DNA of 64,000 nucleotides from an uncultured virus (IMG/VR IMGVR_UViG_3300015366_000220). Lineage: Duplodnaviria > Heunggongvirae > Uroviricota > Caudoviricetes. Position 1 is the stretch's first letter; every line of letters starts with the position of its first letter. Made by a program: the position numbers and the translations under genes. This document shows, in pieces, positions 1 through 64,000 of the stretch. The notes beneath the pieces are model-generated. The model was not told the origin of the DNA and did not search any database. It saw only the letters and a program-made list of their open reading frames with translations. The DNA is taken from the IMG/VR virus record IMGVR_UViG_3300015366_000220. One strand, 5' to 3'.

Positions 1-85
1 TATGAAATTCAAAAATATCCTGTTGAGCAAAATATAAAACAATTTTATATGGCACCTTCACATTGATTCCTGTGTCTTTACTCAT
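1..85 (-). CDS. Hypothetical protein, partial (runs off the window's left edge)
   Basis: Read manually: GGAG RBS, then ATG at 85 (MSKDTGINVKVPYKIVLYFAQQDIFEFH...), open to position 1. Confidence 0.55.
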   Translation of the reverse strand, partial: MSKDTGINVKVPYKIVLYFAQQDIFEFH

Positions 86-97
86 AACAATCTCCAA

Positions 98-358
98 TCA
101 ATATTCATGGTGGATTTTCAAATAATCCACATTAAACAATCTCTCACTTGGACGATATAAGCACATTTCCCCATCCCAACCACCCATAGAAAATAGTGGA
201 TCACCTTCCATGACAGCTTTAAACATCACCCTACGACCTGTATGGTGACTATCAACATATAGCTGTCGTGGCATACCAACGAATTCGGACGACAAAACCA
301 AACATTTTTGGGTTTTGTTGTATGAGCATGTTGCCATCTTTACTGTGGGGATATTCAT
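98..358 (-). CDS. Hypothetical phage protein (86 aa)
   Basis: ORF track; tightly packed with co-oriented neighbours; no motif recognised. Confidence 0.6.
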   Translation of the reverse strand: MNIPTVKMATCSYNKTQKCLVLSSEFVGMPRQLYVDSHHTGRRVMFKAVMEGDPLFSMGGWDGEMCLYRPSERLFNVDYLKIHHEY

Positions 359-368
359 GATATATACT

Positions 369-656
369 CTAATCTTCGATGTTCATATCATAGAATGCTT
401 CGATTTCATCTTCGATACGATTTTCATCGTCACCATCCATTTTATTACGAAGCCAATCAGCCCTATAACCCTTCCTATCTAAAATGACATATTGGATATC
501 TGTATATCCATAATATTCCATGGCACTTGATGCTCTACGATTATAAGATCCGGCAATATTTTCATATTGTGTGATCATAACCTGACAAGGAATCCCATGG
601 ATTCTGGTGGAGAAGTCACCACGCTTTTTCTTTGGGGCTAATGTGTTCGTGTTCAC
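369..656 (-). CDS. Hypothetical phage protein (95 aa)
   Basis: ORF track; GTG start just after the upstream stop; no function recognised. Confidence 0.6.
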   Translation of the reverse strand: MNTNTLAPKKKRGDFSTRIHGIPCQVMITQYENIAGSYNRRASSAMEYYGYTDIQYVILDRKGYRADWLRNKMDGDDENRIEDEIEAFYDMNIED

Positions 657-660
657 GATA

Positions 661-801
661 TTATTTCCAAGGATAGTAAATTGAATCTAAATCTGCCGCA
701 TTATCCGCATATTGCGAATTGTGATTTTCGATAAATTCCAATTCATCATCGTCCGAATACTGGGGAGAATCCACCACTTGATCTTTAGTATCATCAGACA
801 T
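661..801 (-). CDS. Small highly acidic protein (46 aa), not in ORF track
   Basis: GGAGG RBS, then MSDDTKDQVVDSPQYSDDDELEFIENHNSQYADNAADLDSIYYPWK*; first ORF after the promoter at 833-860. Confidence 0.7.
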   Translation of the reverse strand: MSDDTKDQVVDSPQYSDDDELEFIENHNSQYADNAADLDSIYYPWK

Positions 802-832
802 ATATCCTCCCAACCACTTAATCTATGGCTAC

Positions 833-892
833 ATTATATAGAAATGCGGGGGAAAGTCAACAAATAAAATCGTATTTAAAACAACGACTTAC
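833..892 (-). promoter_or_regulatory. Sigma70-type early promoter with upstream IHF-like box
   Basis: Minus strand TTGACT-16-TATAAT (860-833); plus-strand AAACAACGACTTA at 879-891 has one mismatch to WATCAANNNNTTR. Confidence 0.65.
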
Positions 893-1122
893 GTGTGATA
901 TAGGGTTTTTGAATATAAAATTCCCAGAAAATAGATGATTAATAGTGCCAGAGATACCACCCACAGGCTGGCTTCCTTCATACGCACACCAGCCCAGCAC
1001 CATCCAGCATTACCAGCAAATGCCAATACAACGTTGTATGGGAATAGGTTGAGGCTGCTCAGTATGGATGCAACTATTAACAATATTGTGGATGACCATT
1101 TCAGAATAGTATCAAATTTCAT
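889..1122 (-). CDS. Small membrane protein (about 3 hydrophobic segments)
   Basis: 77 aa, mostly hydrophobic; start overlaps the dCMP deaminase stop (ATGA). Confidence 0.65.
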   Translation of the reverse strand: MKFDTILKWSSTILLIVASILSSLNLFPYNVVLAFAGNAGWCWAGVRMKEASLWVVSLALLIIYFLGILYSKTLYHT

Positions 1123-1607
1123 AATAATAACCCATCAGGCATGTTGTAGACTCGCTGTATTACGTTAGCTTCGTTCAGCATTAAATTTGCATGATCTATT
1201 GAGTAGTGTGTCCCTGCTCCCTTACCACTAAAAGCTCTGTTTGGTCCTATAATCTCCTTGATGCCAGCTTGTATCAATGCCCTTGTACAATCAGCACAAG
1301 GTCTTGGTTCAAAATTCAAATATGCTCTAGCACCACACAATCGTATTCCATGTCTAGCAGCATTGAATATTGCATTTCTTTCGGCATGTTCTACCCAATT
1401 ATATTTTTCCGGTCTTTCCCACCTAGAAGGTATAGTCTCGTCTATATCACGAGGAAATCCATTGAACCCCATAGACAACACAACATTATCATCACCCACA
1501 ATCACACAACCAACTTTAGTTGAATCATCTTTACTTTTTTGAGCAATCACTTGCGCTTGTAAAATGAACAATTGATCCCAACTAAGATTCTCACCACTAT
1601 TCATCAT
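1119..1607 (-). CDS. cd: dCMP deaminase
   Basis: HAERNAI and PCADC zinc-binding motifs, KVGCVIV, GFNGFPR; start probably MMNSGENL at 1607 rather than 1634. Confidence 0.93.
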   Translation of the reverse strand: MMNSGENLSWDQLFILQAQVIAQKSKDDSTKVGCVIVGDDNVVLSMGFNGFPRDIDETIPSRWERPEKYNWVEHAERNAIFNAARHGIRLCGARAYLNFEPRPCADCTRALIQAGIKEIIGPNRAFSGKGAGTHYSIDHANLMLNEANVIQRVYNMPDGLLL

Positions 1608-1608
1608 A

Positions 1609-2310
1609 TTAGATTTCATCCAGAAGATTACCATGAATCCATATGGATGTGTTGTTTATTGTGGCTGTCTTAATTTGATCAGCATCAAGAATATAGTTAC
1701 CATTTCCATCAAACGAGTTGATTGTTATTTCTGATTTTTCTTGTGGTTTTTGAAATGATACACCAGTACTACCAAAACCACCACTGCGTTCTGAGTATTG
1801 TGTTGGATGCTCTTTCAATTGGATGATGCTAACCAATTCATTAACGATGACTTCACCCTGTGCAATCCTATCTCCAATATTAATGTTGGTAACATTATTG
1901 CTAATATTGGTCAGCATAACAAATACTTCCTGCTGGTAGTCAACATCAATCACACCCTCTGAATTGGCTAGTACCAATCCTTTTTTCAGTGAAAGTCCTG
2001 ATCGTGGGTGTACGCGAATTGAGAACTGTCGTAGTTCTTCTTTCTCTCTGGTGATATCTGCGAATGTTTCCACACTGTGGTCTTCTCGCAATTTAAATAC
2101 CAATCCAGTAGGAATCAACAATCTGTCCCCACTGAAAATCGTCACGTTTCCGTGGAGGATGGGGCGAAGCACAGGATTATTCATACTATCGTATCCGTCA
2201 ACAAAATCCTTTGTTGGGTAGAACCCAAGATCAAAACAAGATGACATACTTGTGCCGTATGAGGGCAAAACAACTTTACTATTCAGAGCAAATACACCCA
2301 AACTAATCAT
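1609..2310 (-). CDS. dut: dUTPase (trimeric) with C-terminal extension
   Basis: IPTGL, PRSGL, GVIDVDY, GDRIAQ and RSGGFGSTG motifs. Confidence 0.92.
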   Translation of the reverse strand: MISLGVFALNSKVVLPSYGTSMSSCFDLGFYPTKDFVDGYDSMNNPVLRPILHGNVTIFSGDRLLIPTGLVFKLREDHSVETFADITREKEELRQFSIRVHPRSGLSLKKGLVLANSEGVIDVDYQQEVFVMLTNISNNVTNINIGDRIAQGEVIVNELVSIIQLKEHPTQYSERSGGFGSTGVSFQKPQEKSEITINSFDGNGNYILDADQIKTATINNTSIWIHGNLLDEI

Positions 2311-2334
2311 AACAAATCCTCCAAAATAATAAAA

Positions 2335-2733
2335 TTACTGTCTTTTCCCAATCTGATATTTTGCTACCAATTGCCAATCTGCCTTTTCTTTGAAAGAGAG
2401 AATCTTTATTTGACTTATTGGTGCAACATTATGCTTTGTTTTTTCTGGGTCAACTAGTTTAACCAATCCCCAATCAGAAATCAAATTAGCAATTGAATTT
2501 CTACGTGCAATATCGTTTTCACTTAGGTTTGATGTTTTACCATCCAATTCAAACAATTCCTTGAAGTGTACTATATAATATTTTCCTTGTTTATGGAGAA
2601 TATGACATGACTGATATAGTACGTTTTCTGTCTTTGATGGTACGCCTATTCTCGTTAATGTTTCTCTAATCTTTAAGAAATCATCTTGTTTCTCTAATAC
2701 CACTTCTACTAATTTTTCAAGCATTTCAATCAC
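2335..2733 (-). CDS. regA: RegA translational repressor
   Basis: DDFLKIRETLTRIG...LYQSCHILHKQGKYYIVHFKELF; follows gp62. Confidence 0.95.
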   Translation of the reverse strand: MIEMLEKLVEVVLEKQDDFLKIRETLTRIGVPSKTENVLYQSCHILHKQGKYYIVHFKELFELDGKTSNLSENDIARRNSIANLISDWGLVKLVDPEKTKHNVAPISQIKILSFKEKADWQLVAKYQIGKRQ

Positions 2734-3103
2734 CTTTGTATTGTTGTTCTTTTATATTGGTGATTTGTGCATCACTGAGTAATGATAAAGCCTCGTATGC
2801 CTTTGCATCAGAATATCCATAATACTCTTTGATAAACATCAAATCATTCAGATCCTTTTTATGCCACTTCGCATATGGTCTTTTGCCAGATCTTATCATA
2901 TTTAGTAAAAAATCAGCTTTCATTTTATTATCTAAATTTGGATATTTGTTTATCTCATTAGCTATCAATGCTGTATCCCTATAATAGGATAGTGCTCTAT
3001 TAACCATGAATGATGGGTATGTCCGTTCATCATGATCCGTCAGCATGAACGGTTTTTTGGTTTCTAGGATAGAAGGTATAATTTCACGAAATAAATCAGC
3101 CAT
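2726..3103 (-). CDS. 62: Clamp loader small subunit gp62
   Basis: YPSFMVNRALS...IKEYYGYSDAKAYEAL; lies between gp44 and regA. Confidence 0.9.
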   Translation of the reverse strand: MADLFREIIPSILETKKPFMLTDHDERTYPSFMVNRALSYYRDTALIANEINKYPNLDNKMKADFLLNMIRSGKRPYAKWHKKDLNDLMFIKEYYGYSDAKAYEALSLLSDAQITNIKEQQYKGD

Positions 3104-3117
3104 GATATCACCTAGTC

Positions 3118-4065
3118 CTACAGAAACTTACATTCGCACATAAGCTCAGTTAGTGCAGCAGTTAGGTTCAATTCCTGATCCGCACAGAAGGCGGCTTGGT
3201 ATTGATACCGCGCCAGAATAACAACTGCATTTGGGATAGTAGATTTGTCCATAACATCATATAGACTATCGTAAATCTTACGATACAACCTAACAGGATC
3301 ATCATTACCGTTTTCAGCAACCCATTTACGCATCTGAGTAAAGTTCTGATTCTTTAGTGCTGTAACCAATCCAGACAAAGACACATCAACCAGATTACTC
3401 AATATACCAATATCAATCGTGCCATTAACAGAGTATCTCTGTAGTTCATTAATAATACGTCGATAATCAGGAAAATGTTTATTCAGAACCTGTGCGACCA
3501 CTTCCCTATCAAATGTAATATTTTCATTTTTCAGAATAGCAGATATTCTCTTCATGAAAAGAGCAGCCATCTTTGGCCTATCATCGCCTCTCAATTTGAA
3601 ATCTATTATTGCACATCTACTCTGTAATGGCTCAATGATTCTATTGATATAGTTACATGTTAAGATGAAAGTGCAATTGTTGGCAAATTCCTCCATAGCA
3701 GCTCTCATAGCAGGTTGAGTAGAATTCGGATTTAGATAATCCGCTTCATCAATGATGATAACCTTTTTAGAATCACTGAGTAATGATAATGATGATGCAT
3801 ATTCCTTGATCTTCATTCTAAATGTGTCAATACCAGATTCATCTGAACCATTGATTACCATGTAATCACAACCAACCTCATTACACAATGCTTTTGCTAC
3901 TGTGGTTTTTCCCACACCAGCAGTTCCGGTTAGCAATAGATGTGGAATTTCTTTCCTATTGACATATCCCTGAAATGTTTTTTTGTATTCATCTGGTAGA
4001 ATGCAGTCAGCAATTATTTGTGGTCTGTATTTTTCTGTCCACAGCGATTCATTTAAATTTGTCAC
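3118..4065 (-). CDS. 44: Clamp loader ATPase subunit gp44 (RFC-like)
   Basis: WTEKYRP, GTAGVGKTT Walker A, IIIDEAD Walker B, SRC motif. Confidence 0.96.
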   Translation of the reverse strand: MTNLNESLWTEKYRPQIIADCILPDEYKKTFQGYVNRKEIPHLLLTGTAGVGKTTVAKALCNEVGCDYMVINGSDESGIDTFRMKIKEYASSLSLLSDSKKVIIIDEADYLNPNSTQPAMRAAMEEFANNCTFILTCNYINRIIEPLQSRCAIIDFKLRGDDRPKMAALFMKRISAILKNENITFDREVVAQVLNKHFPDYRRIINELQRYSVNGTIDIGILSNLVDVSLSGLVTALKNQNFTQMRKWVAENGNDDPVRLYRKIYDSLYDVMDKSTIPNAVVILARYQYQAAFCADQELNLTAALTELMCECKFL

Positions 4066-4089
4066 ATTAACCTCATTATAAAATAACGA

Positions 4090-4392
4090 TTATTTCTTTC
4101 GCCACGTAAAACCCAATACTTTATATATAAACAAAGCAAATATATTAGGTCGTTTTGTTGATGTTATTACAACCGGAACATTATCCATATCAATGTTCAA
4201 CTGTGTATAAGGTCGTACACAACTACCAAATTGTGCACCAGTAGGTAATACAATAGTATTATTGTGTGCATTAAATTGGATTATATTTGATGTGCTGCTC
4301 CTCATTGCATATGTGTTGGATTCAGAGAAATCCAAATCCAACACATTTTGCTCAGTCAGCGGGAAAAAGAATTCAAATTCTAGCTGATACAT
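4090..4392 (-). CDS. Hypothetical protein (100 aa)
   Basis: ORF fills the gap between the dsbA-like gene and gp44. Confidence 0.6.
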   Translation of the reverse strand: MYQLEFEFFFPLTEQNVLDLDFSESNTYAMRSSTSNIIQFNAHNNTIVLPTGAQFGSCVRPYTQLNIDMDNVPVVITSTKRPNIFALFIYKVLGFTWRKK

Positions 4393-4401
4393 GATCGTAT
4401 A

Positions 4402-4653
4402 TTATTCTTTAGGTACGATCTGGCTATAAATATCAGATAATTCCTCATTGGTAGCAACTTCTTCTTCAATGCTGCGCTTGTGGTAAACTTTAGCAAGCTT
4501 TCTAGAAATCTTCTTTTCCATCTCAAATTCATCATGCATTCTTTGCAGAATATCCTTGATAAGATCCCGTTCCGCTGAAATTCGAGTCAGTGATACTGAA
4601 ATTTCCTCAAGACAATTCTTAACGCCCTTCTTTTGCACATCACTCAGTCTCAT
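4402..4653 (-). CDS. T4 DsbA-like double-stranded DNA-binding protein
   Basis: EISVSLTRISAERDLIKDI...RKLAKVYHK helical pattern; GAGG RBS before the ATG at 4653. Confidence 0.7.
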   Translation of the reverse strand: MRLSDVQKKGVKNCLEEISVSLTRISAERDLIKDILQRMHDEFEMEKKISRKLAKVYHKRSIEEEVATNEELSDIYSQIVPKE

Positions 4654-4673
4654 AAACACCTCATATAATAAAA

Positions 4674-5345
4674 TTAAACAAACTTAGAATTACTCTCAAT
4701 CGCAATAAAATAAGTTATGTTGATTGTTTTATGCTTGAATCTAGCAAGACCTTTCTTTGAGATAGAAACATCATATGAACCATCAAGTAACTTGAAATTA
4801 TCCGACTTTATATTAACAACAAACTTATTACCATCACCATCACCCAACCGAATCTTCGTCGTATCTGCATCATCCTTACTTGGATCAGATGCGCTAAAAT
4901 AAATACTCTCACCATCACTCTCAAATACGAATATGGGGAGTCTTGATATATTCGCACTCTTTCGCATCCAATCAATATCATCCTGACTGATTGATAATTC
5001 ACAATCAGGACTAGGTATATTGATGGTTTTGTCTGGTGGAGATACTACCACCTTCGGTGCGGAATAGCGAATCGTATCCATCTTATTCCTATTGTTATTG
5101 GATATACTAAGATTAGTATCATTGAAATCAATGTCGGCATCCTTGTATAAGGAAATCTTAGCCAAAAGTTTATTCAAGTCATATAGGGCAAACTCTTTAG
5201 GGAAATTCTCATTCACAATTGCTTCGGCAAACACTGTGGAATTAGGTGAAATCGTCCTGATAACATTTCCCTGCTTAATCTTCAAGCCAGTATTGATCGT
5301 CGAAAAGTTTTTTAGAATCTGAATTGTATTATCTGATATTTTCAT
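4674..5345 (-). CDS. 45: Sliding clamp gp45
   Basis: MKISDNTIQILKNFSTIN...EFALYDLNKLL...YFIAIE; GAGGTGG RBS before the ATG at 5345. Confidence 0.93.
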   Translation of the reverse strand: MKISDNTIQILKNFSTINTGLKIKQGNVIRTISPNSTVFAEAIVNENFPKEFALYDLNKLLAKISLYKDADIDFNDTNLSISNNNRNKMDTIRYSAPKVVVSPPDKTINIPSPDCELSISQDDIDWMRKSANISRLPIFVFESDGESIYFSASDPSKDDADTTKIRLGDGDGNKFVVNIKSDNFKLLDGSYDVSISKKGLARFKHKTINITYFIAIESNSKFV

Positions 5346-5985
5346 TATCCACCTCATAAGAATCAACATTATTATATAATGATTTCATCACTTTATCAAC
5401 TTTTTTGGGGATATCATCAATAGCAGAATTAACAACAACAACATCTATTGGTGCTCCAATCCATGCCCATTCACTGTAATGAGCATCGGTTTCTGGTTTC
5501 ATCTGTGTCGCTTTAATATTGAAATCTAAAGCTTGATAATACCAAGAAGGATCATCACCACGTTTGATTCTGATAACCTTACCACCCATACGCTGAATGG
5601 CTTTTATCTCATTAGGGAATCGAACATCAGCTATGACATATTTTTTGTTCTCTTGCATTCTACGCTCAAGAGAATATATCCAGATGTCTGTGTGAAAAAC
5701 ATCCCTGCATGATTCTGTTCCCATCAATTGTAATGCCATTCTAGGTGAGAATTCCTTATCAAATTTCTTAGACCAAAATGCATCTGGTTGTTCTCTCCAT
5801 GCCCTAGATTGGATGGTATCACCTTCTAGTAATTTGCGATCCCATCCAAACACGACAGCAGTTGCATCTTTAACTCCATTAGCAAAGCTTTCTTTGATAT
5901 ACCCATAATCATTAACCAAGATATCAGCAAATGTTCCTTTACCCGAATTAATGAATCCACATAAACCTATAATAGGTACGCTCAT
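5329..5985 (-). CDS. 1: Deoxynucleoside monophosphate kinase (gp1-like)
   Basis: IIGLCGFINSGKGT P-loop, SFANGVKD, PRMALQLMGTE, DVRFPNE. Confidence 0.92.
   Translation of the reverse strand: MSVPIIGLCGFINSGKGTFADILVNDYGYIKESFANGVKDATAVVFGWDRKLLEGDTIQSRAWREQPDAFWSKKFDKEFSPRMALQLMGTESCRDVFHTDIWIYSLERRMQENKKYVIADVRFPNEIKAIQRMGGKVIRIKRGDDPSWYYQALDFNIKATQMKPETDAHYSEWAWIGAPIDVVVVNSAIDDIPKKVDKVMKSLYNNVDSYEVDNENIR
5371..5399 (-). promoter_or_regulatory. Sigma70-type promoter for gp45, inside the end of the dNMP kinase gene
   Basis: TTGATA-17-TATAAT on the minus strand. Confidence 0.55.
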
Positions 5986-5999
5986 ATATCACCAAAGAA

Positions 6000-6911
6000 T
6001 CAAAGTGTGCCAACATAATTTGCAATTGCTGGCATATCACCAGTAAATGCATATGTACCAACGTGCTGTGTCTTCATCCAAGGGCACAACCAGATCTTAC
6101 CACCAATGTTCCTCCACCACTGACAGAACATATAGTCTTCTGATAGGTATCTATCCGAATATACTTTACCTAAAGCAGATACATCAGAATCAATGAATTT
6201 AACAAGATCCTCGTACTTACCATCAGGATTATTCTTCATGTATGCAAGGATTTCGTTTTTGATATTGGCATGTTTGCTATCAATCACTGTATCAAAGTAC
6301 GCATGAATATAGCGTGTACCATCAAAATGCACCTGACCACCATGATCTGGCTTATATCGGAATTCAGGATATGCTTCCCTGAATTTAGAGAACACTTCAC
6401 GCTTCACCATCATCAAACCTGTTCCAAGCTCAAGAACTTCGATTGGTTCGGCAACGGAGAACTTTTCCAATCCTGGTGCTGGGTTAAACACATAATCACC
6501 AACCATCTTTTCCAGTAGACTGGAATCAATATCAGGATGGCGTTGTACTGCTTGTTTTACATTATGCCATTTGATTGATTTCTTTGGGTATGGAGCACCA
6601 ACCACATCTTTATCCAGTGCAAGCATAGCGATAATATCTTTGGGGTCGAAGTGGATATCTGCATCAATGAACAGGAGGTGTGTAAACTCTTCTGCTCTGA
6701 GAAATTCGTCTGTTAAATAATTTCTGGCTCTTGTAATGAGAGATTCGTTGAAAATAAACGATGATCGACATTCGATCCCATACTTCATACACAAGGTATT
6801 TAAGTCCATCATAGACTTCATGTACATCCCATTAGCCATACCACCATACATTGGGGTGGGCACGAATAGTCTGTTCTTCCTAACGGCTTCCAAGTTGATT
6901 TCTAAATTCAT
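6000..6911 (-). CDS. GT-A fold glycosyltransferase-like protein
   Basis: ESLITRARN, HLLFIDADI (DxD), GTGLMMVKR, YLSEDYMFC; start MNLEIN at 6911 after GGAG. Confidence 0.75.
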   Translation of the reverse strand: MNLEINLEAVRKNRLFVPTPMYGGMANGMYMKSMMDLNTLCMKYGIECRSSFIFNESLITRARNYLTDEFLRAEEFTHLLFIDADIHFDPKDIIAMLALDKDVVGAPYPKKSIKWHNVKQAVQRHPDIDSSLLEKMVGDYVFNPAPGLEKFSVAEPIEVLELGTGLMMVKREVFSKFREAYPEFRYKPDHGGQVHFDGTRYIHAYFDTVIDSKHANIKNEILAYMKNNPDGKYEDLVKFIDSDVSALGKVYSDRYLSEDYMFCQWWRNIGGKIWLCPWMKTQHVGTYAFTGDMPAIANYVGTL

Positions 6912-6927
6912 ATTATTACTCCACAAT

Positions 6928-6959
6928 AAAAAAAATGAGACAGTGCAAACCACTGTCTC
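6928..6959 (-). terminator. Rho-independent terminator
   Basis: GAGACAGTG-gtttg-CACTGTCTC stem followed by A and a T8 run on the minus strand. Confidence 0.75.
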
Positions 6960-7050
6960 TATATAGTCAATTCATACACACTTTTATTGTTATATTTTTA
7001 TTATTATTTTTTGTAGTAAGCAGATTGCTCATGTGTATGGGAGTGCTTTA

Positions 7051-7338
7051 CTAAGCTGCTCGAATTGCGTCAATGTACAGTTCCTTTCGGGCTGTAGCAA
7101 TGTTTCCCCTCTTCAAGTTACCAAGAAATTGCTTGGATGGCTTGGTCAGTTCATATGAGAAACTGATGGTTCCGTCCTTGCGCTTTGCACGAGTTGTGCG
7201 AATTGCATGACCTTCATTGCGAAGGCGATAGACGAGATCCGATGGATTGTCAACCTTAAACATAGTTTGTACTTGCTTTGTGGTAATGCTCTTACCCTTA
7301 GACAAATACTTTAACAAAGATTCAACTGCTGTTGTCAT
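7051..7338 (-). CDS. Winged helix-turn-helix DNA-binding protein
   Basis: LLKYLSKGKSITTKQVQTMFKVDNPSDLVYRLRNEGHAI pattern; basic; has its own promoter. Confidence 0.7.
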   Translation of the reverse strand: MTTAVESLLKYLSKGKSITTKQVQTMFKVDNPSDLVYRLRNEGHAIRTTRAKRKDGTISFSYELTKPSKQFLGNLKRGNIATARKELYIDAIRAA

Positions 7339-7402
7339 AGATATACCTCTTAAATTTCCCCAATCAATTCATATGAGCTTGGGGATTACTCATTTCGGTG
7401 TA

Positions 7403-7431
7403 ATTATACACCAAACACACCATTAACGCAA
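7403..7431 (-). promoter_or_regulatory. Sigma70-type promoter for the wHTH gene
   Basis: TTGCGT-17-TATAAT with TG-rich extended -10 region. Confidence 0.6.
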
Positions 7432-7432
7432 A

Positions 7433-8578
7433 TCAGAACGGAGTAACCACCTCTTCCTTATCTGTTGCGGTATTATCAGTCTTGGTTTGATTTTCCAGAT
7501 TATCAATCTTAGTATAGAAATCCAAGAAAGCGATTTTCGTATCAGTATCGAACCTGTTCAAGCAATATTCCAATGCTTTCAATTTATCACCAAAAATAAC
7601 GTATGCCGTGATAATGTGCACCAATCTACGGGTTGATACAATTTCAGTAACACCACCTTCATCGAATGTGGTGCGAATGATATTCGACCAACGAACAAGA
7701 TTCTTGATGAATGCTTTGTCGTTCTTTGTGTCAAGCTTCTTAAAATTGTTTTCCAGAATCTTCACTTCAATGTTTTCTGGTGGATATTCTTGTTCAACAG
7801 TGATGGCGAATCTTTCCAGAAATGCTTCATTCAGAACATTTGTTCCAATGAACCTACCATCATCACTACCCTTACCCTTTGTGTTTGCAGTAGCAATCAC
7901 ATTAAATCCTTTTGCTGGATGCACAACTTCACCAGTCTTCTTGTCGAAATATGGCTTCCCTTCTAGGATTGGTTGTAGGCAGAGAATATCTTCTGTACCA
8001 AGATCAGTTTCATCCAGCAGCAATACTGCACCACGTCGCATAGCAGTAATTACGGGACCTTCACGGCGAACAGTGTCACCATCAATCAGTTCATAAGAGC
8101 CAATTAGATCAGTTTCATCTGTACGTTTTGTGATATTTACACGAATGATTTCCCTACCCAAATGGGCACATGCTTGGGTGATCATCATGGTTTTTCCGTT
8201 ACCGGACATACCAGTAACATAGATAGGGTAAAATACCCCAGAAGAGATGATCTTGACCATGCTCTCATAGAACCCGAATCCAACATATGTGGGATCTGTT
8301 TCTGGAATGAAATTCTCATGGGAGACGATCTTTTTTGGCTGTAAAGCCACGACTTTATTATCAACAGAAGCGACTTGTTCTGATTCTGTATGGAGTGAAT
8401 ACATACCCCTGCCACGCTTTCGTGATTCATCTCTGAAAATGAAGTATGGCATACTCAACTTGTTTGAGTTGATGTAATCAATGATTTCCTGATTACTCAG
8501 GATATCCTTTTTATAGAAGGAAGAGAGTTTAACTAGAATTTCGGTTTGCTGAACCGGAGTGTACGTGGGTTTACGCAT
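7433..8578 (-). CDS. CobS/MoxR-like AAA+ ATPase
   Basis: GMSGNGKT Walker A, LLLDE Walker B, ATANTKGKG, NEAFLERF, STRRLVH. Confidence 0.88.
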   Translation of the reverse strand: MRKPTYTPVQQTEILVKLSSFYKKDILSNQEIIDYINSNKLSMPYFIFRDESRKRGRGMYSLHTESEQVASVDNKVVALQPKKIVSHENFIPETDPTYVGFGFYESMVKIISSGVFYPIYVTGMSGNGKTMMITQACAHLGREIIRVNITKRTDETDLIGSYELIDGDTVRREGPVITAMRRGAVLLLDETDLGTEDILCLQPILEGKPYFDKKTGEVVHPAKGFNVIATANTKGKGSDDGRFIGTNVLNEAFLERFAITVEQEYPPENIEVKILENNFKKLDTKNDKAFIKNLVRWSNIIRTTFDEGGVTEIVSTRRLVHIITAYVIFGDKLKALEYCLNRFDTDTKIAFLDFYTKIDNLENQTKTDNTATDKEEVVTPF

Positions 8579-8620
8579 ATTTCACCTTAAATAATATAGA
8601 TAATTCACAATCAAGTCAAT

Positions 8621-8681
8621 AGTATACACTTACATCAAGAAAAAATCAACATATAAAACATCAACAAAAACAACAAGTTAC
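8621..8681 (-). promoter_or_regulatory. Sigma70-type promoter with upstream IHF-like box
   Basis: TTGATT-17-TATACT (8649-8621); plus-strand AAACAACAAGTTA at 8668-8680. Confidence 0.6.
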
Positions 8682-10993
8682 ATACCAACAGACAATTCAT
8701 CTATGAATCTGGATACTAATGCCATATTCACCATCTTCTTTTCCTGATTCTTTTTGAAAGCAGTACATACCGAAGCAATTCTGCAATTGTCTTTCAATTT
8801 CGAATAATGATCCACTTCCTGTTTACTCTGCATGACATGGAAGAATCTATCATATCCACGATATTTCGCTCCGTCAACACTCTTTACCAACACAAAACCA
8901 TCACGGATTTTACTCTTCACATAGTCATTAACATCACCTTTACCAGTACTGATATATGTATCCGGAATGACTCTTGAATATGATGCTTGCGTATGCATCC
9001 TGAATGCAATATGTTTGCATCCAGTAATCTCAGATACAAATTCAGTTAATTGTTTATCTGGTTGAGAGGTGCTAAAAAGCTTCTTTTTCTGATTAGTAAT
9101 TCTATCAATCAAAAAGAACTGATGATGGCAATTTTCATCGTGTTTGAATTGAGCATTGTTACCCTCACCATCCGTTAAATGCACAACATTTATAATATCA
9201 CAATTATTTGTCTTTTTGAATTTATCAATAAGATATCGTGATGCTAGGATGGCTTGTGTTAATGGTGTGTTACCTAAACTAAATCCAGCCGAACCCAATA
9301 TATGATTCTCTATTTGAACTTGGGAGGATTTTTTAGGGTCAGTTGCCACCAATCGCTGTCTAGTCATATCTCTAGCAACAATGGATAGCATACCGAATGC
9401 GTCATCGAATTGTTTTTTACCCATAGATGAACCAATCAAATGAATTAAATCAAAATCACGCCATGACAAGGTACTTCCGTCATATGCCGGAACATGGAAT
9501 GCGTCTCTGTAGTTTCTTTCTGATGCATCAGCATGATACACACCGGAGGTAAACCCATACACATCGAACGGGATATTAACCTTCGAACAGAAAGATGATA
9601 ATACTAACAGTTGATTCACAGTATCAGCAAAGATGTCTAACATAGAGCCAGACATATCCAAAAATACAATCATACCATGGCTCTTACCACTATAAGTAAC
9701 ATCCATCTTCTTGAAGATATCCGATGAATATTTGTATTGGTGTAATTTATTCATATCCAATTCACCAACAGGTGATTGGTGTGTTCTTGCATATTCCTTT
9801 GCTCGCTTCTTCATATTAAATTGTTGTACATATTGTGATACGATCTTATCGTTTTTATTCTTGAAATGGGCAATAGCCTGTTTCACAACCATTGGATATG
9901 TTACATTGCGACGTATAATAGAACTAGATACTACTTTAATAAAATTCTTGGTGAATTTTTCATTGGTTATCACAGCGTTTTTATATACCAGTTCAGGAAA
10001 GTATGCAATACCAACAGGTCTGGTATTGGAGCATAATTCCTTTTCCATTCTACGGAATGATTCATCTGTGATAGATGCGATGTTTCGATAATCATCTGGC
10101 GTGTCAATATTACCAAAGTTATCAGCACCATCATCGTTTTCGTCATCGTTTTCATCATCGGAATCAGTAGATTCGTCATCTGACTTCCCATCACCGGACG
10201 AAGAACCTGATCTATCATGATCACCAGAGTCATCTGATTTGGATGGTTCATCATCAGAATCACTTTCTTCATCTGTGATATCTATTACTCGTGGAGTGTC
10301 ATCTTCGATGAAATTACCGCAGAAATCACCATCAAGAGATATGAAATCACTTAGATACGGCATATTTCTTCTTTTGGATTCCATTGCATACGTGTACAAT
10401 TCAGTCGCAATGTTAACGGCATCTTCCCATGTTCGCATCTCCCGAATAGCAGCCAAAAAACGACGTTCGTTTCGCCTAAAGGGTATTTCGTGCGTAACTT
10501 CGGAAAATGTATGTGACATCTTGAAATAGACATTAATTCTATCAATTAATGGCAAATGTTTATTGATATCACCCACACCAAAGAAACCACGTTCCCATAA
10601 GATATTGTATCCGGCACTGAATTGCCTAGCCATGCCGCTATATTTGTTTTTGATCAATTTTTCAATGCGAACATCTTCTATGATGTTCAGGTATGACTTG
10701 AACACTTTGTTATATTTTTTACCACGAACAACAATACTATTGTTATCCACAATAGATGTTAATGCGGAATGCCAGCCTTCGGGTGGCGTATACAAAGCAT
10801 GACCAACTTCATGTGCCATGAAGAGATCATATAGTTCATTTTCCATATCAGCCCACATTGGGCAAGACAGCACTCTGGTATTAACATCAAATGATGCCGT
10901 ATCCATATTGGAATTGAAATGGACTGAGATATTCTCGGCAGAAAGCAGTTTTGCCAGAGTAGTTTTAGTTTTTACATTGAACTTAGTAGACAT
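8678..10993 (-). CDS. CobT-like metallopeptidase/VWA protein (partner of the CobS-like ATPase)
   Basis: HEVGH zincin motif plus EDVRIE; acidic linker; VWA MIDAS DMSGS...T...TDGEG. Confidence 0.82.
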   Translation of the reverse strand: MSTKFNVKTKTTLAKLLSAENISVHFNSNMDTASFDVNTRVLSCPMWADMENELYDLFMAHEVGHALYTPPEGWHSALTSIVDNNSIVVRGKKYNKVFKSYLNIIEDVRIEKLIKNKYSGMARQFSAGYNILWERGFFGVGDINKHLPLIDRINVYFKMSHTFSEVTHEIPFRRNERRFLAAIREMRTWEDAVNIATELYTYAMESKRRNMPYLSDFISLDGDFCGNFIEDDTPRVIDITDEESDSDDEPSKSDDSGDHDRSGSSSGDGKSDDESTDSDDENDDENDDGADNFGNIDTPDDYRNIASITDESFRRMEKELCSNTRPVGIAYFPELVYKNAVITNEKFTKNFIKVVSSSIIRRNVTYPMVVKQAIAHFKNKNDKIVSQYVQQFNMKKRAKEYARTHQSPVGELDMNKLHQYKYSSDIFKKMDVTYSGKSHGMIVFLDMSGSMLDIFADTVNQLLVLSSFCSKVNIPFDVYGFTSGVYHADASERNYRDAFHVPAYDGSTLSWRDFDLIHLIGSSMGKKQFDDAFGMLSIVARDMTRQRLVATDPKKSSQVQIENHILGSAGFSLGNTPLTQAILASRYLIDKFKKTNNCDIINVVHLTDGEGNNAQFKHDENCHHQFFLIDRITNQKKKLFSTSQPDKQLTEFVSEITGCKHIAFRMHTQASYSRVIPDTYISTGKGDVNDYVKSKIRDGFVLVKSVDGAKYRGYDRFFHVMQSKQEVDHYSKLKDNCRIASVCTAFKKNQEKKMVNMALVSRFIDELSVGM

Positions 10994-11017
10994 AACAATA
11001 CCTCAGTTGATTGTGGT

Positions 11018-11080
11018 ATTCTACAGCCTAAATATCAAGTTGTAAAGCTTTTTATTTTCCCAATATAATCAATAAGTTAC
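11018..11080 (-). promoter_or_regulatory. Sigma70-type promoter with perfect IHF consensus box
   Basis: TTTACA-17-TAGAAT (11046-11018); plus-strand AATCAATAAGTTA at 11067-11079 matches WATCAANNNNTTR. Confidence 0.65.
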
Positions 11081-11640
11081 AATCTACCAGCTCGTTTTAG
11101 CTTCTTTAGATTGGTTTTTACTTTGCGTTTTGCTATATCCAATTTAATTGGGCTGATCTTATCAGTAAAAACAACCCCATCCAAGTGATCAATTTCGTGT
11201 TGTAACACAACAGCAGTAAGTCCGTCAAATTCCTTTATCACTTCCTGACCACCAGCTGCTTGAAATCTTACCCTGATGTGCTCTGGTCTATTGAGAGTTA
11301 AGTATAAACCGGGGAAGGTAAGACATCCTTCTCTAAATTTTGATGTTGTGGTGGATGATTCTATCACATATGGATTGAACAATACCCACAACTCTTCCCC
11401 CATGTTTACTGCGCATGCACGATGCTCCAATCCAACTTGATTGGCGGATAAACCCAAACCACCAAGTTGATCCAGCGTTTTCGTCAATGAATACATTATA
11501 TGATTGATGAAATCTGTTTTCGCTGTAGTGAAATCGATGTCTTTTGTTGGTGTCCTTAATATCGGATCATTTGGTTCAACCAATTTCAGGATTTCATATT
11601 CTATCAAATCGCCATTTTTATACATTACCTGTTTGTTCAT
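11077..11640 (-). CDS. def: Peptide deformylase
   Basis: GLGLSANQVG, EGCLT and QHEIDHLDG motifs. Confidence 0.93.
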   Translation of the reverse strand: MNKQVMYKNGDLIEYEILKLVEPNDPILRTPTKDIDFTTAKTDFINHIMYSLTKTLDQLGGLGLSANQVGLEHRACAVNMGEELWVLFNPYVIESSTTTSKFREGCLTFPGLYLTLNRPEHIRVRFQAAGGQEVIKEFDGLTAVVLQHEIDHLDGVVFTDKISPIKLDIAKRKVKTNLKKLKRAGRL

Positions 11641-11641
11641 A

Positions 11642-13351
11642 TTACTTCATCCTCTGTGAGAAATTCTTCACTTTAGCAAATTTAATCACATCATTAAACT
11701 TATCCACCATCTGATCTTTCTTATGGCTTATTACAAATAAATTGGTATCAGCACCCAATGATGAAAGTATAGATAATAGATCATCTGTTCCTGTTGCATC
11801 CAGACTACCATCAAACACTTCATCGAATATAAGCAGATTGGTATTAGCACTGTTCTTTAGTTTCGCAACACTTCTCCAAGCAAACAATATAGCCAAGTTG
11901 AGTCTAGCTTTCTCGCCCTCAGAGAAATTTTCATAACTGAAATCATCTCTATGCCTAGACTTAATAGATTCCTTGAATTCTTCATCTAATGTGAAATTCA
12001 CAAAGAAATTCATGGAATTTAAATACTTATTAACTAATTTGTTTATTATGGGTATATATTGCTTGATTATTTTAGCTTTAATACCACCATCTTTTAATAG
12101 CTGCGCGATGATATCATAATGTTGTTGATCTGATAAGATTTGTTTTTTCTGTTCTATCAGTGCATTTAATTCATCTTCGAATACGTTTAGTTGTGTCTCT
12201 TCCTGCATATTAGAAGCAAAAACCTCTTCGATATACGCAATAGAACTCACTAACGTTTCTATCTGTTTCTTTATGTGTGATGCTGCCGTATTATTGGCTA
12301 CCATCTTTTCTCTCAATGAGGAAAGGGATATCCCATGCAGTGCAATCTCATGTATTCTTTTATTGAGAGTGTCTATCTCTTTCCGCAAATCACTCAACCC
12401 CGATTCCAGAGTAGCTAATTTCTCCGTACATGCAGTCAATAACTCTTCTTTGTTGTGTATTTCTTGTTTACAGGTAGGACATTCGGGTTTTGTGTTGTAG
12501 TACTCTATATCATCCTTTATTTTTTGTATATTGCTTTCTATCTTGGCTTCATATTTCGACATTGTTACTAACTTATTATTAGTTGGGGCTTCGTCTGAAA
12601 TATGTTGTAGTAGAGCCTCACGCTCAGAAACCATTAATTTAAATTCTTCTTCCAGCACAGAAAGATTTGCTTTATTATCTTCTAATTCCTTCTTTCTCTT
12701 GGTTACGAGATCCAATCCATTCTTATTCATGCTATCCACATGCTTTTTATGCAAATCCATTTTCTCCTGCGCAGCTGATATTTGCACTGCTAAAGTACTC
12801 AGGGAATCTTTTGCTGCGCTTATTTTAGCCTTCACCACATTATTCATTGAACTGAATATTTGAATATCCAATAGGTTTTCAATAACAGTCCTTCTATCGG
12901 CGGCAGATAACTGCATAAATGGTATGAAGTTTGTTGATCCAAGTATAACTATCTGGCTGAATGCATGATAGTTCATCTTCAATACCAACTTCTCGAAGTT
13001 CTCTTGGTAGTCCTTTGATTTGGATTCCTGATTAACAAGCATACCATTACAATATATTTCAAATATATTTGGCTTTATACCACGCACTACCTTATAGGTT
13101 TTATTTGATATAGAAAATTCAATCTCAACCACACAATCTTTACCATTAACCGAATTGACTAATTGCGGCTTGTTGATGTTTCTGAATGGCTTACCGAATA
13201 GAGCAAATGTGATAGCATCCAAGAATGTGGATTTTCCAGCACCATTCTCCCCAACAATTAGTGTTGTTGGATGTTCATTCAATTTTATCTCAGTAAAAAC
13301 ATTACCTGTTGATAGGAAATTTTTATATCGTACAGTCTCAAATATCAGCAT
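11642..13351 (-). CDS. 46: Recombination nuclease ATPase subunit gp46 (Rad50/SbcC-like)
   Basis: GENGAGKST, CPTC zinc hook, FSEGEK signature, IFDEVFD. Confidence 0.96.
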   Translation of the reverse strand: MLIFETVRYKNFLSTGNVFTEIKLNEHPTTLIVGENGAGKSTFLDAITFALFGKPFRNINKPQLVNSVNGKDCVVEIEFSISNKTYKVVRGIKPNIFEIYCNGMLVNQESKSKDYQENFEKLVLKMNYHAFSQIVILGSTNFIPFMQLSAADRRTVIENLLDIQIFSSMNNVVKAKISAAKDSLSTLAVQISAAQEKMDLHKKHVDSMNKNGLDLVTKRKKELEDNKANLSVLEEEFKLMVSEREALLQHISDEAPTNNKLVTMSKYEAKIESNIQKIKDDIEYYNTKPECPTCKQEIHNKEELLTACTEKLATLESGLSDLRKEIDTLNKRIHEIALHGISLSSLREKMVANNTAASHIKKQIETLVSSIAYIEEVFASNMQEETQLNVFEDELNALIEQKKQILSDQQHYDIIAQLLKDGGIKAKIIKQYIPIINKLVNKYLNSMNFFVNFTLDEEFKESIKSRHRDDFSYENFSEGEKARLNLAILFAWRSVAKLKNSANTNLLIFDEVFDGSLDATGTDDLLSILSSLGADTNLFVISHKKDQMVDKFNDVIKFAKVKNFSQRMK

Positions 13352-13369
13352 TATTTAACCACATCATTA

Positions 13370-14434
13370 TCATTCTGCTCCCATTACCATAGCTTCATTG
13401 TAAATGCCACGAATAATACTCTTTATAGTTTCGGTTTTAACTGGAAGAGTCAACCCATCAACGTATTTGGACAATATGGTTAAGGTATCTTCTTCCTGAT
13501 CAATATCATCGGTATTTATACCATTATCTGAGTAGTCTATAAAGTTTTCTACCACAGAAAGCTCCAACGGATTATGTTTAGATAGACAATCGAGGAACGT
13601 ATCAAACTTGAATGGATCGCTTCTGTTATCGACTATTATCTTGATGTGTTTATCTTCAATATTCGAATACTTTGCGTTCATGATATCATTATACGATAGC
13701 TTCGTATCATCATACTTAATTTTATAGAACATCCTATATGGATTTTTTATAAATGTTAGTGAATAGTCATCCGTATCGAATATGTGGAATCCTTTTTCGT
13801 CGTTATAATCTGCCCAAGTATGCTCTGATGGTGTACCAACATAAGTGATGTTGCCCTGTGAACTCTTGTGGTGGAAATGTCCACTCAATACCTTCTTATA
13901 GTTCTTGAGTATGTTATGATCCATTCCGGTATAACAAACATTCCCTCTATCCATTTCAAATCCGGATATCTCAAAATGACCAATACATAACGGAGATGTG
14001 CTCTTTGATATTAAGTCCATTGTCGCTTGCTCATTATCAGCACATATCCAAGGAATAATATCTATTCCATATTTCCATGTTGTTGGTGTGTCGAATATAG
14101 TGATATTGTCGTATTCTTTTAGAAGTAAAGATGGGGAATTTACTTCTAATGTGTTCTTAAAATAAACATCATGATTTCCCAGCAATGTATAGAATTGTAT
14201 ATTCTCTTTTTTCAGGACATCAAAGAAATATTTCCTACACAATGCCAATGAATTGAAATTGATATACTTGCGCCTATCAAACAAATCTCCAGTCTGAAAT
14301 ACTTCTGTTATGTTATGTTTTTTTAGATACGGAAAAAATATATTACTGTAGAATTCTTTGAAGTTGGCATGAAAAGCATAACTATCGGATCTTACAGAAA
14401 AATGAGTATCACCTAATATTGCTATTTTCGTCAT
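13370..14434 (-). CDS. 47: Recombination nuclease subunit gp47 (Mre11/SbcD-like)
   Basis: GDTHF, GDLFDRR, GNHD and SGHFH phosphoesterase motifs; start 14434 or 14446. Confidence 0.95.
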   Translation of the reverse strand: MTKIAILGDTHFSVRSDSYAFHANFKEFYSNIFFPYLKKHNITEVFQTGDLFDRRKYINFNSLALCRKYFFDVLKKENIQFYTLLGNHDVYFKNTLEVNSPSLLLKEYDNITIFDTPTTWKYGIDIIPWICADNEQATMDLISKSTSPLCIGHFEISGFEMDRGNVCYTGMDHNILKNYKKVLSGHFHHKSSQGNITYVGTPSEHTWADYNDEKGFHIFDTDDYSLTFIKNPYRMFYKIKYDDTKLSYNDIMNAKYSNIEDKHIKIIVDNRSDPFKFDTFLDCLSKHNPLELSVVENFIDYSDNGINTDDIDQEEDTLTILSKYVDGLTLPVKTETIKSIIRGIYNEAMVMGAE

Positions 14435-14798
14435 CAGCCACCCCATAGGTCAAATCATCATTAATCTCCACGACATACACACCAGCTGCTTTGCATATAT
14501 CAACCATATTCTTAGTGCCCTTACCACCCTTAAATGCAATGAGAATATCTATACCATGATTTAGCATTTCTCTATTGCGTATATACCCAGCTGCTCTACC
14601 ATATTGAGTCCAATCCGCTGGGAATTTTTCATATCGCACATTATTGGTTTTAGCCCAATCCAATGCCAACGTATCAGCTCCTGTTGCCGCACCTGATATG
14701 AGAATAAAATCTCTATTACGTGCAACAAAATCTAGGACTTCTCCTACCTTTTTCCTATTGAAATAATCCCTTCCACCACATACACATAGTCTTACCAT
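14409..14798 (-). CDS. SLOG-superfamily (YspA/DUF2493-like) nucleotide-binding protein
   Basis: VCGGRDY, ISGAATGAD, ADWTQYGRAAGYIRNREML, GGKGTKNM. Confidence 0.8.
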   Translation of the reverse strand: MVRLCVCGGRDYFNRKKVGEVLDFVARNRDFILISGAATGADTLALDWAKTNNVRYEKFPADWTQYGRAAGYIRNREMLNHGIDILIAFKGGKGTKNMVDICKAAGVYVVEINDDLTYGVADDENSNIR

Positions 14799-15328
14799 TA
14801 GAGATCATCCACCGTTTTATTCACAGAAGTTTTTGTCTTTTTTTCTGCTATTGTCTTTTCGAAATTTTCAACAAAGAGTGCTATATTATCGTATACTTCA
14901 AATTGCTTATATGTACCATCATCACCCATAGCATCAGATGTCTCGTATTCTTCTAATATACCAATGGCAATTGTGGATTTGTATTTCACATATAATTGTT
15001 TCTTTTCTTTCTTTATCCTTCTGAGAAACGCATTATATACTGTTTGGGTGAAATATGCGAATGGATTGGATGATCTGATTGGGTCAAAACTATCGGCATA
15101 CATTACGCAATTTTCGACGGCATCCGCAATCATTTCATCCCTGAATGTATATGATAGGAAATTTGGTTTGTGTGATAACTTTTCTGCAATCATCATGAAG
15201 CACTTACCAACGTATTCCGGTAATTTTGGTTTTGGTAAATTTTCTTCTTCTGCTTTTTTAACTGCCTGTTTGTATGCGATCAGCTCTTTCAGGAAATCTT
15301 TATTATTAATATAAAATGGTTTTGCCAT
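14798..15328 (-). CDS. 55: Late-transcription sigma factor gp55
   Basis: YINNKDFL, LSHKPNF, NPFAYFTQ, AFLRRIKKEKKQ; GAGG RBS before the ATG at 15328. Confidence 0.95.
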   Translation of the reverse strand: MAKPFYINNKDFLKELIAYKQAVKKAEEENLPKPKLPEYVGKCFMMIAEKLSHKPNFLSYTFRDEMIADAVENCVMYADSFDPIRSSNPFAYFTQTVYNAFLRRIKKEKKQLYVKYKSTIAIGILEEYETSDAMGDDGTYKQFEVYDNIALFVENFEKTIAEKKTKTSVNKTVDDL

Positions 15329-15336
15329 ATCAATCC

Positions 15337-15768
15337 TCAATGTATTGGTTTATTTTTTCTATCATTCATGATATCTGGAAATGAGATGATGTTTTCATCT
15401 TTATTATCATTAGCTCTTTTTGGTTTATTTTCTGTATCGTCTTCAAATTCATCGTGAAACTGTTCGTAGAAAAAGAATTCTTTGGCTTGAATATAATGGT
15501 CTAGGAAATCTTCCCTGACTGGCAGATGGAAAACAACTTCTTTTAGGGGGAAGGTTATTTTTGTCTCTGTTACAATTTGTTGTGGTAGCACTTCCCTCAT
15601 ATATAATGCTTGTTTGCCTTGATCGTATAATGTCTCCAATTCAACTATCAGTGGAAATTCTATCGTCAGGATATCTTCGGTGATAGTCACATATCCCGCC
15701 ATATCTTCGAATTTATTAGTCAGTCTAATGAACTCTACTACCGAATCATCTTTTTTTGTGTCTGACAT
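15337..15768 (-). CDS. Hypothetical protein between uvsW and gp55
   Basis: ORF with overlapping start/stop junctions on both sides. Confidence 0.7.
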   Translation of the reverse strand: MSDTKKDDSVVEFIRLTNKFEDMAGYVTITEDILTIEFPLIVELETLYDQGKQALYMREVLPQQIVTETKITFPLKEVVFHLPVREDFLDHYIQAKEFFFYEQFHDEFEDDTENKPKRANDNKDENIISFPDIMNDRKNKPIH

Positions 15769-17234
15769 TATTCTATCCTTATAGTTGTAGTTGTGATTGG
15801 ATGTTTCTCTTCGCTATAAATTTTAAGTCTTTCCACATAATGCTTTAGTGCAAAATTAAGCTTATCCCCAGAACGCAAATCATCTACAATATCATATAAT
15901 GTGGCAGTATCCTTCCCATCAGCTGTCCTTAAAATTCTACCAATTGATTGTAATGTTCTGATCTTACTTTTTGTGGGAGAAGAAAAAATTAGATTGTGGA
16001 GATTTTTAATGTTCACTCCGGTAGAGAATGTACCAAATGATGCTATGATCAGTGCATCATTCTCCTTCTCAACTATGTTTCTTATCTCTTCCCTATCTTT
16101 CGCATCAACCCCACTATAAACAAAAAACACTTTCCTACCATTAGCCTTACTTTCAATAATTTCTTTAAGGATTATACCATGTTTTTCCACAAAAGTAAAT
16201 AAAATCAGAGTGTTGCCTTTTATATTTAGTGACAGATTTGCTATGAAATTGTTCCTTGCTTTGTTGCTTATAATAAAGTCTATCTCTTCAAAATAATCAC
16301 TCCCCTGTATCGCATTACATGTTTCTTCTGAATACTTCAATATTATAAATTTGATTTTCAACTCAGCAAGATGTTCTTCATCAATCAACTCTTTTGTCGA
16401 TTTCAATCTTTGCACAACACCAAATAAACCTTCTATGATTAGTTTATGAACTTGGCTGTTATCTAATGATCCGGTTAACCCAATTCGAACATCACAATTG
16501 ACTAATTTGGTCATAATATCAACCAAGGAACTGCTCTGGAAATGGTGTGCTTCGTCACCAATGATAAAATCGAATTGAGAAAAATATTGCTTATCCATCT
16601 CATATATGGATTGCCATGTACTGCAAACGAGATCTTTATCGGGCACTTTCGAATATCCTGAGTAAATTTTTTGACAGTGCTTATCTACATCCCATCCATT
16701 CTCAGATGAATAATCTTTGAAGTCGCTATACATCTGTTCAACAAGATTCACAGTTGGTACTATCAACAATCCACGAGACTTGGTTTGCAACAAATGTCGT
16801 AGCATGATGTATATTATCAGAGATTTACCGGATCCAGTTGGTGACTGTATCACACAACGTTTATGAGATAGGGCATAGGATGATCCATATACCTGATAAT
16901 CTCTGGTTTCTATTTTATCCGGCAATAGAAGAGATTTTATGATATTTCTTGTGTCTATTGGGTATATTTTTTCATCATCCAAATATACACAAGAGTAATT
17001 TCGCATTTTGCAAAATGCTTTTATGTGCTTGACCAATCCAACATATATTCTTTTGGTCTTTAGGTTATACAGCCTGATCCTTCCATCCCAAAACTTACTT
17101 ACGTGTCTTTTTTTATATTGGCTATCGGGAGCATCAAAAGAAAAGAACTCAGATAATTCTTTATCTATATGTTCGTCGCATTTCACCTTTACATATACAT
17201 TATTAAGCTTTTTTATTACAACATCAACCATCAA
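15768..17234 (-). CDS. uvsW: UvsW SF2 helicase
   Basis: SPTGSGKS, GDEAH, GLTGS, FSTGVNI, LQSIGRILR. Confidence 0.95.
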   Translation of the reverse strand: MMVDVVIKKLNNVYVKVKCDEHIDKELSEFFSFDAPDSQYKKRHVSKFWDGRIRLYNLKTKRIYVGLVKHIKAFCKMRNYSCVYLDDEKIYPIDTRNIIKSLLLPDKIETRDYQVYGSSYALSHKRCVIQSPTGSGKSLIIYIMLRHLLQTKSRGLLIVPTVNLVEQMYSDFKDYSSENGWDVDKHCQKIYSGYSKVPDKDLVCSTWQSIYEMDKQYFSQFDFIIGDEAHHFQSSSLVDIMTKLVNCDVRIGLTGSLDNSQVHKLIIEGLFGVVQRLKSTKELIDEEHLAELKIKFIILKYSEETCNAIQGSDYFEEIDFIISNKARNNFIANLSLNIKGNTLILFTFVEKHGIILKEIIESKANGRKVFFVYSGVDAKDREEIRNIVEKENDALIIASFGTFSTGVNIKNLHNLIFSSPTKSKIRTLQSIGRILRTADGKDTATLYDIVDDLRSGDKLNFALKHYVERLKIYSEEKHPITTTTIRIE

Positions 17235-17252
17235 CTTTACCAGAAATAGGAA

Positions 17253-17702
17253 TCATCTTGCCCCCTGAATGAATCTTTCATGAGTCATATGTTCACGTAA
17301 TTGCCATGTGCGATTATTCAATTCCTTGAGAACATTCGTGCAGAAATTTGCAGCTTCCTCATGATATTGTCTTTTTGTGTTTATATTATTTAGGTCAGCA
17401 TCACCATCAATATACACACTAATATCAGACTTCAATACAAATTGAAATGGCTCCCATCCCAGTTCCGTCAGCTCATTAGCATCCAATTTACCAGTATAAT
17501 ACATCCACTTAGTTTTCTTCATACGTAAGAATTCTGCATGATAATGCTTTGATGCTAGATTATGTAATGATAGATATCTATTGTATTTTGCATGTATGAT
17601 TGGTATATTGAGAATCTCCTTCTCTGGTTCTGTTGGATTTATAACAGAATCCTTATCCCATTCATCAATCATCTCTTCAATCTTGGGTGTTTTTATTTTC
17701 AT
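17253..17702 (-). CDS. uvsY: UvsY recombination mediator
   Basis: WDKDSVI...IPIIHAKY...YYTGK...RTWQL...RFIQG; start MKIKTPK at 17702. Confidence 0.9.
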   Translation of the reverse strand: MKIKTPKIEEMIDEWDKDSVINPTEPEKEILNIPIIHAKYNRYLSLHNLASKHYHAEFLRMKKTKWMYYTGKLDANELTELGWEPFQFVLKSDISVYIDGDADLNNINTKRQYHEEAANFCTNVLKELNNRTWQLREHMTHERFIQGAR

Positions 17703-17734
17703 TTCAAATAACCATAAGTACCATATTATATGCA

Positions 17735-17763
17735 AATATAACACTATTATGGTGTATAGTCAA
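17735..17763 (-). promoter_or_regulatory. Sigma70-type promoter for uvsY-uvsW
   Basis: TTGACT-17-TATATT; back-to-back with the plus-strand promoter at 17774. Confidence 0.55.
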
Positions 17764-17773
17764 TTCACTGGAT

Positions 17774-17845
17774 TTGACATGACATCAAACCATCTGTATA
17801 ATAGACTATGTTGCCGTTAATGAATAATATTAATTAATATATTAA
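17774..17845 (+). promoter_or_regulatory. Perfect-consensus antisense sigma70 promoter plus 56-bp repeat, copy 1
   Basis: TTGACA(17774)-17-TATAAT(17797); 17790-17845 is identical to 55794-55849. Confidence 0.8.
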
Positions 17846-20307
17846 GAAGAAGCATCTTTATTCTTACGTGCAATATCATATGCTGTTGTTAATAATGCCT
17901 GTTTCTTTATTGCCTCATTCGGATGATTAATGAATTTACTAACCATATGCATAGGCACTTGTCTATGGGATAGAGCATTAGTTACTACTATTGGATGTTC
18001 ATCACTTAATGCTTTCTCAAAGTGAGCATCGGTTAAATGTAACCTAGCCATAGGATTTCCAAATACAGAGCTTTTAACTCCCGGATCAGGATGATTTAAT
18101 ATAGCATTGATATGCTCCTTATTTATATTTCCATAAGAAGCAACATTACGTCTTATAGCAGGATTACTGTGATTTAGTAATTTTGATAAATGATGGGCTT
18201 TTAATCTTGGATCGGTTATAGCTGATGGACTCATTACGAAATTAGATGCCCTATCATTCATATTCATGACATGATCAACAGCTGTATCCATGTGTTTATC
18301 TTTAAAATGTTGTGAATGCATAGCACGATTTACTCTCATATGAGTAGGAACACTTAACATTTTATCAATGACATCACTATTAGCATTTTCATGTTTGGCT
18401 ACAACATCGCTTAGATCATCGTGTTTATCATCCAATGCTGTCATCAAATTATCAACTGATGCATGGGAGCTGCTCAATGCACGGGTTTTGATTGTTGTTC
18501 CATTTTCTGGATTGCGGAGCATCATATCTACGTGTTTTGATGATAAATTAGGATTTAACGCAGCATTAAATCTAGTCTCATGATCTGGATGTGTTACTGC
18601 TTTTTCCAAATCATCACCTTTTAATAATGGGCTTTTCCCAGCAAACACTCGTACTGGGAGTAATGGATTATCCAATCCTTTCAACATATGCTCTTTGGTT
18701 GCATTTTTATGCATAATCGCATGTTCTCGTATCGATGGTTCAGAATCAGATAATAATTTATCTATATGATGTGGGGCAAGATTCTTGACTGCATCAACAA
18801 CTTGAAATCTGACTTTAGATGATGGGTCGCTTACCAATTTATCAACATCATTGTTTGTCAATTTCTCATGCTGTCTATAAACAGCAGCTGCCCTAACATC
18901 ATCACTAGTATCATTGATTGCTTTCTGCGCATTTTCCACTGATGCACCTCTATGCACGGCAGCATCCTTTCTAACCTCAACACTATGATCATTTAATGCT
19001 TTATCTATATTGGCTGGTGATGAATGTGGCGATCTTATTGCTTTTTGTCTCACCTCAACATTACGATCATCTAATGCGGTATCTATGTGGTGTGATGTGA
19101 TATTAGGATTTCTCATAACAACCATTTTATCATCATAATCTGCTTCACTATGTTTATCTTTGTTAGATAGGATATTTGTTATGTGTTTACTATCCAAATT
19201 AGTATGAAGTAATGCAACATTACGTAAATTACGATCTCCCCATTTATCATTCATGATATTATCCAGAACTTCTTTTGGCGTATTACTATTATATAACGCC
19301 TGTTTTCTTACTGCTACGCTTCGGTCATTTTTCACCACATGGGATATTTGTTCTGGTGTGATTTTATCATGGGTGGCAGCAGTCAGTCTAAGCTGTTCAT
19401 CTGGGTCATTGAGAGCAATACCCACATGTTCAGATGTTGCCTTTGGATGATTGAGTGCCGCCTTTTTGATTCTGTAATGCTTTGCTTCTTCTGATCCAGT
19501 ACTGTTCTCTGGTAATTTTTGATTCAATATATTAGTTAAATCTTTCTCTCCGACAGCTGGATGTATTTTTTGTGTCGGTGCATTATCATTGTATACGGAT
19601 GGGTTTATGGTATAAAGTACGTTGCCCCCTTTATGTTTACCGGATAATTTATCTGCAACTTTACTCATTTCATCCATAAACCCCTGATGCCTTATTCCAT
19701 AATGGGAATTTATGGCATGCATAGTATGTCCTTCTTCATTGTGATATGGATGGAAAGTGGTTCTGGCTATTTCTTTACCTGTATGATCTTTCAAATAACC
19801 AACTACAGTACCTTCCTCTACTTCGTTTTCCAGATAATCCCTGTTGCATCCGTTTTCGAAATTCTTACATGATTCGTTTTCCCATGATTGACCACCTGAT
19901 GTTTGACCAGCCACACGATGTGGATGTCTGGATACATGCACAGTCATTCCTGTGTATTTTTTCCCTTGTCTAGTAGTATCATTAGCAAAGTCATTAATCA
20001 GATCTTGGTTTGCCTTTGTTTTGGTGAGCAACCCACCAATTCTAACAGATCTACCGTGCTTATCTTTGGTCATACCACCCTTATATTCTTCTGGTGATAT
20101 TGTGGCACCAAGATGCTCTTCAACTCTTTTATGTACTTCGGATTTGTCTTGAGTTCCTTCTAATGGATATTCTATATCGTGATTACCCTCACCAAAGTAA
20201 TGATCTGTATGGGATAATGTCTTTTTTGTAGGCATAGCCCAACTATCAACATCGTTCTTCTGTTCTGGTGTTAATTCTTCGGTTATAAATTTTTTGAAAG
20301 TTTTCAT
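17842..20307 (-). CDS. Putative capsid-packaged protein, paralog 3: conserved ~250-aa N-domain plus HEAT/LRV-like repeats (821 aa)
   Basis: MKTFKKFITEEL N-terminus; repeats of type IDKALND..VEVR..A..H.NA. Confidence 0.75.
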   Translation of the reverse strand: MKTFKKFITEELTPEQKNDVDSWAMPTKKTLSHTDHYFGEGNHDIEYPLEGTQDKSEVHKRVEEHLGATISPEEYKGGMTKDKHGRSVRIGGLLTKTKANQDLINDFANDTTRQGKKYTGMTVHVSRHPHRVAGQTSGGQSWENESCKNFENGCNRDYLENEVEEGTVVGYLKDHTGKEIARTTFHPYHNEEGHTMHAINSHYGIRHQGFMDEMSKVADKLSGKHKGGNVLYTINPSVYNDNAPTQKIHPAVGEKDLTNILNQKLPENSTGSEEAKHYRIKKAALNHPKATSEHVGIALNDPDEQLRLTAATHDKITPEQISHVVKNDRSVAVRKQALYNSNTPKEVLDNIMNDKWGDRNLRNVALLHTNLDSKHITNILSNKDKHSEADYDDKMVVMRNPNITSHHIDTALDDRNVEVRQKAIRSPHSSPANIDKALNDHSVEVRKDAAVHRGASVENAQKAINDTSDDVRAAAVYRQHEKLTNNDVDKLVSDPSSKVRFQVVDAVKNLAPHHIDKLLSDSEPSIREHAIMHKNATKEHMLKGLDNPLLPVRVFAGKSPLLKGDDLEKAVTHPDHETRFNAALNPNLSSKHVDMMLRNPENGTTIKTRALSSSHASVDNLMTALDDKHDDLSDVVAKHENANSDVIDKMLSVPTHMRVNRAMHSQHFKDKHMDTAVDHVMNMNDRASNFVMSPSAITDPRLKAHHLSKLLNHSNPAIRRNVASYGNINKEHINAILNHPDPGVKSSVFGNPMARLHLTDAHFEKALSDEHPIVVTNALSHRQVPMHMVSKFINHPNEAIKKQALLTTAYDIARKNKDASS

Positions 20308-20310
20308 TGG

Positions 20311-22770
20311 TTAATTTCCAAAATGATTAACATGGGTTTTTGCTGCAAAACTTATATCTTTATCTGGATGATTTATCAGTGGAGATACCAAATCTGCTGG
20401 TGTACGTGAATGAGTTAGTGCGCTTAATACCACAGCTTTAGATCTATCATGTAATGCAGTGTTAAAATTATCTCGTGAGATATTAGGTACAGATGAATAA
20501 TTACTGAATATACTTGCTCTTGTTAGAGCATTTTTTGATCCTAATATCTTGGTGATATGATCATTATTTAGGTTGTATCCATTTGCCCCAACTAAGGAAT
20601 GTATAGCAGAATCTTTATGTGTTAACAATTTATCAATATGTTGTGGTTTGATTGCTGGTGATGCCAACATATTAACAACACCTTCATGCTCACTCGTAGG
20701 TACTGTGTCGTGCTTCATGAAATTATCTATTGCATGATCAATGTGTCTGCTGGTTAAAGAATGCACACTATGATAATTTGTTGATCTTAATGCTTTATTA
20801 CGTGCAGCCACATGTGGGGAATCTATCATATGGAAAATATGATCTGATCTAAATGATGGATGATTCATAACTTCTTGGCTCAAATCATCTTCCGGATCTC
20901 TCAGTGCTTTTGTTAAATTATCTGGTGTTGCATTATTATTTTCTACAGCAGCACGTTTAACTGATATATGATTATCATTTAATGCTTTGTGTATGTTTTC
21001 TTCTGTTGCATTGACATTTGATGCCGCTGCCATTCTGACATGATGGTGTTCATCATTCAGTGCATGGTGGATTACTTCTGGATCTTTTGTCCATTTTGCG
21101 GCTTTGGCTCTGGTAGATGTGTCACTACTATTCAATGCTGTCATGAAGTTGTCTTTGGTTGCATTTTTATGTTGTAATGCATATGTGCGAACAAAATCAT
21201 TTTCATCTTTAAGTGCTTTATCTATATGTCTTGGGGTTAAATCCCCACGATACACCATGTTATATCTGACTGATGTATTATTGTCCGATAATGCTTTATC
21301 TATTTGTTCTGACGTGAATTTACGAGCATTGGCATTTATCATACGGGATTTAACACCAAATGATTCATCATTAAGTGCTTTATCTATGTGGTGCGGTAAT
21401 ACATTTGGGTTTGAGGCTGCTTCTGCCCTAACTGACTCACTCTTGTCTGCCAATCCCTGATCAATTTGTTTAGATGTTGCAGATGGATGTGAAACAGCAG
21501 CACCTCTCACTTCATGAAGGTGAGGATCCTTCATAGCAATATCAATATGTTCAGATGTGATGCGTGGATTTTTGAGCACACTGACTTTATCTTCATGATA
21601 AACAAATTTATCATTTAATACATCATTTATTTTTTGTGTTGATAAATTGGGATGACGCAATACCATATGGCGCACAGTACTATTAAAAATAGATGGGTCA
21701 TTACTATTCATTGTCTTGTCATACACTTTATCTAAAGTATTACTTGACATATTTTTATTTTTTATAGCAGCATGCACTACCATATCATTATTATCTTTTT
21801 CTATCACATTATCCAATTGTTGCGCAGTAGCTTTTGGGTGTAATGCTGCTTCATGTCTGATATTAGGATCGCTGTCATTGAATGCTATATCAAGATGTTT
21901 ATCCGTTACCTTTGGATCATTAAGTGCGGTTATTTTATTTTTCTGTACTTTATGTATTGATGAGAACCCAACTCCAGTTGGTTTTGATGTAAGGATGTTG
22001 GTTATATCATCTGATGTTGCAGATGGGTGTATGGCTTGTGTTTTGTTGTTATCGTTATACACTTTCGGGTGTATTGTGTACATCAAATCACCACTCTTAT
22101 GCTCACCAGAAAGTTGATCAGCAACCTTTTCCATTTCATCCATAAATCCTTGGTGTTTTATTCCATAATGGGAATTTGTCCTATACATGACACGCTTCTT
22201 ATCATTAACATATGGCTGGAAAGTGGTTCTGGCGATTTCTTTACCTGTATGATCTTTTAGATATCCCACCACAGTTCCATTAGCAACTTCATCTTTTAGG
22301 TAATGTTTATTCATGCCAGTATCAAAATTCTTACATGACTCTTGCGCCCATGATTGATTTGATGTCTGACCAGCTACATCATGTGGATGTCTTGATATAT
22401 GAACAGTTAATCCTGAGAATTTCTTACCCTGCCTAGTAGTATCATTAGCAAAATTATTGATCAACTCTGGGCTGGCTTTTGATTTTGCTAATAATCCACC
22501 AATTCTAGTTTTTCTTCCATATTTGTCTTCAGCCACTCCCTGTTTATAATCTTCTGGTGATATTTGTGAACCAAGATGTTGTTCAATTTTTTTATGTATT
22601 TCGGATTTATCTTCTGAACCTTCCAGAGGATAGGTTTTTACATGATTACCTTCACCAAAGTAATGATCTGTATGGGATAATGTCTTTTTTGTAGGCATAG
22701 TCCAAGAGTCAACTGCACTCTTTTGTGTGTCATTTAATTCTTCTGCTAGAAATGTTTTGAATGTCTTCAT
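20311..22770 (-). CDS. Putative capsid-packaged protein, paralog 2 (819 aa)
   Basis: MKTFKTFLAEEL; same N-domain (HISRHPHDVAGQTS..SW..ESCKNF) and HEAT-like repeats. Confidence 0.75.
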   Translation of the reverse strand: MKTFKTFLAEELNDTQKSAVDSWTMPTKKTLSHTDHYFGEGNHVKTYPLEGSEDKSEIHKKIEQHLGSQISPEDYKQGVAEDKYGRKTRIGGLLAKSKASPELINNFANDTTRQGKKFSGLTVHISRHPHDVAGQTSNQSWAQESCKNFDTGMNKHYLKDEVANGTVVGYLKDHTGKEIARTTFQPYVNDKKRVMYRTNSHYGIKHQGFMDEMEKVADQLSGEHKSGDLMYTIHPKVYNDNNKTQAIHPSATSDDITNILTSKPTGVGFSSIHKVQKNKITALNDPKVTDKHLDIAFNDSDPNIRHEAALHPKATAQQLDNVIEKDNNDMVVHAAIKNKNMSSNTLDKVYDKTMNSNDPSIFNSTVRHMVLRHPNLSTQKINDVLNDKFVYHEDKVSVLKNPRITSEHIDIAMKDPHLHEVRGAAVSHPSATSKQIDQGLADKSESVRAEAASNPNVLPHHIDKALNDESFGVKSRMINANARKFTSEQIDKALSDNNTSVRYNMVYRGDLTPRHIDKALKDENDFVRTYALQHKNATKDNFMTALNSSDTSTRAKAAKWTKDPEVIHHALNDEHHHVRMAAASNVNATEENIHKALNDNHISVKRAAVENNNATPDNLTKALRDPEDDLSQEVMNHPSFRSDHIFHMIDSPHVAARNKALRSTNYHSVHSLTSRHIDHAIDNFMKHDTVPTSEHEGVVNMLASPAIKPQHIDKLLTHKDSAIHSLVGANGYNLNNDHITKILGSKNALTRASIFSNYSSVPNISRDNFNTALHDRSKAVVLSALTHSRTPADLVSPLINHPDKDISFAAKTHVNHFGN

Positions 22771-22785
22771 GATTTTTTTGATACC

Positions 22786-24363
22786 TTAATCTAAAAATCG
22801 TTGGGCATATGTTGATACGTCATCATGCGGAGATTTTGTTGCAAATTTGTATTGTTCTGGTGTTACTTTAGTGCCTAATAAAGCAGCATATTGCACACCC
22901 TTATCTGGATGGCGTAATGCCTTGTCTATATTTTCTTTACTTATATTATCACTATACATGGCATTTGTAGATAGTCGAATATTCCATGGAGTAGGAGGAC
23001 CACTCAACACATGATTTATGTGTTCAGGTGTAATGTTTCTGTTATGTATTGCTGTTTCCGCAGTAGTATAATTATCACCATTTATTGCTTTGAATAAGTT
23101 ATCGGATGAGGCATTGGAGTGACTAGCTGCAACCGTTCTTGCTCTGATATTATTACTACTTAATAGTTTATCTATGTGTTTGGGTGTTAGATTTCTATTT
23201 GTGGCTATTTCCTCAAGATCCTCTGGTTTGCGTGGATTATCTATTACACTATCAATTCTATCTTTTGGGAAATTATCATGATTCAATGCATATTGGCGAA
23301 CAAGATCATTATTGATGTGTTTATCATATAAATGAGATACTTGTTTTTCGGATAATGCATTTGGTGTAGATAATAATTCTGTCGTAACTTGTGGATGTTT
23401 ACTGTTCATAGCCATTTCTATATGGCTTTGTGTTAGTTTATTATCTCTAGCTAGATTACGTATAACATGACTACTCAATACTCCATTCTTATCACTGGAT
23501 AATATATCATTGATGTGCTTATTTGTTATCTTAGGATGATTCAATGCAGAAACTTTAATGTGATCTGATGCACCAGAATTCAATACATCGGTTAATTGTT
23601 TACTACTAATTGCTGGATGTAATATTGTGTGTGGTTTATTATCATTATATACTTCATCATGTATGCGATGAAGTATACTACCACCTTTATGCTCACCGGA
23701 TAATTGTGTAGCCACTTTACCCATTTCGTCCATAAATCCTTGATGCCTTATTCCATAATGTGAGTTTACTGCATATGCCACATCTCCCTCATTATTAATA
23801 TGAGGTTGGAAAGTGGTTCTAGCTATCTCTTTGCCTGTATGATCCTTTAAGTACCCAACTACAGTTCCATTAGCAACTTCTGCTCGTAAATAATCTTTAT
23901 GTAATCCGCTATTGAAATTCTTGCATGACTCTTGCGCCCATGACTGATTGCCTGATGTCTGACCAGCTATATCATGTGGATGTCTTGATATATGAACCGT
24001 CAATCCACTATATGCTTTACCTTGTCTGGTAGTATCATTAGCAAAATTATTGATCAATTCTTGACTGGCTTTTGTTCTAGTAAGCAATCCACCTATTTTA
24101 GCCTTTCTTCCATATTTGTCTTCAGCTACACCCTGTTTATAATCATCTGGTGATATCGTAATACCAAGATGATGTTCTGTTGCTTTATGTGTTTCTGATT
24201 TATCTTGAGTGCCTTCCAATGGATAGGTTTTTACATGATTACCTTCACCAAAATAATGATCCGTATGAGCAAGAACATCACTATCCGGCTTTTCCCAAGA
24301 ATCAACTTTTTGTTTTTCTGTCGGGGATAATTCTTCTTTAATGAATTGTAAAAATTTCTTCAT
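22786..24363 (-). CDS. Putative capsid-packaged protein, paralog 1 (525 aa)
   Basis: MKKFLQFIKEEL; same N-domain with fewer repeats; start overlaps the gp3 stop. Confidence 0.75.
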   Translation of the reverse strand: MKKFLQFIKEELSPTEKQKVDSWEKPDSDVLAHTDHYFGEGNHVKTYPLEGTQDKSETHKATEHHLGITISPDDYKQGVAEDKYGRKAKIGGLLTRTKASQELINNFANDTTRQGKAYSGLTVHISRHPHDIAGQTSGNQSWAQESCKNFNSGLHKDYLRAEVANGTVVGYLKDHTGKEIARTTFQPHINNEGDVAYAVNSHYGIRHQGFMDEMGKVATQLSGEHKGGSILHRIHDEVYNDNKPHTILHPAISSKQLTDVLNSGASDHIKVSALNHPKITNKHINDILSSDKNGVLSSHVIRNLARDNKLTQSHIEMAMNSKHPQVTTELLSTPNALSEKQVSHLYDKHINNDLVRQYALNHDNFPKDRIDSVIDNPRKPEDLEEIATNRNLTPKHIDKLLSSNNIRARTVAASHSNASSDNLFKAINGDNYTTAETAIHNRNITPEHINHVLSGPPTPWNIRLSTNAMYSDNISKENIDKALRHPDKGVQYAALLGTKVTPEQYKFATKSPHDDVSTYAQRFLD

Positions 24364-24905
24364 TTAATCCTCTCATAATCATAATATGAAAATCTAAACG
24401 ATGCCTCTGCTGTTATTATATTTTCTGCTGTATCACCAGTATTAAATATTATTGTGGATAAATTTGTAGGAAAAATATCTATTAATTTTATCCTGAAATT
24501 GGCATTATTCTTATTTGTGTATAAAGTCAATATCGCATCTGAATATTGTGCTTTTTGTTTGAATTCTTTACGGAATGCTGCTCCTGATGATTGTTTGGTT
24601 AGATTCATATATTCTTTAAAATCTGTAGGGAAAGTCAATCCCCTCATCCAATCATGTATCTCAGTCCATGCAAGCAAGTCTTCATCAACTAGAAATGTTA
24701 TATTAAATGTATCATATACCAACTTATCACCAACCATATACAAATCTACAAATGGGGTTTGTCTTGGAACTTCGGTGAGAGATATACCTGGGAAGTTGGC
24801 AGACTGGCAAAAATATGTCATTGTCGGCAATCTCTCAAAAGTTAACCTAAACTTTGTAGATTGCAGCAAATCTGTGTTCTTCGGATTTCGGTTTACTGTT
24901 GTCAT
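24360..24905 (-). CDS. 3: Tail completion/sheath stabiliser gp3
   Basis: YFCQSANFPGISL, FLVDEDL..W.EIHDW, FPTNLS; follows gp23 as in many T4-like phages. Confidence 0.88.
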   Translation of the reverse strand: MTTVNRNPKNTDLLQSTKFRLTFERLPTMTYFCQSANFPGISLTEVPRQTPFVDLYMVGDKLVYDTFNITFLVDEDLLAWTEIHDWMRGLTFPTDFKEYMNLTKQSSGAAFRKEFKQKAQYSDAILTLYTNKNNANFRIKLIDIFPTNLSTIIFNTGDTAENIITAEASFRFSYYDYERIK

Positions 24906-24956
24906 TAATGTTTTCCCAATTAATCTATATATTTAGTAAACATGAAGTGATCAGAC

Positions 24957-24983
24957 AAAAAATGGGGGAGCGAACTCCCCCAT
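24957..24983 (-). terminator. Rho-independent terminator of gp23
   Basis: ATGGGGGAG-TTCG-CTCCCCCAT followed by a T run; UUCG tetraloop typical of T4-like phages. Confidence 0.9.
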
Positions 24984-25043
24984 CTAAACTTATCACATAT
25001 TATTGTTATTATCTTGTGATATCTGTTTACCAAGCAACCCTTA

Positions 25044-26375
25044 TTACTGTTGAATATTAAGGACTTGGAACTTGCGATAATACTTGTTGGTATTGTTTGA
25101 AACAACACCATCTTTATTATCTGTTGCAAATGGGTTTGCAACTAAGCCATAACGTGTCTTGAACCCAACCTTTGGCTGATAGGTTGTTGGGTCAATAGCG
25201 CGTACCATTTGTAGCGGTACGTATGGGCAATAGAACAGACCAGAGTCATATGGGTTTTGACCCTTATAACCAACGCAAACAAAGTCTGATCCAGTCACTG
25301 AGTACGGATCAACAAACACTTTGATACGTCCGAATAGAACACCAGCAAATGTATTGCCAGTATCATCAACGGCTAAGTTTGTTTGACCAGTTAGTGCTGA
25401 ATTGTAATCCAATAGACCAGTCATTGATAGAGCTGATGCTACGTCTGTAGAGACGATTAGCATGTTGCCCTTACCACGACGAGTATCTTTGGCGATCTTG
25501 TTAGCTGCACGTTCTACGGCAAATAGCAAGGTCTTATACTTTTCAACAGCCCAACGACCAGAAGTACCAGTGTCAGGAACATTGGTTGCACTTAGGTTGA
25601 AGGATGCAGTAGCAGAGCTTACGATACCTAGATTTGCACTTACGATAACCTTACGAACAACTTCACGGTTGATTTCAGCAAGAATTTCTGTTGACAAGAT
25701 ATTTGTCAATTCAGTTTCTGCATCTAAACCATGGATTGCCTTTAGGTCTTGTGCCAATTCTAGTGTGTAAGAAGCTTGCAACCCACGAGTTGTTGCAGTA
25801 ACAGGAACACGGTCGATTTGGAAGCCCATGTAGTTAAGAATTGAATCTTCACCAGCACTTGTTGCCATACCACCACCAGTATTGGCTGTACCAAATACTG
25901 CTGTGTTAGCAACGTTTTGGCTCATATCAACATAAGCAGTACCGAAACCACTATTAGCACCAGAATAACCAGTGTTGGCTTCTGGGAATAATGCTTCTGT
26001 TCCTCTAGTTGTTGCATCAGCATAGGTTGAGCGCATAGCGAAAATCAAACCAGTAGGACCAGTCATTGGCTGAACGCCGCAGATGTCATAGGCCATTAGG
26101 TTTGGTAGGGAACGACGAACCAATCCGATTAGAATTGGATCAAAACCCTTGATACCACCTTCGCCGCCAACTACAGGAGACATACCACCAGCAACAGAGT
26201 TAGCTGGAGATTCCCATAGGTTTTGCATGCTACGTGATTCTTCTCTTAGGGCAACTTCTTGATTTTCGAGAACTAGAGCAGTTACTGCTCTCTTATAGTG
26301 ATCTGTGATCTTTGGGAGTTCAGGATGATCAAGAACTGGTGCCCACTTTTTTGCATATTGTTCATTTAAATACAT
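25044..26375 (-). CDS. 23: Major capsid protein gp23
   Basis: KWAPVLDH, VQPMTGPTGLIFAMR, ELAQDLKAIHGLDAE, FYCPYVPL, GFKTRYG. Confidence 0.98.
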   Translation of the reverse strand: MYLNEQYAKKWAPVLDHPELPKITDHYKRAVTALVLENQEVALREESRSMQNLWESPANSVAGGMSPVVGGEGGIKGFDPILIGLVRRSLPNLMAYDICGVQPMTGPTGLIFAMRSTYADATTRGTEALFPEANTGYSGANSGFGTAYVDMSQNVANTAVFGTANTGGGMATSAGEDSILNYMGFQIDRVPVTATTRGLQASYTLELAQDLKAIHGLDAETELTNILSTEILAEINREVVRKVIVSANLGIVSSATASFNLSATNVPDTGTSGRWAVEKYKTLLFAVERAANKIAKDTRRGKGNMLIVSTDVASALSMTGLLDYNSALTGQTNLAVDDTGNTFAGVLFGRIKVFVDPYSVTGSDFVCVGYKGQNPYDSGLFYCPYVPLQMVRAIDPTTYQPKVGFKTRYGLVANPFATDNKDGVVSNNTNKYYRKFQVLNIQQ

Positions 26376-26399
26376 TTTTGTTTCCTCAGTTCTTTCCGA

Positions 26400-27488
26400 T
26401 TAAAATTTCGGATTTGTTTTAGTAATTGCACTTACATAATGTGCCATAATGCCAGATATTTCTGCTTCTACTTCTGGCTGTTCAATTGTTGTTTCTTGAA
26501 TAGCCTTTACCTCACTCTTCACAGTTGTCTTTGATGGGAAGTAGTTTTCACGAATTGTCGTGAGTTTATTAATATAATCACCCTCTGTGGTGAACTCCAC
26601 GCCCTCTGCAAGCGATTTCATTTTGCCAACTTGTACTTCGGTTAAACCTTCACAAATTTTGCGAATACTTTCATTCTTCTTTGCTGTATGCAATTCTTCT
26701 GTTACCTTGACCAATTCTTCTTCACGAGCAGCAATAGTGTCTTGCATTTCGATGACTTGACTTGCTAATTCTTCTGCAACGTCAACCTTAGAATCAGGGA
26801 TTTCAATGTAATGTTCAGCAAATACGTTCTTCAAGCTAACTAGAAGATCTTCTGAAATTTCAGCGCGTAGACCCCTTTCGATGGCAACTTGATTTTCCTT
26901 CATCCATTCCTCAACAACATAATTCAAATATGAATCAACTTGTTCAGACAATTCGGATGTGATACCTTCAATTGCTTCATCGATGATCTTGTCATTATCA
27001 GACAATACATCTTCTACGATAGATTCAACTCTGCTTTGTACAGCAGCTTCGAATATAACAGTAGCTTTGGTTCTAAAATCTTCTGATAAAGACTCACCGT
27101 TGAATAATGCATTTACATCTTCAACCATTGAGCCTTTACGTGCATTGACCTTTTCTCTAATCCAATTCTTCTTTTCTTGTGTGACATCTTGCACAGATGT
27201 TTCTTCACCTTGAAGATTGGTTCCGATTGGAGCCACCACTGGCTGTGCCAATCCTTGAGTTGTTGGGTTTCCTTCCTTGTCACCTTCTGTTGAAGTCTGA
27301 CCTGGTTTTGGTGCTTCGGCTACTCCAGCAGCAGCAGCGGAACCTACACCTTCCCCACCTGGGTTTTCGGTAGTTGCGCCACCTAAATCTTGGACACCCG
27401 CGTTTACTACTTGCTGTGGTTCTTCTTGTTTAGTTGCAATTGAAGCTTGAAGAATTTCAGCAGCTGATTCAGATAATGTTTTTGCCAT
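26400..27488 (-). CDS. 22: Prohead core scaffold gp22
   Basis: LSEDFRTKATVIFEAAV, VDSYLNYVVEEW, TIRENYF; TATAAATA late promoter upstream. Confidence 0.93.
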   Translation of the reverse strand: MAKTLSESAAEILQASIATKQEEPQQVVNAGVQDLGGATTENPGGEGVGSAAAAGVAEAPKPGQTSTEGDKEGNPTTQGLAQPVVAPIGTNLQGEETSVQDVTQEKKNWIREKVNARKGSMVEDVNALFNGESLSEDFRTKATVIFEAAVQSRVESIVEDVLSDNDKIIDEAIEGITSELSEQVDSYLNYVVEEWMKENQVAIERGLRAEISEDLLVSLKNVFAEHYIEIPDSKVDVAEELASQVIEMQDTIAAREEELVKVTEELHTAKKNESIRKICEGLTEVQVGKMKSLAEGVEFTTEGDYINKLTTIRENYFPSKTTVKSEVKAIQETTIEQPEVEAEISGIMAHYVSAITKTNPKF

Positions 27489-27556
27489 TTGTTAAACTCC
27501 TAAAGAGATATGTTTATTTATAAAAATTAAAATTTTGACAACGTTTTGTTGTCATA

Positions 27557-28363
27557 TCAGCCGCTGTGACTGCTTCGTTTGATATTCGATATCATTTTAC
27601 ATTTATTGAAATGATATCTAACCATTGCAGGTTTTCCTCCAGTTTTTAAACAATGTGGGCATGTTACTTGCTCCTTTGGTTGTTTAAATAACATAGATAT
27701 TTTTGGATCTTTCATTGGATTATTTATAATCATGCGTTCTCTGCTTAAACTGTCAATATATTCTCTGTTTAATTGAAAGTTGTGAGCTTTTGTTGCTAAA
27801 AGATCCTTTTGTTTCGCTGATGCTGATACCCTATTGGATATTTTATTCATGGGATTATCCTGTATAAACCTCAATTTACCAGCATTTTTTCTTTTTTCTA
27901 TTGTTTCTTTATTTTGAAAATTATGAGAACCAAAAGAAAGTTGTTCCTTGCATTTATTTTTCCTCATTATTCGAATGGATTCTTTCTTTGATGGATTATT
28001 TTCGCTTAAATAGCGTTTACCATCAGCAGACTTCATCCAATTTTGATCGCTTCTTCTTTTTCTTTCATTTTCGGATTTTGCTGGATTTAAATCTCCTGTT
28101 GCGAACCCGACACTAGTATTATTGAAGTTCATATTAAACTCATTATCAATATTTTTAATTATTTCATTTTGTTCAGCTAAAATTAATTCGTCAAAAGAAT
28201 TATAATATCCAATAATTTCTCTTGATAATTTAGATTTATCTTTTATGGATCTGATCCATTTACCAGAACCCAGATATCCATCTTGTTCATTTTCTGTACT
28301 GTGTCTTCCTATATAATATTTACCAGATTCAGTATGCGTTGTTTTATATATAAAATGGATCAT
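27557..28363 (-). CDS. Free-standing GIY-YIG (Seg-like) homing endonuclease
   Basis: FIYKTT...YYIGRHST...DGYLGSG; NPM repeats; C-terminal CPHC..H..C zinc ribbon. Confidence 0.85.
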   Translation of the reverse strand: MIHFIYKTTHTESGKYYIGRHSTENEQDGYLGSGKWIRSIKDKSKLSREIIGYYNSFDELILAEQNEIIKNIDNEFNMNFNNTSVGFATGDLNPAKSENERKRRSDQNWMKSADGKRYLSENNPSKKESIRIMRKNKCKEQLSFGSHNFQNKETIEKRKNAGKLRFIQDNPMNKISNRVSASAKQKDLLATKAHNFQLNREYIDSLSRERMIINNPMKDPKISMLFKQPKEQVTCPHCLKTGGKPAMVRYHFNKCKMISNIKRSSHSG

Positions 28364-28369
28364 TTTTTT

Positions 28370-29014
28370 TTACATTTTATTCAAAAAGTTTTCGAATATC
28401 TTTAATGATATTTCATCAAGTTGCTTTTGTTTAGCTTTTTTGATCTGTTCGTAATATACATTTACATCCATCTCCTTAATCAATCCATTTTCCCAGACCC
28501 ACTCTTTATGTTCCATCAATCCATTAACAAAACACCCTGGTCCTGATGGGTCTGCAACAATGTCAGCAGCAGTAGCAAGATAGAAATCATCTTGAACCAT
28601 ATTGACACCATTTACATTCTTTAATGAACCCATACCACGGGAAGATACACCCAATGTTGCTCCACCTTCCATCAAAGACTTAGCGATTTTACCCATTGGG
28701 GTATCCAATACTTTAGCTTTTCCCATGAAATTGTTTCCTTCCTTCTTTAGAGAAACAATTAGATGTGATACTCTATCTAAATTAATTGATGGTGTATCTG
28801 GATGCCCCAATTCACCAAATGCTCTATTTTTATCGATGTATTCTTCTGTATATCGTTTGGCTTCTTTTTCAAGAATTCTTGATTCATAAAGACGACCATT
28901 CCTATTCTTTTGTTCAGCAACAAGGAATGGTCCAGTAATGTATAGGCTTTTTACACCATTCTTTTCTTCAACCAACACACTTGTGTCTACAATATCTTCT
29001 CTGATTAGTTTCAT
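28370..29014 (-). CDS. 21: Prohead protease gp21
   Basis: NRNGRLY, GELGHP, GVSSRGMGS, DIVADPS. Confidence 0.96.
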   Translation of the reverse strand: MKLIREDIVDTSVLVEEKNGVKSLYITGPFLVAEQKNRNGRLYESRILEKEAKRYTEEYIDKNRAFGELGHPDTPSINLDRVSHLIVSLKKEGNNFMGKAKVLDTPMGKIAKSLMEGGATLGVSSRGMGSLKNVNGVNMVQDDFYLATAADIVADPSGPGCFVNGLMEHKEWVWENGLIKEMDVNVYYEQIKKAKQKQLDEISLKIFENFLNKM

Positions 29015-29015
29015 T

Positions 29016-29300
29016 TTAGATTCCTAATGCCTTTCTTTTACGGAGTGAACGTCTTCTTTTTATCAAAGCTCTTGCCATTTTTGCTCTGCGTTTGATCTTG
29101 GCTTTCCGTGCGCCCCTTTTTCTGTCCATTCTTTCTTTGGCAGACATACGGATGACCTTACCACCACGCATTATATAACCCTTCAATGCAGAAACTTTCT
29201 TTCGACGTTGTATTTTCCCATTACGGACACGAACGCGAATAGTTTTAGTCTTACCAGACCTAAACGTATTGGCTTCTACAATGTCTATTTCTGTACCCAT
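29016..29300 (-). CDS. Basic prohead core protein (gp68-like)
   Basis: Very Arg/Lys-rich; lies directly upstream of gp21. Confidence 0.7.
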   Translation of the reverse strand: MGTEIDIVEANTFRSGKTKTIRVRVRNGKIQRRKKVSALKGYIMRGGKVIRMSAKERMDRKRGARKAKIKRRAKMARALIKRRRSLRKRKALGI

Positions 29301-29303
29301 TAA

Positions 29304-30722
29304 TTATTTATTACTTTTTGGTGTTTGAAAGCCATGTTTAGCAAAATCAAAGGGTTGATTCCTTGGTAGATCAGCTGTTCCTGCTCTGCTATTGATAGCT
29401 TCTACTTCATCATCACCTAATAATCTATTGACTTTCATTGAACCAGATATCAACCAATTACCAGTCATGTTTGGATTTGTTTTATATCTATAATGACCAC
29501 CAAATGGTATTTGATCCGTCACGGCAGCAGTGCTTGCTATGATCTTTCCATTCTTATCTTTTCTCGCATTGGAATTAGCAACAGATTGCCAATCAACGTC
29601 AGCAGGAACTTCTACTTCTGCCCACACATGATGTGGTTCTCTTGTATCTGGTGGTAATGATCTATCACCATGAGATTTTCCGCCTATATGATGTGCTATT
29701 GGCAGATCTCCACTGTGCCAACCGGGGCGATATGCCAAATCACCAATTTTAGATTTTACTTTATTAGGTGATTTGCCTCTCTCACCACTTGATGCATTTA
29801 TCCATTTTCCCATTTCAACTGGGCTATTTGCATCAACGTATAATGGATATATTTTCCCTTGATGTTGTGCACCTTTCTTTACTTGAAATAGTTTATACGC
29901 AGTTACTGTTTTTTGTGGGATATTTCCAGCATCTGATGGCTGAATATCTTCATTTATAAAGTGACCATCGAATTCTTCATTGTGTATCTCTGTTCCTACA
30001 ACTGCACCAATACCTTCATGCGCAGTATATGGTACAGAAAATGCTAATCCGAGTTTATCATTAGTATACAATGCAACACGTCTCCCATCAGGAAACTGTC
30101 TTATTGCTGTTCTCTTTAACACCAACATTGCTGGTGGTTGGAAATTACCATTGACAGATTCGCTAATCTGTTCTTTATCTGTTATTATGAATGATTCTTG
30201 TTGATTTGCTCTCTGATCCGTTCTTGCTTTTTTAGCAGCTGCATCCGCAGTTTGTTTGGCTGTCTTTTCTATATTTGTTAATATTTGATTTGTTTGTGAT
30301 TGTTGTCTTCTCTGTAGAGCAGTGAGTGTTCTAGCAACATTGACTGCTTTGTCTACTGGAATATCAGCACCCAAAAGAGGATCAGGGAATCCTGTTGAAT
30401 TTATGTCTCTTATCTGTGTCTGTTGTCTCGGATTCAATCTTGACACGGCACTTGCATATCGTATTGATGGATTTTTTTGCAAAGTGTCTGTTAGCTTCTC
30501 ATACGCACTAACAGCAGAAGATGGACTGAATGACATATCCCCAGACGCAGCTCTAGTAGCTTGAGTCAATGCACTCATTTTTTGTGAGAGCGTATTATGT
30601 GCTTCACGTTTTTTGGCTAAAGCAGCTTGGCTCTTTGATACTATAGTTTGTTTGGCATCCTGATCATCCTGATCATTTTGGCTATATTCCAATAGTCTTT
30701 GTCTAAGAGTCTTTAACTTCAT
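29304..30722 (-). CDS. Putative prohead core/internal protein with appended C-terminal globular domain
   Basis: Between gp67 and gp68; PPAMLVLKR..IRQFPDG segment; C-terminal AYKLF...RPGWH...VWAEVE...YRYKTNPN domain. Confidence 0.65.
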   Translation of the reverse strand: MKLKTLRQRLLEYSQNDQDDQDAKQTIVSKSQAALAKKREAHNTLSQKMSALTQATRAASGDMSFSPSSAVSAYEKLTDTLQKNPSIRYASAVSRLNPRQQTQIRDINSTGFPDPLLGADIPVDKAVNVARTLTALQRRQQSQTNQILTNIEKTAKQTADAAAKKARTDQRANQQESFIITDKEQISESVNGNFQPPAMLVLKRTAIRQFPDGRRVALYTNDKLGLAFSVPYTAHEGIGAVVGTEIHNEEFDGHFINEDIQPSDAGNIPQKTVTAYKLFQVKKGAQHQGKIYPLYVDANSPVEMGKWINASSGERGKSPNKVKSKIGDLAYRPGWHSGDLPIAHHIGGKSHGDRSLPPDTREPHHVWAEVEVPADVDWQSVANSNARKDKNGKIIASTAAVTDQIPFGGHYRYKTNPNMTGNWLISGSMKVNRLLGDDEVEAINSRAGTADLPRNQPFDFAKHGFQTPKSNK

Positions 30723-30900
30723 GTGTTGGTTCTTCTGTTGATGGCATTAGTAATGTTGATGCAACTTCCACTTTCTTAGCTTCAAGCGCGTCACCTACTT
30801 TGCCAGCAATAGCAGATTCTATTCCAGATTGGAAAGTATCTCTATCTCCTGCTAAAGCTGCGCGTACTGTATCTATCATAGTCATATTATTCTCCGACAT
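30703..30900 (-). CDS. Prohead core protein (gp67-like)
   Basis: 65 aa, KVGDALEAKKVEVA; directly after the portal gene; CTAAATA upstream. Confidence 0.7.
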   Translation of the reverse strand: MSENNMTMIDTVRAALAGDRDTFQSGIESAIAGKVGDALEAKKVEVASTLLMPSTEEPTHEVKDS

Positions 30901-30915
30901 ATATTAAATATTTAG

Positions 30916-32469
30916 TCATTGTTGATCTGGTGGGGTAATTCCCAATTTCTTCATCATCTTCAATTGTTCAGCTTGCTGTTCAATTGCGGCAATCTGATCC
31001 TCTTGAATTTGCTCATCCACCTTTTCTTGCTCATCTTCATCCATTCTTATTATGTTCTTTTTCACCCATTCATTAGAGTAATACATACCAACATATGGAG
31101 TGATCGTCTGTAACAGAGTTAATCTTTGTGTCAATAGTTCTGCTTCTTTTAATTCCGTGAAATTATTATCTTTCAGGAAGTTATAATGGATGTTCTCTCT
31201 AAGTTCTTTCCATTCATCAATCGAACAGATTCCTTTTAGAGCAAGTTGCCTCTGCATTAATTCATCAAATAATGTAGAGAATTTAGCGCGTAATCTATCA
31301 ACAAATTTTGTGAATTTTAATTCGTCTCTGGTGATTTCTGTAGTTCTACCTAACATGAATCCCTGACCCTGATCCAATCGTGTAACAGGAACATTTAATG
31401 ACTTGTTTAGTTTCATTTCAAAATATTTAACGTCGGCCAATTCACCGAGATTTTCTCCAGCAGGTAGAGTAGTGATTTCTGTAGATTTACCCTCACCTCT
31501 TCGTGGAATCCAGAAATCTTCCATCATAGATAAGAATTTCCTATCATCTTTCACTGTTCCTGTTGTCGGATCATATGTGACTTTATTTCTGAATTTTGTC
31601 ATAATATCATTTAGATATTGCTCTGCCTTTACTTTTGGCATGTTAGCAACATCAATATAGAACACTCTTCGTTCTGGTGCTCTTGATATTCGATATATCA
31701 CTATAGCATCTTCAATCATTCTTAACTGATTGAGTGGTTTTATTGCTTTATGTAAGTATGATAGAACCATTGTACGCTTTGCGTCCATCAATCCAGAATT
31801 TACATTGACGATGGCATCAGTTGCAATTTTTATCCCTGCATCTGTTGGTGATGTAGTTATTGATTGTCCTTGTGTGGTGGCTTTATCATTATAGATATAG
31901 AATTCTTGTGTGCCGCCAACGATATCAACACCAGTTCGTGGATCTTTTGTCTTTATGACAGATCGTATCTTTTTTACTTTTCTTGGGTCTAAGTATAGTA
32001 ATTCCTGAATCCCTAATTTTGGCTGTGATTCGTCTATCAACACTTGATAGAATAATCTACCATCAATATACCATCTCTTGAAGATATCATATCCATCATT
32101 TGAGAAGTTCAGAAGCTTTAGTATATTTGCAAATTCTATTCTGAATAATTCTTTAATATTATCTGGTTGCTCCAGATCATCCAATACAATACTTACTGAT
32201 TTACCTATATCATCATGTACAATTGATTCGTTTATAATATCATCTACTGCGGTTTCTATTTCTGGCTGCATAGCCATTTCGCGGTATCGTGTTATAAGAT
32301 CATTTTCGTTTTTATATGACGCTTCTAGGTCAAGATATGTGCCGAAATAACCACCAGATGCTACATTAATAGCACCATCATCCGTTAATGGTGCTGATAA
32401 TTGGGGTTGTATTTGTTGTTCTTTGTCTTGCTGACGAACAATCTCGAAACCAAAGAGTGATATTGCCAT
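30916..32469 (-). CDS. 20: Portal protein gp20
   Basis: WYIDGR, YLHKAIKPLNQLRMIED, YRISRAPERRVFYIDV, EDFWIPRR. Confidence 0.97.
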   Translation of the reverse strand: MAISLFGFEIVRQQDKEQQIQPQLSAPLTDDGAINVASGGYFGTYLDLEASYKNENDLITRYREMAMQPEIETAVDDIINESIVHDDIGKSVSIVLDDLEQPDNIKELFRIEFANILKLLNFSNDGYDIFKRWYIDGRLFYQVLIDESQPKLGIQELLYLDPRKVKKIRSVIKTKDPRTGVDIVGGTQEFYIYNDKATTQGQSITTSPTDAGIKIATDAIVNVNSGLMDAKRTMVLSYLHKAIKPLNQLRMIEDAIVIYRISRAPERRVFYIDVANMPKVKAEQYLNDIMTKFRNKVTYDPTTGTVKDDRKFLSMMEDFWIPRRGEGKSTEITTLPAGENLGELADVKYFEMKLNKSLNVPVTRLDQGQGFMLGRTTEITRDELKFTKFVDRLRAKFSTLFDELMQRQLALKGICSIDEWKELRENIHYNFLKDNNFTELKEAELLTQRLTLLQTITPYVGMYYSNEWVKKNIIRMDEDEQEKVDEQIQEDQIAAIEQQAEQLKMMKKLGITPPDQQ

Positions 32470-32538
32470 TATTTACCTCATAATTTAATGTTGAATTGAA
32501 TCAACATATAACGTATATATGTTGATTATAATCAACCT

Positions 32539-33051
32539 TTAACCAACGTCTGCTTGTTTCGTTGTCCAATACTGGTAAGCAAATGTAACTTGATATTCTT
32601 CTACAGTATCATTTTGCCCCCAATCCAATTCTATTGGAGAAACGTCTGTTGGATACAATCCAACAAAGGTATACTGTTTCAATTTATCGCCCTGTTTACC
32701 ATATTGAAGAACATCAGCATCAGTGAAATAATTTGCAGATAATGATGTTGCAATATTTGTTTGATGTGAATTTATTTCACCCATCCAGCCTTCTAATAGG
32801 TTGCGGACAAGGAAATCCTCATCATTTATTACTGTTACTGTCCATTCTGGGAATGTCCTGTTACCAGCAAGCTTGATTTCACGACCAAAGTAGTACACAG
32901 GAACAGTACCAAGAGTAGAACCAGGAAGTTGAGCAGATTTACAAGTAAAGCTGAATTTACTGGTAAGTCTTGATAAACTTACTTGGAATAGATTAGGTCT
33001 TGCTCCGTCATACTGAAATTGACCTTGAAATTCTGATATATTAAATGGCAT
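32539..33051 (-). CDS. 19: Tail tube protein gp19
   Basis: GARPNLF, GREIKLAGNRTF.EWTVT..NDEDF, EEYQVTFAYQYW. Confidence 0.95.
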   Translation of the reverse strand: MPFNISEFQGQFQYDGARPNLFQVSLSRLTSKFSFTCKSAQLPGSTLGTVPVYYFGREIKLAGNRTFPEWTVTVINDEDFLVRNLLEGWMGEINSHQTNIATSLSANYFTDADVLQYGKQGDKLKQYTFVGLYPTDVSPIELDWGQNDTVEEYQVTFAYQYWTTKQADVG

Positions 33052-33091
33052 TTGTGTCTCCTAGAGATTCTGGTTTATTTATGCTGTAGTA

Positions 33092-34849
33092 TTAAAACTT
33101 ACCAACAACTTCATCGAAGCTTACACCAGTTCTAACAGCAACGAAATTCAATTGTATGAAATTGATACTTCTAGCTGGTTTGATATAAATGTCACCAATA
33201 AACTCATTTCTATCAATGACTTCACCAGTGTTATTTGTTTCATCACATACAACCTTATAGTCATATATGCCACGACGACCCTTCACATCTCTCAAGAATG
33301 GTTCGACAATTGACACGAACTGTGCTCTTGTAAATTCATCATTGAATTCGAATAGGCTGGATCTTGCTGCTCTAGCAATAGCCTTTTCCAGCACAATGAA
33401 CAATCTACGAACATTGATTCTGTCAAATGCCGATGGTCTTGCAAGTAATGTCTTGTCGCCATACAACATAACACCTTCTCCTGGGAAGGATACAATTGGA
33501 TTTATTCCGGTTTTGTATAGAGTGTCTCTATCTGTCTTATTTGGAACATAAGCAAGCTTAACGACATTCTTGATGTTACCACGAGTTAAACCAGCAGGAC
33601 TCCACCAAGGATCACGTTCAGCATCTGTACGAACACACAAGCCAGCAATATCACCATTTGATGGTATCCAACGATATACATCATTATACTTGTCGTACTG
33701 GTATTTCCAAGAGCTGTCCATAACAGCATAACTTGAACTTCTTCCTAATCCATCACGATACGAAGCAACATCTGTTGCTGGTGTTGATGTTTGGCAATTT
33801 GCTAGTGGTGGTGAAATAAATGCAACACAATCCTTTCGTGTTTCTACGATATTATCTATAACGTAACGTTGAACATTAAGCATTCCTGTTTCTGTGGTAT
33901 ATCCCCCAGTAAGCACTAGTGATATATCAATTTCTTCTGCATTTACAAATTTGCTGTATGAATTTATAACATTTGCGGATATAGGATTACCATCAGTACC
34001 TCTAACAAGATCAATACTTACGGCAGGATTAGCACCGTCAATGTTTATGAAAGATTTTCCAGCAGATGCCACAGTTCCCCATGCATTTGCACCAGCATTA
34101 TTAACAGTATTTACTGTGTCTGGGTGTGCTGTAGAATATATATACTTTGATTTGTTATAAATTACATCTCTATAGTAGTTAGAATTACCAAATGAATCTT
34201 TAGCATTGATTGCCTTTGATACGAAACCAAATGTTTCTAATACAGTGTTCTGTGTTCCGGTGAATGCACCATCAGCGTCAACAACAACGATGTGTAATTC
34301 GTCATTGGCTGCACCAACAGATGCGGCATAAGATGATGTTGCTGGTGCGCTTGAGAATAGCGTATTTCCTGTCCATGTAAGGAAATCGCCAGTATTTGCG
34401 CAAATATCTACTCTTAGTGAATTACCTTTAGCACCAGGATATCTAGCAGCCCAAGCACCAATTGTTGTATTGGTTCCTGTGTAGTAATTGTTAAAATATT
34501 CTTGATCATTTTTAATGGATGCATTAGCTGTCTGTGCTGGGTTTGAAACAGCAGTATTTGTAGAAGAACTACCTGCTCTCACAACTCGTAGGTCATTACC
34601 ATACGACAAGAAATTTGCAGCTGTGAAAAATGATATCGCATTATTCGATGAATATGCGGTATTATCTGGTGAATTTGGTTTACCGAAAAATTCAACTAGT
34701 TTATTTTCATTGGCAATCTGCACTGGGAAATCTATAGGCCCCCATGTGAATACGCCAGCGAATGCGCCAGTGGATGTCCCAACGGCAGGAACAACGGTTG
34801 TTAAGTCAATTTCAGATGTTACAACACCTGGAGATAGTTGAAAGCCCAT
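33092..34849 (-). CDS. 18: Contractile tail sheath protein gp18
   Basis: LSPGV...EID, PWWSPAG, FDRINVRRLF, PARSINFIQLNF. Confidence 0.97.
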   Translation of the reverse strand: MGFQLSPGVVTSEIDLTTVVPAVGTSTGAFAGVFTWGPIDFPVQIANENKLVEFFGKPNSPDNTAYSSNNAISFFTAANFLSYGNDLRVVRAGSSSTNTAVSNPAQTANASIKNDQEYFNNYYTGTNTTIGAWAARYPGAKGNSLRVDICANTGDFLTWTGNTLFSSAPATSSYAASVGAANDELHIVVVDADGAFTGTQNTVLETFGFVSKAINAKDSFGNSNYYRDVIYNKSKYIYSTAHPDTVNTVNNAGANAWGTVASAGKSFINIDGANPAVSIDLVRGTDGNPISANVINSYSKFVNAEEIDISLVLTGGYTTETGMLNVQRYVIDNIVETRKDCVAFISPPLANCQTSTPATDVASYRDGLGRSSSYAVMDSSWKYQYDKYNDVYRWIPSNGDIAGLCVRTDAERDPWWSPAGLTRGNIKNVVKLAYVPNKTDRDTLYKTGINPIVSFPGEGVMLYGDKTLLARPSAFDRINVRRLFIVLEKAIARAARSSLFEFNDEFTRAQFVSIVEPFLRDVKGRRGIYDYKVVCDETNNTGEVIDRNEFIGDIYIKPARSINFIQLNFVAVRTGVSFDEVVGKF

Positions 34850-34914
34850 GTTTTACGCTCCTATACAATGGAGATTAAGAATATCTACTTGTATTATTTA
34901 GTTTTTTATGTTTT

Positions 34915-36330
34915 TTAAGAATTATCTACGACATTCCATATCACACCATCCTCAACATAGCCATCTAATCTTGGGTCTGATGATCCATCTATAAATATGG
35001 GAGAAGGTAATGATTCATCTTCAATTTGCTGCATTCTATCTCTATATAGCTTTTCTTTCATATTGACATTGGTTAATTCCGAGAAAAATTGCTGGTTTGT
35101 GAGCCATGCAAATAAAACTAAACACATCACGGTATCATCATTGGAACCTTCCTCCGCCTCAAAACTATTATTTTTGGATATAAAGGTTGATAGTTCTGCG
35201 ATAGTATCAAAATCAGTTATCAATAATTTCTGATCTTCTATTAAGTTCTTTAGGATAGAGCATCCAAGGCGTTTAACGGATTTGGTTGTCCTGATCCCAC
35301 GGAATGATTTATTACCATATCCCCACGTAACAGATATCTTTTTTTGTATTTCTACTGTGGATAATATGTTCTCATAATCATATTCATCAAATAATATATC
35401 AATCACTTGTTGCCCATTATCATTAATTTCACCCAGAACATATGCTTGATTATAATAATCACACATCTTCTTAATTACAGCAGGATATACCATGGGACTC
35501 ATTTCATTATCCCTGAAAGTAGCCACTAGTTTATATGGTATCTCTGTGCAGTCTATTAGACTTATTGCATGATAATCCAACCCCTTTCCTCTGGATGTAT
35601 CCACAACAGCAACATAATTATGTCCTTTTACTGGATTTTCGTATATTTTTATTCCATTGTCTGATAAGTGTATTGGTTTGACGAATGCCAGAGACTTTAG
35701 TGCTCTTGCAGATATTAATGTGCCAACACTTCCCATGAATTCAACTTCAACTTCCTGTAGATATTGTTGTTCTCCCAATGCAGCTCTTTGTTCATCCGCC
35801 CATTTTTGGGTTCTGCCGGGCACATCACTCCAATGCACGGAAATAGGCGTAAACCCATTAATACCCTCAACTGCTTCTGTCCACCTCTTGTAGAAATGGT
35901 TCATACCACACGGGGTTGATGTGATAATAATCTTTGTCGTTTCACCAGATGATATTGTCGGATATACGGATGTAAAGAATTCATCTGCTAAATTAGTAGG
36001 CACGAATGCAAATTCATCAAGATATAGGCAGTTATGTGATACTATACCGTTAGAAACATATGAGTGTGTATCTTCGACATTTAGGAAATCGTATACTGGC
36101 TCTGGATCGATTTCTGTTATTGATTTTATCTGTTTACCACCATATACATATTCGTCGGATTCCAAAAATCCTGCTTCAATATATTCTCCATATGCATCCA
36201 TTATAAGATGTTCTGGAGTACAACAAATACACTCTCCGCAGTAAAAATCTATTCTTATTAGTGTCTGTGGGATTCCTCTGGAGAGAATACCATCAAATGA
36301 TTTGAACCCTTGCTCTGTTAATATTTTCAT
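34915..36330 (-). CDS. 17: Terminase large subunit gp17, C-terminal gene: 100-aa IntC of split intein 2 plus C-extein (Walker B and nuclease domain)
   Basis: ...GIVSHN|CLYLDEFAFVP, ITSTPCGMNHFY, VDTSRG, NDDTVM. Confidence 0.93.
   Translation of the reverse strand: MKILTEQGFKSFDGILSRGIPQTLIRIDFYCGECICCTPEHLIMDAYGEYIEAGFLESDEYVYGGKQIKSITEIDPEPVYDFLNVEDTHSYVSNGIVSHNCLYLDEFAFVPTNLADEFFTSVYPTISSGETTKIIITSTPCGMNHFYKRWTEAVEGINGFTPISVHWSDVPGRTQKWADEQRAALGEQQYLQEVEVEFMGSVGTLISARALKSLAFVKPIHLSDNGIKIYENPVKGHNYVAVVDTSRGKGLDYHAISLIDCTEIPYKLVATFRDNEMSPMVYPAVIKKMCDYYNQAYVLGEINDNGQQVIDILFDEYDYENILSTVEIQKKISVTWGYGNKSFRGIRTTKSVKRLGCSILKNLIEDQKLLITDFDTIAELSTFISKNNSFEAEEGSNDDTVMCLVLFAWLTNQQFFSELTNVNMKEKLYRDRMQQIEDESLPSPIFIDGSSDPRLDGYVEDGVIWNVVDNS
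36031..36330 (-). mobile_element. IntC half of split intein 2
   Basis: Starts at its own ATG; block B CTPEH, block F VYDF, block G SHN followed by Cys+1. Confidence 0.88.
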
Positions 36331-37337
36331 TTTGGAGCAAACCCTCTAACCCAACCATCCGGAACATCTTCAGGTTTACACATCATTTTTTCTTTCGTTT
36401 CTGCGTTATAACAATATACAAATCCTTTATTGGATGCCTGTCTACCTTTTGCTGCTGCGCTCATTTTGTTTCTGGATTCCTCTGATCGACGCATTCCTCT
36501 ATGTTTTTCCGCAGTTTTTTCTATTTTTGTTGGGTTTTTGTTTATCTTATCTATATGTTCTTTAGTTTTCTTTTTACCTGATAATGATGTGGAAATCTTT
36601 TTCTTATGGTCTTCTGACTTCGGCACACCCAAAAATCTTTGTTTTGAAATTATTTTTTGGTTACGTCTTTGATCCAATATATTAGAAAATTTTTCTTCTG
36701 CCATTTTTTGTTTCATTTCATTACAGAAATACACATCTTTGTCTGGATTTCCTGCTAGACTTATTATCTGATTCTTTGTTAATCCGGTTGCGCGTATAGC
36801 ATCCACCATACTCAAATATGATTTTCCTTCTAACATGATACCATCACCAATATGCTGCCTTGTTGATTGCACCTCTGAAATCATTTTTTTGGTTGTGTCT
36901 GTGTGCTGCTTTCCATAGAATGGATTGTTTTCACCATACATAATTCTGACGTTTCCACCAATTGCAATATTATATGTATCTTCGCGGAGAGTGAATTCTT
37001 TGGTGACAATACTTGCCTCATATTTTTCCGCTTCTTCTTTACAATCAAACACACCTAATATTTTTTTATCGAATGCGCTTATACCGTATTTTTCAATGGC
37101 AAGTTTGATTAATTTACCAGATCCCATATATCCATCATTTATATTATTTGTCTTATGGAAACCAACATATATTTTACCATTCTTGGTATTTGTTATTTGG
37201 TAGACTGTGTATTTCATATCAGATTGTTCCCTAGAGCATACTTCGGTGAGTTTGCTTTTATTTAGGATATTTGATATCTCTGTGTAATAATATGCATCAC
37301 TATACTCAATACATACTTTAGTGTCGTCCGTAACGCA
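36327..37337 (-). mobile_element. IntN of split intein 2 (Cys1 at 37337) fused in frame to a GIY-YIG/NUMOD3 endonuclease (Met at 37217)
   Basis: CVTDDTKV block A; TVYQITN..NGKIYVGFHKT...GYMGSG; NPFYGKQHT and KSEDHKKKIS NUMOD3-type repeats; ends at TGA overlapping the IntC ATG. Confidence 0.85.
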
Positions 37338-39125
37338 GTTTATACTGAATCCTCTGATCGCACTCGATGTTGTTGATGTTGCGATTATCTGGCATTTATT
37401 TTCTAATTCAATATTACCTTTATTCCAAACCACTACACCCTGCTGCATCCACATTGGTAGTGATTCGTATGATCTTTTGATTCTATCCAGAATTTCTCTT
37501 GCAGTTGCTGCTTTATGTGCTAATAGAGCAACAGTTTTTTCTTCATTAAATAATACATACCACAAGAAATACCCAACTAATGTGGAAGTATTATGGGATA
37601 ATATTCCATCCGTATATAATCTATGATCATTAGAAGCAACAGTCAGGTCATACATATTTGAGCTGTTTGTGGTTTCTATTACATCAACCACCAAATCAAC
37701 CCCATCCTCTGTTAATATTTTACTGTGATTTGGTATTAAATTTTTAGTGAATACTTGATTGTAATTGGAATCAAAAACAATATGATCATCTGCGCATATT
37801 AATGATTTACCGCTTTTAGTTTTAATTATCCATTCTTTATACTTAATGGTTTTGTGTATATGTGTGATTGGCACCCAACCAGTATCAGATAATACTTCCC
37901 AATTTTTAACTCCAAATGAATTGATAAATTTTCTTTCTACGTTGTTAGAAAGATCAGGCATTCGTCCAGTGCTTGTTTTCTGTTTGCTTTGAAATTTATC
38001 TCTCTTATTCTCAAGACTTGATAACCATCCACCATCAAGGAATGATCTCTGGCATGTTCTTTCATTTGATTCGACGGACGCATGTGGTGCCAATATTCTC
38101 CATCGAATTCTATTATTTTTTTCTTGTTTATATCTATGAAATCTGGAAGTATAGTTTTCCCATTCGAAAGCGTCAGACGATATTCTTTGTTCTGATAATT
38201 GATCATATCTTCCCTCTCCCATGTGGCAAAATATACCATCTCTGAATGATAATGTTCCATTATATCCTTGAATAATATTTGGGATATTTTGGAATAATTT
38301 TGCTTTTTGAAATTCTTCGACCATCTTTTCTGTCGATCCGACCAGATCTCTTTCCCAATCTCTTCCCCATATTTCTCTATGCATATTTCCAGCGAAAACG
38401 TAGTCTGTCTGTCTGATAGAAGCTGTTTTGCAAGAGTCTCGTCCCCATTCGCTTTCTTCATCCAATATTCCAGAGTGGTTGTTGAGTTTCCATTTTTCCT
38501 TCTGGTATTTGCTACTTTTTTGTGTATTTCCGTATCTATTGTACCCACAAATTTTTTGGAGAATGGTGAATACTTCCCTCCATGTTGATATGCTGGATTC
38601 TTTTCTCCCTTGAATCTTTCCGAATATTGGTTCATCAAATATTCGGACACTAGTTGGCTGTTTGGATGTTGTGTTTTGTATTCTTCTGTTGTTATCTTGT
38701 GTGTATTCCTTAAATGGGAATTCAATTGTTTCATCTTCTTTCCGCACATCAGACATTCTACTAAGGTGTTCATAAAAATCTCCTATTGTGATTTCATATA
38801 TTTTATTGGTGATATTATTCTTCACCTTTACCTTAGTATTTATAAAAAAACATTTTCCAACTTGTCTTCCCGCCTTTATTATTATCCTGCGTTCTTTTTC
38901 TATAGTATCAATTGCATCTTTCTGGAAAGGATATAACTCAATATTGACATATCCTCTATCCAGAGTGATCATTTTTACATATTTTTCAATAAAATAATGA
39001 GGGTCTTGTGAGCATCTGGCATATTCCAAAACCTGATCTTCAGTCATTGGTATATTTACACCATCCCTCTTTAGGCGTGGATTACCAAGATAATGTTTAA
39101 TTGCTGTTTTTATTTCTGGTATCAT
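36327..39125 (-). CDS. 17: Terminase large subunit gp17, N-terminal gene: N-extein, intein 1, middle extein, IntN of intein 2, GIY-YIG endonuclease
   Basis: YLGNPRLK, DPHYF, LYPFQ, GRQVGK|...|TST Walker A, WNKGNIELEN, SAIRGFSIN|C. Confidence 0.93.
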   Translation of the reverse strand: MIPEIKTAIKHYLGNPRLKRDGVNIPMTEDQVLEYARCSQDPHYFIEKYVKMITLDRGYVNIELYPFQKDAIDTIEKERRIIIKAGRQVGKCFFINTKVKVKNNITNKIYEITIGDFYEHLSRMSDVRKEDETIEFPFKEYTQDNNRRIQNTTSKQPTSVRIFDEPIFGKIQGRKESSISTWREVFTILQKICGYNRYGNTQKSSKYQKEKWKLNNHSGILDEESEWGRDSCKTASIRQTDYVFAGNMHREIWGRDWERDLVGSTEKMVEEFQKAKLFQNIPNIIQGYNGTLSFRDGIFCHMGEGRYDQLSEQRISSDAFEWENYTSRFHRYKQEKNNRIRWRILAPHASVESNERTCQRSFLDGGWLSSLENKRDKFQSKQKTSTGRMPDLSNNVERKFINSFGVKNWEVLSDTGWVPITHIHKTIKYKEWIIKTKSGKSLICADDHIVFDSNYNQVFTKNLIPNHSKILTEDGVDLVVDVIETTNSSNMYDLTVASNDHRLYTDGILSHNTSTLVGYFLWYVLFNEEKTVALLAHKAATAREILDRIKRSYESLPMWMQQGVVVWNKGNIELENKCQIIATSTTSSAIRGFSINCVTDDTKVCIEYSDAYYYTEISNILNKSKLTEVCSREQSDMKYTVYQITNTKNGKIYVGFHKTNNINDGYMGSGKLIKLAIEKYGISAFDKKILGVFDCKEEAEKYEASIVTKEFTLREDTYNIAIGGNVRIMYGENNPFYGKQHTDTTKKMISEVQSTRQHIGDGIMLEGKSYLSMVDAIRATGLTKNQIISLAGNPDKDVYFCNEMKQKMAEEKFSNILDQRRNQKIISKQRFLGVPKSEDHKKKISTSLSGKKKTKEHIDKINKNPTKIEKTAEKHRGMRRSEESRNKMSAAAKGRQASNKGFVYCYNAETKEKMMCKPEDVPDGWVRGFAPK
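37937..38773 (-). CDS. Zn-finger plus Vsr/DUF559-like (EDxHD-type) endonuclease, overprinted in the +1 frame inside intein 1
   Basis: CLMC..HLRNTH finger; PDF...IIEFDGEYWH...RD...GYQVLRI.E; AGGAG RBS; TATAAATA at 38844-38837. Confidence 0.88.
   Translation of the reverse strand: MNTLVECLMCGKKMKQLNSHLRNTHKITTEEYKTQHPNSQLVSEYLMNQYSERFKGEKNPAYQHGGKYSPFSKKFVGTIDTEIHKKVANTRRKNGNSTTTLEYWMKKANGDETLAKQLLSDRQTTFSLEICIEKYGEEIGKEIWSDRQKRWSKNFKKQNYSKISQILFKDIMEHYHSEMVYFATWEREDMINYQNKEYRLTLSNGKTILPDFIDINKKKIIEFDGEYWHHMRPSNQMKEHARDHSLMVDGYQVLRIREINFKANRKQALDECLIFLTT
38837..38844 (-). promoter_or_regulatory. T4-type late promoter inside the intein 1 coding sequence
   Basis: TATAAATA 63 nt upstream of the nested endonuclease ATG. 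Confidence 0.65.
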
Positions 39126-39571
39126 GTTTTGTTACGAATGGCTTTAAGCAAATCTGCTGTAGTGCCCACAAATACGGCTTTGTCTACGTTTATGTTTGTA
39201 TTTGTGTTACCATTTTCGTTCGTGTCCTTTGTTTTTGATAATAGATCACTTTTATCTTTTTGTATTTTGAGTAGTTTATCTACATTTTCTGCTTGAGTTT
39301 TTAATAGTGTCGCTATAACCTCATATGCTCTTGGATGCTGTGTATCCCTAGCAATCATAGATAGTTCCGTTATTGCAGCATTGCCGTGATTGATGATGTT
39401 GTATATTTCTGATCTTGCGCTATCAGCATCGGTTTCTACATTATTAACATCATTTGTAGCAACGACTGTTTCTGTGGTGGCTATTTTTGTGTTTGAAGTA
39501 ATTTCTGTGTATTCAGCCGTTATTGGAGCTGTGCCCAGTATACTAGATAAGTTTTTATCAAAGTCACTCAT
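39122..39571 (-). CDS. 16: Terminase small subunit gp16
   Basis: HPRAYEV...FVGTTADL; directly upstream of gp17. Confidence 0.92.
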   Translation of the reverse strand: MSDFDKNLSSILGTAPITAEYTEITSNTKIATTETVVATNDVNNVETDADSARSEIYNIINHGNAAITELSMIARDTQHPRAYEVIATLLKTQAENVDKLLKIQKDKSDLLSKTKDTNENGNTNTNINVDKAVFVGTTADLLKAIRNKT

Positions 39572-39579
39572 TTTAATAC

Positions 39580-40572
39580 CTAAATTGTTTCTATTATTGT
39601 CGTTGTGAATCCATAGTCATCATCCACATTTGCTGTTGGTGGATTTGGGGTTACTGTTATATTATCTAGCTGATGATTATCATTAACTATTCGTGTGATA
39701 TTCCATGTTGCGCCACTTACTGCACCATGTAATGATTTATTGTTATATAAAACACCATTCGTATCCACTATGGTTAGTGTATTTGATGTATTATCCCATG
39801 ACTCAACATATGCCGTAGCATTTGATCTCCCTATGGATGATCCCTCATATACTAATTCACCTATCTTATATCCAACACTACCACCATCAAGATTTAATAT
39901 TTTTGTTCCTGTGGCATCTGTGTTATAGTAAAATGTATTAGCAGTTGCTTTATGTATTATTTTTGCTTCGTTTGTTGGTCCGTACAAATATCCTTGCATG
40001 GTAAATTGTAGAGTCCAAGTTAATACTCGAAGACTATCAGCTGATCCTTCATCCTGAACATCTTGGCTGACGGAATTTAATATCAATGGAAGATCATCCT
40101 CAACATCAGGTAATCCTAAAAGACTTGCCTTCAGTGTATAATCTGGGGAAAAATACGGAAGAATCTGCTCAACTATTTGTGTACCATCTTCCACATTCCT
40201 CACATATATGTTTAACGTAAAATTAAATGTGTATGGTGTTCTTTTTACTGTAACAACAGAACCAGTATCATTGTTATATGAGAATTCTGTGTTATATATC
40301 GATCTCTTTCTTACTGGATCATATATTATGGAATCCAATTCAAATCCCATTCTGGGTAAATTTACCTCAGTCTGTTTGAATAATTCTGGATCTTGTGTGA
40401 TTCTTTTATAGAATTTTTCTTTGTTTATATATGATAATGGAACAGTTATGCGTTCTATTTCAAATGTTCCGGTTTTGTCATGGCGCACAAGTCTAATATT
40501 ATTAAACATTGTTCCGAATGCAACAACCATTTTCCTGATTGTTCTATGATAGAAATGTTGATTAGATAACAT
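39580..40572 (-). CDS. 15: Tail sheath stabiliser/completion protein gp15
   Basis: FYHRTIRKMVVAFGTMFNNI, LPRMGFE, QIVEQILPYF.P; start MLSNQHF at 40572 overlaps the endonuclease stop. Confidence 0.92.
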   Translation of the reverse strand: MLSNQHFYHRTIRKMVVAFGTMFNNIRLVRHDKTGTFEIERITVPLSYINKEKFYKRITQDPELFKQTEVNLPRMGFELDSIIYDPVRKRSIYNTEFSYNNDTGSVVTVKRTPYTFNFTLNIYVRNVEDGTQIVEQILPYFSPDYTLKASLLGLPDVEDDLPLILNSVSQDVQDEGSADSLRVLTWTLQFTMQGYLYGPTNEAKIIHKATANTFYYNTDATGTKILNLDGGSVGYKIGELVYEGSSIGRSNATAYVESWDNTSNTLTIVDTNGVLYNNKSLHGAVSGATWNITRIVNDNHQLDNITVTPNPPTANVDDDYGFTTTIIETI

Positions 40573-41243
40573 CAGATTTGTTCTCTGAAAAATATTCTTC
40601 GTCCAGTTTCTGGGCAAATTCTCCAACGTCTACCAATTGTAGCATCACTCATCCTTTGCTTTTGTTCCATAGTTCTTTTATGTGATCTATCTCTATTGGT
40701 CTTTGCTCGTCTTTTAACTTCTTCTGTTGTGGGAAAGTGTCTTTTTTCGATGGGAATAACTCGCCCCCTAGCTTTCTCCCCAATTTTTTTTCTTGTATCA
40801 TCGGAGATGGTTTTGCCTTTATGTGCTATAGAAATTTTATTTTTAGCTTCTTCGGTATGATGCTTTCCCCACATTGGATTCAAACTGCCTCTTTGTTTTT
40901 CAGACATTAAATGTAAAGTTTCCGGTGTGTGTTTTTTCCCATGCATTGGTGGTACAGACTTCCCATAATTTAGATTCAACCAATCATCTTTTTCCACAAC
41001 TCTAAGTTTATATAAAACCCTAGATTCCCAGTCTCTGGCATCTTTGGTCGTATCAAAAACTCTTCTGACCTCATAAAAAAAAGAATTCACCCCATATTCG
41101 GCTATCAATCTCTTAACCTCTTTGGAGGATGAAAAATATTTATTCCAGAGATCATCCGGATGACAATCCAATTTGTATCTAACTCCATAATATTTTTTGC
41201 CGGTGGGTTTGTGATAAAGATAATATGTAAATGGTATGGTCAT
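40572..41243 (-). CDS. Free-standing GIY-YIG-like homing endonuclease with NUMOD3 repeats
   Basis: FTYYLYH..TGKKYYGVRY...YFSSS; GKKHTPET and GKHHTEEAK; GGAG RBS; CTAAATA upstream. Confidence 0.82.
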   Translation of the reverse strand: MTIPFTYYLYHKPTGKKYYGVRYKLDCHPDDLWNKYFSSSKEVKRLIAEYGVNSFFYEVRRVFDTTKDARDWESRVLYKLRVVEKDDWLNLNYGKSVPPMHGKKHTPETLHLMSEKQRGSLNPMWGKHHTEEAKNKISIAHKGKTISDDTRKKIGEKARGRVIPIEKRHFPTTEEVKRRAKTNRDRSHKRTMEQKQRMSDATIGRRWRICPETGRRIFFREQI

Positions 41244-41307
41244 TATATTCTCCAAGTTCGATATTACTATTTAGTAATTTTCGATTTTAGAGAATAGCAT
41301 CACTTAA

Positions 41308-42213
41308 TCAATTTACCTCCCCGAACGGGTTATGCTCTGTGAAATCTAGGAAATTACCTGCTTCTATTTCTAATCTAGTGTTATCGTCGAGATTTTCCGT
41401 ATTTGCATTCGTTATTGTTATTGATTCTGGTAATGTCCAGACTGCCCCACTTGAGTAGCCTTTTATATCAACACCAACAGCAAAATCACCTTTGATATTT
41501 CTCAGTTTCAATTTTCTATCCGGTCTATTCCAAGAAGCAACAACACCTCGTGCCGTTGCTGTATCTAAAGAGTCACCCTGATACACCCATTCATATTTTT
41601 GATATGTCCCAATCCCACCAGTATTTAGGATATGCTCCAAACTAAATCCTTGAACATCACCAATTCTATCAATTATCTCCACACCAGTAGTGAATAATTC
41701 TCCATTATATTTAAATGCTTCAAGTGAGAGAGAGTACATATATGGATTAGTTGAATCTCTTCCTAACTGGAAAAAGTTCTTTTCCTGTTCGACAAATTTA
41801 ATTTCCATTAATTTATATTGTACTGGTAAATAAACCAAATCTCCTTCTTTTGGAACATGTCTCTCTGGTATGTTTTTATCTAGTTGTGCTGTGGTATTTT
41901 TCCACACAACCTTTTCAAAAGTTCGTCTAGCCATAACAACTGTGGCAGAATCTTGTATCTCTAATCCAAACTTGGAAAAAAATTCATGGTTGCCTGTGTA
42001 TTCCTTGGTGGATTCAAGATACATATCTATCTTGAATGCTTTAGAAAAACATTTAACGGGATCATCACCAAACAACTCATCTGTGGAAGATTGGGAATCC
42101 CTTGGAATATAATATACACTGATGCCATGATTCTTTATGGATTCAAGAATCATATCTTCAAGTAAAAACTGTTCACTTGTTGCATTTTGGTTATTAAAAT
42201 ATACGCTTGTCAT
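41308..42213 (-). CDS. 14: Neck protein gp14
   Basis: ESIKNHG..YYIPR, SKFGLEI.D, PKEGDLVYLP, FFQLG, DFTEHNPFG. Confidence 0.93.
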   Translation of the reverse strand: MTSVYFNNQNATSEQFLLEDMILESIKNHGISVYYIPRDSQSSTDELFGDDPVKCFSKAFKIDMYLESTKEYTGNHEFFSKFGLEIQDSATVVMARRTFEKVVWKNTTAQLDKNIPERHVPKEGDLVYLPVQYKLMEIKFVEQEKNFFQLGRDSTNPYMYSLSLEAFKYNGELFTTGVEIIDRIGDVQGFSLEHILNTGGIGTYQKYEWVYQGDSLDTATARGVVASWNRPDRKLKLRNIKGDFAVGVDIKGYSSGAVWTLPESITITNANTENLDDNTRLEIEAGNFLDFTEHNPFGEVN

Positions 42214-42218
42214 TTATA

Positions 42219-42977
42219 TTATCCAATCAAGAATGGTACTGGCTCTTCGTAAGTGTCGCGTAATTTCTGTTCTAATCTGGCAATTTCGGCATCTGCATCC
42301 GCATATATCTTCTCACCATTTATAATCATCCCACCCGGAAGAACATAACCACCATATTTGGTTAGATTTGATCCCCATTGTTTCTTTATTAGTTGTGTGG
42401 TGTATTCCTTTAACCATATATCATTATATACACTATAATAATAATCCGGATCAATAATTCTTCTCGCCTCAACCACGATATAATCACCCACATTCACTTT
42501 TGCTTGCCAATTCATTGCAATATATAATATGTTGGTGGTTTTATTGTATGTGAATGGTACTCTACCAGTTACGATCATATCCAACATTGCTAGATGTTCA
42601 CGGGCAATAACGTAATACGTATATGAGCTGGATGTTAGATTGTAGAAGTCATTAAGTCTCAGTTGGTAATTGATATCAAACATATTAAAACCACCAGCAG
42701 TAGTGGATGTCTGCTGTCCGGTCATTGGTAGTATGTTGTTAACTGATATAATATTATCAGACAATTCTATTTGCTGATTATCAATATGATATTGTGTAAC
42801 TTGTAAACCCAGCCAAGTCATTTCTGTACCATCATAATGATACTGCTGGAATAACTGCATGGCATCATCAATGCGATCTTCTACCTGATCATCATCGACA
42901 TTTATGTCAATAACAGGAAATCCCAGCTTTCGTAGGCAATAATCCTTTAATTCTTGTCTTGATGTTGGTTGTGCCAT
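42219..42977 (-). CDS. 13: Neck protein gp13
   Basis: LKDYCLRKLGFPVIDINV, KQWGSNLTKY..LPGG..ING. Confidence 0.94.
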   Translation of the reverse strand: MAQPTSRQELKDYCLRKLGFPVIDINVDDDQVEDRIDDAMQLFQQYHYDGTEMTWLGLQVTQYHIDNQQIELSDNIISVNNILPMTGQQTSTTAGGFNMFDINYQLRLNDFYNLTSSSYTYYVIAREHLAMLDMIVTGRVPFTYNKTTNILYIAMNWQAKVNVGDYIVVEARRIIDPDYYYSVYNDIWLKEYTTQLIKKQWGSNLTKYGGYVLPGGMIINGEKIYADADAEIARLEQKLRDTYEEPVPFLIG

Positions 42978-43008
42978 TAGATAAATTCCTCGTAATAATA
43001 CATATTTA

Positions 43009-43272
43009 TCATTGCGGAATGATTACCCTTTTGCGTCCTGCATAGATAACAATGGTTCCAGCTGATCCAGTTATCCCACCAGAAGTAACAGTAAATGAAA
43101 ATTGGGATACACCGGAAGCAACATTATATGTTCCATCCGGATTTATAGTAACATCAGATGTCGTTCCACCAGTCACCGCAGTAACATCAATGATATCCCC
43201 AGAAGCAATATCTGGGGATGCTGTTATTCTGACTGCTGTATTCCAATATGGGGTTGTTATTGTAGTACTCAT
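43009..43272 (-). CDS. Small beta-rich virion protein; stand-alone copy of a domain in the upstream gene
   Basis: RITASPDIASGDIIDVTAVTGG..DVTINPDGT matches RITSTPDLASGDIVEVVSVTGG..DVLLNNDGT. Confidence 0.65.
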   Translation of the reverse strand: MSTTITTPYWNTAVRITASPDIASGDIIDVTAVTGGTTSDVTINPDGTYNVASGVSQFSFTVTSGGITGSAGTIVIYAGRKRVIIPQ

Positions 43273-43283
43273 ATTCTACCTAT

Positions 43284-45434
43284 TTACGGTGCAACATATT
43301 CTTGCATTAAATATGCGCCCAAAGAGATTGCAGTTTGCTCATATGTCGTTTTTGTTGAATTTGGGCAAGAGAACATTGGATAATATGGCTGGATTCTACC
43401 AGATGTCACTGTTAATTCGCTTAATCTGTTATTAATTGTGGTCTGGTCTAACGCATCACCTTCTAATAGAGTTCCATTTAGGTCATTGTATGATTGTGAT
43501 GTATTTCCTACGATAATTTTAGTAGGATGCGCGTTTCTGATATCTGTCACAATGGTCTGTAATGCAGCCTGTAATCCAGATTGGTTGGTTGATCCTGCAC
43601 TAGTCCAGCCAGCAGTAGAATGTACTCCTAGTGCTGTTGTGCAGTTATCAATAAACAACCCATCATACGAATAATATGATGAAGAAAATAATGCATCCAC
43701 TCCAGCTTTATATGCGGTTTGGAATACACTTTTTCTATAATCCCAAAGTCTACACACTCCTGGTGTAGAGCTTCCACCTGGATTTCCAGCCGTGACTCCG
43801 CTTTTAGTAAATCCAACTGGAGCAGACGAATATGAGGCAGCAACCCCATTACCTAAAGATGTTTCTATCCAAGGGAAATTAGCACCAGTACCAGACATTA
43901 TATCTCTCATTATTTGAGCATTTGGTCCTGAAGTTGAATTTATTTGTTCTTCGCTTATTAGGAAATATACCAATATTTTTACATTTGGATTCTTTGCCTT
44001 GATAGCATCAGCAAATGCTCGTCCTTGATCTGAATTATTGGAATTAAATGGATATAATACAACAACATCATTAGTGGCTAATTGTGTGGTGTATATATCT
44101 GAACTTTGTGTGGTATAGTTAATAGAATCAACATACCATAACTGCCAACGCTTGGCAGTTGCTTCTGAGTATTTCCTGCCGCTTATAATTGGTCTTTGCA
44201 TAACAGTGTTTATTGCATTTTTCGTTACTCCAACCCCAGATAATATCTGTGCGGCAGCACTTCCCCAAGTAAAATCAGTTGCTGACCACACTCTACAAGT
44301 AAATTGAGTCACACTAGAAGACGCATCAAATGTTCCATCGTTATTTAACAATACATCAGTTATAGCTCCCCCAGTAACAGAAACAACTTCTACAATATCT
44401 CCAGATGCTAGATCCGGTGTGCTAGTGATACGAGAGCTTGATGTTGTATTTGGTGTTCCTATGGTAACCCAACTTCTGGCGTCTGGTGGAGTTATGGTAA
44501 TAGCTTTTGTGTCTGTTGTTGATGCAGCAGTAACACGAAGCGTAGCTGATCCATAATATAAATCATATGAGCTTGGTGCATCAAATACAACATTAAATGT
44601 TATAGTTGAATCTGTTGTAGCTGTAACAGTCTGTGGTATTGTTCTACCTCCCTGTATAATATCAACAGTACCACCAGTCAGTAGACCACCAGTAATAACT
44701 ACTCCGGTTTGGGTGGATGTTATGATATTATCAGTATCTACATTAGTGATTGTAGCAACTGCTTGTCCAGAAAAAAATGCTCCAAATACATGAGTTCTCT
44801 GGTATCCTTGCCCTGGTAGAAATATTATCTCAGTTTGAGAAGTTGATGATATGGCTTTAGATTCATAACTTAATCCAGAATTATATCCTGAGAATAATCC
44901 GGATGCGAATAATGTTGCTCCACCACCAGCAGTTGGTGAAATCAGTGTCCCACCATTAACCATTGCTGCCCAACCACACAATATACCAGATGTATTGCTT
45001 GGTGTTATATACCCAGAAGACATTGATCCACCATCAATGTATGGGGGCGGTGATGCTGTATTATGGCTAGTCACATATCCAGTAGTAATTGCACCAGAGA
45101 TTTCTGCTGCTGCCAACATAATATCTTCATTTGTTTTTCCATAGGTGGCTTGCAGAGTAAGAGATCCTGTTCCAGTAATTGGAACTATGAATCTGTAAAT
45201 TTCGGCGTAATTTGCAGTATCATCTATATAATCGATTTGTACTGGAGTTCCGATTGTTGCTGTACCTGATAATTTGGATATAACACAGGTATGAGGTAGC
45301 GCAGCATGTGCCATGAAAAGAACGTCCAATACATTCCCAGAAGTCACATTCAGGGAAACAGGAACTGTTCCAGCTGCTGCTGTGCCTCCATACGCTGGAC
45401 TAAATGCATCTATAATTTGAACTACTGTTGACAT
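43284..45434 (-). CDS. Virion protein: Ig-like/beta domains plus C-terminal putative TIM-barrel glycoside hydrolase
   Basis: Thr/Ser/Gly-rich N-half; KAKNPNVKILVY, WDYR..FQ, YDGLFIDN, IIVGN motifs. Confidence 0.6.
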   Translation of the reverse strand: MSTVVQIIDAFSPAYGGTAAAGTVPVSLNVTSGNVLDVLFMAHAALPHTCVISKLSGTATIGTPVQIDYIDDTANYAEIYRFIVPITGTGSLTLQATYGKTNEDIMLAAAEISGAITTGYVTSHNTASPPPYIDGGSMSSGYITPSNTSGILCGWAAMVNGGTLISPTAGGGATLFASGLFSGYNSGLSYESKAISSTSQTEIIFLPGQGYQRTHVFGAFFSGQAVATITNVDTDNIITSTQTGVVITGGLLTGGTVDIIQGGRTIPQTVTATTDSTITFNVVFDAPSSYDLYYGSATLRVTAASTTDTKAITITPPDARSWVTIGTPNTTSSSRITSTPDLASGDIVEVVSVTGGAITDVLLNNDGTFDASSSVTQFTCRVWSATDFTWGSAAAQILSGVGVTKNAINTVMQRPIISGRKYSEATAKRWQLWYVDSINYTTQSSDIYTTQLATNDVVVLYPFNSNNSDQGRAFADAIKAKNPNVKILVYFLISEEQINSTSGPNAQIMRDIMSGTGANFPWIETSLGNGVAASYSSAPVGFTKSGVTAGNPGGSSTPGVCRLWDYRKSVFQTAYKAGVDALFSSSYYSYDGLFIDNCTTALGVHSTAGWTSAGSTNQSGLQAALQTIVTDIRNAHPTKIIVGNTSQSYNDLNGTLLEGDALDQTTINNRLSELTVTSGRIQPYYPMFSCPNSTKTTYEQTAISLGAYLMQEYVAP

Positions 45435-45457
45435 TAGTAATTATTCTCCAAAAGTTA

Positions 45458-48400
45458 TCATGCGTGGTTATATAACCAGTTATATGCAGTAACACCATAT
45501 CCATCCGCAGGAGTACCTTCTTTATCTTTCGTTAGAACGTTTTCGCCTTCTTTACTATGTTCAAAATCATACCATCCAGCAGCATTGATTTGCCAGAAAA
45601 TTACCCCTGCCCCATAAGTATCTGCCCATGTTGTTATGTCGGTGATCCATTGAGATCCACTAGCACCAGGATAAGTAACTTCGCCTGTCTCTGTACATAC
45701 AAGTGGATAAGTCTGCATAATAGTTTGTACGGTAGGCCAATTTGCTGGCATTGACCATTGTGATCCTTGATTATCCCACCCGATTCCGGTTCCTGATGGA
45801 ACGCTGATTTGTAAACCTGTGCCACCTCCAGTGGAAGATTCTTGTACTAAGTTTCCGGTTGGTAGATGGTTTTGTAAGAACAATCCACGAGATTCATCAT
45901 CAGCAAATGAAATTCCAGTGACTACCCCACCAGATGAAATTGAATCGATTGTAGCAGTTGCTTTTTTAAGGCAAGCGTTACTTGGTCTTGCGAATTTGAC
46001 TGTATTACCTACTGCATAACCGTTTCCGCCAGCTGTAATGGTTGCTGCTTTAATTTTCTGTGTTGGTGGATATGGGTGCCACGCCACAGCAAGATTACTG
46101 GCTGAATCTGTGGGTATATTAGCCAATACGCCAGATAGATCATCATTCCATCCATTGCCACTCACCATGCATACATTGGTTGCTCCGGCTGCTCGTACCG
46201 CGTTCAACATTTCCTGCATACCAGCAATGCGCCATGTAGCATTTGCGTTGCTGATTGTGGCTGTGATGTTGAGGCTTAGACTTGAGTAAAATGTTGCGTA
46301 AGCACTGCGTAATTGGGATATCCCCGGATCGCTAGGATGTATAGGATCTATAGAACCTTGTGTAATATTTCCTAATGCATATCTATTTACGCCATTCATA
46401 ATCCATGGATTGGATGTAATGACTGCTGCTAATGCGGTGTTATAATTGACAGTATTACTACCATGTTGTAAATCAGCGGCATAGGGAATAGTATCCCAAA
46501 GTACTGTACGACCAAGAGCTTTTACTTTGTTTGATAATGTTAGAATGTTTGCACTCCATGCAGTTAATGCTCCTTGAGTACCATCGCCTGAATCATTGGT
46601 GCCCATTGCGAATTCAACAAACCGAGTAGGGAATAGTGTTAGTACTTCATCAATAAGTCCTAACCAATTACTGCAACTCCACCCTGGAATGCCACCATTG
46701 ACCATCAATGGATAGTCGCCAGCCGCCCATCCACCAGCGGCATTTGCAAGGTCTGGAAATGCGCTAGTAGCATTTCCTTGATTTTTGTATAATAAAGAAT
46801 TGGCACTTATCGAGTCACCTATAATCAGCACTGAGTTTGGTAGACCATAGGTTGAATCATATAGGTCGCACTTGATTTCAATATCAGAATTTCCTGCACT
46901 ACCTTCACTGGCGGTGAAATATATCTCCACCCACTTCCAGTCTCCGGTCATACTTACTGTGTGCATACGTTTGGTATATTTGTTTCCTGTGATAGTTTCT
47001 ATGGTATACCAACCACTTGTTGGACGTGCACCGGCTCCAGCTGTATTCACACGAATTTGATATGATCCAGGGCAGTTGTAGTATGTACCACCGCCCGTTA
47101 GGTCTGGTCTAAACCCATAAGTAGCATCCTGCATCCAGAATAGCGTTACGTTGCGCAATCCAGCACTTACTTTATCGCCAATATAAAACGAACAATATTG
47201 TCCGTTTACTGTTCCACTGCTGCGCCATCTATTATTATAGTTATTGCTTACCAAGTCAGCAGCAGTACCGCTTGAAACACTAGGTGCCTGAGATAGACTA
47301 CGTGAAATTAGCGTTGCGCCTTTGCGTCCTGCGGTACGATTTAAACTGCCAGTGGAGAATGATCCAGACCAATCTTTAAAATATACTTTACTGTTAGTTG
47401 GATCATAACCGATGACTGTAGCTGTAGTTCCGCCTTGTGTGATTGTATCGCCTGGCCACAAATTAACACCTGTGTAAGCCGATAAATCTACCATGTTAAT
47501 TTGTCTATATGTGCTATTATTACTATTTCCAATTGCTTGATCTACATAGCCGCCTTCCATGAGAGTGACAAATGGTGCGGTGATTTGATAACCATTGCCG
47601 GATACTGTACCACTGTTTCCAGTAGTGGTAAGCGTAGTTGGCGTGTTACTGATGATTGTTGATTGATCACCAGTTGTTGTGTTCTTGAGCGTCCCTCCTG
47701 CAAACTGATTAATTTTCCAGCTCTTGGTGTTATCGACCAATGTAGTACCACTACCACCTGTTGCAGTTCCAGTACGAGCTGGTTGTAACGTACCATTCTG
47801 CTGACCAAGGGTAGGTTCATTGAACAACTCAAACATCACTGACGTGTCGCCCTTAAAAGTATTTGCAACTGATGTCCAAAAAGGTATACTATTATCATAA
47901 TTAGCCATACAATCTTGTTGCATAGGTGCGATATTGGATGGACTAGTCCAATGTAAATCTAAAATTACAAAAGCACCATTTGATTTTGCTGCTGCGACTT
48001 GTGATATGATTGATGTGCGATAGTTCTGACCAGGATCACTGACGTGTAATTTACCATCAGTATCATATGTCCATGTGTTATTCCACGCAGCTTCGTTTAA
48101 TGGGATACGAACGCAATTGACCTTCCAGTCTGAATATACATGCGCAGGAGGACTATTTCCTCCAGATGGATCAGTTGGTGACCATCCCTGAATTGGTGCA
48201 TATTCATTACCTGCAATATTCCACCCACGCAATTGAATAGTTTGTCCAGAACTACTTACTAATTGATTTCCACTAACACTTATTGCAGCAGTAGTAACAA
48301 CTGGAGCATTTGTTGTTGCGCTTATGATATTAGAATCCGTGCTTCCATATGCGTTAGTGGTATGTATTCTAATATTATACGCAGTTGATGATGTTAATCC

Positions 48401-48931
48401 TGATAAAGTATATAATGTAGCACCTACTGTTATTGAAGATCCATATGTAGTCCAACTAGAATCGCTTGCTAATTTATACTGAACAGCCCAAGAAGTAGCA
48501 TTTGATCCACCAGATATCGTAAATGGTAAGGATGTTGAATTTGGACTTCCCGCTGTTAATGTAGGCGCAACTGGTGCCGATGTGTCTATTTGTGTTGCTG
48601 GTGATAATGTAGAACTATACACTGTATAGTATGTATTAGTGCATTTTATTCGTATGTCATACGTTGTGTTTTGTGATAAACTTGTTATTGTATAAGACTG
48701 ATCACCAACAGTTAATGTTGTTCCACCAGTACCCCAAGAACCTATAGAGGTTTTATATTGTAGTACCCAACCAGTTGCATTTGATCCACCAGAAATCGAA
48801 AATGTGATTGAATTGATGGTGCTAGATGTAAATGTTAATGTTGGGGCAGTTATAGCATTCGTTGGGTTCGAATGTTTTCTACCACCAGAAGTAGATAAGC
48901 TCCAAGATTTAGAATTTACATTTTTTGGCAT
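45458..48931 (-). CDS. Virion glycosidase: two Fn3-like domains plus GH5-like catalytic domain with nested SGNH hydrolase
   Basis: LRGWN, VRIPLNE, ILDLHW, FELFNEP, WHPY, TETG; inserted IGDSIS, GTND, DPIHP. Confidence 0.8.
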   Translation of the reverse strand: MPKNVNSKSWSLSTSGGRKHSNPTNAITAPTLTFTSSTINSITFSISGGSNATGWVLQYKTSIGSWGTGGTTLTVGDQSYTITSLSQNTTYDIRIKCTNTYYTVYSSTLSPATQIDTSAPVAPTLTAGSPNSTSLPFTISGGSNATSWAVQYKLASDSSWTTYGSSITVGATLYTLSGLTSSTAYNIRIHTTNAYGSTDSNIISATTNAPVVTTAAISVSGNQLVSSSGQTIQLRGWNIAGNEYAPIQGWSPTDPSGGNSPPAHVYSDWKVNCVRIPLNEAAWNNTWTYDTDGKLHVSDPGQNYRTSIISQVAAAKSNGAFVILDLHWTSPSNIAPMQQDCMANYDNSIPFWTSVANTFKGDTSVMFELFNEPTLGQQNGTLQPARTGTATGGSGTTLVDNTKSWKINQFAGGTLKNTTTGDQSTIISNTPTTLTTTGNSGTVSGNGYQITAPFVTLMEGGYVDQAIGNSNNSTYRQINMVDLSAYTGVNLWPGDTITQGGTTATVIGYDPTNSKVYFKDWSGSFSTGSLNRTAGRKGATLISRSLSQAPSVSSGTAADLVSNNYNNRWRSSGTVNGQYCSFYIGDKVSAGLRNVTLFWMQDATYGFRPDLTGGGTYYNCPGSYQIRVNTAGAGARPTSGWYTIETITGNKYTKRMHTVSMTGDWKWVEIYFTASEGSAGNSDIEIKCDLYDSTYGLPNSVLIIGDSISANSLLYKNQGNATSAFPDLANAAGGWAAGDYPLMVNGGIPGWSCSNWLGLIDEVLTLFPTRFVEFAMGTNDSGDGTQGALTAWSANILTLSNKVKALGRTVLWDTIPYAADLQHGSNTVNYNTALAAVITSNPWIMNGVNRYALGNITQGSIDPIHPSDPGISQLRSAYATFYSSLSLNITATISNANATWRIAGMQEMLNAVRAAGATNVCMVSGNGWNDDLSGVLANIPTDSASNLAVAWHPYPPTQKIKAATITAGGNGYAVGNTVKFARPSNACLKKATATIDSISSGGVVTGISFADDESRGLFLQNHLPTGNLVQESSTGGGTGLQISVPSGTGIGWDNQGSQWSMPANWPTVQTIMQTYPLVCTETGEVTYPGASGSQWITDITTWADTYGAGVIFWQINAAGWYDFEHSKEGENVLTKDKEGTPADGYGVTAYNWLYNHA

Positions 48932-48941
48932 AATATTAACC

Positions 48942-49376
48942 TTAGAATATTAGAGACAATGCTAATTCAGTCACTGTTCCGGATACAGCAGACACAGAAA
49001 CCCACACGAAACTATTTGCGGGTATTACATTGTTTGTAAATGATGTTGTAGTTGTTCCTGTGGTACTGGATGTCACGGTTATTCCTCCAGTGACAACTTC
49101 TGTTCCTGATGTTGATCTATCTGAGGCATATTTAATTGTAAATGTCACGCTTGGTGATGATGTTCCCACCAAAACAGAATGTATTTCTGTTAAATACAGA
49201 TCATATGATGTATGAAACATTGTAAATGTATCAGATGGGGTTGGTGTTGGGATTGTTATGGACTTTGTATTCTGGTTCTTTAATAACCATTTAGTACCAT
49301 TCCAATACCATGTGTGCATCCCATAAGAAAATGATTGATTTGTATTAGGTGATGATGGAAATGTTATTGATGTCAT
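48942..49376 (-). CDS. Small tail-associated protein with shared N-terminal FP..P..W.WNG..W motif
   Basis: MTSITFPSSPNTNQSFSYGMHTWYWNGTKW resembles the N-termini of 53169-55733 and 55846-57585. Confidence 0.65.
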   Translation of the reverse strand: MTSITFPSSPNTNQSFSYGMHTWYWNGTKWLLKNQNTKSITIPTPTPSDTFTMFHTSYDLYLTEIHSVLVGTSSPSVTFTIKYASDRSTSGTEVVTGGITVTSSTTGTTTTSFTNNVIPANSFVWVSVSAVSGTVTELALSLIF

Positions 49377-49396
49377 TTAATTACTCCGTGATTACA

Positions 49397-51160
49397 TTAT
49401 TTATATAAAGATATGGCGTATAGGTAATTCCATTTAAATATATCACTGGTAGTCATCCCCATATGGTTACTATCATTCCATACTCCAGCAATCCTTCCTC
49501 TGGAATTCAATCCTACTGGGTTTTCTGGTGGTTTATCGGAATCGAATAGCACCATTAGCTGCATTGGTATATTATTTTGATTTATCGATGTACTTAATGA
49601 ATAATAACTAGTGGATCCACTAGCAAGTGCGGTTAAATTGCTATTAATGACAGATACTCCTCTGCATCTCCCCGTCCATATTGCCGAATATGTCAACGGA
49701 TTACTCTGTTGTGGTGAATATTCATTCAATCCAGCATAACCATATGGGTAAGATGCTATTCGCATATCACTCACATTTATAGTAGAATCGGTATGGGCAA
49801 ATGGTTCGAAAATAAATCTGTTACTTTGCTCCGTCCATCCACCATGAACAATTACTTGCGCATCTTGAACGATATCGACATCGGAGTTTGGTCCAAAATT
49901 TGTGTCGTATGATCTGGCTCCACCCCTCATCATGCGTATACCTTGTGCACCTAAACCAAATCCACAATTTCTTATTTCTATATTAACTGCATTCCAGTTA
50001 TCTATTTCTATTCCAGCTGCGCCTTTATGTGGATCACCTAATCCATAATCACCAAGTGATGATAATGCTGTCCAAGTTCCACCAGAAGTTCCTCCTGCTG
50101 TACAATACCACCCAACCGGAGATCCATATCCACCAGCAGCAGTCCAATTTAAAATATGTTGTCCGGTGTGCCATGTTCCGGTTGTTGGTGCGGATGTAAT
50201 ACCATTTGGCGGACCATCAATCCATATAGAATAATTATTATAATCATTAACTGATTGTCTACCCGCACCAGTATCATCATAAAAATTCCAATTATTTGTG
50301 TTGTTGGTGAATGGGTATGAATTGATATCTTCATTGGTTATAACAGTTGCAACAGTAAATTTAGCTTTGTTGGCATAGCTTGCTGCATAATTGGTATCAG
50401 CTAATGATTGATTTATTGCTGCTTGTATTGCATGTATTGTAAGTGTTTCTCCAACGGCATAACTTCTACCATTACTGGTGATTGTTGCTGATGTCACTAT
50501 ACCACCAGACACGATAAGTTTTGCTCTGGCGAAGCTACCAGCTGCTGTGATAGAATCCAATACAACATCATTGTATGTCCCATTAGGAAGTCCGACTCCA
50601 GCAGTATTGATTGTGACTGTTTTTAATCCCCTACGATGATCACCTGAATAAGGTGTGCATAGATAAAATCTATGCTCACTATTGTTGATGCTACCAGTTA
50701 ATCGTATTCCAGCTCCACCATCAGCTGCCCAATTCACATAAACCTTTTCATAATTCCAAGCCGCATTAGAATGATTGTTTTCTCCACTAACCCAAGATAC
50801 GTGTGTATTGATTCCATACTTGCATGATTGACGTAGATTTATAGTAATACCGAAATTAGGATCGCCCCAGTGTGATGCATTGTAACACCCAACAAATTTA
50901 AATAATGGTTGATCTGTTGGTAGTCCAGTGTAATTTAATTCTGGTCCTTGCCCTTGATCTACTTTATTTGGTTCAGAACTTCTTATGCTAAATTGTCCTA
51001 ATCCAGTAAACACTTGTGGAGTTTGTATATTGAATTTACCATTGATAACTGCCGTTTTTCCATAGGCAGCAGCTTGCTGTAATAGATATGCAAATGCTGC
51101 GCCGTTATCAGCAACCGATTCGCTCATTCCAACCGATGTTGCTAAAATTATATCACTCAT
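49397..51160 (-). CDS. Tailspike-like beta-helix protein (587 aa)
   Basis: DNGAAF..LL cap helix; Gly/Asn/Thr-rich; APTTGTW..G...GWYCT module. Confidence 0.65.
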   Translation of the reverse strand: MSDIILATSVGMSESVADNGAAFAYLLQQAAAYGKTAVINGKFNIQTPQVFTGLGQFSIRSSEPNKVDQGQGPELNYTGLPTDQPLFKFVGCYNASHWGDPNFGITINLRQSCKYGINTHVSWVSGENNHSNAAWNYEKVYVNWAADGGAGIRLTGSINNSEHRFYLCTPYSGDHRRGLKTVTINTAGVGLPNGTYNDVVLDSITAAGSFARAKLIVSGGIVTSATITSNGRSYAVGETLTIHAIQAAINQSLADTNYAASYANKAKFTVATVITNEDINSYPFTNNTNNWNFYDDTGAGRQSVNDYNNYSIWIDGPPNGITSAPTTGTWHTGQHILNWTAAGGYGSPVGWYCTAGGTSGGTWTALSSLGDYGLGDPHKGAAGIEIDNWNAVNIEIRNCGFGLGAQGIRMMRGGARSYDTNFGPNSDVDIVQDAQVIVHGGWTEQSNRFIFEPFAHTDSTINVSDMRIASYPYGYAGLNEYSPQQSNPLTYSAIWTGRCRGVSVINSNLTALASGSTSYYSLSTSINQNNIPMQLMVLFDSDKPPENPVGLNSRGRIAGVWNDSNHMGMTTSDIFKWNYLYAISLYK

Positions 51161-53157
51161 ATTACCGTTCCCCCATTTACGAAATTGGTAGAACCAAGTT
51201 CGGAAAAGTTTCTTATTGCCCCAATACCAGACACTCTAATTGCTCTTGGTGCAGTACAAACCGAATTGCCATATGACATTGCTACCAATGGTGCGTTTAC
51301 ATGGCTTGATACCACTTTACAGAATGCATCTGTTGTGTTTTGTGGTGATGTATAATCAGACTCCTCATCTATACCATCAATCACAATACTATCCGAGCAA
51401 TCCTTTAATAATACTGCGTAAGGAGAATAACTTGTTCTTATGTATGTATCTCTTATACGAATTATACCAGTGACATTATTAAAATCTAAGTATCCTTGAT
51501 CAGAAACTTGCATAGTCTGACTTGTGTATGTGCCGCCAATAGAAACCTGCCAGCTATTGACAGAACCACTTACGATAGAACCCAAACTAACAATACCACC
51601 ATATCCACCATTTACATATATGGTCATCCCCACAGTTAAATATGGACTACCAGTAGTTGTTAGTGTCGTACCGGAGCATGATGCTGTTACTGTATAGGTT
51701 ATATTTGGTATATACATTCTAAGTGGTGTTCCCGATGATCCATATGTTCCACCAATACTTACTTGATAAGAACTTCCTGACCCACTTACAATTCTTCCTA
51801 ATGCATTACCAGACGCATCTAAAAGCATTTCACCTAATTTCATATTACCTGATCCAGCAGTAATAGTCACCGTTGTGCCGGAGCAATATCCGAGAACAGG
51901 AACCCATGTATTGATTGCTCCCTCTGCCCATAGAACAGGAGAACTATGATCCCATGTGGCTAGATCACAATTAGTAAATCTTGTCCAGCTCATATCATGG
52001 AAATTATAATTCCAATTACTAATCCCGTATGATGTTCCATATGATGCTGTTGGTGTGCCACCTAACCCACGAACACAGCCAGTAAGTATTTGTGGTGTTA
52101 ATGTAAATGATTGCGCTGAATTCTTAGTCACCAAATCAATTACTGATGTTGGAGCATTCAATGCTATGTAATTTGATGTTGTTAATTTTAATGTATTACT
52201 ATCAATTACTACCACATAATAAATAGTTCCATTAGTAAGTTCGCTAATTGCAGTTCCTGTGTATTTAACAGCGTATCCAGTCTGCAATCCATGACTATTC
52301 CATACAATAGAATTTGTCGTTAAATTAACGTTGGTATCTGATGCTAATATAGACGGGCTACTTGCTGCTTTCCCAGTATAAGATATGCGTTCAACTGTAT
52401 ACGCATTAGCGGCACCGCTTATCATATCAAATACACCAGAAGTAGTAGTGAAAACTGAAGCATTTGCTACTGGGAATGTAGTTTGGCTTGATGTTATTCC
52501 ACTTGATCCAGTAGCAGTAGTGGTTGCAACATATTGTAATCCGTAGCTTGGTGTCGCAAATTTACTTTGCATGGAAGCATTCCAGCTATTCTTCGATGTC
52601 AAATAAACATTGAGACCACTATCCGTGGACATTCCACATCTATCAAAAATCCAACCTTCACCACCAAAATTATATATTCCTGCATATTGGAATTTGCCTG
52701 TTATTATAACGCCAACAAATCTATTATCCCATCCTGCATAATCTCCACCCCAAGGCTGGATAGTTCTTTGGTGGAATATTGCGCATCTTGGTATTGACCC
52801 AGCTGTGGAATTTCCACTGATGGTGATACCATTAAAAATAATATTGCTACTACCAGAAAGATCAATTCCTTGGGATGTTGATCCCGAAACAAAAAGGTTA
52901 GAAATTCCGGATTGGTATGCATTTTTCCTATTCATTGAGAAAAATTGCAATCCATCACCGGATGCTGCGCCTGTAATATTTGTTATGTTCAGGTCAGTGA
53001 TTCTATGATTACCCAAATAGATATTTCGTATACCCGACGCTAATGCTGTATCTATGCATGTTTGTATAGCAGCAGTATCATCAGTGCCGAGGTTACTTAC
53101 CCCATTACAATCTCCAACTGCGCCAAACTCAAATGGTGTTAAATATGGTGTTATCAT
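51157..53157 (-). CDS. Tailspike-like beta-helix protein (666 aa)
   Basis: TPFEFGAVGD...DDTAAIQ pectate-lyase-3-type N-cap. Confidence 0.72.
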   Translation of the reverse strand: MITPYLTPFEFGAVGDCNGVSNLGTDDTAAIQTCIDTALASGIRNIYLGNHRITDLNITNITGAASGDGLQFFSMNRKNAYQSGISNLFVSGSTSQGIDLSGSSNIIFNGITISGNSTAGSIPRCAIFHQRTIQPWGGDYAGWDNRFVGVIITGKFQYAGIYNFGGEGWIFDRCGMSTDSGLNVYLTSKNSWNASMQSKFATPSYGLQYVATTTATGSSGITSSQTTFPVANASVFTTTSGVFDMISGAANAYTVERISYTGKAASSPSILASDTNVNLTTNSIVWNSHGLQTGYAVKYTGTAISELTNGTIYYVVVIDSNTLKLTTSNYIALNAPTSVIDLVTKNSAQSFTLTPQILTGCVRGLGGTPTASYGTSYGISNWNYNFHDMSWTRFTNCDLATWDHSSPVLWAEGAINTWVPVLGYCSGTTVTITAGSGNMKLGEMLLDASGNALGRIVSGSGSSYQVSIGGTYGSSGTPLRMYIPNITYTVTASCSGTTLTTTGSPYLTVGMTIYVNGGYGGIVSLGSIVSGSVNSWQVSIGGTYTSQTMQVSDQGYLDFNNVTGIIRIRDTYIRTSYSPYAVLLKDCSDSIVIDGIDEESDYTSPQNTTDAFCKVVSSHVNAPLVAMSYGNSVCTAPRAIRVSGIGAIRNFSELGSTNFVNGGTVI

Positions 53158-53168
53158 TTATTTTATCC

Positions 53169-55733
53169 TTAGTACCACGAAGTTCCCGGTGGAGATGCTG
53201 CTATACATCCCTTGTTGTCTCTTACTAACCAGTATGGATTTCCCGTGCCATTATATAGGGACACAACGTCAATATAAGAATTACTTGGTATAGCGTACCC
53301 CTTTATCATTGTATTGATATTGTTCGTAGTAGGATCATATGTTGATCGCGCATATGGTTCAACAAAATAAATTGTTGATGGAGTAGAAGACCACAAATAT
53401 AATGTAAATGCACTTGCGTTATATATTCTATATGCTAATCCATTATTTGTGGATGTTGATAGTGCAGGGAGACTCCAGTTACCATCTGCGGTTCCTGTAT
53501 ATATCAGATTTCCTATTTGACTGGTTGTTAATGATACTGTTGCAGTAGTGTCGGCGGAAACGGGTTCACTGCTAGACGAAGAACCACCGCCAGCACCAAG
53601 ATCACCTTCACTCACCCAAGTCGAACCACCGCCAGTTGATGCTGTGCATATCCATCCTTTTGGTTGTCCATTTGCTGGTGTATCATTTAATACTCTACTA
53701 CCAACTTTCCATCCACCATTGGATGGTGGTGAGCTGGCATACAATATAGTCTTACCATCCAATGATATGGATTTAATTGATGTCTGATTTGGTGTACCGA
53801 TATTACCCGCAACAAATGAGCAATCACCGATTTTAAATGATGGTACCAATGAACATAATACACCAACTTTCATTGTTCCTGTCTGTGAAGGAATTACTGT
53901 CTGTGTTACAAAATGTATTCCCGTTGATGCATATACTCTCTGATATACTATTGGTTGTGTAACACCAGCACCGGATAATAATGGGGCAACATAGGCAGAA
54001 GAAGAACCAGTTAAGACATCAAGATAACATGAGAAGGTAAACGGCTTACCTACCATTGATGATGTTATTGTGAAGTTCTGATATATTTCATTATATGAGT
54101 TATTCGACCAAACAATAGTAGCAGCTTTGCCAAATGAGAAATAAGATGGATCAAACGATGAAGATGAAATTGTACCAGTAACATTCCATCCATATAATCC
54201 AGCTTCAAATGATGGATTGATTAAAGAATTACTGCTGACTAACTGTGGTGTTGATGATCTTCTATTAGTTGTATCAATGTAGTCGGTTGCTCGCATGAAC
54301 ACTTGTTCAATAATTATATTCCCTGCTGAATTGGTTGGGATAACATTTGCCCCAATTGACGAAATGAGTTTTTTGATTCTCACTGAAGACAGTGCATCAA
54401 CATTTAAATGTGAAGAGAATGAATAACTACTAGACCAATCTTGTGTCATAAACACATCAAATATGACTTCACCACAACGATATATGTATGTGTTTTGTGT
54501 TATACCGGAATTCTCAAGATATCCTTTGAATTGTGCATGATTAACGGATTGTAATACAATGGCATTACCATTATATACTCCACCATTATTTGCATCCGGC
54601 ATTTCTAACCAAATATTTTCTATAACAACTTCTTCACACACGTTGCATTTTATGGCAGGTTTAATTGAATTACATGCGCCTTCTATCAGAATGTTGTATA
54701 GTATGTTTCCATTAGAAGCTGCACCCATAGACCCCATAGGACCTAAAGCAAATGCGTCTATTAGTATAATTGCGTTCGTAGTTGTCCCAGCTGTACCACC
54801 ATCATCTTTATCGATATTTGATATGTAATTTCTATTTCCGGATAGATGTAGCATTTGCTCAACTGATCCATTCCTTACTAATACGTGATCTATTATGCAT
54901 GATTGAGTATATGTCGCAAGGGATAATCCATATTTACTATCCAAGTAAATGTCTCTTATCTCGCTTTCCCCAAGATATCCACATGTAGTTTTGATTGCCC
55001 ATGCATCAGACAACAATTCGTAAGGGGGATTTTTCGCCGTCTGTAATCCTATGTTTTTAATAGATACTGAACTAACACCGGGGAACATCCTAGTAACAGT
55101 ACCTGTACCAAAAGTAGTAACATCTAAATTAGGTGCAAGCGTAAAGGTATCACCTACTTGAGGTGTACCGCCATTCCAAGATCCAGTATTGACGCTGACA
55201 CTATTTCCATTCCAACCAGTGATTGTGGCTAGGGTGTTCCATTGTTGAGTTGTTGTGCTTCCCAATGATGTAATTATAAAATTTGGTGATGCACCTTGAG
55301 CCGATGTGGGAATAGCATTAACTGTATATGATACAGTATGATCAATGGCTGGACATAATTTGATAAGTTGCTTGATATTTACATTATTGGTGAATATTAA
55401 GCTACTAAGACCTTCGCCATATAGATTCTGACCACTACTAACCCAAAGAGATGAACTTATTAAATATTTCCCTCTAGGAAAGAATATATTGACACTTACA
55501 TCAGTCCATACCCCACTACTATAATATGTCCTAAAGTCATCAAGACATGCATTTATAGCAGCTGTGTCATCCGTAACACCATCACCTCTAGCCCCATAAT
55601 CCTTTACTGATATGAAAATTGGATTGGTTCCAATATTTGCACTTACCCAAGATGCACCATTCCATTTCCACGAATTACTTCCTGATGTATAAGTTTGCCC
55701 TAATGATGGGCTTGCTGGAAAGTTTATTGACAT
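53169..55733 (-). CDS. Tailspike/depolymerase (854 aa)
   Basis: SVKDYGARGDGVTDDTAAIN, FFPRGKYLIS; later NPSFEAG CBM-like segment; TATAAATA upstream. Confidence 0.8.
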   Translation of the reverse strand: MSINFPASPSLGQTYTSGSNSWKWNGASWVSANIGTNPIFISVKDYGARGDGVTDDTAAINACLDDFRTYYSSGVWTDVSVNIFFPRGKYLISSSLWVSSGQNLYGEGLSSLIFTNNVNIKQLIKLCPAIDHTVSYTVNAIPTSAQGASPNFIITSLGSTTTQQWNTLATITGWNGNSVSVNTGSWNGGTPQVGDTFTLAPNLDVTTFGTGTVTRMFPGVSSVSIKNIGLQTAKNPPYELLSDAWAIKTTCGYLGESEIRDIYLDSKYGLSLATYTQSCIIDHVLVRNGSVEQMLHLSGNRNYISNIDKDDGGTAGTTTNAIILIDAFALGPMGSMGAASNGNILYNILIEGACNSIKPAIKCNVCEEVVIENIWLEMPDANNGGVYNGNAIVLQSVNHAQFKGYLENSGITQNTYIYRCGEVIFDVFMTQDWSSSYSFSSHLNVDALSSVRIKKLISSIGANVIPTNSAGNIIIEQVFMRATDYIDTTNRRSSTPQLVSSNSLINPSFEAGLYGWNVTGTISSSSFDPSYFSFGKAATIVWSNNSYNEIYQNFTITSSMVGKPFTFSCYLDVLTGSSSAYVAPLLSGAGVTQPIVYQRVYASTGIHFVTQTVIPSQTGTMKVGVLCSLVPSFKIGDCSFVAGNIGTPNQTSIKSISLDGKTILYASSPPSNGGWKVGSRVLNDTPANGQPKGWICTASTGGGSTWVSEGDLGAGGGSSSSSEPVSADTTATVSLTTSQIGNLIYTGTADGNWSLPALSTSTNNGLAYRIYNASAFTLYLWSSTPSTIYFVEPYARSTYDPTTNNINTMIKGYAIPSNSYIDVVSLYNGTGNPYWLVRDNKGCIAASPPGTSWY

Positions 55734-55777
55734 GCTAACATCTCTTTATATTTTATAATATTTATATAAGAAAAAAC

Positions 55778-55849
55778 TTGACAACAAATATATCCATCTG
55801 TATAATAGACTATGTTGCCGTTAATGAATAATATTAATTAATATATTAA
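55778..55849 (+). promoter_or_regulatory. Perfect-consensus antisense sigma70 promoter plus 56-bp repeat, copy 2
   Basis: TTGACA(55778)-17-TATAAT(55801); 55794-55849 is identical to 17790-17845. Confidence 0.8.
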
Positions 55850-57585
55850 TAGATAGCATATAAATTTGCATGGAAGTACATTGGGGTTGAACTTGGGGTG
55901 TATGAACTCTTCACCTCAACCTGCAACTTATCCCCATTACGGGCATCTACGTAGTAATTAACATCCCCAGTCAATTTAACTGATGCTGGTGTGCCAATAT
56001 TCCATGTAAATGTGGTTAATGTTGTCCCTGCACCATTTTTGATCGTAACAATGGCATCAGCTGAACTATATGCTTGTCCAGTATAAGCAATTGGGTATAA
56101 TTCGAATTCAGATATTCTTACTGGAGGAACTTTAACCTCATAGGTTGTTCCGGCAGCTGTATTTATGGCTAAAGTATTTGCTTCTATGGCAAAACATAGA
56201 GCATGTTTTTGTTGTGTGATATGGCGATGTATTCCAAGATGACCATATGTGGAAGAACCAAAATTCATCCACTGAGAGTCATATGCTCTATATGTACCAT
56301 CTAATCCAATACCACAATTAGTGAACATAAACATAGGAGACGCACCAACATTATATGGTGCGCCAGTAACATTAAATGTGCTGGATGTGCTAGTTACAAA
56401 TTCAGGCTCAATATCACAAGCATTTGCTATTATTAATAATTCTCTTTCCGTCGCACCATTAACATTATGTGATATTCTGTAGTTTTCCATGGCAACACAG
56501 CTTCTAAGCTCAATGCATCCTGCGCCATACCAAGTAAACATTTTATATGATTCTGGTGATACGATAGAAAATCCACCCATTGAGCATGAATCGTATATTA
56601 ATTTGATATATGCTGGTTCGTTTATTTTTTCCACCATCAACGATTGTGGACGCATTTCGAATCTTGTCTGGTGGAATGTCACACATGGGAAATTACCACC
56701 ACCAAATGTGTTCTGATCAGCACCAGATGGAACTTTGATCACTCTGGCATTTGGTGAATTGTCTAATGGAATAACACTACCCTGCGAATACAGGATACTT
56801 GATCCCTTTTGGAATTCAAATATTGTTCCAGTGAAATTTTCCGTATCAGATGCATAGAATCTCCAATTCACGGATTGGTTATTGATTAATCTGAACGCAC
56901 AGTCATTAAAATTCTCAAATTTGCAATTAAAGAATGTATTTTCTGATGCATTTGCCGCACCACTAGTCGCAGTTGGCATATAAAACAATTGAGTAAAGTT
57001 TGTGAATTTACAATTGGTGAATCTCATTCCTTGAGCAGTTCCAGTACTGTTATAGTACATGAAGTTTCTATTGGTTGCTGTTTTCCATGCAGTACTATCA
57101 CTGTCATTGACGTTTGTGGTGAATTGTATATCAGAGAAATCAGTGAATCCAAATATGTCATTATTGTATATGAGATAATTACCAGATCCGGTTCCTGTGA
57201 AGATTATCTGGGTGACACCTTCTTTGCCTTCTCCGGTAATTTTAAATGCACCAGCATATAATCCTTGAAATAGTGTGTTTGGTGCAGAAACTTTATATCT
57301 TCCTCTTGGGAAGTGCACATGCGCGGTATGTAATCTCCAGCCTAAACCAGTATTAAGATCGGTAGCGGGTGCTAGTGCATATGCAGCAGCAAGAGCAGAT
57401 TGTATGGCTGCACTATCATCCGTAACACCATCACCTTTGGCACCATATACTTTCACATTTATGGTGGTATCTAGGGTGTATTGATTACCATTACTCACCC
57501 AAGAGGCACCATCCCACTTCCATGAATTATTTCCTGATGTGTAGGTTTGTCCTAATGATGGTCCTGCTGGGAAATTTATTGCCAT
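55846..57585 (-). CDS. Tailspike/depolymerase (579 aa)
   Basis: NVKVYGAKGDGVTDDSAAIQSAL, HFPRGRY; beta-helix NCKF.NF repeats. Confidence 0.8.
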   Translation of the reverse strand: MAINFPAGPSLGQTYTSGNNSWKWDGASWVSNGNQYTLDTTINVKVYGAKGDGVTDDSAAIQSALAAAYALAPATDLNTGLGWRLHTAHVHFPRGRYKVSAPNTLFQGLYAGAFKITGEGKEGVTQIIFTGTGSGNYLIYNNDIFGFTDFSDIQFTTNVNDSDSTAWKTATNRNFMYYNSTGTAQGMRFTNCKFTNFTQLFYMPTATSGAANASENTFFNCKFENFNDCAFRLINNQSVNWRFYASDTENFTGTIFEFQKGSSILYSQGSVIPLDNSPNARVIKVPSGADQNTFGGGNFPCVTFHQTRFEMRPQSLMVEKINEPAYIKLIYDSCSMGGFSIVSPESYKMFTWYGAGCIELRSCVAMENYRISHNVNGATERELLIIANACDIEPEFVTSTSSTFNVTGAPYNVGASPMFMFTNCGIGLDGTYRAYDSQWMNFGSSTYGHLGIHRHITQQKHALCFAIEANTLAINTAAGTTYEVKVPPVRISEFELYPIAYTGQAYSSADAIVTIKNGAGTTLTTFTWNIGTPASVKLTGDVNYYVDARNGDKLQVEVKSSYTPSSTPMYFHANLYAIY

Positions 57586-57594
57586 ATTACACCT

Positions 57595-60500
57595 TTATAC
57601 CTGAATCCACTGAGAGCTAGTAACAGACCTACAGAAACGAAGTATCTGTCCTGCTGCCATATTTATGTTAGATGAACCCGTTAATCTGAATGTATCTGCT
57701 CCGGAAGCAGAATGTACTATGGTTAAATTATCATTACCCGCTTCAATTAATAAGTCACCATTTCTAGATAAATCAGCAGAAGTAAAGGTCGCTTTATTTA
57801 CAGTTGTACCTGATGATGCTGGAGTGACTGTGACTTTAGTATATCCAGTAACATCTATAGTCTGATTTGTTCCAGAAGGAGTAAATGCTGATGGAGTTCC
57901 ATATTTCATTGTTCCAGTAACAAATTTACCTGCTTGTATTGATCCAACAGAAAACGCAGATACCCCAGAATCATATGTTGTTCCTATGCGTGGTATTGTA
58001 TATGTTCCACCACCAGAATAATATGTGGATATTCCAGCAGCGTAAAATGCTCCGGTGGTATCGACAAATGATCCATTAACGCTAGAATATAAGTATGGGG
58101 TGTATGCGGATAATGTACCATCTCCATTAGGAACACCGCTACCATTAAATATTGTAGCCACGTTTAATTTTATCGGATTATATACTCCATATGTACCATT
58201 AGTTGCGCTTAATCCGGTGTAATTAGATTGTCCTCTAGCTGTAATATATGATTCGAAGGAACTTGACATTCCTGCTCTATCTATTTTTCCACCATTAAAT
58301 TCGACAATTTTATACGCAGTCTGTAATCTAACTCCACATTTAGTGAAATGTTCAATGTTGCAGTTTGTCAATAATACTTCGCAATAGCTAGTAGTTATAT
58401 ACGAAGTCATGCTTTGGGATACATATGTTCCACCAACAGTAACAGTATACACTAATGGGTTTCCACCAACATTAGTCGCAGTAATTTTACCTAAACTTGT
58501 ACCATCAGACGATCTCACCCATTCATCCACGCTTAATGATCCAGAAGATAATGTTAATGTTGTTCCTGTGCAAGAAGCAGTAAATCTTTTGTTTATGAAA
58601 TCTGCTTGGAAACCATCAGTTGAGGTTGGATCTTGATTAAATACTCCCCAATAATCGCCTTGGTTTAGCCCATTACATCCAATCAAGTTAGTAACACCAT
58701 CGAGACGATATCCGGCTTTTCCTGTACCACACACTGCGGCATAGCAGTTCAACCAGACACAAGTGTTACTGCAACTTACTCTAAATGAGTGTCCATTTGT
58801 AGAACTGGCAACAATACTGTCGAATTTATTAGAGAACCCACCATTAATATAGAACGCATCGCCTTTTGATCTGATGGCTAATCTCTCAAACCTAGAGTTA
58901 TAAACATCAACTAATCCAAGATCTACTCCAATACCAGTATTTCCCCCACTCCATATACCAGTATTATTATCATACACAGTATCACCATCATATATCGCAA
59001 AATCTCTCCAGTGGCTATTGAATGATGCAGTACTTTCTGGGACAGCTTTAAATATCGAATAACCTGCGTATCCAGTAAATTTAGCCACAAATTGGGTGTT
59101 TTGAACCCCATCACCATATATATTGCATGTGTAATTCGGGAAAATTATTGGTTTTGTAAGTAAATATGTCCCAGCCGGAGCATATGCAGCAGAAACTCTT
59201 GCTCCAGTTGTAGCAGATGAACTGGTCGAATGGTAATTCACCCATGCTTGAACAGCATCAGTATCATTGTTTATTCCATCTGCAAATGCACCGAAATCTT
59301 GTGGGGTTACTGCTCCATGCTCTGGCGCAAAGGTAACATGTCCACCCCAAGTGTTGCAGTAAATAAATCTGTTATTTTTTCTTACGACATTTTCAACTCT
59401 ATCGAGAGTACACATTCCACCAATATTATTGGTTATTGTGATGTTTTGTGGGTAAGAAGTATCAGCATAACCCCAAACAAGCACCCCATTTCCACCATGA
59501 CTTATATTCCCATCAATAAGAACATTACATGGAATTATATCTCCCATGGTTAATCCTTTATCTGGTGCTTGTTGTAATCCAACAACGCTTATCGCTGTGG
59601 GGAATCCACGCCCAAGATTACTCTTCATTGTATTATGAGCCACAACAGAATCTGTTCCTATACCATAAAGATCAATAATACCATCGATTACTGTATTGTT
59701 GATTATTTTGTTTCTTCTAACATCAGTTTCGATTGTAACAAGATCACCAGCAGTAACTTTTCTAAATTGTGTATTATACCACCATTGCTGACCACCACTG
59801 AAATCATCACCTAACGTAACTGTATTACTAGTTGATGCTGTGATTTTAAATGACTGTCCCTTTAAGCTACCAGATAAGAATTTTAATACTCGTCCTTTGA
59901 CTATATCAGTTGCGCCTATCGTATTAGATAAAGTGACAACATTTGCGCTTACTGGATTGATACTGGACGCTACAGTAGTACTACTCATATAAGCCGCACC
60001 ACCACCATCAAAGCTTATCCCTTCTTCTGAGCTGAACGAACATATATTATCCGAAATAATATTGTCGGTCATAGGAATATCATAATATGTGTGGGTTATA
60101 GGTGCTGGCATAAAGATAATATTAACATGCCCACCAGTTATCCTATTATTCTTGATTACATTCCTTGATCCACCCAAAAATGCAACTGCCCACATGCGAG
60201 GATGATTCGTTAATGTTATATTGGACGTTGATAGGAATGCTTCTTGCGCCTCACCATAATTAGCATTGTATGATCCTTGTGCCACTGCGGTAATTACCAT
60301 ACCAACTTTGTATGTGATGCCAGATGTACCCACTATTGTATTCCAATTTGCTTGTGCACCACTATCTGATCCTATATCAGTAATTCTATATGTTTTACCG
60401 ACCACAAATTGGTTTATTGATGAATCAGTGCCTGGTTTTATTATTGCTTTATAAATCCCCTGATCATCTTTCCCATACCTAAGTTTGTATTTGTATGGGG

Positions 60501-63500
60501 CTGATATTGGACATACGCCATCATATGTCAATGTGACGTTGCCATTTGTCGCTGATCCAGATAAATGTGTTGGGGCTGTTGTGCTAAGTTTAGCATCACC
60601 AGTAACTGCGGTAACCCTATAATAATGTCTTGTTCCGCTAATAACAGCATCACTAATGATACTATCCCCATACTTCATTGCTGATCCTGTGCACCAATTC
60701 CATGGATATGACCAAATAATACCTACCCACTCACCTTTATCGGTATATAAATTGGTGTTGTATGGTCTTAATAGGGAATTTGTGGTTACAGTCAATCCGG
60801 CAAATTCATCAGATGTATTTGTTGTGATTGTACCATTGGTATTTGTTATTGTGGCTGAAATCTGGCTAGTTATATCCCAATCATTACCAGACACCTCAGA
60901 ATCATCGGTTGCTGCAATATATGCCAATGCTTTAGGATAGTCTGGGTTGATTGATCCGCGCTTATTGTTCTTTATTTTTATTCTTTGTGGATATGTCTCA
61001 TGGAAACCAACACCAGTACTAATATCATATGTAGGTTCGTGGTTGAGAACATTTACTGCCACATCTTGCCAGTTGTAGTTTAGATTCGTGACTGGATCAT
61101 TTTGTCTATTCCAATCAAACGTGTTGTTAATGACATGCCAGTCATTCTTATTATAATAAGAATTCAGAGTCACATCAATCAACGTTAATCCATTGACAAT
61201 GGTGCCATTACCAAGATGTAGGTATATTGAACTTGTGGCTGTGATTGTACCACCACCAGTAATTTCTATGTTGTCTGGAAGTGTCACATCAGATGTTAAT
61301 TTGATAGTTAATGTTGGTTTGATTATTAATTTATTGATGCCAGATGTACGGACAAAATCAAGTGCTTGTTGGAAGAATGGAGTGTCATCACTGACACCAT
61401 CACCCTTAACACCAAATTGTTCTATAGAAACATGTGGTTTATTGACGAATCCACCAAAAGTCGAACCCAATAATAATGAATTTAAATCCATCCATTCATT
61501 TGATTCTTCTGTCACATTTGTAACATTACCCAAATAACATGAACCACCACGATTTCCTGTGATAGTTACATTTTTCATTTTATATGCAGATGCACCAAAA
61601 GTATCTACTTTGATACTATTCAAACCAGTATATTTGTTATTGGTAATGATTACATTATATGGATTTATCGCACCAACAGCACTACCCAGCACAGTACTTG
61701 TCCTTGATGCTGTTGCTGTTGGCAATCCAACTACAGCTATACCATATACACCACCACCATTTAAACTTGGCACATTGCTTAACATTATTGTGTTGCCATC
61801 AATGATAGTATCCGCACCACTACCCCAACATGATATACCTGCTGTGCCAGCATTGAGCGTATTGATAATGCTATTGTTTATTATTCTGTTTCTGCGCATA
61901 TCAATTTCAAGAGTAATCACATCCCCAATAGCAACATCATATCCATATGATAATCCGGGGAAGTCATCGCCTAATTGAATCGAATTTGCGGCAGCGGAAT
62001 ATATAATGCTGAACGATTTACCTTTAAGTCTACCACTCATGAATGTGGCAACTAAGCCAATAACCTCACCCGCATCTGATCCACGATTATCTGCCATAGT
62101 TAACACTACAGGATATCCACCACCAGAATTGGAATTGGTTACAGTTGTTGTCATGTAAACTGCACCATATGATGCATTACCACGACAATCTATACCGATA
62201 CTTTCTTCATTGATTTCTTTTATAGTATTATTGGAAATGATATTATCTGTAATAGGTGTACGGGATACATTAGTATTAGGCATCAATATAACACCAGTAA
62301 TACCACCAATGAATGTATTGTTTGTTATTATGTTTCTTGACCCACCACCCAAATAGACACCAGAACTGTAATTGGTACGAGCAAATATGGTAACATTTGT
62401 TCTATTTGTTATTGTGTTTGGATTACTATCTGCCACAACTGTCCATGTATTATCGCCTGTTTTTGCAGTAATAATACCAATATGAGTTCCATCGGATAGA
62501 TATAGTCTTAAATTATTGTTTGGATTTAATGATGGCGCACCAACAGTGGTTAATGTGCCAGTTGATGTTGGAGATCCAGCAGTCAAGTTACAATTATATA
62601 AGGATATCGCACCATTATCCCAATAGTTATTAGATACATCAGAATCATACATGGTATCAGCATATATGAACATTATTGGTGTACCCGTGATCTTTTTATT
62701 TCCACTTATTGTTAATCTTTTTGGTCCAGTCCCAAATCCAGCATTTATATTGATTGCTCTATCTATAGTCAAATATGCCTGATTGTATTCAAATGTGTTA
62801 TCTGTAATTGATATGTCATTTTGATCATATGGTATATCCAATGCCATATCTTTTAGATACATGTTGGATACTTTAGAACCAGTGTTTAAGTGTATCCAGC
62901 GTGTTCCACCGGATTGAAGTGACGTTATTCTTCCACCATAAATCTCAACTCCACTTGGAATTGTAATATGAGAGCTTACTGCGCAATCTCCATCAATTCT
63001 AATACGCTTGTTATTAGAGTTGGCTGCTGCGGATAGAGCAGTATTAATTGCCACAGTATCATCAGATATACCATCACCAATAGCACCAAAATCTTTTGTC
63101 GATATGCTTCTATCAGCTGTTATTTTCATATGCACAGTTGATAATGTTGATCCGCTGCTTGGGTTATTTGCAGTTGAGTATCGTGCGAAGTTGTTTCCAT
63201 ATTGCAAGAAATCAGTTAATGGTCCAAGCAGACAATAACTTCCTTTGTTATTGACGAGTGTGATATTTCGCATTTGTGCACTCGCTTCAGACGTACCGAA
63301 ATCATTAATGGAATAGAATGCTATTGACCCACTGACGATATTATCAGAAACGATTAAATTAGATGGAGCAAGATAACAATAGTGTCCACCAAGAAGTGTG
63401 CTGTTTTTTACAGCATAAGTAAACATAGATGTAATATCAATTCCGGATCCTGTATATGGATATGATCCATATTTGCTTCCAATAAGGGTATTGTGTGATA

Positions 63501-64000
63501 TTTGGCTATCAGATCCAATTCCCCATAATGTTATGGTTCCTTCTATAATGGTATTGTTAATTACTTTATTTCTTCTTATATCCGATTCAATCGAAACGAT
63601 ATCGCCAGCAGTCGCTACAGATTGGTCAACGTGGAATTGATTACCCCAATCATCTCCGAGAGTTACTACTGCTCCATTTACTGCGGTTATAGTAAATGAT
63701 TTTCCCGCCAATGCCCCACTATGGAATTTTAATATTCTTCCCACTGGAGAACATAATATTCCAGTGTTATTAATCACTGGGCTGGCATCGTCTGTTAATG
63801 TTATTTGCGAATTCCATCCACCTTGAGTTAATAGAATTACATTGGCACCAACAGAATGCGAATTGGCGAAAGTTGCGCTAAGAGATAATTTAGCGTCGTT
63901 GATTTTATAATAATTTACTACATCAGTTCCTATTTGAATAGTTCCTGAGTATGGAAACGCCCCAATATTCGTTACTGATATCGTTTCTAAGTATCCATTT
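57595..64000 (-). CDS. Giant multi-module tailspike-like protein (>2130 aa; 5' end outside the window)
   Basis: Frame read manually and open from 63999; three internal DFG/QFG..DG..DDT/NDT caps; many parallel beta-helix N-ladder repeats. Confidence 0.8.
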   Translation of the reverse strand, partial: NGYLETISVTNIGAFPYSGTIQIGTDVVNYYKINDAKLSLSATFANSHSVGANVILLTQGGWNSQITLTDDASPVINNTGILCSPVGRILKFHSGALAGKSFTITAVNGAVVTLGDDWGNQFHVDQSVATAGDIVSIESDIRRNKVINNTIIEGTITLWGIGSDSQISHNTLIGSKYGSYPYTGSGIDITSMFTYAVKNSTLLGGHYCYLAPSNLIVSDNIVSGSIAFYSINDFGTSEASAQMRNITLVNNKGSYCLLGPLTDFLQYGNNFARYSTANNPSSGSTLSTVHMKITADRSISTKDFGAIGDGISDDTVAINTALSAAANSNNKRIRIDGDCAVSSHITIPSGVEIYGGRITSLQSGGTRWIHLNTGSKVSNMYLKDMALDIPYDQNDISITDNTFEYNQAYLTIDRAININAGFGTGPKRLTISGNKKITGTPIMFIYADTMYDSDVSNNYWDNGAISLYNCNLTAGSPTSTGTLTTVGAPSLNPNNNLRLYLSDGTHIGIITAKTGDNTWTVVADSNPNTITNRTNVTIFARTNYSSGVYLGGGSRNIITNNTFIGGITGVILMPNTNVSRTPITDNIISNNTIKEINEESIGIDCRGNASYGAVYMTTTVTNSNSGGGYPVVLTMADNRGSDAGEVIGLVATFMSGRLKGKSFSIIYSAAANSIQLGDDFPGLSYGYDVAIGDVITLEIDMRRNRIINNSIINTLNAGTAGISCWGSGADTIIDGNTIMLSNVPSLNGGGVYGIAVVGLPTATASRTSTVLGSAVGAINPYNVIITNNKYTGLNSIKVDTFGASAYKMKNVTITGNRGGSCYLGNVTNVTEESNEWMDLNSLLLGSTFGGFVNKPHVSIEQFGVKGDGVSDDTPFFQQALDFVRTSGINKLIIKPTLTIKLTSDVTLPDNIEITGGGTITATSSIYLHLGNGTIVNGLTLIDVTLNSYYNKNDWHVINNTFDWNRQNDPVTNLNYNWQDVAVNVLNHEPTYDISTGVGFHETYPQRIKIKNNKRGSINPDYPKALAYIAATDDSEVSGNDWDITSQISATITNTNGTITTNTSDEFAGLTVTTNSLLRPYNTNLYTDKGEWVGIIWSYPWNWCTGSAMKYGDSIISDAVISGTRHYYRVTAVTGDAKLSTTAPTHLSGSATNGNVTLTYDGVCPISAPYKYKLRYGKDDQGIYKAIIKPGTDSSINQFVVGKTYRITDIGSDSGAQANWNTIVGTSGITYKVGMVITAVAQGSYNANYGEAQEAFLSTSNITLTNHPRMWAVAFLGGSRNVIKNNRITGGHVNIIFMPAPITHTYYDIPMTDNIISDNICSFSSEEGISFDGGGAAYMSSTTVASSINPVSANVVTLSNTIGATDIVKGRVLKFLSGSLKGQSFKITASTSNTVTLGDDFSGGQQWWYNTQFRKVTAGDLVTIETDVRRNKIINNTVIDGIIDLYGIGTDSVVAHNTMKSNLGRGFPTAISVVGLQQAPDKGLTMGDIIPCNVLIDGNISHGGNGVLVWGYADTSYPQNITITNNIGGMCTLDRVENVVRKNNRFIYCNTWGGHVTFAPEHGAVTPQDFGAFADGINNDTDAVQAWVNYHSTSSSATTGARVSAAYAPAGTYLLTKPIIFPNYTCNIYGDGVQNTQFVAKFTGYAGYSIFKAVPESTASFNSHWRDFAIYDGDTVYDNNTGIWSGGNTGIGVDLGLVDVYNSRFERLAIRSKGDAFYINGGFSNKFDSIVASSTNGHSFRVSCSNTCVWLNCYAAVCGTGKAGYRLDGVTNLIGCNGLNQGDYWGVFNQDPTSTDGFQADFINKRFTASCTGTTLTLSSGSLSVDEWVRSSDGTSLGKITATNVGGNPLVYTVTVGGTYVSQSMTSYITTSYCEVLLTNCNIEHFTKCGVRLQTAYKIVEFNGGKIDRAGMSSSFESYITARGQSNYTGLSATNGTYGVYNPIKLNVATIFNGSGVPNGDGTLSAYTPYLYSSVNGSFVDTTGAFYAAGISTYYSGGGTYTIPRIGTTYDSGVSAFSVGSIQAGKFVTGTMKYGTPSAFTPSGTNQTIDVTGYTKVTVTPASSGTTVNKATFTSADLSRNGDLLIEAGNDNLTIVHSASGADTFRLTGSSNINMAAGQILRFCRSVTSSQWIQV

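Follow-up and report, generated by a model that had tools for sequence, protein, structure and literature searches.

The gene for the terminase large subunit (TerL) of an uncultured T4-like phage is interrupted by two protein elements, intein 1 and intein 2, and is broken into two ORFs on the minus strand of the window, the whole 64,000-nucleotide stretch of DNA that was analysed. The break lies in intein 2, whose short N-terminal part (IntN) runs in frame into a GIY-YIG/NUMOD3 nuclease and whose long C-terminal part (IntC) opens the second ORF. The locus very probably represents an atypically split intein at the Walker B region of TerL, in which an IntN-nuclease fusion takes part in trans-splicing to a TerL of 546 aa.

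Anatomy of the interrupted terminase gene

The TerL locus comprises ORF A (39125-36327, 932 aa) and ORF B (36330-34915). Its features are as follows:

38853..39125, minus strand: TerL extein 1, 91 aa, ending with the Walker A motif GRQVGK; aligns to the intein-free TerL of L002 and L004
37590..38852, minus strand: intein 1, 421 aa, contiguous in the TerL frame, from Cys1 (CFFINTKV...) to ...ILSHN, then Thr+1
38844-38837, minus strand: TATAAATA ahead of the Vsr-like gene
38784-38780, minus strand: AGGAG ahead of the Vsr-like gene
37937..38773, minus strand: Vsr-like homing-endonuclease gene, 278 aa, in the +1 frame within intein 1 (Pfam ROS_MUCR, DUF559)
37338..37589, minus strand: TerL extein 2, 84 aa, with RGFSIN at its end (ORF and extein alignment)
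37248..37337, minus strand: IntN of intein 2, 30 aa (CVTDDTKV to NKSKL), block A only (alignment, invariant Cys1)
37266-37259, minus strand: promoter-like box CCTAAATA, spanning the end of IntN (CTAAATA at 37265-37259)
37218..37247, minus strand: linker, 10 in-frame codons from IntN to the nuclease Met
37232-37228, minus strand: AGGGA before the nuclease Met at 37217
36327..37217, minus strand: GIY-YIG/NUMOD3 homing endonuclease, I-TevI-like, 296 aa, in frame with IntN (Pfam, PHROG)
36327..36330, minus strand: ATGA, the ORF A stop (TGA, 36329-36327) and the ORF B start (ATG, 36330-36328)
36031..36330, minus strand: IntC of intein 2, 100 aa, blocks B, F and G (match to CatC, 6dsl_B)
34915..36030, minus strand: TerL C-extein, 371 aa plus stop, from Cys+1 of CLYLDEF (Walker B) (Terminase_6N, Terminase_6C)

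Both intein insertion points are exact with respect to the intein-free TerL of L002 and L004. The exteins add up to 91+84+371 = 546 aa, the sum given in the original prediction, and the TerL spliced in silico aligns to the 540-aa TerL of L002 with 69.9% identity over 538 columns and no gap at either junction. The C-extein is about 48% identical to cyanomyovirus TerL. One TerL was counted in the 125.7-kb record; since the record is about 73% complete, a second intact TerL could exist. The ATG of extein 1 overlaps the stop of a 149-aa gene upstream.

Cys1 of intein 2 (37337-37335) directly follows RGFSIN and is succeeded by 336 further in-frame codons up to the TGA. The layout expected from the sequence, with Cys1 and a short IntN followed by an in-frame GIY-YIG/NUMOD3 nuclease to the TGA, agrees in coordinates and Pfam domains; the ATGA overlap at 36330-36327 and the 100-aa IntC are likewise as described, the latter carrying block B (CTPEH), block F (VYDF) and block G (SHN), then Cys+1 of CLYLDEF. 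Cys1 is invariant in the 10 aligned IntN sequences (10/10), and residues T38, H41, D81, H99, N100 and C+1 (C101) of IntC are invariant in 11/11 proteins. A group I intron was set aside, as conservation is at the protein level and resides in the intein blocks.

A comparison of IntC with proteins of known structure revealed CatC (6dsl_B) as the top match (E 3e-7), which covers residues 1-99 of the 100 of the query at modest sequence identity, and weaker matches to gp41-1 (0.017) and VidaL (0.055). The Pfam Intein_splicing profile aligns to residues 66-100 only, at E 1.7e-5 and 25.1 bits, below its cut-off of 35.8. In contiguous relatives of the mini-intein type, 27-33 aa stand before the part equivalent to IntC, a length that the 30 aa of IntN match. 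Against solved structures IntN alone gave only a chance-level match (E 4.9), as expected for a query of 30 residues. In the structural model, IntN without its partner is a tail of low confidence (pLDDT 42-51), attached to a GIY-YIG domain that is modelled with confidence (82-92). The predicted complex of IntN and IntC lends weak support, with a score of 0.37 against 0.00 for the best of three controls; it may reflect memory, since a like complex (Cat, 6DSL) is already solved. In the calibration of this score, the mark was reached by 116/157 solved complexes and 2/215 mismatched pairs; 18 of the 157 solved complexes and both mismatches lay over the mark with scores of 0.60 or less. The prediction runs share at least 86% of contacts, with a partner pLDDT of at least 58. 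The full-length match to CatC bears out the proposed kinship with the split inteins of phage TerL genes, and the sequence comparisons support the assignment of intein 2 as an atypically split class-1 intein of the AceL-TerL/GOS-TerL (Cat) kind.

Intein 1 is contiguous in the TerL frame, consistent with the cis-spliced element originally proposed, but it is no ordinary cis-intein: its +1 frame also encodes a nuclease, in an overprinted gene, while the intein frame has been kept free of stops. The Vsr-like gene consists of a ROS/MucR zinc finger (ROS_MUCR, 31.9 bits) and a DUF559 domain (27.5 bits), both over the Pfam cut-offs. Across this gene the intein frame contains 0 stops, compared with 14.2 expected from 20000 synonymous shuffles, the minimum of which was 6. 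Codons ending in T are never followed by codons beginning with AA, AG or GA in the overprinted part (0/99), whereas 59/178 are so followed elsewhere. The C part of intein 1 matches the gp41-1 intein (E 1e-4), VidaL (0.0085) and CatC (0.11).

Distribution of the fused layout and properties of the nuclease

The search yielded 79 loci, 9 of which were skipped for lack of one of the three extein/intein matches and 14 of which were left unclassified with an IntC-like match at another TerL position. Among the 56 classified loci, IntN and a GIY-YIG nuclease share one frame in 15, that is, in 14 besides the twin of the window, and this recurrence places the fused layout beyond chance. Near-duplicates are many: the set holds 43 distinct IntC sequences, 13 of them fused. 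The frames of IntN plus nuclease extend over 344-398 codons, with the stop at or adjoining the IntC ATG, and all nine fused nucleases that were scanned carry GIY-YIG/NUMOD3 (9/9). In the IntC tree and in the nuclease tree alike, fused sequences cluster in a single region, on long branches. L040, mis-paired in the classification with a paralogous extein match and really a mini-intein like L039, was left out of the tree analysis. In the nuclease tree, 5/16 sequences retain IntN after trimming and that of L045 is likewise untrimmed. A further 13 relatives are contiguous inteins with an insert of 750-867 nt at the same point, and they keep the intein frame open over a nuclease gene that lies in another frame of the same strand.

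The nuclease domain of ORF A scores over the Pfam cut-offs for GIY-YIG (23.7 bits against 22.6, residues 638-709) and for NUMOD3 (41.8 bits against 20.4), and matches PHROG 314, 'homing endonuclease', with an E value of 1e-40. The residues of the GIY-YIG catalytic motif are invariant in 13/13 aligned nucleases. A Foldseek search with the IntN-nuclease model returned DNA-binding and catalytic domains of I-TevI as its best four matches, with E values of 5e-3 to 0.047, all above 1e-3, and target TM-scores of 0.43-0.63.

Proposed route to the terminase and its alternatives

Ribosomes entering at the TerL start would synthesize a long N-precursor composed of extein 1, intein 1, extein 2, IntN, the linker and the nuclease. 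After termination at the TGA of the ATGA, they would most likely re-initiate on ORF B, which encodes IntC and the C-extein, and re-initiation at this point would couple the synthesis of both TerL halves, as the geometry of the two ORFs suggests. The floppy IntN tail is then expected to dock on IntC and complete the HINT fold, so that trans-splicing would join ...RGFSIN to CLYLDEF... and free the IntN-nuclease fusion along with IntC. Removal of intein 1 in cis would leave the 546-aa TerL. Originally the nuclease cassette probably stood by itself as a homing gene under a T4-type late promoter of its own; translation now runs in frame through the sequence from promoter to nuclease start, and the nuclease may therefore also be made alone. 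Its presumed role is to cut TerL alleles that lack the intein and to drive the homing of the whole cassette. A domain of about 300 aa on IntN might slow the association of the fragments; that the arrangement is sterically feasible is suggested by the 13 contiguous relatives with their insert at this very point and by the modelling of IntN as a tail.

The same splicing of the fused N-precursor also takes place in the alternative that survives best, in which the fusion itself is a neutral by-product: the IntN stop was lost, most of the nuclease comes from a promoter and Met of its own, translation of ORF B does not depend on ORF A, and the read-through has no function. We regard this as possible but rather unlikely. 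The CTAAATA box at 37265-37259, the AGGGA at 37232-37228 and the Met at 37217 all lie where they had been reported, and the box in the window, CCTAAATA, agrees with the late-promoter box TATAAATA at 6/8 positions. The exact TATAAATA occupies the corresponding position in at least 11/15 fused loci (a lower bound, the box of L018 not having been displayed), 29-41 nt upstream of the nuclease Met, and an internal Met is kept in 13/15. Free-standing GIY-YIG genes of the same nuclease lineage are found at the same site in L029 and L042-45, and only about 10 codons must stay open for the fusion to persist. Against neutrality, the frame is open and stop-free over at least five different linker lengths and along long branches, and L018 has no internal Met. 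The start of IntC points the same way: a Shine-Dalgarno core is absent 4-12 nt before its ATG in 12/15 fused loci, but where the upstream ORF ends early, as in L028 and L050-52, whose fused nuclease is truncated far upstream, AGGA stands 7-8 nt before the ATG, a contrast that rests on two lineages only. The proposal that the nuclease is also made on its own thus gains support from the conserved box of the fused family, but is weaker for the window, where the box is degenerate. Throughout the window TATAAATA occurs 9 times against 10.8 expected and is not over-represented. A variant strain has GTG in place of the nuclease ATG, which makes free expression in this phage uncertain.

A programmed -1 frameshift at CCA AAA TGA would instead produce a contiguous IntN-nuclease-IntC precursor that is then spliced in cis. 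All 15 fused loci have IntC in the -1 frame (gap 2 mod 3), a shared offset that is accounted for by descent. In the window, as in L012 and L017/18, an AAA preceded by A stands before the stop, and tRNA-Lys could re-pair one base back at AAA, with ATG read next; some frameshifting in the window is therefore conceivable. The sequences of L019 (TTA), L020 (ATA), L021 (GGT, 5-nt spacer), L024 and L031 are nevertheless unable to slip in this manner. The feature conserved among the 15 loci is an ATG at the stop (ATGA in 11, a 1-nt overlap in two, a 5-nt spacer in two), with no slippery site common to them, and 10/11 database relatives are called as separate proteins that start 0-13 residues from the IntC start. 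Frameshifting at this site, which had been put forward for a reporter test, is thus very improbable as the mechanism.

It is highly improbable that the gene is decaying and no splicing takes place, with the TerL halves forming a non-covalent complex or another TerL encoded elsewhere in the genome. Phage enzymes are known whose split parts come together with no splicing, Aeh1 NrdA being one example (PMC3045599), and the incompleteness of the record leaves room for a further gene. Every splicing residue is nonetheless invariant among the relatives, the exteins show good conservation, with 70% identity to L002, the break interrupts the ATPase within its Walker B strand, and a single TerL was found in the record.

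An assembly or sequencing error at about 36330 that divides what is really one uninterrupted intein bearing a GIY-YIG domain in frame has a practically negligible chance, even though one base would restore a single frame and runs of AAAA flank the site, because the same sequence stands in a second IMG/VR record (100% identity over 13,413 nt, junction included), a 1001-nt contig of a variant strain spanning 36002-36989 shows 8 substitutions and 0 gaps across the ATGA, and 14 other diverged loci share the stop/start geometry. No RNA data set was listed for the stretch; the matching runs were all contigs, and the pieces X2, X3 and X4 do not bridge the junction. The one-base error named as a possible refutation is effectively refuted, and the two-gene split is genuine.

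Relation to known split inteins and homing cassettes

Split processing through two genes, as preferred here, has close parallels. Atypically split inteins have an IntN of 25-37 aa and an IntC of about 104 aa according to a review (PMC11766414). The window shares with AceL-TerL, GOS-TerL, their engineered consensus Cat (6DSL) and VidaL (6VGV) the short IntN and the long IntC with blocks B, F and G, and with AceL-TerL and GOS-TerL also the host gene, a phage terminase large subunit. It differs from AceL-TerL, GOS-TerL and Cat, whose natural contexts are taken here from the review, in that its IntN has no stop and continues into the 296-aa GIY-YIG nuclease.

A close precedent is found in the 'fractured genes' that Dassa et al. 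described (2009; PMC2677866). In those loci, a split intein breaks an enzyme gene, and its two halves flank a GIY-YIG or Vsr-like gene of the same strand; the 3' end of the endonuclease gene overlaps the start of the C-intein ORF by 6-69 bp, and putative T4 late-promoter elements precede the endonuclease (PMC2677866). One fractured terminase locus is split at an unusual point and has a C part of 122 aa (PMC2677866). The window likewise has a broken gene, an endonuclease between the halves and a 4-nt ATGA overlap. In the fractured genes as described there, however, the ORF of the N-intein half is closed, and 27-51 non-coding bases separate it from a free-standing endonuclease (PMC2677866), whereas in the window there is no stop between Cys1 (37337) and the TGA at 36329, and the promoter box, the linker and the nuclease are therefore all translated within the N-precursor. 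The fused IntN-nuclease is apparently a shared twist on a known arrangement, undescribed in the literature searched; the searches returned no paper on such a fusion, which does not prove its absence from the literature.

Bifunctional inteins with an in-frame endonuclease domain, such as PI-SceI and PI-PfuI, are the canonical form. Their nuclease is of the LAGLIDADG or HNH type and lies at a conserved site between blocks B and F with both junctions in frame. All endonuclease domains of inteins are stated to occupy one site (PMC6801210). As in these proteins, the splicing element and the nuclease of the window form one polypeptide on the N side; in contrast to them, the fusion is at the 5' junction only, its site follows block A, and the intein is still split.

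Inteins with out-of-frame homing endonucleases have been reported by Gosselin, Arsenault and Gogarten and by Phillips et al. (10.1101/2025.01.02.630785; 10.64898/2026.09.14.751524); these reports deal with an endonuclease VII-like gene in actinophages and a cyanobacterial dnaX intein. Intein 1 and the 13 contiguous relatives of intein 2 resemble them in keeping the intein frame open over a nuclease gene in another frame of that strand. In contrast to those reports, the overprinted genes here are Vsr-like or HNH/NUMOD3, reside in the TerL of T4-like phages, and are inserted at the atypical site after block A.

At this one unusual point, the TerL intein family presents several states: a mini-intein, a split intein without nuclease, a split intein accompanied by a free nuclease, an IntN-fused nuclease, a fused but truncated nuclease, and a contiguous intein with an overprinted nuclease. 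The single gene of the window holds two of them. A tentative joint reading, which we consider possible but doubtful, is that cassettes at the atypical site evolved two ways of letting the ribosome pass and so keep the essential terminase made. One may be to overprint the nuclease in an alternate frame that lacks stops, as seen in intein 1 and the 13 relatives; the other would be in-frame fusion to IntN, as in intein 2, where re-initiation at the ATGA would give the halves one to one and splicing would free a nuclease tethered through IntN to IntC. If this is true, the tethered complex is the non-covalent equivalent of a two-domain intein-endonuclease, and the fused form is a living intermediate in the acquisition of nuclease domains by inteins. 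Two old open questions are touched, namely how free-standing nucleases join inteins and how split inteins originate. Diverged natural pairs are also added to the short-IntN split inteins used in protein labelling; as a protein-ligation tool, the suggested pair is one more member of an already exploited family (AceL-TerL, GOS-TerL, Cat).

The fused layout also occurs in cultured coliphages (JK32, kaaroe, vB_EcoM_G2494), which makes several questions testable at the bench: whether trans-splicing still proceeds when a 30-aa IntN bears a domain of 300 aa, whether the two ORFs are coupled by read-through, and how a tethered nuclease compares with a free one. In Shigella phage JK32 (MK962753), a 583-aa CDS comprises TerL-N, a short IntN and an in-frame nuclease, and a 459-aa CDS (IntC and TerL-C) follows with a 20-nt overlap. 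In Yersinia phage phiR1-RT (HE956709) these parts recur, the nuclease being encoded by a gene of its own (199 aa). The nuclease of both phages is TnsA/endonuclease I-like rather than GIY-YIG; their insertion follows ...IYIDE, whereas that of the window precedes the hydrophobic strand, and the identity between the IntC sequences is about 31%. In the JK32 and phiR1-RT records, each of the two pieces bears the plain annotation terminase large subunit.

Organization of the large terminase locus

Two overlapping minus-strand ORFs encode the large terminase (TerL); their neighbours are a small-terminase-like gene on one side and a tail-sheath gene on the other.

Features of the TerL locus, all on the minus strand
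39125-36327: ORF A, 932 aa
first part of ORF A: extein 1, 91 aa, with the Walker A motif GRQVGK at its end
38852-37590: intein 1, 421 aa, after extein 1 in ORF A
38773-37937: Vsr-like homing-endonuclease ORF in intein 1, 278 aa, +1 frame
after intein 1 in ORF A: extein 2, 84 aa, with RGFSIN at its end
tail of ORF A: Cys1 and 335 more codons, to the TGA
36330-34915: ORF B, 471 aa, its ATG overlapping the TGA of ORF A (ATGA)
content of ORF B: 100 intein residues, then Cys+1 of CLYLDEF and 370 further terminase residues

The tail of ORF A matches GIY-YIG and NUMOD3 in Pfam and a homing endonuclease in PHROGs. Together with the reading of the ORF, these matches bear out the original prediction of a GIY-YIG/NUMOD3 nuclease in frame with the N-terminal part (IntN) of a second intein. 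ORF B contains Terminase_6N and Terminase_6C (Pfam), and an Intein_splicing match over its residues 66-100 lies below the Pfam threshold. Two relatives, L002 (70% identity) and L004, possess an uninterrupted TerL of 540 and 547 aa, respectively, on which both insertion points map exactly: one behind the GK of Walker A, the other immediately in front of the hydrophobic Walker B strand. The three exteins, joined by script, give a protein of 546 aa that shares 69.9% identity with that of L002 across 538 aligned columns, gap-free at both junctions. All coordinates originally proposed were correct when the ORFs were re-read and the exteins joined. The 125.7-kb record, approximately 73% complete, yielded only a single TerL.

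The split intein at the Walker B site

The best solved relative of the C-terminal part of intein 2 (IntC, 100 aa) is CatC (6dsl_B; E 3e-7, 99/100 residues), from the engineered consensus (Cat) of the atypically split TerL inteins AceL-TerL and GOS-TerL; gp41-1 and VidaL are weaker solved matches. All 11 related proteins share the block B residues T38 and H41, D81 of block F, the terminal H99-N100 and Cys+1, and Cys1 is invariant across the 10 aligned IntN sequences. IntN is 30 aa long, counted to a conserved NKSKL motif, in agreement with the contiguous mini-intein relatives, where 27-33 residues precede the part equivalent to IntC. A review gives an IntN of 25-37 aa and an IntC of about 104 aa for AceL-TerL/GOS-TerL/Cat-type inteins (PMC11766414), and one terminase intein split at the same unusual point was noted earlier (Dassa et al. 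2009; PMC2677866). Because of the match to CatC, the splicing residues and the length of IntN, intein 2 groups with AceL-TerL, GOS-TerL and Cat in both its sequence and the place of its split, as anticipated in the original prediction of an atypically split intein.

A predicted complex of IntN and IntC scored 0.37 (best of three controls, 0.00), weak support that may reflect memorization by the predictor, since the structure of Cat is already solved. In calibration, 116 of 157 solved complexes passed the mark, as against 2 of 215 mismatches; those that passed at 0.60 or under were only 18 of the 157 solved complexes, but both of the mismatches. At least 86% of the contacts agree between runs, with a partner pLDDT of at least 58.

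Among 79 IMG/VR loci fetched with IntC relatives, 56 were classified at the Walker B site; 9 were left out for a missing extein match and 14 for an intein at another position. Near-duplicates are numerous in this set, which holds 43 distinct IntC sequences, 13 of these fused.

Arrangements at the Walker B site (number among the 56 loci)
IntN plus nuclease as a single 344-398-codon ORF, ending at or beside the IntC ATG (layout of the window, whose twin is included): 15
Fusion of IntN with a GIY-YIG that is truncated: 4
IntN stopping after 42-51 codons, then a separate ORF (GIY-YIG in the five lineages scanned, another gene in L085): 9
Split, halves with nothing between: 4
Contiguous mini-intein (mis-paired L040 counted in): 8
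Contiguous, short insert: 3
Contiguous, 750-867-nt insert: 13

In L028 and L050-L052 the GIY-YIG fused to IntN is truncated (135 or 181 codons), suggestive of a fused nuclease in decay. Some relatives (P0007; second IntC-like matches in L033, L043, L046, L070-72, L074, L076 and L085) bear one more intein of this family at a third site in TerL, downstream of Walker B, and 14 loci display an IntC-like match solely there.

The split of intein 2 is genuine. An assembly error at the junction is excluded by a second IMG/VR record identical to the window over 13.4 kb, by a 1001-nt public-run contig that covers 36002-36989 gap-free and whose 8 substitutions assign it to another strain, and by a recurring stop/start geometry: the 15 fused loci have ATGA in 11 cases, a one-base overlap in 2 and a 5-nt spacer in 2. 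Ten of 11 protein-database relatives start 0-13 residues from the start of IntC, and in the eleventh the intein is contiguous. The CCA AAA TGA of the window would permit some -1 slippage. As a general mechanism, frameshifting is nevertheless very unlikely, since the codons before the stop vary among the 15 fused loci (AAA, TTA, ATA, GGT and others), which therefore share no slippery site; the conserved element is the start codon at the stop.

In the proposed working of the split intein, the N-precursor would be read through the nuclease as far as the TGA, the overlapping ATG would serve as the re-initiation point for ribosomes, and IntN would dock into IntC, with trans-splicing yielding mature TerL and the freed IntN-nuclease. 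We infer that translation of the two halves is coupled from the stop/start geometry, from the lack, in 12 of the 15 fused loci, of any Shine-Dalgarno core 4-12 nt ahead of the IntC ATG, and from the AGGA found 7-8 nt before this ATG in four loci of two lineages (L028, L050-L052) in which the upstream ORF ends early. A large domain at the split point is tolerated sterically, since the contiguous inteins of 13 relatives accommodate inserts of 250-290 aa at this very point.

The IntN-nuclease fusion

All nine fused ORFs scanned contain GIY-YIG/NUMOD3. The fused nucleases have free-standing homologues at the same site, which share 36-53% identity with the nuclease of the window, and the catalytic motif and a C-terminal DNA-binding module are invariant in the aligned nucleases. 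In the IntC tree the fused rows lie inside one 18-row group, alongside a few derived states, and the nuclease tree mirrors this arrangement. Terminal branches of approximately 0.4-1.4 substitutions per site indicate that the fused state is old. At least five different lengths (11, 12, 14, 15 and 17 codons) occur for the linker from NKSKL to GIY, which is in frame and stop-free in every case.

In at least 11 of the 15 fused loci, the codons for the last residues of IntN (xINKSKL) match TATAAATA, the T4 late-promoter consensus, exactly, at a distance of 29-41 nt ahead of the nuclease Met. Its counterpart in the window is CCTAAATA, the late-promoter-like box first noticed there, at the same position as the exact copies of the relatives. 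Putative T4 late-promoter elements before such endonucleases are also reported by Dassa et al. (PMC2677866). Because this promoter-like element is now read as the end of IntN, the cassette looks like a once free-standing homing gene whose promoter-to-start stretch has become translated.

The internal nuclease Met is absent from L018, and a near-identical strain (run X1) has GTG for ATG at 37217; the fusion protein may thus be a working form of the nuclease. The X1 strain displays 18 further substitutions across 36002-37360 and zero indels. The AlphaFold model of IntN plus nuclease (mean pLDDT 72.8) combines a low-confidence IntN tail (42-51) with a confident GIY-YIG domain (82-92), and I-TevI domains occupy its first four Foldseek rows, all weaker than E 1e-3.

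An analogous fusion occurs in the cultured T4-like Shigella phage JK32 (MK962753: 90076-93187), where a related split TerL intein follows ...IYIDE and IntN is in frame with a TnsA/endonuclease I-like nuclease; the cultured T4-like Yersinia phage phiR1-RT (HE956709) also has a related split intein after ...IYIDE, but there that nuclease is a separate gene. Both records annotate the TerL pieces merely as terminase large subunit. Atypically split TerL inteins, fractured genes and out-of-frame intein nucleases are already published. The literature searched, which for AceL-TerL and GOS-TerL comprised a review, yielded no description of a natural split intein whose IntN is fused in frame to a nuclease. 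The fusion is a real, conserved variation on a known arrangement, and its main value lies in an evolutionary series open to bench testing.

Intein 1 and overprinted nucleases

The 278-aa ORF in intein 1 encodes a ROS/MucR zinc finger and a DUF559/Vsr-like nuclease, both above the Pfam cut-offs, with AGGAG 6 nt ahead of its ATG. The intein frame has 0 stops versus 14.2 in synonymous shuffles of the nuclease (minimum 6, n=20000), and T-ending codons occur in 0/99 cases before an AA, AG or GA codon and in 59/178 elsewhere. Block A of intein 1 also holds an exact TATAAATA at 38837-38844 (minus strand; codons F-I-N-T), and the ATG of the Vsr-like gene follows 64 nt downstream; this copy is one of only 9 in the window, a total that does not exceed chance. 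At 37961 an in-frame Met directly precedes the IntC-like part.

The Walker A intein of L020 (L020:2161-3021) likewise keeps an open frame over an unrelated NUMOD3-bearing nuclease, with an HNH-like motif by eye. Among contiguous relatives of intein 2, 11 of 11 tested hide a +1-frame HNH/NUMOD3 gene (0 stops versus 11.8-18.4 expected). The hidden ORFs of the Walker B loci and L020 encode 225-286 aa, the intein frame being stop-free. Contiguous Walker B inteins with a hidden nuclease were seen in L032, L033, L034, L036, L038, L041, L049, L053, L054, L055, L057, L060 and L067. Judged by these reading frames, dual coding is widespread in this TerL intein family. Recent work describes out-of-frame intein nucleases from actinophages and cyanobacterial dnaX (bioRxiv 10.1101/2025.01.02.630785; 10.64898/2026.09.14.751524); the predicted overprinted TerL-intein nucleases are new members of this kind at the atypical site.

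Intein 1 is itself atypically split in L017 and L018, with a free-standing gene after an IntN of 31-54 codons; TerL is therefore in three pieces there, and two trans-splicing events would be needed. The Walker A intein alone is split likewise in L012, L027, L041 and L088. At the Walker A site of L062, L065, L066 and L085 sits another intein, which follows GK and starts ALA(I/L)(E/D)TPI...; its position 1, neither Cys nor Ser, suggests that it is class 3-like.

Follow-up and report, generated by a model that had tools for sequence, protein, structure and literature searches.

The window analyzed here, the whole stretch of 64,000 nucleotides from IMG/VR record IMGVR_UViG_3300015366_000220, contains a gene for a gp17-type large terminase (terL) of a marine T4-like phage, and all of the features described below are located on the minus strand. 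The first part of the terL ORF (36327..39125) encodes the N-extein, intein 1, the middle extein, and the N-piece of intein 2, to which a GIY-YIG nuclease is fused in frame. The Pfam matches to Terminase_6N/6C fall in the next ORF (36330..34915), and intein 2 is split, with its N- and C-parts encoded in separate ORFs. Genes for a gp16-type small terminase (PF11053) and gp15 (PF16724) are present upstream of terL. No similarity to named phages was found across intein 1 by blastn.

Intein 1 (37590..38852) is inserted in the Walker A P-loop of the terminase, which reads GRQVGK/CFFINT...GILSHN/TST, with slashes at the intein borders. Cys1 is encoded at 38852-38850, and the codon of the terminal Asn extends to 37590, with Thr as the +1 residue; the termini of a class 1 intein (Cys1, a final His-Asn, and a Thr nucleophile at +1) are all present. 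The initial annotation had described intein 1 as one open frame, which was confirmed, with 421 codons and zero stops. Residues 1 to 30 (38763..38852) form the N-terminal splicing segment, which contains block A, ends in IGDFY, and aligns with the 29- to 60-residue N-pieces of split relatives. Residues 31 to 304 (37941..38762) are a linker in the terminase frame that belongs to no recognizable family. Residues 305 to 421 (37590..37940) make up the main Hint body, with block B (CADDH), the block F Asp, and the terminal SHN, and share 55% identity with the same-site mini-intein in terL of Vibrio phage VP-1. Among 50 aligned sequences, H357 in the CADDH motif of block B, D402 in block F, S419, H420, and N421 are invariant.

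The intein frame was modeled with AlphaFold2 (AF2) from a 50-row alignment, from which 14 short N-piece rows were excluded because they were misaligned. The pLDDT values were 89 to 93 for residues 1 to 30, mostly below 50 for residues 35 to 304, and 95 to 98 for residues 311 to 420. The Hint fold is confidently predicted to be assembled from residues 1 to 30 together with residues 305 to 421, and among PDB entries the model matches the VidaL intein best (6vgw_A; Z 21.8; rmsd 1.5; 137 of 145 residues aligned). Inteins, Hint domains, or BIL domains fill the first 33 rows of the fold search, and the next unrelated row has a Z of 4.9. The low pLDDT of the linker marks a low-confidence region of the model and is not proof of disorder.

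A homing endonuclease gene (37937..38773; 278 codons plus a stop) is nested completely within the intein ORF and reads in the +1 frame relative to it, with both frames open. Its ATG is at 38773, 79 nt after Cys1, and its stop codon (37939-37937) is followed downstream by block B, which bears out the placement of the nuclease after block A and not between blocks B and F. The gene is present in a single copy in the 125.7-kb record. As initially proposed, the +1 frame encodes a zinc finger and a nuclease domain, with Pfam matches to ROS_MUCR (PF05443, E 1.6e-7) for a Ros/MucR-type C2H2 zinc finger at residues 5 to 36 (38666..38761) and to DUF559 (PF04480, E 2.9e-6; 27.5 bits against a cutoff of 20.6) for an EDxHD/Vsr-like catalytic domain at residues 210 to 275 (37949..38146). 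The zinc finger, in which C7, C10, H20, and H25 are conserved, also has a sequence-profile match to 2jsp_A (E 4.4e-4), and the catalytic domain has one to the catalytic domain of I-Bth0305I (3r3p_A, E 2.5e-5). In 43 nuclease sequences, D211, E222, G225, and H229 are invariant and E258 is nearly so; E222 and H229 align to the active-site region of I-Bth0305I, an alignment at the level of the region and not a residue-by-residue mapping of the motif. In contrast to the low-confidence linker beside the Hint fold, the nuclease-frame AlphaFold model is well folded (mean pLDDT 87.5), with a helical middle part between the zinc finger and the catalytic domain. Foldseek found no PDB structure similar to this model at an E value of ≤0.001, and the best row was again 3r3p (E 0.018, probability 1.00), so the family assignment rests on sequence profiles. 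By these profiles, the product is a putative homing nuclease with a Ros-type zinc finger and an EDxHD/Vsr-like domain.

Stop avoidance and selection on the two frames

The intein frame crosses the nuclease ORF without any stop. When the same relative frame was read across the other ORFs of at least 150 aa on the strand, stop-free stretches reached at most 77 codons, versus 278 here. Three shuffles of the nuclease ORF were performed, and the intein frame was stop-free in 0 of 200,000 replicates of each: resampling of synonymous codons from the codon usage of the window gave a mean of 29.6 stops (minimum, 14), with the synonymous codons of the ORF itself permuted, the mean was 14.2 (minimum, 5), and permutation of codon order gave a mean of 21.0 (minimum, 8). 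T-ending codons before a codon starting with AA, AG, or GA, which would create a stop in the intein frame, account for 0 of 99 cases in the nuclease gene versus 1,938 of 5,099 (38%) in 37 reference ORFs.

Constraint on the two frames was read from amino acid identities and from differences by codon position. In 15 pairs, the nuclease frame shares 36% to 58% amino acid identity versus 19% to 36% for the linker frame, and substitutions follow the order position 3 > position 1 > position 2 in the nuclease frame. This pattern indicates purifying selection on the nuclease frame and relaxed selection on the overlapped intein frame, and the linker appears to behave as a sequence constrained solely by the avoidance of stops. 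The shuffles, the risk-codon counts, and the relatives described below agree that selection keeps the terminase frame readable, as first suggested for this locus; the dual coding is real and is maintained by selection.

Related loci and allele states

Related loci were counted among the best 80 of at least 333 relatives. In 7 of these 80 loci, the window's own contig and 6 others, the intein frame has no stops, and in the remaining 73 it has 12 to 66. After duplicates were collapsed, the 6 dual-frame rows had T-ending risk codons in 0 of 82 to 110 cases, versus 18% to 53% in the 60 other rows, and permutation of a row's own codons gave 0 of 20,000 stop-free replicates for each of the 6. In an AT-rich nuclease gene of this kind, the intein (-1) frame normally contains about 16 stops per 100 codons. 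A scan for the junction pattern found 6 more dual-frame loci, and 3 of these, when rechecked, had 0 stops and 0 of 104 to 105 T-ending risk codons. The search for homologs that keep both frames open thus succeeded: the layout occurs in at least 12 other viral contigs from other samples, which encode 8 distinct nucleases with 40% to 60% identity, and every dual-frame locus found is a terL P-loop intein of the form RQxGK/C...SHN/T or S.

Homologs with stops in the terminase frame had been named at the outset as potential counterevidence, and they do exist (the 73 loci above). However, most of them are inteins truly split into an N ORF and a C ORF, both halves being seen in 36 of the best 80 related loci, and they represent a different state that does not refute dual coding. 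Many of the split relatives start the nuclease at the same ATG, the frame of the N-piece having diverged. In the nuclease tree, the six dual-frame rows fall in one well-supported clade of 10 together with four split rows, and a tree that groups the six dual-frame rows together was rejected (AU p 0.002).

Two further allele states were recovered. Locus L102, a relative (L124 type), carries an in-frame 714-nt deletion of the nuclease, by which 238 linker residues are lost; the intein remains open, and the 420 nt at the 3' end are identical. This deletion was placed by protein comparison, since MAFFT had put the gap wrongly at the 5' end. An intein-less allele is represented by one 269-nt contig of run X2, a single contig with a depth of 5.1, which joins position 37589 to 38853 and skips exactly 1,263 bases; compared with the window, one flank has 2 differences in 90 letters and the other has 4 in 96. 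No RNA run was found to contain the stretch, and the two DNA runs that contain it cover small shares of it.

Predicted expression and alternative readings

The locus is probably best read as a contiguous cis-splicing P-loop terL intein with an overlapping free-standing nuclease gene and a linker that has no function. Intein 1 would be a contiguous cis-splicing representative of a P-loop terL family that otherwise consists of mini-inteins and "atypically" split inteins, and a free-standing homing endonuclease gene occupies the loop straight after block A in the +1 frame. Ribosomes starting at the terL ATG would read on through the nuclease DNA and produce a functionless hydrophilic linker of about 274 residues, the N-terminal 30 and C-terminal 117 residues of the intein would form the Hint fold, and the 421-residue insert would be spliced out, restoring the Walker A motif GRQVGK-T. 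The nuclease would be translated separately and presumably cuts intein-less or nuclease-less terL alleles, with the element being copied in at coinfection. Because TerL is essential, a stop in the linker frame would be lethal unless the halves work in trans, which would account for the lack of T-ending codons before AA, AG, or GA in the nuclease gene.

Alternatively, the linker may be kept open because it is itself a functional basic polypeptide, acting for instance in nucleic acid binding or in the control of splicing. All six analyzed linkers are indeed hydrophilic and basic (GRAVY, -0.77 to -1.23; pI, 9 to 10.4; for the window, -1.12 and 9.0), and some helices are drawn there by AF2, but the overlapping Lys/Glu/Asn-rich gene accounts for much of this composition. 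The 421-aa intein frame has zero Pfam matches, the 274-aa linker alone has none in Pfam at an E value of ≤1 or in PHROGs at an E value of ≤0.01, and the fold search of the intein model found no match to the linker above a Z of 4.9. The low linker-frame identity and substitutions that fit nuclease-frame constraint alone likewise argue against a linker function and for the initial description of the linker as junk. In addition, L102 kept the intein after losing 238 linker residues, and the VP-1 mini-intein has only about 36 residues at this position. A functional linker is therefore unlikely. When 5.8 billion proteins were searched with the linker, 2 matched, the window's own and P0003, which is not a measure of rarity because the word index is blind to linkers with 20% to 35% identity. 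Besides the dual-frame loci above, a protein from 17 contigs has a read-through linker that shares 62% identity with that of the window.

It is also quite unlikely that intein 1 works covertly as a split intein, with an N-piece released by ribosome drop-off or proteolysis and a C-piece started at the in-frame ATG at 37961 (37959..37961; Met389 of the ORF), followed by trans-splicing. Most relatives are truly split at the same point, and this ATG lies where they begin the C-piece ORF (...GRMPDLSNNVERKF in the window versus MHKLSDTIERKF in split relative L016). However, it is missing from most other dual-frame loci, no Shine-Dalgarno-like sequence precedes it in the window, and under such expression stops would accumulate as they have in the 73 stop-bearing loci, whereas none is found in 13 dual-frame loci.

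The start signals of the nuclease gene bear on how it would be expressed. An AGGAG Shine-Dalgarno sequence (38780..38784) stands 6 nt before the nuclease ATG, and this ribosome-binding site and the ATG are made out of the intein's own IGDFY codons, AGGAG arising from ATA GGA G (Ile-Gly-Asp). TAGGAGA...TTTATG is invariant in 5 aligned dual-frame relatives, and AGGAG at the junction is modestly enriched, in 4 of 5 distinct dual-frame junctions versus 6 of 20 others. The ribosome-binding site that the initial annotation had assigned to the nuclease gene is thus supported, but the late promoter that it had proposed is not: TATAAATA, the T4 late-promoter consensus (38837..38844, inside the F-I-N-T codons), has 9 matches in the window versus 10.8 expected, which is not above chance, is present in 5 of 9 distinct dual-frame relatives (at -71), and is a candidate only. 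Between 37400 and 39300, 11 sigma-70-type promoter-like sites (8.2 expected) and 1 terminator-like site (0.9 expected) were found, and nothing stands out among them. An RNA hairpin at the nuclease start was reported for fractured loci (Dassa et al. 2009, PMC2677866); RNAalifold predicted 0 conserved pairs at this start across 5 dual-frame loci, and the start in the window folded alone gave an unconvincing z of -1.93. Initiation inside an already translated ORF may be inefficient.

Expression of the nuclease by a +1 frameshift on the T-run (GAT TTT TAT G), which would yield a fusion with the N-extein and intein residues 1 to 26, is very unlikely. The window, L013, and L014 do have five consecutive T's ahead of the ATG, and intein 2 of the same gene offers the example of its GIY-YIG nuclease fused in frame to the N-piece. 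However, the T-run is not conserved (T4 in L019 and T3 in L011) whereas TAGGAGA and the ATG are invariant in the 5 aligned loci, and the split relatives begin the same nuclease ORF at that ATG after divergence of the N-piece frame. An assembly or sequencing artifact or a chance open frame, conceivable a priori since the window is a metagenome assembly, was rejected because of the shuffles and the independent dual-frame relatives, and stops flanking the nuclease ORF in its own frame exclude the assembly indels that had been named at the outset as potential counterevidence, since indels could not bring it into the intein frame.

Known systems and a possible route to split inteins

The overlapping-frame layout is rare but known, in agreement with the initial suspicion of precedents. 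A cyanobacterial DnaX intein with an out-of-frame LAGLIDADG nuclease was reportedly described by Gorbalenya in 1998. Further out-of-frame intein nucleases were described in 2025-26, the DnaX case among them (Phillips, DeSimone & Gogarten, bioRxiv 10.64898/2026.09.14.751524). Like intein 1, the DnaX intein has an overlapping ORF with its own Shine-Dalgarno sequence, an in-frame region of low AlphaFold confidence, and purifying selection on the nuclease frame with relaxed selection on the intein frame, and a secondary invasion of a mini-intein was likewise proposed; unlike for intein 1, no split sister alleles are described in the available text of that report. In actinobacteriophage inteins, the nuclease lies in another frame or on the other strand (Gosselin, Arsenault & Gogarten, bioRxiv 10.1101/2025.01.02.630785). 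As described there, these inteins are often in terL, keep the splicing frame open over DNA that also encodes a nuclease of the free-standing type, and show an unstructured in-frame region in predicted structures, and the authors propose invasion of the intein by a free-standing nuclease gene. They differ in that their nucleases, located in the usual nuclease region, are endonuclease VII-like in frame 3 or LAGLIDADG or VSR-like in antisense, whereas the VSR-like/EDxHD gene of intein 1 is in sense orientation, uses the +1 frame, and immediately follows block A.

Dassa et al. (2009, PMC2677866) described a gp17 terminase locus that is fractured at an unusual break point and contains a Vsr-like nuclease. 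This locus and the AceL-TerL and GOS-TerL inteins share with intein 1 the terminase host gene type, the nuclease family, and the break after motif N1, which leaves a C-part of about 115 to 122 residues with all of the other motifs (PMC2677866, PMC11766414). In intein 1, a nuclease gene of the free-standing type stands at this insertion point after motif N1 (block A). However, the fractured genes consist of two ORFs that need trans-splicing, whereas intein 1 is a single ORF and is thus kin of the atypically split inteins rather than a member. Furthermore, AceL-TerL and GOS-TerL, as described, have Cys at +1, which places them at a terL site other than the Thr+1 P-loop site. The outcomes of the Dassa model, as set out in the available text, are "fracture" or "in-frame insertion" alone, without read-through in another frame.

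Two other systems resemble parts of the locus. The EDxHD homing endonucleases have I-Bth0305I as their prototype (Taylor et al. 2011, PMC3239194; PDB 3r3p), and the Glu and His of the ...IEFDGxYWH... motif align with its active-site region; however, I-Bth0305I comes from a group I intron of recA and carries NUMOD DNA-binding repeats, whereas the nuclease here has a Ros-type zinc finger. In the ShiLan insertion (Arsenault et al. 2025, PMC11855218), an out-of-frame HNH gene is hidden in a phage methylase, and the host frame likewise stays open through a nuclease gene with its own start. As described, ShiLan has no intein, so the insert remains in the host protein as a loop. Intein 1 is new in the family of its nuclease, in the placement of that gene after block A, and in being kin to fractured terminase genes. 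As far as the literature available here goes, inteins reported with an EDxHD/Vsr-like nuclease are either split or carry it in antisense, and the usual nuclease site is between blocks B and F, the terminase break point being the exception.

The dual-frame contiguous form could, tentatively, be an intermediate on the way to the atypically split terminase inteins of fractured genes, reached through a one-way ratchet. The ratchet would start with a nuclease gene in the intein loop and the host frame still open. The first stop would then be survivable if the intein parts associate in trans, with a start codon already available at the 3' end of the nuclease, and stops would go on accumulating to the present 12 to 66, closing the way back. 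According to a review (PMC11766414), the split relatives AceL-TerL and GOS-TerL splice in trans in vitro, which indicates that the two intein parts tolerate being untethered. The ratchet also fits the nuclease tree, since dual-frame and split rows occur in one clade and share the ATG junction.

For annotation, the layout means that gene callers assign the linker to TerL and overlook the nuclease. Split inteins with a short N-piece serve in protein labeling, and the family provides natural cis counterparts to them whose linkers range from about 37 to about 300 residues. In metagenomes, one element is found in four allele states (dual-frame, split, nuclease-deleted, and intein-free), which form a natural series on gene fracture.

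Two overlapping frames in the terminase gene

The record holding the window is 125.7 kb long, has a G+C content of 37% and derives from an uncultured T4-like phage; nearly all genes of the window lie on the minus strand. The large terminase gene, terL, consists of two minus-strand ORFs (39125..36327 and 36330..34915) that overlap by ATGA, downstream of genes for a gp16-type small terminase and a gp15-type sheath stabiliser (39580-40626). The gp15-type gene is itself directly preceded by a free-standing SegE-like nuclease gene with GIY-YIG and NUMOD3 domains (40572-41255, minus strand). Intein 1, in the first terL ORF, extends on the minus strand for 421 codons from Cys at 38852 to ...GILSHN ending at 37590. 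GRQVGK precedes the Cys and Thr-Ser-Thr follows the ...GILSHN, which indicates that excision of intein 1 would restore the Walker A motif. The nuclease ORF lies inside intein 1 with a shift of +1, from the ATG at 38773 to the stop at 37939-37937 (minus strand), with a TAG in its frame three codons ahead of the ATG and an AGGAG on the same strand 6 nt upstream of it, as expected of a separate gene with a putative ribosome-binding site of its own. All coordinates of the initial annotation proved correct. The same terL contains a second intein (36031-37337, minus strand) at Walker B (...SIN/CVTDD ... VSHN/CLYLDEFAF), which is truly split after about 28 to 40 residues. The N-piece continues in frame into a GIY-YIG and NUMOD3 nuclease, whose stop overlaps the start of the 100-residue C-piece ORF (ATGA, 36327-36330).

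The +1 ORF encodes a genuine protein. In Pfam, residues 5-36 matched a Ros/MucR zinc finger and residues 210-275 matched DUF559, the latter exceeding the curated cut-off. A profile built from 43 relatives matched I-Bth0305I, a homing endonuclease, in its catalytic domain (3r3p, E 2.5e-5), as well as the Ros zinc finger (2jsp) and, weakly, Escherichia coli Vsr. The zinc ligands, D211, E222 and H229 are invariant among the relatives. The AlphaFold2 model has a mean pLDDT of 87.5, with every segment at 50 or above, and 3r3p ranked first in the Foldseek search, yet all matches fell short of E 0.001.

The initial annotation had described an intein whose middle resembles no protein family, and the models of both frames agree with this description, with a well-modelled nuclease and an intein predicted to have Hint-like ends and a low-confidence middle. 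The 421-residue intein frame matched no Pfam or PHROGs family, and its 274-residue middle had no Pfam match even at E ≤ 1. AlphaFold2 builds a single domain from residues 1-30 (pLDDT 89-93) and 311-420 (pLDDT 95-98), with pLDDT mostly below 50 for residues 35-304. In a fold search of 48,161 PDB representatives, the top 33 rows were inteins and Hint domains, the best being 6vgw_A, the atypically split VidaL intein (Z 21.8, rmsd 1.5 Å, 137 of 145 residues), and no unrelated fold exceeded Z 4.9.

Constraint on the intein frame

The stop-free intein frame across the nuclease is not due to chance. It runs for 278 codons; among the other same-strand ORFs of at least 150 amino acids, no equivalent -1 frame stays open for more than 77 codons. 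Shuffling, which the initial annotation had proposed for synonymous codons, yielded 0 stop-free sequences out of 200,000 under each of three null models; the mean number of stops was 29.6 when synonymous codons were resampled from phage codon usage, 14.2 when those of the gene itself were permuted and 21.0 when codon order was permuted. A stop in the intein frame requires a T-ending nuclease codon ahead of AA, AG or GA, and T occupies none of the 99 such positions in the nuclease gene, compared with 38% in 37 reference ORFs. Both results support the proposal of dual coding with selection for read-through. In 15 pairwise comparisons of the six dual-frame loci found first (those with both frames open), amino acid identities ranged from 36% to 58% in the nuclease frame and from 19% to 36% in the linker frame (intein residues 31-304). 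Nucleotide differences in the same pairs fell mostly at nuclease codon position 3, followed by position 1 and then position 2, as is typical of a frame that encodes a protein. For the linker frame, these patterns indicate that staying open is the sole constraint; the dual-frame linkers are basic and hydrophilic.

Scanning viral contigs with the nuclease alignment yielded 333 relatives, and the analysis covered the best 80 of them. The number of intein-frame stops across the nuclease match was sharply bimodal in these 80 loci, with 0 stops in 7 (the window's contig, L011, L012, L013, L014, L019 and L033) and 12 to 66 stops in the other 73. When identical matches were collapsed and one locus with a broken nuclease was dropped, 66 distinct rows remained; 6 of them were stop-free, and the other 60 had a median of 44 stops. 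Each of the 6 stop-free rows had no T-ending codon among its 82 to 110 risk positions (before AA, AG or GA) and gave 0 stop-free sequences in 20,000 permutations of its own codons. In all seven zero-stop loci, a terL P-loop intein stays open across the nuclease. A second scan with the junction pattern retrieved 65 loci, 12 of which have both frames open: the window's contig, 5 already known and 6 new (L114, L115, L124, L130, L137 and L153). The nucleases of the new loci are 59% to 60% identical to that of the window and their linkers 31% to 33% identical; their three distinct sequences have 0 stops and no T-ending codon at 104 to 105 risk positions. The homologues with both frames open that had been sought thus number at least 12 loci beyond the window's own contig, with at least 8 distinct nuclease sequences.

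Allelic forms at the P-loop site

Most other related loci carry a split intein. Among the 73 loci with stops in the best 80, 36 have a P-loop split intein with both halves visible, in the order of an N-ORF ending 15 to 60 residues past Cys1, the nuclease and a C-ORF of about 115 residues reaching SHN; 22 show the C-half alone, 7 the N-half alone, and 8 are unclear or free-standing. In a split subgroup (L039, L047, L050-L052, L058, L061, L064, L066, L079 and L087), N-pieces have tails like ...KLTLLEKIKIKLYD..., and C-pieces of most members have heads like ...LIELIEKYEYRKL...; such segments may act as helical zippers aiding association of the halves.

Block A ends in the conserved motif (I/V)G(D/E)(F/L)Y, and in every dual-frame locus its Tyr codon together with the following G (TAT Gxx) supplies the nuclease ATG. 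The same ATG is used in many split loci (L092, L096, L097, L099, L105, L120, L134, L143 and others, with the start inside the GDFY/GEFY codons), where the N-piece frame stops 8 to 21 codons further on, so that the nuclease ORF overlaps its tail by that length. This shared start indicates one insertion architecture common to the contiguous and split forms. Ahead of the ATG, the codons xxA GGA GAx give AGGAG in 5 of the 6 loci found first and in the new dual-frame loci. AGGAG occurs at 4 of 5 distinct dual-frame junctions versus 6 of 20 distinct others, an enrichment that is only suggestive. The late promoter that the initial annotation had assigned to the nuclease, a copy of the T4 consensus TATAAATA within the F-I-N-T codons of intein 1 (38844-38837), was not upheld. 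The window contains 9 copies against 10.8 expected. Of 9 distinct dual-frame relatives, 5 have the intein-internal copy, always at -71, and 4 lack it. A dedicated promoter is not needed because terL is itself a late gene. The phage may use T4-type late promoters, since copies at 55759-55766 and 27515-27522 (minus strand) lie 25 to 26 nt upstream of long-ORF ATGs (55733 and 27488).

Locus L102 (1331-1882, minus strand) is an element of the L124 type (679-1944, plus strand) that lacks 714 nt (238 codons). Apart from a single N/D change, the two agree over the first 44 residues of the intein and the last 140, and their 3' 420 nt do not differ. This in-frame deletion leaves a 184-residue mini-intein, with a 37-residue loop derived from linker remnants, and a 41-codon nuclease stub; TATAAATA is altered to TATAGATA. 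As the intein frame is kept, the linker appears to be dispensable, and read-through would be the thing preserved. A close relative carries an empty allele, represented by a single contig of 269 nt and depth 5 from a public freshwater metagenome (run X2). It joins 37589 to 38853, omitting exactly the 1,263 bases of intein 1, and so confirms in the DNA where the intein begins and ends; its flanks show 2 differences from the window in 90 letters and 4 in 96 (terL, ~97% identical). A contig of run X1 spans 38463-38630 of the nuclease with 97% identity.

No close copy was found in named phages. Vibrio phage VP-1 and many Ackermannviridae carry a mini-intein at the same terL P-loop site, 55% identical to intein 1 over the last 120 residues, with a loop of ~36 versus ~274 residues. 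Caulobacter phage Cr30 (L003, 2345-3367) has an intein-less terL, with a nuclease homologue as a free-standing gene immediately upstream, between it and the small terminase gene. In Vibrio phage Va1 (L001, 2194-4482), an intein at another terL site has an N-piece of ~32 residues that ends in a stop; this N-piece is followed by a zinc-finger and DUF559 nuclease joined in frame to the intein's C-part. After a further terL break (...QEIES/VGPETIII...), L006/L016 contains a second DUF559-type nuclease ORF of 390 amino acids (4796-5968), which indicates that such nucleases can fracture one terL twice. The closest dual-frame relative is protein P0003 (722 amino acids, 17 contigs), in which the linker that is read through shares 62% identity with that of the window. 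It lacks the Walker B intein and ends in a different short N-piece (...QEMEC/VAGDTKITVKNK...NGM), showing that terL intein content differs among close relatives.

Evolution and relation to known systems

A maximum-likelihood tree (quick search, LG+G4) was built from 49 distinct full-length nucleases, excluding partial matches and sequences with X or stops. The six dual-frame rows and four split rows formed one clade of 10 (SH-aLRT, 97) nested among split forms. Parsimony gave three state changes, at least two of which are forced by the starred branches, and the AU test rejected a tree holding the six dual-frame rows together (p 0.002), a group named after the tree had been seen. Converting a split into a contiguous form would need dozens of stop removals with no gain until the last, and we therefore infer that contiguous to split is the easy direction. 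One possibility is that the first stop-free frame originated in a genome with few T-ending codons.

The principle of an out-of-frame intein nuclease is already known, as the initial annotation had suspected. Gorbalenya reportedly described an out-of-frame LAGLIDADG gene in a cyanobacterial DnaX intein in 1998. Phillips et al. (2026; 10.64898/2026.09.14.751524) describe a cyanobacterial DnaX intein with such a gene. Actinophage inteins, several in terL, carry antisense LAGLIDADG, antisense VSR-like or frame-3 endonuclease VII-like genes according to Gosselin et al. (2025; 10.1101/2025.01.02.630785), who propose invasion by free-standing nucleases. Arsenault et al. (2025; PMC11855218) describe a methylase with a hidden HNH. 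The Vsr-like family was found in fractured genes by Dassa et al. (2009; PMC2677866), including one gp17 terminase with an unusual break point and a 122-residue C-part containing all motifs except N1. The arrangement here differs from their model, which limits the outcomes to fracture or in-frame insertion. The literature searched, to which supplementary lists may add cases, contained no description of an EDxHD/Vsr-like gene lying out of frame on the sense strand at the post-block-A site. What the present analysis adds is the linking of contiguous, nuclease-deleted, intein-free and split alleles within one terminase intein family.
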